Positions 1-32,000 of a DNA stretch of 32,000 bases are shown in pieces. This DNA comes from Blochmannia endosymbiont of Camponotus nipponensis. GTDB lineage: Bacteria > Pseudomonadota > Gammaproteobacteria > Enterobacterales > Enterobacteriaceae. Each line of letters begins with the position of its first letter. Position 1 is the first letter of the stretch. Location: the NCBI RefSeq assembly GCF_009827135.1, contig NZ_CP046534.1, positions 390,001-422,000 on the forward strand. Reading direction: 5' to 3'. The position numbers and the translations under genes are program-made. The notes under the pieces are model-generated. The model was not told the origin of the DNA. It did no database searches and saw nothing but the letters and a program-made list of their open reading frames with translations.

Positions 1-373
1 GCAATATTCTTTCCAAATGTATATAAAGAATTCCATATTCCAAATTTGCACCTGTTATTTGAATATGTTCAGCTAATTGAAATTTTCTTTCAAAATTATG
101 CTCAGTAATACCTTGATACAAATAATTTTTAGAATTTTGATGAGAATCAACATGTATTCCTTTGACTACTAACATATTATCATGCATTGTAATATCCAAC
201 TCACTATTCGTAAAACCGGCTACTACAATAGAAATACAGTATTTATGTTCACTAACTAACTCAACATTATAAGGAGGATAATCATCATTACTTTGTCCAA
301 CCTCCAAAAAATTAACTAATCTATCAAATCCAATGACAGAACCGTATAATGGAGAAAAATCAAAATTACGCAT
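1..373 (-). CDS. ibpA: small heat-shock protein IbpA (N-terminal ~124 codons; the 3' end runs off the left edge of the window)
   Basis: Absent from the ORF track because it has no in-window stop. Reverse-strand ATG at 373..371 with GGAG about 8 nt upstream. My translation is [74 protein letters not shown]...[40 protein letters not shown]. It is colinear with remembered E. coli IbpA ([68 protein letters not shown]). Confidence 0.9.
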
Positions 374-581
374 ATATAACACTCCAAAAAAAATAATTAC
401 TAACTTTTATAAATTCAAAAGTATAGACATAATAACTGTGTTTTTACAATAATATTACCACCATATTATAGTACTATATATACCTGTATTTTCAACCATA
501 TTATTACATAATAACGCTGTCTATTGAATACAAAAATATACTGCTATATATATAAAAATTTATCCAGATATAATAAACAAT

Positions 582-3032
<2,451 letters not shown>

Positions 3033-3038
3033 TTAGTT

Positions 3039-3057
3039 TATATATATATATATATAT
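3039..3057. repeat. (TA)9 dinucleotide microsatellite in the dnaN-gyrB spacer
   Basis: Read directly: ta tatatatata tatatat at 3039-3057, about 40 nt upstream of the gyrB start. Confidence 0.9.
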
Positions 3058-3294
3058 CGAAGATCGTTATCATCGAGCTTTAAATCCTACTAAATTATAT
3101 ACACATGCACACGCATATCATCTTGCTCATGTCATCAGTATTATATTGAAATAATAAACATACATATAATAATTGTAATATGTAATTACATATACATAAC
3201 GATTTATTCTGACTGTTATTATTAACTTCCACCCAAAATCTAACACACGATTTTAATAGTAAAATATATGTTACATTACAATCCGAAAATCTTA

Positions 3295-4398
3295 TTATGT
3301 TCGAATTGGCATGACGATATATGTTGCACCATAACATTTTACTGTACTTTCAATCTGAACACTAGAAATTTCGTTAGTAAAAAAAAAATGTAAGATTTCG
3401 GTATCCATTACATGAAGTATATCAAGTAAATAGTCTACATTGAAAGAGATTTCCATATTTCGCCCTGAATACAAAACATCTAAAATTTCTTCTGATGCTT
3501 CATGTTCAAAATTATGTGCAGTTATTTTTAACTGATTATTAACTAACTTAAATTGAATAACACGAAGCTTTGCATGAGAAACAATAGCTGCTCGTTTTAA
3601 AGCATTTCTTAAAGTATCACATGCTACTTCCAAAACATTTTCAGAACCTTTTAAAAAAACATTACGATAATTTGGAAATACAGCATCAATTAATTTAGAA
3701 GTAAAAATATAATTATCTATCTTTATACGAATACTGTTATGATTTGTTTGAATATCAACTAATTTTTCTCTAACGCTTAACAAACGCAATATTTCAATAA
3801 CCCCTTTACGAGGTATGATGATCGATTGATATGGTAACAATGTATCCACAGTTGTTTCGCAACTTGCTAAACGATGACCATCTGTTGCTACGATACGCAA
3901 CACATGTTCTTTAGTTTCAAAAAATATACCATTTAAATAATAACGTACATCTTGATGCCCCATAGAAAATTGAGTTAATTCAATCATTTTTTTTAAAATA
4001 GTTTGTGATATAACTAATTTTGATTTACTATCCCATTCCTCTAATTTAGGAAAATCTGATGAACAAAACATAGAAAAATGAAATGTACTATATTCAGTAC
4101 AAATGGTTAGTTTATCATCTTTTGATGTTATAGAAATCTTTGATGACTCAGGTAAACTCCTACAAATTTCAAAAAACTTACGTCCTGGTACTGTAATAGA
4201 CCCAACGGAATATTTATTCATCAACATTACTCGAACTGTTATTTCTATTTCTAAATCTGTAGCAGTAATAAACAAATAGTTGTCACTGACTTCTAATAAC
4301 ACGTGGTTTAATATTGGCATCCTTGGCCGCCCACTGATGATACTCACTAATTTTTGCAAAGGTTGATATAATGACTTTCTATCTATTATAAAATTCAT
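3295..4398 (-). CDS. dnaN: DNA polymerase III beta sliding clamp
   Basis: 367-aa ORF with an ATG start. It is colinear with E. coli DnaN (366 aa). Shared motifs: QFSM.HQDVRYYLNG..FET, VATDGHRLA, IIPRKGVIE, FTSKL.D..FP.YR.V, NQLKITA.N.E.E..EEILDV.YSG..MEI.FNV.Y.LD.L, VQIE......YVVMP.R. Confidence 0.97.
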   Translation of the reverse strand: MNFIIDRKSLYQPLQKLVSIISGRPRMPILNHVLLEVSDNYLFITATDLEIEITVRVMLMNKYSVGSITVPGRKFFEICRSLPESSKISITSKDDKLTICTEYSTFHFSMFCSSDFPKLEEWDSKSKLVISQTILKKMIELTQFSMGHQDVRYYLNGIFFETKEHVLRIVATDGHRLASCETTVDTLLPYQSIIIPRKGVIEILRLLSVREKLVDIQTNHNSIRIKIDNYIFTSKLIDAVFPNYRNVFLKGSENVLEVACDTLRNALKRAAIVSHAKLRVIQFKLVNNQLKITAHNFEHEASEEILDVLYSGRNMEISFNVDYLLDILHVMDTEILHFFFTNEISSVQIESTVKCYGATYIVMPIRT

Positions 4399-4624
4399 AG
4401 TTAAACTTTATTTTATATCGTATTTTAATTAATTAATTGATGATGATTTTTTACTAACATTTCAAGCGTATACTATAGTAGAATACTATACGAAATATAA
4501 AATATAAATACATTAATAAACTAATAAAAACTTCACAATACAACCACGTACACACTCATCTTTCATTAATCTGTTCTTCAAAATAGATTAATCATAAAAT
4601 GATAAAACAAACTTTAATTTTTTT

Positions 4625-4653
4625 TTGACTTTATATATACTATACAGTAATAT
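4625..4653 (+). promoter_or_regulatory. candidate sigma70 promoter for the rpmH-rnpA-yidD-yidC(-mnmE) unit
   Basis: TTGACT (4625-4630), a 17-nt spacer, then TAATAT (4648-4653), about 83 nt upstream of the rpmH ATG and preceded by a T9 run. Sequence match only. -10-like hexamers are common in DNA this AT-rich, so this is weak. Confidence 0.3.
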
Positions 4654-4735
4654 ACATACTGGTTTATACATATTTTAACTAAATAAAAAATTGAAAATTA
4701 CTTTTGTTACTAAGTAAACATACAAAAATTTAAAT

Positions 4736-4876
4736 ATGAAACGCACCTTTCAGCCTTCCGTATTAAAACGTAATAGAACACACGGATTTAGAGCAAGAAT
4801 GTCAAGTAGACAAGGGCGTCAAATATTATCAAGACGCAGAGCTAAGAGACGTGTGCGATTGGTTGTATCTTTTTAA
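4736..4876 (+). CDS. rpmH: 50S ribosomal protein L34
   Basis: Too short for the ORF track. ATG at 4736, TAA at 4874-4876. Translation [46 protein letters not shown] (46 aa) is the typical L34 sequence. It lies directly upstream of rnpA as in most bacteria. Confidence 0.95.
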
Positions 4877-4906
4877 ATGTTCAATAAAAACTATTAATGC
4901 AACCAG

Positions 4907-5254
4907 ATGAATAAAAAATGTTTACCTAAACAGGCACGATTGTTAAATTTAAATGAGTTTGTTTTTGTTTTTCAAAAACCAGAACGTATTAAAACAACCA
5001 AAATAACTTTATTAAGTAGACCTAATCACTTAGGATATCCTCGCATTGGATTAGCTATCTCGAAAAAATATATTAAATACGCTCATGAACGCAATAAAAT
5101 AAAAAGACATATGCGCGAAACTTTTCGCGCATATCAACATAACTTATCGGCAAAAGACTTTGTGCTAACTATTCGCTCAAAAGATATTATTTATTTGACA
5201 AACAATGCACTGATAAAAGAACTTGAAAAATTATGGTATCACCATTTGCGTTAA
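4907..5254 (+). CDS. rnpA: RNase P protein component
   Basis: 115-aa ORF. Matches E. coli RnpA (..RLL....F..VFQ.P.R......T.L.R.N.LG.PRIGL...KK.....HERN.IKR..RE.FR..QH.L...DFV.......L.N.AL...LEKLW..H). Canonical position after rpmH. Confidence 0.95.
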   Translation: MNKKCLPKQARLLNLNEFVFVFQKPERIKTTKITLLSRPNHLGYPRIGLAISKKYIKYAHERNKIKRHMRETFRAYQHNLSAKDFVLTIRSKDIIYLTNNALIKELEKLWYHHLR

Positions 5255-5496
5255 TAGAAAAAAGCATAATATGGTTAATATATGGATACCAAATCAGTAT
5301 CAGCCCTATATTAGGTCATCATTGCCGTTTTAAAATAACATGTTCTCAATATGGGATCGAGTCAATACATAAATTCGGAATGTTACGAGGTATTTGTATA
5401 ACATGCATGCGCATATTACAGTGTCATCCTTTAACTGTCAACAACAATAAAAAATTTAAATATTCTTCATACTCACGTATTCAGGGCATAATAAAT
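5233..5496 (+). CDS. yidD: membrane protein insertion efficiency factor YidD homolog. It has no stop codon of its own and is in frame with yidC
   Basis: The first 88 codons of ORF 5233..7152 read MVSPFALIEKSIIWLIYGYQISISPILGHHCRFKITCSQYGIESIHKFGMLRGICITCMRILQCHPL... This matches E. coli YidD (..[53 protein letters not shown]..). The ATG at 5233 overlaps the rnpA 3' end by 22 nt, and E. coli has a comparable rnpA/yidD overlap. I checked codons 5401-5499 by hand and found no stop before the yidC ATG. Confidence 0.8.
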
Positions 5497-7152
5497 ATGG
5501 ATTTACAACGTAATTTCTTTGTGACAATTTTTTTAATTGTGTCGTTTTTACTATGGCAAACATGGCAAACAGAATATCATCAAAGAATGAATGTTAAAAA
5601 CATAAATATAGATGTAAACACATGCCCATTGATTCAGTCTAAAAATAATGATGAAATAAAATATATTAACAATGCCAGTCATGTGATTACAATAAAAACA
5701 GATGTACTTTTACTCAAAATAAATACTTATGGAGGAGATATTGAAGAAGCATATCTACTGAATTATCTGAAAAATTTAAACTCTAAAGAACCTTTTCACT
5801 TACTAAGTACTTCGCAAGAATTTATATACCAAACGAACAGTGGACTAATAATAGAAAATATACCAAAAGATAAATCACTTAATAATAAAAAACTATTATA
5901 TACCACTAAAACCAATCAAAATATATACACACTACCAGAAAATGAAAATAAATTACAATTAAATTTAATACATCACGCCTCCAATGGAATTATATATACT
6001 AAGAATTATATTTTTAGTAGAAATAACTATTCCATATATGTATATTATACAATCAATAATATAAGTACTCACCCATTAAAAATTAAATTATTTGGTAATT
6101 TAGTGCAATCTATACACTATCCTAAATCACATGATAATAGTAACAACGAAGATAATTTCCCTTTATACTCTTATAGAGGATCAGCGTATTCTACGGATAA
6201 AAAAAAATATCAAAAATATAGCTTCAAAGATATAAAAAATATAAACTTAAATATTAATACCTCTAAAGGTTGGATAGCAATGTCACAAAAATACTTTGCG
6301 ACAGCTTGGATCCCCCTCACTCAAGGAAACATTACATTTTATACTACTCATCATGACAACAATAGTGTTTCTATAGGTTTTCAATCCGATTCATTATATA
6401 TTCCTACAGGAAAAAAAGGTGAACTAACATCTATATTATGGATAGGGCCAAAAATTCAAGAAAAAATGCGAGCAACAGCTCCAAATTTAGATTTAATCAT
6501 TGACTATGGATGGTTGTGGTTCATTGCCCAACCATTATTTAAATTACTAAGTTTTATTTATAACTACATAGGAAATTGGGGTATATCTATTATCATAATA
6601 ACATTAATTATACGTTTAATTATGTATCCCTTAACTAAAGCACAATATACTTCTATGGCAAAAATACGCATGTTACAACCTAAATTATCTTCAATACAAG
6701 AAGAATATAAACATGACAAACATCAATATCATCAAAAAACCATAGAATTATATAAAGAAGAAAAAGTAAACCCATTAGGCGGATGTTTACCTTTATTAAT
6801 TCAAATGCCAATATTCTTAGCCCTATACTACATGTTATCAGGTTCTGTAGAATTGAGGCACGCTAAATTTGCTTTCTGGATTCATGACTTATCCGCTCAA
6901 GACCCTTATTATATATTACCGATCTTGATGGGAATTACTATGTTTTTTATACAAAAAATGTCACCTACTACGATTACTGATACAATACAAAAAAAAATGA
7001 TGACTATCATGTTGATAATTTTTACTATATTCTTTTTATGGTTCCCATCTGGCTTAGTATTATATTATATAGCAAGCAATGTAATTACCATCATTCAACA
7101 ACAAATGATTTATCAAGGATTAGAAAAAAAAGGATTACATAATAAAAAATGA
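5497..7152 (+). CDS. yidC: membrane protein insertase YidC
   Basis: From the ATG at 5497 (MDLQRNFFVTIFLIVSFLLWQTWQ, compare E. coli [23 protein letters not shown]) the product is 551 aa versus 548 in E. coli. The C-terminal core is strongly conserved: DYGWLWFI.QPLFKLL, MYPLTKAQYTSMAK.RMLQPK, EKVNPLGGC.PLLIQMPIFLALYYML, HDLSAQDPYYILPILMG.TMFFIQKMSPTT, FFLWFPSGLVLYYI.SN..TIIQQQ.IY.GLEK.GLH. Confidence 0.96.
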   Translation: MDLQRNFFVTIFLIVSFLLWQTWQTEYHQRMNVKNINIDVNTCPLIQSKNNDEIKYINNASHVITIKTDVLLLKINTYGGDIEEAYLLNYLKNLNSKEPFHLLSTSQEFIYQTNSGLIIENIPKDKSLNNKKLLYTTKTNQNIYTLPENENKLQLNLIHHASNGIIYTKNYIFSRNNYSIYVYYTINNISTHPLKIKLFGNLVQSIHYPKSHDNSNNEDNFPLYSYRGSAYSTDKKKYQKYSFKDIKNINLNINTSKGWIAMSQKYFATAWIPLTQGNITFYTTHHDNNSVSIGFQSDSLYIPTGKKGELTSILWIGPKIQEKMRATAPNLDLIIDYGWLWFIAQPLFKLLSFIYNYIGNWGISIIIITLIIRLIMYPLTKAQYTSMAKIRMLQPKLSSIQEEYKHDKHQYHQKTIELYKEEKVNPLGGCLPLLIQMPIFLALYYMLSGSVELRHAKFAFWIHDLSAQDPYYILPILMGITMFFIQKMSPTTITDTIQKKMMTIMLIIFTIFFLWFPSGLVLYYIASNVITIIQQQMIYQGLEKKGLHNKK

Positions 7153-7231
7153 TTTATAATAGTATTTAAACAATCATTGAATAAGCATATTTTCATATTC
7201 CAACACGTTTTAAAGTAACAAAAAATTTTAT

Positions 7232-8656
7232 ATGAACTATTTAGTTGATACAATAGTTGCTATTTCTACCCCTCCAGGACGCGGAGGAATTGGGATTATA
7301 CGAATGTCCGGAAAATCAGTTCCTACAATTATTCCTCAATTATTAGGCAAAACACCTGAACCTAGAAAAGCAGAATATTTACCATTTTTAGATACAGATG
7401 GATCCATATTAGAAAAAATAATAGCTTTATTTTTTCCTGAGCCCAATTCTTTTACGGGAGAAAACATATTAGAAATTCACGGACATGGTGGTCAAATAAT
7501 TTTAGATATTTTGTTAGAACGAATTTTAAAAATATCCCCTACTATTCGAATAGCACATCCAGGAGAATTTAGTAAACGAGCATTCTTAAATAACAAAATA
7601 GATCTCATTCAAGCAGAAGCAATCGCCGACATTATTGATGCCACTTCACAACAAGCCGCCAAATCAGCGGCAAACTCTTTAAAAGGAATCTTTTCTCGTA
7701 AAATACGTATAATATCAGAACAACTTAGTACTTTACGCACATACATAGAGTCTTCTATTGATTTTTCAGAAGAAGAAATTAATATCATTTCACATGATGA
7801 AATTAAAAAAAAATTAAAAAGTATTACAAATAATATGAAACAAACATACAAATTAGCCTGTCACGGTGTTTTATTACGTGAAGGGATAAAAATAGTGATT
7901 GCTGGACAACCAAATGCTGGAAAATCTAGTTTATTTAACTCATTAATTGGAATTGACAGAGCAATTGTAAGTACAATATCTGGAACTACTCGAGATACAT
8001 TACACGAATGCATTCAATTAGATGGAGTAGCGTTCCATATTACTGATACCGCTGGGTTACAAAAAAGAAGCGATAATGAAATAGAACAAATTGGCATAAA
8101 ACGCGCATGGAACGAATTAAGTAACGCAGATCATATATTATGGGTAATTGATTCCAATAATAATAATAATATGAATATGGAATATCCAAATATTATCACA
8201 TTACAACATGTAGAAAAAATATTATTATCAAAAAATAAAAAGATCCCCATCACAATTATACATAATAAATCTGATTTAACTAAAAATAAAACCGGAATGA
8301 GCACAATCAACAATTATACAATTATCACACTATCAGCTTTGTTTGACGATGGAATAAATTTTGTAAGAGAACATTTAAGTAAAAATATACAGTCTAAAAT
8401 ACAAAAAAATCATCCTTACAATTCTACTGAAAACCAAGGGAATTTTATCGCACGTAGACGTCATTTAGATGCTCTTGAAAAATCTTCCCAATATCTTCTT
8501 TCCGCTTATAATCAACTATTATCTGGTACGATAATCAATGAACTTTTTGCAGAAGATCTTAAATTAGCACATAATGAACTAAGTAAAATTTTTGGAAAAT
8601 TTACCTCTGAAGACTTATTACAAAAAATATTTTCCACATTTTGTATTGGAAAATAA
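7232..8656 (+). CDS. mnmE: tRNA modification GTPase MnmE (TrmE/ThdF)
   Basis: 474-aa ORF. Motifs: TPPGRGG.GI.R.SG, PNSFTGE..LE..GHGG, RIA.PGEFS.RAFLN.K.DL.QAEAIAD.IDA.S..AA.SA, G-domain GxPNAGKSSL and DTAGL, C-terminal FTS.DLL..IFS.FCIGK. Confidence 0.97.
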   Translation: MNYLVDTIVAISTPPGRGGIGIIRMSGKSVPTIIPQLLGKTPEPRKAEYLPFLDTDGSILEKIIALFFPEPNSFTGENILEIHGHGGQIILDILLERILKISPTIRIAHPGEFSKRAFLNNKIDLIQAEAIADIIDATSQQAAKSAANSLKGIFSRKIRIISEQLSTLRTYIESSIDFSEEEINIISHDEIKKKLKSITNNMKQTYKLACHGVLLREGIKIVIAGQPNAGKSSLFNSLIGIDRAIVSTISGTTRDTLHECIQLDGVAFHITDTAGLQKRSDNEIEQIGIKRAWNELSNADHILWVIDSNNNNNMNMEYPNIITLQHVEKILLSKNKKIPITIIHNKSDLTKNKTGMSTINNYTIITLSALFDDGINFVREHLSKNIQSKIQKNHPYNSTENQGNFIARRRHLDALEKSSQYLLSAYNQLLSGTIINELFAEDLKLAHNELSKIFGKFTSEDLLQKIFSTFCIGK

Positions 8657-8881
8657 AAATATATTAACTTCATAAACAAACTCACATTGATTCATATAAA
8701 TATATGTTCTTCAAATAACTTGATGTTACAAAGTACTTTACATACTAATACATAAAAAATTCTATACTTGGTATAATATATATTCACAATTAATATAAAA
8801 AATCAACTACATAATACAACTATAATAAAGAATAAACACAATAATTATTTCTTATACAAATGAAATAAATAAAAAATAGAA

Positions 8882-10270
8882 TCATTTTTTCTTTTTTGAT
8901 CGCTTCCAATTTAAAATAGAAAATTGTCGTATTCTACTAATGATAGTTTCACCAGCTGGCACATCTTTTGTGACTGTAGTTCCAGCTCCAATAATCGCTC
9001 TTTTTCCAATAGTTACTGGAGCTACCAATTGACTATCAGCACCAATAAAAACATTGTCGCCGATGATAGTATGATGCTTCTTAATACCATCATAATTACA
9101 AATAATAGTGCCCGCCCCAATATTGACTTGAGTACCAATATTTGCATCACCTAAATAACTAAGATGTCTAACTTTTGATCGTTCGCCCAATCGAGTATTT
9201 TTTATCTCAACAAAATTTCCCACATGACTTTTTTCTTTTAATTCAGTTCCTGGTCTCAATCGAACAAATGGCCCAACTTTACTTTGAAAACTTATTTTTG
9301 CATTTTCAATGATTGAAAATGGATATATTACTACATCATCTTCAACAACTGTATCTTTTAGTATACAACTTGCTCCTATTTTCACTCTATTTCCCAAAGA
9401 CACATGTCCTTCAATAATAACATTTACATCTATATTCACATCTTTTCCATGCACTAACGTTCCTCTTAAATCAAATCTATTAGGATCAGTTATTATTAAT
9501 CCCGATGATAACAAATATTGTACTTGTCTTTTTTGATACTGTCTGTCTAAATAAACTAAATCTGATTTACTGTTTACCCCCATAATTTCAAATGTGTCAG
9601 TAGAACACATAGTATGTATAACGTAACCTGACTGATAAGCTATATGGACAATATCTGTTAAATAAAATTCATTTGTTAACCTATGAGGCGTTAATGTATT
9701 TAACCAAAACTTTAAATGCCCAGAAACAGCAATAAAAATACCAGTATTAATTTCTTTAATTTGTTTTTGATCATCATTAACAATATCATCATGTTCTAAG
9801 ATACTAACAACACTACCTTCTTGGTTCCGAATTATGCGTCCGTACCCATTTGGATTAGGTAATGTAGCTGTTAAAATACTTATATCACACTGTGATTTAA
9901 TAGAATGTAATCGTTGTAATGTTTGATAAGAAATAAAAGGAACATCACCATATAAAATAAGCACTTCTTCACTATCACTGATAACTGGTAATACTCTCTG
10001 AACAGCATTGCCAGTCCCAATAAGCTCATCTTGTAATATCCAATATACAGGAATTTTAAACTTATCCGTATTAATGTTTTCCATTACTGCTGCCCCTTTA
10101 TAACCATAAACTACATATACGGACTTAACACCAACCTGTATTACAGAATCCATCAGATGTTGCAATATAAACTTACCACCAATTTGGTATAATGCTTTTG
10201 GTGTATCAGACAACATTCTATTGCCTCTACCGGCAGCAAGAATAATTGCACTACAATTAATATGCACCAT
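8882..10270 (-). CDS. glmU: bifunctional GlcNAc-1-phosphate uridyltransferase / GlcN-1-phosphate acetyltransferase
   Basis: 462-aa ORF. Matches E. coli GlmU over its whole length (ILAAG.G.RM.SD.PK, LYGDVP.IS..TLQRL, EINTGI, left-handed beta-helix hexapeptide repeats, NIGAGTI.CNYDG..K..T.IGD.VF.G.D.QLVAPVT.G). Downstream of atpC as in E. coli. Confidence 0.97.
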
Positions 10271-10379
10271 AATCTACATATCTCTTTTAATTTTTATATA
10301 TAAATTAACTTATCACTAGACCGCAATACACAATTACACTCATACAAATAAAAAATTGTTTTTATGCTATAATCATTAA

Positions 10380-10814
10380 TTACATATGATTATTTCTTTT
10401 AGTTAATTCAATCAATCTAAGTTTTGCAATAGCTTTAGATAAATCTGCAGCTATTTTAATATAATCTATATCATCACTATATCGTGTACCTTTAATATAT
10501 TTCTCAGCTTTATGTTTAGCTTCTTTAGCTTTTTTTTCATCTAATTCTTCAGCGCGAATGGCTGTATCCGCTAATATTGTCACTATATTCTTCTGAACCT
10601 CAAGTATACCTCCAGATATATATATATATTCTTCATTACCACACGAATGCACTATACGTAAAACCCCCGGCTTAATCGAAGTAAGTAATGGAGCATGACC
10701 CGGAAAAATACCCATTTCACCTTCAATACCCATTATTTGAATTTTCTGAACTGCACCAGAAAATATCTGCCTTTCAACAGAAACAACGGTTAAATAATAA
10801 TCATGCCTATACAT
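10380..10814 (-). CDS. atpC: F1 ATP synthase epsilon subunit
   Basis: 144 aa. [34 protein letters not shown]......[11 protein letters not shown]...VT.LADTAIR matches E. coli AtpC. Last gene of the atp operon. Confidence 0.96.
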
Positions 10815-10854
10815 ATCCGTACCTTTTCAACATTGCCTGCAATATAACGACAAT

Positions 10855-12273
<1,419 letters not shown>

Positions 12274-13143
12274 TTACATTACAGAAGCTCCTGAAACAAT
12301 TTCTGTAAGTTCTTCTGTAATTTTAGTTTGTCTAACTTTGTTATAAAATAATTTTAAATCATTAATAATAACTTCTCCATTATCTGAAGCAGTTTTCATC
12401 GCCATCATACGAGCAGACTGTTCACTAGCTAAATTTTCTACTACTCCTTGGTACACTTGTGATTCAATATACCGTTGCAACAAACTATTTAATAATGTTT
12501 TAGAATCCGGTTCATATAAATAATCCCAATATCTAGTACGTAACGTAGTTTTATCTACGGAAACGATCGGTAAAATTTGTAAAACTTGAGGAATCTGAGA
12601 TAAAGTATTAACAAATTTATTATATGCTAAATACAATCTATCCACTTGATTATTATCATATAACTGCAACATTATCCTCACTGAACCAATGAGCGATGAC
12701 ATTTCCGGAGCATCTCCAATTCCATAAACACAACTGACTATCTTCATTGGTTTCATGCAATGAAAAAAAGAAGCAGCTTTTGATCCAATCATAGCTAATT
12801 TTATATTTGTTCCTAAATTATTCCATTTATCAAAATCACATAATAATTTTCTGAACAAATTAATATTTAACCCTCCTGTTAATCCTCTATCCGTTGATAT
12901 TATCCAATAACCAACAGATTGAATTTTTCGTCGTTCTAAAAAATAAGAATGTTTATATTCCAATGTTCCTAAAGAAATATGATTAATAACTTTACGAATA
13001 GTTTCTGAATACGGTTTACTGACTAACATACGCTTCTGCGTTTTATAAATCTTAGAAGCAGAAATCATTTCCATAGCCTTAGCAATTTTTTGTATATTGC
13101 GTATACTATCTATTTTTCCACGTATTTCTTGTGAACCAGACAT
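12274..13143 (-). CDS. atpG: F1 ATP synthase gamma subunit
   Basis: 289 aa. The N-terminal EIR.KI.S..N.QKI.KAMEM..ASK and C-terminal RQ..IT.EL.EIV.GA..V are typical AtpG. Correct operon position. Confidence 0.96.
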   Translation of the reverse strand: MSGSQEIRGKIDSIRNIQKIAKAMEMISASKIYKTQKRMLVSKPYSETIRKVINHISLGTLEYKHSYFLERRKIQSVGYWIISTDRGLTGGLNINLFRKLLCDFDKWNNLGTNIKLAMIGSKAASFFHCMKPMKIVSCVYGIGDAPEMSSLIGSVRIMLQLYDNNQVDRLYLAYNKFVNTLSQIPQVLQILPIVSVDKTTLRTRYWDYLYEPDSKTLLNSLLQRYIESQVYQGVVENLASEQSARMMAMKTASDNGEVIINDLKLFYNKVRQTKITEELTEIVSGASVM

Positions 13144-13171
13144 ATTTTAAATCCCATAATAACAATGAAAC

Positions 13172-14713
13172 CTACCAAGATTGGTTTAATTTAAAATTTT
13201 CAATAATACTTTTAAATTTATTTTCAATATTAATATCATATACACAACCATGATCAATACTTTTAATTAGTTCCTTTTCTGTATAAATCATATATAATAC
13301 TAATGCGGATTCGAAGTGGCTTATCTTTGCAATCTCAATATCTTCTAAATAACCATATACTGCTGCAAACAGAACGATAGACTGACTTGCAATGGACATA
13401 GGCTCATATTGTTTCTGCTTTAGTAACTCGGTCACCTTTTGACCATGTTTCAATTGTTTTTGTGTAATCTCATCTAATTCTGAAGCAAATTGAGAAAAAG
13501 CAGCTAATTCACGATATTGAGCTAAAGCAGTGCGAATTCCACCAGACAACACCTTCATAATATTAGTTTGAGCAGCTCCTCCAACTCTTGATACTGAAAT
13601 TCCTGGATTTACCGCAGGACGAATTCCTGAATTAAATAAATGAGATTCTAAAAAAATCTGACCATCAGTAATAGAAATAACATTAGTTGGAATAAATGAA
13701 GAAACATCCCCTGCTTGAGTTTCAATAATAGGTATCGCAGTCAAAGAACCGGTTTTTCCCATTACTTTCCCACAAGTACGTCTCTCAACATAATCAGAAC
13801 TAACTTTAGAAGATCTTTCTAATAAACGAGAATGTAAATAAAATATATCTCCTGGATATGCTTCTCGTCCAGGAGGACGTCGTAATAATAAAGAAATTTG
13901 ACGATAAGCTATAGCTTGTTTAGAAAGATCATCATACACAATTAAAGCATCTTCTCCAAGATCTCTAAAATATTCACCCATAGCACATCCAGCATAAGGC
14001 GCTAAATACTGCAATACAGCGGATTCAGAAGCAGATGCAAGAACTATAATAGTATTAGATAATGCATTATGTTCTTCTAATTTTTTTACAACATTAGCTA
14101 CAGTTGTTGCTTTTTGACCAATAGCAACATAAATACACTTAACTCCACTATAACGTTGATTAATAATAGTATCAATCGCTAATGCAGATTTTCCAGTTTG
14201 CCTATCTCCTATAATTAGTTCACGTTGACCACGGCCAATAGGTATCATAGAATCAACACATTTATATCCGGTTTGAATCGGTTCATCTATCGATTTCCGA
14301 TCAATTACACTAGGCGCAATAGCCTCCACTGGAAGATAACAAGAACATTGTAGTGCTCCTTTATTATCCACAGGAACACCTAATGTATTCACTACTCTTC
14401 CTAGCAATCCCGTTCCAACAGGAACTTGCAATATATTTCCTGTACATTTTACTACCATTCCCTCGGATAAATGTAAATATGAACCCATAACCACAGCACC
14501 GACAGAATCACGTTCTAAATTTAATGCTATAGCAAATTGATCCGAGGGCAAAGCAATCATTTCACCTTGCATTACATTTGTCAAACCATGTATATGGATC
14601 ACCCCATCGCTTACAGTAGTAATGGTACCTTCGTTGCGAGTCTCACACGTTATATCAAATTGAGCAATACGTCGCTTAATTAAATTGCTAATTTCATTTG
14701 AATTTAATTGCAT
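13172..14713 (-). CDS. atpA: F1 ATP synthase alpha subunit
   Basis: The track ORF 13172..14725 begins at a GTG. The ATG at 14713 gives [19 protein letters not shown], matching the E. coli AtpA N-terminus MQLNSTEISELIKQRIAQF (513 aa in both). Walker [10 protein letters not shown] is present and conservation is high throughout. Confidence 0.97.
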
Positions 14714-14749
14714 AATATTATTCACTTACACCTATTATTTCAACACACA

Positions 14750-15295
14750 TTAAGACTGTAGTATGCGATTTAAGCGCAAAATACGTCCACGCATACTTCC
14801 ATCAATCACAATATCATCAATACGAATCACTATTCCAGCCAGTATATCTTTATTTATTTTAGATACTAAATTCACCTTTTTAGATAAACGCTTGGTCATC
14901 ATAGTAGTAATTTTGTTTAATTGTTTAGAACATAAAGGCCAAGCGGATACAACCTCTATTTCTACGGTACGCATATACATAGTATGTATATGCGTAAATT
15001 CTTTAAAAACAATTGGTAACAACCATAAACGATTATTTTCTGCCATGATATAAATTATATTTTTACTACAAATATCGATTGATTTTTGTTGATAATCTTC
15101 ACAAATAGCAATAAATATATCTGACAATCTTTTTGACTCTAAACATCTGAAAAATAAAGAGTGTACTAAATCATTTTTACTTATCTTAGAAAATAAATTA
15201 AGAACTAACTCCCACTCGCTTATATTTCTTTGTTCTACCGCTATATCAAATATAGCTTGAGCATATATACGAGCAACTACAAATACACTAGACAT
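14750..15295 (-). CDS. atpH: F1 ATP synthase delta subunit
   Basis: 181 aa. VAR.YA.A.FD.AVE at the N-terminus and ..AG..IR..D.VIDGS.RGR..RL...LQS at the C-terminus match E. coli AtpH. Its ATG directly abuts the atpF stop (TAAATG). Confidence 0.93.
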   Translation of the reverse strand: MSSVFVVARIYAQAIFDIAVEQRNISEWELVLNLFSKISKNDLVHSLFFRCLESKRLSDIFIAICEDYQQKSIDICSKNIIYIMAENNRLWLLPIVFKEFTHIHTMYMRTVEIEVVSAWPLCSKQLNKITTMMTKRLSKKVNLVSKINKDILAGIVIRIDDIVIDGSMRGRILRLNRILQS

Positions 15296-15778
15296 TTAGT
15301 CCTCATACGACAACGTATTAATAATATTATCTACGAGATCTATATCAATTGTTTCGTTTATAGAATGCTCTATAATTTTCTCTGCACCCTCAATTACAAG
15401 TTTGCTCATTTGTTTTCTTAAATCATCAGCGACACGTTTTCTTTCATGAACAATCTGTTCTAATGCTTGAGATAAAATTCTATTTTGTTCCTTTTCTGCT
15501 TCATGTTTAGCATCATCAATTATTTTTACTTTATATTGATTAGCTTGTTTTATAATTTCCTGGGCTTTAAGTCTAGCTTGCGTCAAACAAAGTAAAGATT
15601 CAGCGCTAGCACGTTCAGATTCTATTTTAGCACGAGCAGCCGAAGCCAAATCGTCAGAGATCTCTTTCTGACGTTTCTCAATAGTAGACATAAACGGATA
15701 CCATACATATTTCATACAAAACCAAACAAACAAAGCAAACGAAATAGCTTGCCCCAATATCGTTGCATTAAGATTCAC
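15296..15778 (-). CDS. atpF: F0 ATP synthase subunit b
   Basis: 160 aa. MNLNATILGQAISFALFVWFCMKYVW.P....IEKRQKEI.D.LASA matches E. coli AtpF. The start codon read from the sequence is GTG (15778..15776), as in E. coli atpF. AGGA lies about 10 nt upstream. Confidence 0.94.
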   Translation of the reverse strand: MNLNATILGQAISFALFVWFCMKYVWYPFMSTIEKRQKEISDDLASAARAKIESERASAESLLCLTQARLKAQEIIKQANQYKVKIIDDAKHEAEKEQNRILSQALEQIVHERKRVADDLRKQMSKLVIEGAEKIIEHSINETIDIDLVDNIINTLSYED

Positions 15779-15837
15779 AGCAAAAATCCTGATATTTAAT
15801 AATCAATAACTAACACAATGTATCCAATGATTAATCG

Positions 15838-16086
<249 letters not shown>

Positions 16087-16125
16087 CTACCTACAATCCT
16101 CTGTGTTGCAATTACAGTACTTTGA

Positions 16126-16962
<837 letters not shown>

Positions 16963-17521
16963 TCATGTATCGTATAATAACATTAAAACAAATTACACTA
17001 TGCACAAATTTACAGAAACATCCTCTATTCTGAAACAATAAAAAACGATTTAATTAAAGTCTTCATAAAAGAAATATCACATGTTCTTTATGTTAGTTAT
17101 AGCATAACGAACACTGACATATTTAATGTATTCCACATATCATCAATTAAAATCAACTACAAATAACAATCTAAATTAACAAAAGTCACACAATTACCCC
17201 ATATACTTATAAGATACAAATATACACCTAATATACACATTACATTTTAAAAGAATTATTTTTTTTCAACTAGTATTCATTAATAGCACATACACGTACT
17301 GCATATTGATAAATTACAAACTCTTATATAAAATAAAATACAGCTCAACAATAATCTCAATATTTTAAAAATTAAATATATTTAAATCAAATAAAATACA
17401 ACCATATACATATAAACCAATTTAAAACTCATGTCCATTCAATAACATAACAACATACTAACACCCATAGTATAGACAATTCATACTTCATATTAATACA
17501 ATCAACCCATCTGCAATGTAA

Positions 17522-19420
17522 CTAACACATACTATAACTTAATAAACCTTGTTTCTTTAACCAAACTAGTAAATTAGAAATAGCTGCAGGAGTAACACCA
17601 GAAATTCTAGAAGCCTGTCCAATAGAATAAGGTTTACAATTGTTAAGCTTATATATTACTTCTTGAGACAACCCGGAAATAATATTAAAATCTATATCAA
17701 TCGGCAACAATATATTCTCATTACAAATAGATTTCTCTATTTCTTCTTGTTGACGACGAATATACCCTTCATATTTTATTTGAATTTCAATTTGCTCAAA
17801 TACTTGACTATCCAATATAAACGGGCCAAAAGTACCTACTTGAGATAACTTTGTATAATTAATTTCCGGTCTTCTTAATAATTCTTCACCATTTACTTCA
17901 TGTACTAAAGGATTTTTAAGAAAACTGTTCAATTGCGCTATATCTGCACTATCCGGAAAAATATAAGTATTACGTAATCTTTGTCGTTCTTTCTCAATAC
18001 TTTCTCTCTTAAAGCAAAAATTTTTCCATCGCGTCTCATTTATTAAACCCAATTGCCTTGCAATTGAAGTTAAACGTAAATCAGCATTATCCTCGCGTAA
18101 AGACAAACGGTATTCAGCGCGAGATGTAAACATACGGTAAGGTTCTTCAGTACCATGCGTACATAAATCATCCACAAGCACCCCTAAATATGCTTGATCT
18201 CTTCTAGGATACCATCCTGCCTTATTTTTAGAAAATCTAGCCGCATTAATTCCCGCTAACAATCCTTGAGCAGCTGCCTCCTCATAACCAGTAGTACCAT
18301 TAATTTGACCAGAAAAAAACAATCCAGAAACAAATTTACTCTCTAATGTTAATTTTAAGTCACGAGGATCAAAAAAATCATATTCAATAGCATACCCTGG
18401 TCTCATTATATGAACATTTTCTAATCCTCTAATAGATCGGACCATTTTTATTTGCACATAAAACGGCAGACTAGTAGAAATACCATTGAGATAGATCTCA
18501 GGTGTTGTCAAACCTTCAGGTTCTAAAAAAATCTGATGCGCATCACGATCTGAAAAACGTATTATTTTGTCTTCTATTGAAGGACAATAACGAGGTGGAA
18601 CTCCTTTTATTACTCCTAAATATGTAGGACTTTGATGTAAATTTGATCTAACTATATCATGTGTCTTTTCATTCGTATAAGTAATATAGCAAGGCACCTG
18701 TCTTGGATGCTGATTTACAGATCCAACAAAAGAAAACACAGGAACAGGATTATCACTGTATTGAGCAGATAAATGATTAAAGTTTATCCCTGTAGCATGA
18801 ACACGAGGAGAAGTACCTGTTTTTAAACGACTAACTCTTAAAGACAATTCCTGTAATCGTTCCGACAACAGTGTTGACGACACTGCATCTCCAGCACGAC
18901 CTCCACTAAAATTATTCATACCAATATGCATCTTACCATTAAGAAATGTTCCTGTCGTCAACACTACAGACGTAGCATGAAATTTCATTCCTATTTTTGG
19001 AGTAACAACACCAACAATCTCTTTCCCATCAATTATCAAATCTTCTACTGACGCCTGAATGATCAACAAAAACTTTTGATTTTCAAGTACATTACGCACC
19101 ACCTGACGATACAAAATTTTATCCGCCTGTGCACGCGTTGCTCTAACAGCCGCTCCTTTACTACGATTAAGTATTCTAAATTGGATTCCTGCTCGATCTA
19201 TAGCATTCGCCATTACTCCTCCCATCGCATCAACTTCTTTTACTAAATGTCCTTTACCCACTCCACCAACAGCTGGATTGCAAGACATTTGACCAAGAGT
19301 ATCAATATTATGAGTAATTAATAAAGTAGTACACTGCATCCTAGCAGCAGCCATTGCAGCCTCCGTTCCAGCATGGCCTCCTCCAACAACTATAACATCA
19401 AAACGAGTAGGATAGAGCAT
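17522..19420 (-). CDS. mnmG: tRNA uridine 5-carboxymethylaminomethyl modification enzyme MnmG (GidA)
   Basis: 632 aa. [141 protein letters not shown] match E. coli MnmG (629 aa). Confidence 0.98.
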
Positions 19421-20147
<727 letters not shown>

Positions 20148-20187
20148 TTTTTCTTAATATCTTATGTTGGGTAGATATTAAGAAAAA
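20148..20187 (+). terminator. perfect 14-bp stem / 12-nt loop hairpin immediately 3' of tRNA-Ile (candidate processing or termination structure)
   Basis: TTTTTCTTAATATC (20148-20161), loop TTATGTTGGGTA (20162-20173), GATATTAAGAAAAA (20174-20187). The arms are exact reverse complements. There is no U tail after the stem, so this is not a canonical intrinsic terminator. Confidence 0.35.
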
Positions 20188-20508
20188 TCATAATAAGAAT
20201 TTTTAAAGTAATATGAATGAGTTGTAGGTTTGTAGTATCTTTTGTGTTGGTTGTATGAGTTTTAGGTATTATGTTTTAAGTTATATGTGTATTTATGTTT
20301 GGATATGGAAATTTAGGATTTTTTGTTTGTGATTTTTGATTTTTCTGTATTTTATTAGAGTATGTTTAGGGAATTTTGATTTTGTTGATTATTATTGTAA
20401 GTTCATGATGGGTTATGGGAATTTGTGATATATGTATAGTAAATTATTAATAGTTTAAAATTAATGATGTTCGATACATATATGTGTACATATCAAGGTT
20501 ATGGTACT

Positions 20509-21402
20509 ATGCCAGTTCGGGTATTAGACGAATTGCCTGCCGTGAAGCTTTTGCATAATGAAGATGTCTTCATTATGCAAAAGTCGCAGGATGCTTTTAA
20601 AGAACTCCGTTCTTTAAAAGTGTTGATTCTTAATTTAATGCCAAAAAAAATTGAGACAGAAAATCAATTTTTGCGTTTATTATCAAATTCTCCTTTACAC
20701 ATCGATATTCAATTATTACGTATAGATGATCGTGTTCCTAAAAATACTCCTGTTGAACATTTAAATAGTTTTTATTGTAATTTTGTAGATATTCAATATC
20801 AGAAATTTGATGGTTTGATTGTCACAGGAGCTCCTTTAGGATTAATTGATTTTTCAGATATAACTTTTTGGCCTCAAATTGAGCAGTTATTTTTATGGGC
20901 AAAAGAGCATGTCACTTCAATATTGTTTTTTTGCTGGGCAGTACAGGCGGCATTAAAAGTATTATATAACGTTCCTAAATTTATTCGTAAGAACAAATTG
21001 GTGGGAGTTTATCAACATAATATTATTAATTCTCGTATACTTTTAACAAAAGGATTTGATGAAATATTTTCGGTACCCCATTCTCGTTATTCAGATTTTC
21101 CTAAAGATTTAATTTATCAGAATACAGATTTAAAAATTTTAGCAGAATCTGATGAGGCAGGTGTATATTTACTTATTAGTCGAGATAAACGTTTAATATT
21201 TGTAACAGGGCATCCGGAATATGATGCTTTAACGTTGTCTCGAGAGTATCATAGAGATCTAGGATTGGGATTGAGTCCAACGTTGCCGGATCATTATTTT
21301 CCTCAAGATAATCCTGATTTAATCCCTAAGATAATTTGGAGAAGTCATGCGTATTTATTGTTTTCCAATTGGCTAAATTATTATGTACATCAAGTTCCAT
21401 AA
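20509..21402 (+). CDS. metA: homoserine O-succinyltransferase
   Basis: The track ORF starts at 20464. The ATG at 20509 gives [21 protein letters not shown], matching the E. coli MetA N-terminus [21 protein letters not shown]. Further matches: [44 protein letters not shown]...[47 protein letters not shown]. Confidence 0.95.
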
Positions 21403-21887
21403 AATATTTAAGTTGTATTTAAATTGATAGAATGAATGATGTGATTGTTTTTGTTGATTGAAGGCAATTAATTTACAAAATTTAAATTTACAAATTATTA
21501 ATATTTTGACATATTTAATTTTTAAAATTGTGTGTTAATTATTTATTGTTATTTGTATATTAAATTAGATTAGTGTTTGTTATAGAAATGTGATTAATAA
21601 TGTATTTGGATATATGAGGTGTGCATTTATATAAATGTAAGAATGTTGAGTTGAATGTGTATACAAAAATTTGTATAGTGTTGGTATAAAAATAAATAGT
21701 TGTTTGTTATTTTTCATTATTTTTTATAAGTTTTTTATGATATATATATATATAGTGGGATATGATTATTTGGATCAGTGTATATTGCGTGATGTAGTAT
21801 TTTTGAATGAATTGTATGAATTAGTAAGTTTGTTTTAGGGTTTCATTGTTATTTATTGTTTTTATGATAGATTATAAGTAATGGATT

Positions 21888-23543
21888 ATGAAAAATATCA
21901 ATCCTAGTTGCACACAGGCTTGGCAACATCTTAAGAGACATTTTTATGATATAAAAGGCATATCAATTGTTGATTTGTTCAATAAAGATAAATATAGGTT
22001 TTCGTGTTTTTCTAAAATATTTAAAAATGAAATTTTAGTAGATTACTCAAAAAATTTAATCACACACGAAACTATTGTTAAACTGATATCTTTGGCTATG
22101 GAATGCGATCTTATAGGATCTATTTCGGATATGTTTCATGGTGAGAAAATTAATCGTAGTGAAAATCGCGCTGTATTACATATCGCTTTGAGAAACATAA
22201 AAAATACGCCTATTTTTGTAAATGGATTAGATGTAATGCCGCAAGTAAATGCAGTATTAGTAAAAATGAAATTATTTTGTAATCGTGTTATTCAAGGTGA
22301 TTGGAAGGGTTATACAGGTAAAATTATTACAGATATTGTTAATATAGGCATTGGGGGTTCTAATCTTGGTCCTTATATGGTAACTGAAGCATTGAAACCA
22401 TATCAAAATCACTTAAATATGTATTTTGTTTCTAATGTAGATGGAACTCACATTTTTGAAACACTGAAAAATTTAAATCCAGAGCATACATTATTTATAA
22501 TAGCTTCAAAAACTTTTACTACTCAAGAAACTATGACTAATGCATGTAGCGCACGTAGTTGGTTTTTGAAGGCTAGTTCTAATCAAAAACATATATCTAA
22601 GCATTTTATAGCATTGTCTACAAATGCTATAGAAGTATGTGCTTTTGGCATTGATCCATCAGTAAATATGTTTACACTTTGGGATTGGGTAGGTGGTCGT
22701 TATTCGTTATGGTCATCCATTGGCTTACCTATAATGTTATCGTTAGGGGTTAATAACTTTGAATTGTTATTGACTGGAGCTCATGATATGGACATACATT
22801 TTCATTATACACCTTTAGATGAAAATATACCAGTGATTTTGGCACTTATTGGTATTTGGTATAACAATTTTTTTCAAGCGGAAACTGAAGCAATTTTACC
22901 CTATGATCAATATATGCATCGTTTTACAGCATATTTACAACAGTTAAATATGGAATCTAATGGAAAATGCGTAGATCGTAATGGATGTCCTGTTATGTAT
23001 CAAACTGGTCCTATTATATGGGGAGAACCTGGTACTAATGGTCAACATTCGTTCTATCAGTTGCTTCATCAAGGAACCAAAATGGTTCCGTGTGATTTTA
23101 TAGCACCAGTAATAACTCACCATCCTATATCTGATCATCATGAAAAATTAATATCGAATTTTATCGCTCAAACTAAAGCGTTAGCTTTTGGAAATACATG
23201 TGAGCAATTAATACAGGAGTGTGAAAAATATAAAAAAAATTATATATGTGAACAAGATATGATGCCTTTTAAAGTATGTAAAGGAAATAATCCTAGTAAT
23301 TCTATTTTAGTTAGAAAAATTACTCCATATACTTTGGGAGCTTTAATTGCTTTATATGAACATAAAATATTTACGCAAGGCGTTATTTTTAATATTTATA
23401 CCTTTGATCAGTGGGGTGTCGAATTAGGGAAACAATTGGCTGATGGTATTTTAGGGGAATTAAGATGTAAAAGTATTATTTCTAAACATCATGATAGTTC
23501 AACATATGGGTTAATTAATTGTTATAAAACTTGGTGTAGTTAA
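21888..23543 (+). CDS. pgi: glucose-6-phosphate isomerase
   Basis: 551 aa. [169 protein letters not shown] match E. coli Pgi (549 aa). Confidence 0.98.
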
Positions 23544-23619
23544 TATTATTTTTTGTAAAAAATAATGTTTAATTGTGGTAGATATTTTGAATAATTTATA
23601 TTAATTATATTTTTTTATT

Positions 23620-24195
23620 TTATGAATATTTTTGTTGTTTTCTTAGAAAAAGATAATATGTGACATTTCGAGTATTTTTTTTGTGATATAAGAACCAATG
23701 ATTAGGAATTATATTAATATTAAAAATATTCTTTTTTTTAGAAGTTTCTATATAAATCCATGATTCTTTTTTACATAAATTGTATTTTTCTAGTAAAAAA
23801 ATAGTTTTGGATATAATATTATCTTGAAAAGGAGGGTCAATAAAAATTATATTATAAGTCATAATTGATCGCTTTAACCAGAAAAGACAATTAGTATGTA
23901 TTATTTCACTGTTATGAGCCGAAAAGGAGCGTGCGGTTATTTTTAATGCTGTGATACAAATACGATTATTATCTAAAAAAGTTACTTTACTAGCTCCTCT
24001 AGATAAAGCTTCTAATCCTAATGCTCCACTTCCAGCAAAGCAATCTAAACATATTGTGTTAGAAATTATGGGATTAAGCCAATTGAATAGTGTTTCACGC
24101 ATACGATTAGTAGTTGGACGTATTTTGGCATATTGAGTAATTGGTATATTGCGTCCTTTCCATTTACCCCCAATGATCTTAATTTTTCTGTTCAA
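23620..24195 (-). CDS. rsmD: 16S rRNA (guanine966-N2)-methyltransferase RsmD (YhhF)
   Basis: 191 aa. IKIIGGKWKGR..P.......RPTT.R.RETLFNWL.P.I....CLDCFAGSGALGLEALSR.A......IDPPF matches E. coli RsmD. It is divergent from ftsY as in E. coli. The start codon read from the sequence is TTG (24195..24193) and there is no in-frame ATG nearby, so the exact start is uncertain. Confidence 0.88.
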   Translation of the reverse strand: MNRKIKIIGGKWKGRNIPITQYAKIRPTTNRMRETLFNWLNPIISNTICLDCFAGSGALGLEALSRGASKVTFLDNNRICITALKITARSFSAHNSEIIHTNCLFWLKRSIMTYNIIFIDPPFQDNIISKTIFLLEKYNLCKKESWIYIETSKKKNIFNINIIPNHWFLYHKKNTRNVTYYLFLRKQQKYS

Positions 24196-24654
24196 TCTAT
24201 CTACTCAGTAAAGTTTATTTTTATATATATATGTTATATTTATAAATTGTGATGTGGTAGTTTATAAGAGATTTCTATTTTCTAATGTAGAAGGATTGCT
24301 ATTATTCAACAATGATATTAACTATCTTTATTTTATATAATCTGGTTTACTTATAAATTGCATTATGTGATGGTTGAAACATGTAGAGAATTTTAATTAC
24401 ATCAGTAACTGCAGTTTATAATTAGTTAGAATTTTATATATCTACAACTTATTTATTTGTTATACTCTTGATTGATTGTATTTGTGCTGTAGGATTGGTG
24501 CAATATATCAGATATTTTTTATTTTTGTAGAGGATACTACAAATTTGAAATACTTATAAAAGCTGATTGATAAAGTGTCGTATAAGGAATATGAAAAAAT
24601 AAGTAAAAGAAATAAAATTTCTATATATCAATAGTAATTATGAGGTAAGTATAC

Positions 24655-25581
24655 ATGAATTGTTCATATAGTTTGTTTAGTAGATTAAAACAGAGTTTGT
24701 CGTATACTCGAAAAAAATTGGGTAGTACCATAATGGAGTTAGTTCGTAATAAAAAAATTGATACTACTATATTGGACAAAATTGAAAGTCAATTGTTAAC
24801 TGCAGATATAAGTATACAAACTACTCAGAAAATTATTAATAATTTGAGAAATTATGTTAGTCTTAATGTTAATTGTAATGAAAAATATTTTTATAATGCA
24901 TTACGTGATGAAGTATTAAAAATAGTTGAACTTATAGATAAGCCATTGATTTTACAAAAAAAACATCCCTTTATTATTCTGATGGTAGGAGTTAATGGTG
25001 TTGGAAAAACTACTACTGCTGGAAAATTAGCACATCATTACCGATCAGAAAATAAAACTGTAATGTTAGCAGCAGGAGATACATGTAGGGTAGCTGCTGC
25101 AGATCAACTAGAAATTTTGGGTAAACGTAGTGGTTGTGCAGTAGTAATTGCAGAGCATGCTAACTCTGATCCTGCTTCAATAATTTTTGATGCTGTTAAA
25201 GTAGCTAAAATAAGATCTGTTGATATACTTATCATAGACACTGCGGGGAGATTGCAAAATAAAATATATGCGATGGAAGAATTAAAAAAAATTATTAGAG
25301 TAATGAAAAAAATTGATGTGGAAGCACCTCATGAAATTATGTTAGTTCTTGATGCTAATATTGGACAAAATTCTGTCGATCAAGTGCGTATGTTTAATGA
25401 GGCAATTAGAATTACAGGAATAATTATGACTAAATTAGATGGTAGCGCTAAAGGGGGTGTTCTTTTATCTATTGCTGATCATTTTTTGATTCCAATACGA
25501 TATATTGGAATAGGACAAAATATAGAGGATTTGCAGCCATTTAAATCCCATGATTTTGTTGAAGCTATTTTTAAGAAATAA
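24655..25581 (+). CDS. ftsY: signal recognition particle receptor FtsY, NG domain only
   Basis: 308 aa with GAGGT 9 nt upstream of the ATG. It aligns to the C-terminal ~300 residues of E. coli FtsY (497 aa), from ..LFSRLKQSL.. (E. coli FFARLKRSL). Further matches: PF.ILMVGVNGVGKTTT.GKLA, MLAAGDT.R.AA..QL, DTAGRLQNK..LMEELKKI.RVMKK.DVEAPHE.ML..DA..GQN, TKLDG.AKGGV..S.AD.F.IPIRYIG.G..IEDL.PFK..DF.EA.F. Confidence 0.95.
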   Translation: MNCSYSLFSRLKQSLSYTRKKLGSTIMELVRNKKIDTTILDKIESQLLTADISIQTTQKIINNLRNYVSLNVNCNEKYFYNALRDEVLKIVELIDKPLILQKKHPFIILMVGVNGVGKTTTAGKLAHHYRSENKTVMLAAGDTCRVAAADQLEILGKRSGCAVVIAEHANSDPASIIFDAVKVAKIRSVDILIIDTAGRLQNKIYAMEELKKIIRVMKKIDVEAPHEIMLVLDANIGQNSVDQVRMFNEAIRITGIIMTKLDGSAKGGVLLSIADHFLIPIRYIGIGQNIEDLQPFKSHDFVEAIFKK

Positions 25582-26205
25582 AAATTAATGGTAAAAATAT
25601 AGATGTCTCTGTGTATATAATTATTTATTTATATATAGGGTTGTTGACGTGAATAATGATAAAAATATTTTGTAAATAATTATTGTAGAAAATGGTACTA
25701 TCATCTACGACATCATCAAGTGTTTTTATTATATGGTGATATAAATGCAATAATAAAAACATTACTTTTTTTAAAGTGAACAGTCATAAAAGTTGCAATA
25801 GAAATTAAAAAAATTTTTAAATAATACGAATCGTCAATAAAATATTTAAATAAGAGATATTGACAATATCTTTGTGCGCAAAAGTCGTACGTTCTAGATA
25901 TAATTTACGCATTATCAATATTAATTTAAATCCTGATTTTTGCTAAAATTATTTATAAACCACCTGATCTTATTAAGAGTAATGACTTATTGCAATAAGT
26001 AATTTGATGGTGCTTTAACATAATTAAATTAACGATGAAATTAATGAGGATTGTGTTATAAAATATAGTGCTTAGTATTATGATCAATATGTTATTTTAT
26101 TGGTAGGATTTTTTATATATGGTTCTTTTTATGTGATTTCATATAGGTATATTGTCCTTTTAGGACGCATAATTATCTGTGTATATAATTATTTTGGGAG
26201 AATAG

Positions 26206-27054
26206 ATGCCTAAATATATGCAAACAAACGGAACGTTGGTTCCTCAAGGGAACTTGGAGTCTTATATAAAAGCAGCTAATGCTTATGCTATGTTAACAAC
26301 GGAAGAAGAAAGGGCATTAGCTGAACAATTATATTATCATGGAGATTTAGAAGCTGCAAAAAAGCTCATTGTATCACATCTAAGGTTTGTTATTCATGTT
26401 TCTAGAAATTATTCTGGGTATGGATTATTACAAGCTGATTTAATACAAGAGGGTAATATTGGTTTGATGAAAGCTGTACGCCGATTTAATCCAGAATTAG
26501 ATGTTCGTTTAGTATCATTTGCTGTTCATTGGATTAAATCAGAAATTCATGAATATGTTCTAAAAAACTGGCGTATTGTAAAGATAGCTACTACTAAAGC
26601 ACAACGCAAACTGTTTTTTAATTTAAGAAAAACTAAACAACGTTTAGGTTGGTTTAATGCAGGAGAGATAGAAGTAGTTGCAAAAGCATTAAATGTGACT
26701 AGCAAAGATGTGCGTGAAATGGAATCTCGTATGGCAGCGCAAGATATGACTTTTGAACAATCTTCAGGTGAAGATAATCGGGGAATCTTAATGGCACCTA
26801 TGTTGTATTTACATGATAAATTTGTGACTTCTAATGAAGAAGATGAATGGCTTGATCAGATTAGCGATAAATTAAATACGGCTATAAATACTTTGGATAA
26901 ACGTAGTCAACACATTATTCGAGCACGATGGCTGGATGTAGAGAATAAAAGTACATTGCAAGAATTAGCCAATCAATATGGTGTGTCTGCTGAACGAGTA
27001 CGTCAATTAGAAAAAAATGCCATGAAGAAAATGAGGACAATTATACAAAATTGA
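26206..27054 (+). CDS. rpoH: RNA polymerase heat-shock sigma factor sigma-32
   Basis: 282 aa with GGGAG 5 nt upstream. GNL.SYI.AANA..ML...[55 protein letters not shown]...[47 protein letters not shown] (RpoH box) and ..[25 protein letters not shown] are nearly identical to E. coli RpoH. Confidence 0.98.
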
Positions 27055-27376
27055 TTATTTTTTTTAATCCTATGTATAATAATGAATGGCAATATAAATT
27101 TTTAAATATAATGTTTATAGTTTTAATCATTTGACTGTGTGTTTAAAAATTTGATACAATTTGTACTGATAAGATCTTCAATGATTTATATTAGATATTT
27201 TGTTGAAAAAATATTTATGTGTAGTGACATATGGTATAAGTTTTATTTTTCATTAACTTTTTGTAAACATTTGCATGTAATGATAGCATGTTACATTAAG
27301 TTTTATTTTTAAAATATTTTTATTCTAAATTTTTTAAAATTACTTCATACAATGAAAATAACTCATGGAGTAAATT

Positions 27377-29677
27377 ATGACAGTTGTTGGTCATACATTA
27401 GGGTTTCCTCGTATTGGATTACATCGAGAATTAAAGTACGCTTTAGAGCGTTATTGGGATGGAAAAATACAAGAAAATAAGTTATTAGAAATAGGTCGTA
27501 CATTACGCATGCGTCATTGGCAACAACAAAAAGATTATGGTATGGATTGGATTCCAGTAGGTGATTTTGCATGGTATGATCATGTTTTAACTACTAGCCT
27601 GATGCTTAATAATATTCCAGGTAGACATCGCACTTATCAAGAAAATGTTAATTTAGATACATTATTTAGAATAAGTCGAGGTTATTCTTTAGGTGAAACA
27701 TTAATATTACCTTCAGAAATGAAGAAATGGTTTAATACAAATTATCATTATATAGTGCCTGAGTTTGTTCAAAATCAAGAATTTAAATTGAATTGGACTC
27801 AATTGTTCGATGAGATAGATGAAGCTTTGTCTCTAAAATATAAAGTGAAACCAATATTACTTGGTCCCATTAGTTATCTTTGGTTAGGAACAGTAAAAGG
27901 AAAAAAATTTGATCGATTATCACTATTGCCTGATTTGTTATTAGTATATCAAGAAATATTAGATATTTTGTTATCAAAAAATATTGATTGGATACAAATT
28001 GATGAGCCTATATTAGTTTTAGAGCTACCTTTACAATGGTTGGAAGCATATTTAAGAGTGTATGAACAACTTCATGGTAAAGTTAAGTTGTTGTTAACCA
28101 CTTATTTTGATAGTTTATATCATCAATTAGATGTTATTAAGCAACTGAAAGTAGATGGTTTACATGTAGATTTAGTTTCTAATCCTGATAATATACCTTT
28201 ACTTCATGCTCAAATACCAAAGCATTGGGTTTTGTCAGCAGGAGTGGTTAATGGACGTAATATATGGAAAACTAATTTGTATAATTGGTTTAAAAAATTA
28301 TATCCTTTAGTAGGAGAGCGAAAATTATGGATAGGTTCTTCTTGTTCCTTATTGCATAGTCCTATTGATCTTGATATGGAAATAAGATTAGAGAAGCATA
28401 TTAAAGAATGGTTTGCTTTTGCTTTACAAAAATGTTCTGAAATAAAAATGTTATGTGTTGCCTTAAATGATAAAAATTCAAGCGAGTTGACATATGAAGA
28501 TATGTTTAATGAATATTATGTATCTAATAATTTAAGATCTTCTTCTAGTATGATTCATGATGTACGGGTGAAAAAACGTCTTGAACATGTTAATAATATT
28601 TCGCATACTCGATACACTCCATATACAACTCGGGCTGCATTGCAACGTAAAAGATTTAATTTGCCATTATTTCCTACAACTACTATTGGTTCATTTCCTC
28701 AAACTGAAGAAATTCGTAGGCTTCGTTTGGACTTTAAAAACAATCGAATTAATACAGAAGATTATTGTATTAGTATTAGAAATTATATTAAGCGAATTAT
28801 TATGGAACAAGAAAAATTAGACATAGATGTTTTAGTACATGGAGAACCAGAAAGAAATGATATGGTAGAATATTTTGGAGAAAATTTAAATGGATTTGTT
28901 TTTACCCAAAATGGGTGGGTTCAAAGTTACGGTTCGCGCTGTGTAAAACCTCCGGTAATTATAGGAGATATTAGTCGTTCAAAACCTATTACTACAGAAT
29001 GGATAAATTATGCTCAGTCATTAACTAATAAACCGATAAAAGGTATACTTACTGGACCTGTTACTATAATGGTTTGGTCGTTTCTACGTGAAGATATACA
29101 ACGTGAAACAATAGCATTACAATTAGCATTGTCAATACGCGATGAAGTGATAGATTTAGAAAAGTCTGGTATTGGAATCATTCAAATTGATGAGCCGGCT
29201 TTAAGAGAAGGATTGCCTTTAAAACGTTCTAATCAAAAACAATATTTGGAATGGGCAGTTAACGCTTTTAGAATAACTGTATCATCAGTGAAAGATAATA
29301 CTCAGATTCACACTCATATGTGTTATTCTGAATTTAGTGATATTATTCATGCTATTTTGGAATTAGATGCAGATGTAATCAGCATAGAAGCAGCTAGATC
29401 AGATGAGAAAATATTACAATCCGTACAACATATCATAGAAAATTTAAATGAAATTGGTCCTGGAGTATATGATATTCATTCTCCAAATGAACCTAGTACA
29501 AATGATCTGATAGGAAGAATTAATAAATTGTTACAGTATATTCCAAAACAACGTTTGTGGATAAATCCTGATTGTGGATTAAAAACGAGATCATGGCCTG
29601 AAGTTAGACGAGCATTGAATAATATAATATCTGCGACTAAATTATTGCGTAAACAGTTTATGCATCATGAACTGTAA
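27377..29677 (+). CDS. metE: cobalamin-independent methionine synthase
   Basis: 766 aa with GGAG 7 nt upstream. HTLGFPR.GL.RELK, PVGDFAWYDHVLTTSL.L.N.P.RH, KWFNTNYHY.VPEF, TTTIGSFPQT.EIR.LRLDFK, VLVHGE.ERNDMVEYFGE.L.GFVFTQNGWVQSYGSRCVKPP..IGDISR, IIQIDEPALREGLPL.RS, QIHTHMCYSEF (Zn ligands His/Cys) and NPDCGLKTR match E. coli MetE (753 aa). Confidence 0.98.
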   Translation: MTVVGHTLGFPRIGLHRELKYALERYWDGKIQENKLLEIGRTLRMRHWQQQKDYGMDWIPVGDFAWYDHVLTTSLMLNNIPGRHRTYQENVNLDTLFRISRGYSLGETLILPSEMKKWFNTNYHYIVPEFVQNQEFKLNWTQLFDEIDEALSLKYKVKPILLGPISYLWLGTVKGKKFDRLSLLPDLLLVYQEILDILLSKNIDWIQIDEPILVLELPLQWLEAYLRVYEQLHGKVKLLLTTYFDSLYHQLDVIKQLKVDGLHVDLVSNPDNIPLLHAQIPKHWVLSAGVVNGRNIWKTNLYNWFKKLYPLVGERKLWIGSSCSLLHSPIDLDMEIRLEKHIKEWFAFALQKCSEIKMLCVALNDKNSSELTYEDMFNEYYVSNNLRSSSSMIHDVRVKKRLEHVNNISHTRYTPYTTRAALQRKRFNLPLFPTTTIGSFPQTEEIRRLRLDFKNNRINTEDYCISIRNYIKRIIMEQEKLDIDVLVHGEPERNDMVEYFGENLNGFVFTQNGWVQSYGSRCVKPPVIIGDISRSKPITTEWINYAQSLTNKPIKGILTGPVTIMVWSFLREDIQRETIALQLALSIRDEVIDLEKSGIGIIQIDEPALREGLPLKRSNQKQYLEWAVNAFRITVSSVKDNTQIHTHMCYSEFSDIIHAILELDADVISIEAARSDEKILQSVQHIIENLNEIGPGVYDIHSPNEPSTNDLIGRINKLLQYIPKQRLWINPDCGLKTRSWPEVRRALNNIISATKLLRKQFMHHEL

Positions 29678-29791
29678 TTAATATAATTTTTTCAACGGAT
29701 TATATAGTAATTCAATGTTAGGACTAAAATAGTTGGTTTTTTTATAAGTAAGTCATGGATTGTTTATTTGAGGCATGATTCTTTAATCCAT

Positions 29792-29841
29792 TAAAATTTC
29801 TATTTTTTTTGTTCATAAAAATAAGAATTTTAGAAATTTTA
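29792..29841 (+). terminator. AT-rich 11-bp inverted repeat between metE and udp (weak candidate terminator)
   Basis: TAAAATTTCTA (29792-29802) pairs with TAGAAATTTTA (29831-29841) across a 28-nt spacer that can itself partly pair (T-run against A-run). ATTAATTTTA follows. There is only one G:C pair, so the stem is thermodynamically weak. Position is 115 nt after the metE stop. Confidence 0.2.
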
Positions 29842-29904
29842 TTAATTTTAGCTACAAAAATAGGTTTATGGTGACTTTCAAATAGTTACGTAACAATTTC
29901 TGAT

Positions 29905-30681
29905 ATGACTATGATTAATACATTTCATTTAGGTTTACAGATTGGAGATCTGCAAGGTGCAACTTTAGCTATTCTTCCAGGAGATCCCAATAGAGTAAAA
30001 AAAATCGCTTTGTTGATGGATCAACCAGAATATATTTCAAGTTATCGTGAATTTACTACTTGGTCTGCAAGTATTGATGATAATAGAGTTATTGTCTGTT
30101 CTACAGGTATAGGTGGGCCATCTACTTCCGTTGTAGTGGAGGAATTGTCTCAATTGGGTATACGTATATTTTTACGTGTAGGCACCGCAGGAGCTATCCA
30201 AAAATATATTAAAACAGGTGATTTATTAATTGTTACTGCTGCTGTTCGTTGTGATGGAGCAAGTCAACATTTTGCTCCATTAGAATTTCCGGCGGTAGCA
30301 GATTTATCTTGTACTATGGCTTTAATTGAAGCTGCTAAAAAAATTGGTATTAAACCATATTCTGGTGTGACTGTATCTTCAGATACATTTTATCCTGGAC
30401 AAGAACGATATGATACATTTTCTGGGCGAGTTATTCAAAAATTAAGTGGTTCTATGGAAGAATGGAAAAAAATGGGAGTTATGAGTTATGAAATGGAGTC
30501 TGCAACATTGTTGACTATGTGCTTGACTCAAGGATTACAAGCGGGGGTTGTAACAGGTATCATTATAAATCGTACACAAAAAGAAATTCCTAATGTTTCT
30601 TTGATACATCATGCTGAAAATATGGCAATTAGAGTAGTAATAGAAGGAGCTCGTATTCTGATGCATACAAGTAATAAATAA
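29905..30681 (+). CDS. udp: uridine phosphorylase
   Basis: 258 aa. FHLGL...[22 protein letters not shown]......REFTTW.A......[96 protein letters not shown] match E. coli Udp (253 aa). The metE..udp..rmuC order matches E. coli. Confidence 0.97.
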
Positions 30682-30956
30682 ATATTTTATATAACTGTTA
30701 AATATAAGATTTATTATTGTTTGTTATGTTTGTACTTAGTGTTTTATAAAAAATTTTCGATAAACATGTTACTTATTAACAAGTAAAAGCATCTCATACA
30801 AAACTCAATATTACTATATTGTCGAAATATAAATTGTTGACGCATGATGTAATTTTTATCTATTTGTATTGCTGAAGTATTAATATGTTACATATATTGA
30901 TTGATAAATAATAAATTATCGTAGTTTTTATAAATATATTTTGTGATAGGGAATAT

Positions 30957-32000
30957 ATGACAGTTACTTTGTTTTGTATATATAATTTTCTTAGCATGTT
31001 GGTAGGTGTCTTAATATCTGGAATATTTTTTAATATTATAGGACAACGTTATATTAAAAAATATAAAAATGACTATACAGCTTATGAACATGCTTTATGT
31101 ATGACGACACAAAATTTAAAAAATGAATCTACTTTACGTTATAATATTGAACAAAAATTACAAAATGAATTACAGATAGTATATGAACTACACGGCAAAT
31201 TGTCTACTGCTGAAGAACGTTTAAAATTATTAGATCATTATCATCAGAAATGTGAGCAATTAAATCATGAATTACGCTTACAATTAAATTTAAATCATAC
31301 TCAAGAATTAAAATTGCAGGAATTAAATATTCGTTTAGAAGAATATAAATTAGCAATAGAAGAGAAACAAAAGTTGTTTATTGATAGTGAAAATCGATTA
31401 ACTATGCAATTTGAAAATTTGGCAAATCGTATTTTTGAGCAAAATGGATGTAAGGTAGATCAACAAAATCGAATTACTCTTGACAGGATGTTACATCCAT
31501 TAAAAGAGCAGTTAGAAGGTTTTAAAAGTCAAATGGAAAACGGTTTTGCAAAAGAAGAGGAATCTAGGAATATTCTAACTTATGAAATTCGTAATTTACA
31601 TCAACTGAATGCAAAAATAACTCAAGAAACCATTAATTTAACACAAGCATTAAAGGGCAATAACAAAACACAAGGCGGTTGGGGAGAAGTGATTTTAACT
31701 CGCGCGTTAGAAGCTTCTGGTATGCGTGAAGGTTATGAGTTTCATGTACAAGTTAGCATAAAACAAAAAGATGGACATAGATTACAACCTGATGTAATCA
31801 TACATTTACCTCATGGTAAAGATGTAATTATTGATTCTAAAGTATCTTTAATAGCTTATGAACGTTATTTTAATAGCGATAATGAGGAAGATCGACGGTT
31901 AGCTATTATTGATCACGTGCATTCATTGCGCTCTCATATAAAATCATTAAGTAAAAAAGATTATCAAAAATTATTTGGATTAAATACATTAGATTATATT
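30957..32000 (+). CDS. rmuC: DNA recombination protein RmuC (5' part; continues beyond the right edge)
   Basis: Absent from the ORF track because it has no in-window stop. ATG at 30957 with AGGGA 6 nt upstream. 348 codons remain open to the window end. The predicted N-terminal hydrophobic segment is MTVTLFCIYNFLSMLVGVLISGIFF. Next comes ..RLTMQFENLANRIFEQ......DQQNR..L...L.PLKEQLEGF......F.KE...R..LT.EIRNL.QLNA....E.INLT.ALKG.NKTQG.WGEV.LTR.LEASG.REGYE...QVSI......RLQPDV.I.LP.GKDV.IDSK..L.AYERYFN, matching E. coli RmuC. Confidence 0.93.
   Translation, partial: MTVTLFCIYNFLSMLVGVLISGIFFNIIGQRYIKKYKNDYTAYEHALCMTTQNLKNESTLRYNIEQKLQNELQIVYELHGKLSTAEERLKLLDHYHQKCEQLNHELRLQLNLNHTQELKLQELNIRLEEYKLAIEEKQKLFIDSENRLTMQFENLANRIFEQNGCKVDQQNRITLDRMLHPLKEQLEGFKSQMENGFAKEEESRNILTYEIRNLHQLNAKITQETINLTQALKGNNKTQGGWGEVILTRALEASGMREGYEFHVQVSIKQKDGHRLQPDVIIHLPHGKDVIIDSKVSLIAYERYFNSDNEEDRRLAIIDHVHSLRSHIKSLSKKDYQKLFGLNTLDYI

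Follow-up and report, generated by a model that had tools for sequence, protein, structure and literature searches.

Within the window (the whole stretch of DNA analyzed here, 32,000 nucleotides in length with a GC content of 29.9%), rpmH and dnaN point away from each other across an AT-rich spacer, with gyrB following dnaN to the left and with rnpA, yidD-yidC, mnmE, glmU, the atp genes, and mnmG extending to the right toward a tRNA-Ile gene. The features of the window are as follows:

582-3020, minus strand: gyrB, an 812-aa ORF (NF011501, 1230.9 bits)
3021-3294: dnaN-gyrB spacer (the recF slot), 274 nt, 23.4% GC; recF absent, without remnant
3295-4398, minus strand: dnaN (DNA polymerase III beta clamp), 367 aa (TIGR00663, positions 1-367 of 367, 321.9 bits)
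4399-4735: rpmH-dnaN spacer (the dnaA slot), 337 nt, an AT-rich divergent promoter region; no dnaA remnant
4472-4501, minus strand: candidate dnaN promoter, TTTATA-18 nt-TATAGT (consensus scan; weak, inferred)
4625-4653, plus strand: predicted sigma-70-type rpmH promoter, TTGACT-17 nt-TAATAT (consensus scan and conservation)
4736-4876, plus strand: rpmH (ribosomal protein L34), 46 aa (TIGR01030, 76.2 bits)
4907-5254, plus strand: rnpA (TIGR00188, 91.1 bits)
5233-7152, plus strand: fused yidD-yidC ORF, 639 aa (YidD match at residues 12-67, YidC at 89-638)
7232-8656, plus strand: mnmE (ORF list and NCBIfam scan)
8882-10270, minus strand: glmU (ORF list and NCBIfam scan)
10380-16938, minus strand: atpCDGAHFEB genes (ORF list and NCBIfam scan)
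17522-19420, minus strand: mnmG (gidA), origin-flanking (TIGR00136, 901.9 bits; 70% identical to E. coli MnmG)
19421-20072: mnmG-tRNA-Ile spacer with a GC-skew switch (cumulative G-C minimum at 19607), the presumed DnaA-free origin
20073-20147, plus strand: tRNA-Ile (GAT) (ARAGORN and Rfam RF00005, 68.1 bits)
Right of tRNA-Ile: metA, pgi, rsmD, ftsY, rpoH, metE, and udp (ORF list and family scans)

DnaN and L34 both match their family models over the full length, so the start codons that delimit the dnaA slot, at 4398 and 4736, are sound. Further along, yidD and yidC constitute a single ORF in the window, and occur as two distinct genes in B. turneri and B. floridanus; their fusion has been reported for most Blochmannia (PMC4389277).

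The window derives from a Camponotus-type Blochmannia

Protein identity, a GC content of 30%, and gene order all place the window on a Camponotus-type Blochmannia chromosome. The best named homologues of its DnaN and YidC are those from Blochmannia of Camponotus, at 74-77% and 80-83% identity, respectively, with free-living Enterobacterales at 47-50% and 55-60%. Relative to the Blochmannia of Camponotus modoc, DnaN is 77% and YidC 83% identical, with identical synteny. Nine other Blochmannia-type loci, i.e., those from the C. modoc symbiont (L081), B. ocreatus (L082), and B. floridanus (L083), as well as Logan ant-run contigs L084, L085, and L087-L090, present the same arrangement of rpmH, 216-338 nt of spacer, dnaN, 218-310 nt of spacer, and gyrB, with rpmH and dnaN back to back. 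A profile search of genome contigs with a Blochmannia DnaN alignment returned, among the at least 600 matches listed, only free-living Gammaproteobacteria, which provided dnaA-containing loci for comparison.

dnaA is absent from its canonical slot

The original prediction had described an AT-rich gap of 337 nt between the dnaN start (4398) and the rpmH start (4736), devoid of any ORF or DnaA-like translation, in the position where dnaA ought to lie. These particulars are borne out in full; the spacer (4399-4735) measures exactly 337 nt, its GC content is 18.4% compared to the 29.9% of the window, and the longest ORF within it encodes 33 aa. tblastn searches of the 32-kb window with the DnaA proteins of Pectobacterium (L004), Zophobihabitans (L009), and B. 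turneri (L091), carried out with the low-complexity filter off and a word size of 2, gave best E values of ~1-4 in unrelated genes, and searches restricted to the two spacers (4399-4735 and 3021-3294) yielded nothing meaningful. Similarly, a DnaA profile constructed from 40 homologues and run in hmmsearch (--max) detected nothing at E <= 50 among all six-frame fragments of at least 8 aa from the 32-kb window. As a positive control, the same profile scored the intact B. turneri protein at 878 bits, and it also picked up short colinear pseudogene pieces in the contig L086 (E = 8e-6 and 3e-3). Since those pieces were recovered in the same run, the profile search is able to detect remnants of ~30 residues.

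The canonical order of rpmH divergent from dnaA-dnaN-recF-gyrB, which had been taken as the enterobacterial reference, is indeed present in the free-living Enterobacterales L004 and L009. In B. turneri, an intact 465-aa dnaA (TIGR00362, 526 bits) resides between rpmH and dnaN, downstream of an rpmH-dnaA intergenic region of 683 nt. With the corresponding slot in the window empty, and with no DnaA signal anywhere in its 32 kb, the claim that dnaA is missing from between rpmH and dnaN holds. As to the further claim that the gene had been "cleanly excised", the dnaA pseudogene of B. obliquus and the dnaA fragments of L086 point instead to pseudogenization followed by erosion, and the window's spacer is also shorter than the 683 nt of B. 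turneri.

The contig L086 (Logan SRR32983530) merits separate description. Upstream of its dnaN (at 6001), the canonical slot (5440-5992) is occupied by a dnaA pseudogene undergoing decay, with colinear fragments corresponding to profile positions of about 20-41, 121-166, and 429-456 and a large internal deletion. At ~33% GC, with a different synteny (rph and yicC beside yidC) and a YidC that is 54% identical to that of B. obliquus, L086 is probably another reduced endosymbiont that is losing dnaA independently.

Were dnaA to have moved rather than been lost, an intact copy would lie elsewhere on the chromosome, outside of the 32 kb (of 788,522 bp) that the window represents. Such a copy could have gone unseen to the extent that our search for DnaA homologues comprised the best 120 matches to the B. 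turneri query, below which a diverged Blochmannia DnaA could rank. Among those 120, nonetheless, none lies on a contig of 700-800 kb except that of B. turneri itself; the remainder are DnaA proteins of free-living type (~63-66% identity) and one apparently chimeric entry, P0242 (56%). Four Camponotus Blochmannia genomes are reported to have dnaA missing, not relocated, with gene order strictly conserved among them (PMC4389277), and the skew-defined origin of the window (see below) carries no cluster of DnaA boxes. We thus consider relocation to be very improbable. As to P0242, this 673-aa "DnaA" is of free-living enterobacterial type, with its N-terminal 170 residues and short AAA+ segments duplicated internally; it is not a Blochmannia protein, and misassembly or chimerism of the database entry is the most likely explanation.

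Collapse or omission of the dnaA region during assembly would also generate the observed junction, and palindromes are known to disturb the assembly of Blochmannia genomes (PMC3017870), albeit with nothing specific to the dnaA slot. Against this, the same junction with intact flanks recurs in 10 independent assemblies, spanning complete NCBI genomes, Logan contigs from different runs, and the window. Moreover, the composition and skew of the spacer match those of neighboring spacers, and an assembly artifact can be regarded as extremely improbable. The loss of dnaA in the window is confirmed as real, lineage-wide, and already documented in the literature.

recF is also missing, and was probably lost first

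An absence that the original prediction had overlooked is that of recF, with dnaN being followed by a 274-nt spacer (3021-3294) and then directly by gyrB. RecF tblastn against the window gave no match better than E ~2, with no remnant in 3021-3294. recF is absent from all of the related loci, including that of the dnaA-bearing B. turneri. As recF is missing even where dnaA has been retained, its loss predates that of dnaA. From this distribution, we infer that recF would have been lost before the sampled Blochmannia lineages split, and that dnaA would have followed later, along the branch that gave rise to the Camponotus symbionts.

The spacer as a probable remnant divergent promoter region

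Just one block, the reverse complement of TTGACTTTAT, is strongly conserved among the 10 Blochmannia-type spacers, and it corresponds in the window to the -35 hexamer of TTGACT-17-TAATAT on the rpmH strand, ~80 nt upstream of the rpmH start. B. turneri has a comparable element upstream of its own rpmH, which aligns with that of the window. Conservation thereby marks 4625-4653 as a predicted sigma-70 promoter driving rpmH-rnpA-yidDC. The dnaN gene would also need a promoter here. In E. coli, the dnaN promoters sit within the dnaA gene; since dnaA is gone, the spacer must by implication hold the dnaN promoter as well. A candidate at 4501-4472 shows partial conservation, limited to the closest relatives, and promoter-like matches in the AT-rich DNA of the spacer were no more frequent in our consensus scan than in shuffled sequences.

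Comparison of the spacer with a dnaA-retaining relative had been proposed as a means of finding pseudogene remnants. When the spacer was aligned at the nucleotide level with the B. turneri region between rpmH and dnaA, the two sequences matched in the rpmH promoter block alone and were otherwise too diverged for the boundaries of the deletion to be placed. With a GC skew of -0.32, the spacer resembles other left-replichore spacers in both composition and skew.

Persistence of the spacer at 216-338 nt in all lineages, instead of its disappearance, might be taken to mean that it encodes a cryptic DnaA substitute, be it a very diverged or miniaturized initiator peptide or a structured RNA. We rejected both possibilities, given that the longest ORF (33 aa) is of low complexity and that an Rfam scan placed no family in the spacer at the gathering threshold. 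The spacers are also essentially unalignable between lineages outside of the rpmH -35 block, and the window contains other spacers that are comparably long or longer. A substitute of this type therefore has next to no likelihood in our estimation. Rather, the spacer is best understood as the leftover of the old rpmH-dnaA intergenic region, i.e., a divergent promoter region, as part of an overall explanation that we hold with high confidence.

A sharp skew switch marks the presumed replication origin beside mnmG

The cumulative G-C minimum of the window falls at 19607, at a distance of 187 nt from the start codon of mnmG. On either side of it, strand composition changes abruptly, from 12 G and 57 C in 19421-19620 to 91 G and 8 C in 19621-20072 (452 nt). 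The sign of the skew tracks the replichore and not the coding strand, with the plus-strand genes rnpA-mnmE on the left still C-rich and the minus-strand gene rsmD on the right still G-rich. This dependence on replichore and not on gene orientation indicates that the origin is fixed and bidirectional and has kept its ancestral position; the switch itself marks the site beside mnmG, ~19.6 kb into the window, from which the chromosome is predicted to replicate in both directions. The switch coincides with a boundary of divergent transcription (mnmG leftwards; tRNA-Ile and metA rightwards), so part of its sharpness may reflect transcription-associated bias and not replication alone.

Neither a DnaA-box cluster nor similarity to oriC was detected at this site. 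DnaA boxes (TTWTNCACA) occur no more often than by chance, numbering 5 in the 32 kb compared to 6.5 expected, with none in 19421-20463; with one mismatch allowed, there are 15 compared to 13.6 expected, of which only TTATCCCCA at 19501 lies inside the spacer, and no cluster is formed. blastn and nhmmer revealed no similarity to E. coli oriC, and the E. coli oriC flankers rsmG, atpI, mioC, and asnC have left no detectable remnants in 16939-17521 or 19421-20463. The atpB-mnmG spacer (16939-17521) spans 583 nt, and metA lies directly past the origin spacer. The position of the origin has been retained, with the DnaA machinery and its cis elements gone. A search of metagenome contigs with MetA for other Blochmannia origins returned only free-living Enterobacterales, at 63-68% identity.

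At finer resolution, the switch at 19607 falls where a (CATA)n/(TA)n microsatellite (19550-19597) ends, within a small GC-containing hairpin, ACTGC-CGTTTGA-GCAGT (19602-19618), in AT-rich surroundings. It could conceivably mark a discrete cis-acting origin fired by a sequence-specific initiator, either bacterial or from the host, as opposed to one primed non-specifically by transcription or R-loops; we deem this unlikely, though if true, the 19,607 locus would provide concrete bait for finding that factor.

Several other features adjoin this region. The tRNA-Ile(GAT) gene stands alone beside the origin, outside any rRNA operon spacer, and a 16-nt perfect inverted repeat with a 10-nt loop (20147-20188) begins at its final base, likely constituting a terminator or processing hairpin. 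A perfect 36-nt palindrome (20548-20583; CTTTTGCATAATGAAGA AT TCTTCATTATGCAAAAG) lies within the 5' part of the metA coding sequence, ~0.9 kb away from the switch; it is in frame and is made up of codon pairs that are reverse complements of each other (LLHNEE/FFIMQK). Long palindromes in Blochmannia have been reported mostly from intergenic sequence (PMC3017870).

Discussion

Taken as a whole, the window is with high probability that of a Camponotus-type Blochmannia in which dnaA, and recF earlier, have been lost by reductive evolution, leaving behind a divergent-promoter spacer and a DnaA-free origin at mnmG. The absence of dnaA from Blochmannia was reportedly first described with the first genome in 2003. 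In subsequent work, dnaA was found to be missing in all sequenced Camponotus Blochmannia (four by 2015), intact in B. turneri, and present as a pseudogene in B. obliquus (PMC4389277), and Wu et al. (2006) noted that Blochmannia, Wigglesworthia, and Baumannia are all without dnaA (PMC1472245). The suspicion voiced in the original prediction, that loss of dnaA in Blochmannia and Wigglesworthia might already have been reported, was thus well founded (PMC4389277, PMC1472245); the dnaA loss described here is a rediscovery.

With respect to how the present state was reached, first recF and then dnaA would have been lost via reductive genome evolution of an obligate intracellular symbiont of carpenter ants. 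For dnaA, the most likely route would be inactivation followed by progressive deletion until nothing recognizable was left. The outcome would be the arrangement seen in the window, with rpmH and dnaN facing apart across a 337-nt AT-rich spacer.

Since dnaA has been lost while a fixed origin beside mnmG persists, firing would be independent of DnaA and DnaA boxes. The DnaA-independent initiation that the original prediction suggested is thus supported as probable. Previous work likewise found that GC skew places the origin beside mnmG in most Blochmannia and that DnaA-box motifs are uninformative (PMC4389277), with no DnaA-box cluster and with the B. pennsylvanicus origin at gidA (PMC3017870). 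Initiation might instead proceed through transcription-assisted opening of the AT-rich divergent promoter spacer between mnmG and tRNA-Ile, followed by helicase loading, possibly under the control of the host. This is our best guess for the mnmG/tRNA-Ile spacer, offered with low confidence. It is preferred over recombination-dependent restart since recA has been reported as ancestrally lost in Blochmannia (PMC4389277) and since B. floridanus is without priA, as well as recA, topA, dnaT, and fis (PMC2671203). In addition, initiation via priA/recA was previously excluded, with a role for recBCD being speculated (PMC1472245).

One hypothesis for how DnaA-less bacteria start the replication of their chromosomes is that the host controls replication of the symbiont. 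The window adds one more lineage with the dnaA-less state and provides no new handle on the mechanism; the modest addition made herein is the position, at the nucleotide level, of the skew switch beside mnmG.

Comparison with known systems

Relative to the canonical enterobacterial cluster, the window preserves rpmH divergent from dnaN and gyrB, as well as the position of the origin beside mnmG. It differs from that cluster, and from the canonical oriC located between mnmG and mioC, in being without dnaA, recF, rsmG, atpI, mioC, and asnC, as well as without oriC similarity or a DnaA-box cluster.

Other dnaA-less symbionts, namely Wigglesworthia, Baumannia, Carsonella, Sulcia, and Blattabacterium, likewise possess reduced chromosomes that replicate stably (PMC1472245, PMC4389277). 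These differ in representing independent losses in unrelated lineages, some of which keep recA, and Baumannia lacks the strong GC skew that is so sharply developed in the window.

Within the genus, B. turneri (the Polyrhachis turneri symbiont) shares the surrounding gene order and the absence of recF. It differs in having kept an intact dnaA in the canonical slot, the product of which shares ~65% identity with free-living DnaA, and in an rpmH-dnaA intergenic region of 683 nt compared to 337 nt in total for the window, such that the residual spacer amounts to approximately half of its length.

Closest of all are the Camponotus Blochmannia (pennsylvanicus, chromaiodes, floridanus, and vafer), which have the same succession of rpmH, dnaN, and gyrB without dnaA or recF, the same flanks (the atp operon, glmU, mnmE, yidC, and rnpA, together with an ibpA-like HSP20 and glyQS), and, in most of these genomes, the same yidD-yidC fusion. 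Flanking synteny was compared directly with L081 and L083, the former (the C. modoc symbiont) standing in for the pennsylvanicus group. The window nevertheless represents a separate species-level lineage, with a DnaN that is 51-77% identical to those of named genomes and a spacer that is largely unalignable outside of the rpmH promoter. The origins of B. floridanus and B. vafer have reportedly shifted ~32 kb from gidA, whereas the switch in the window is at mnmG; in this respect the window matches B. pennsylvanicus, whose skew-defined origin also lies beside mnmG (PMC4389277, PMC3017870).
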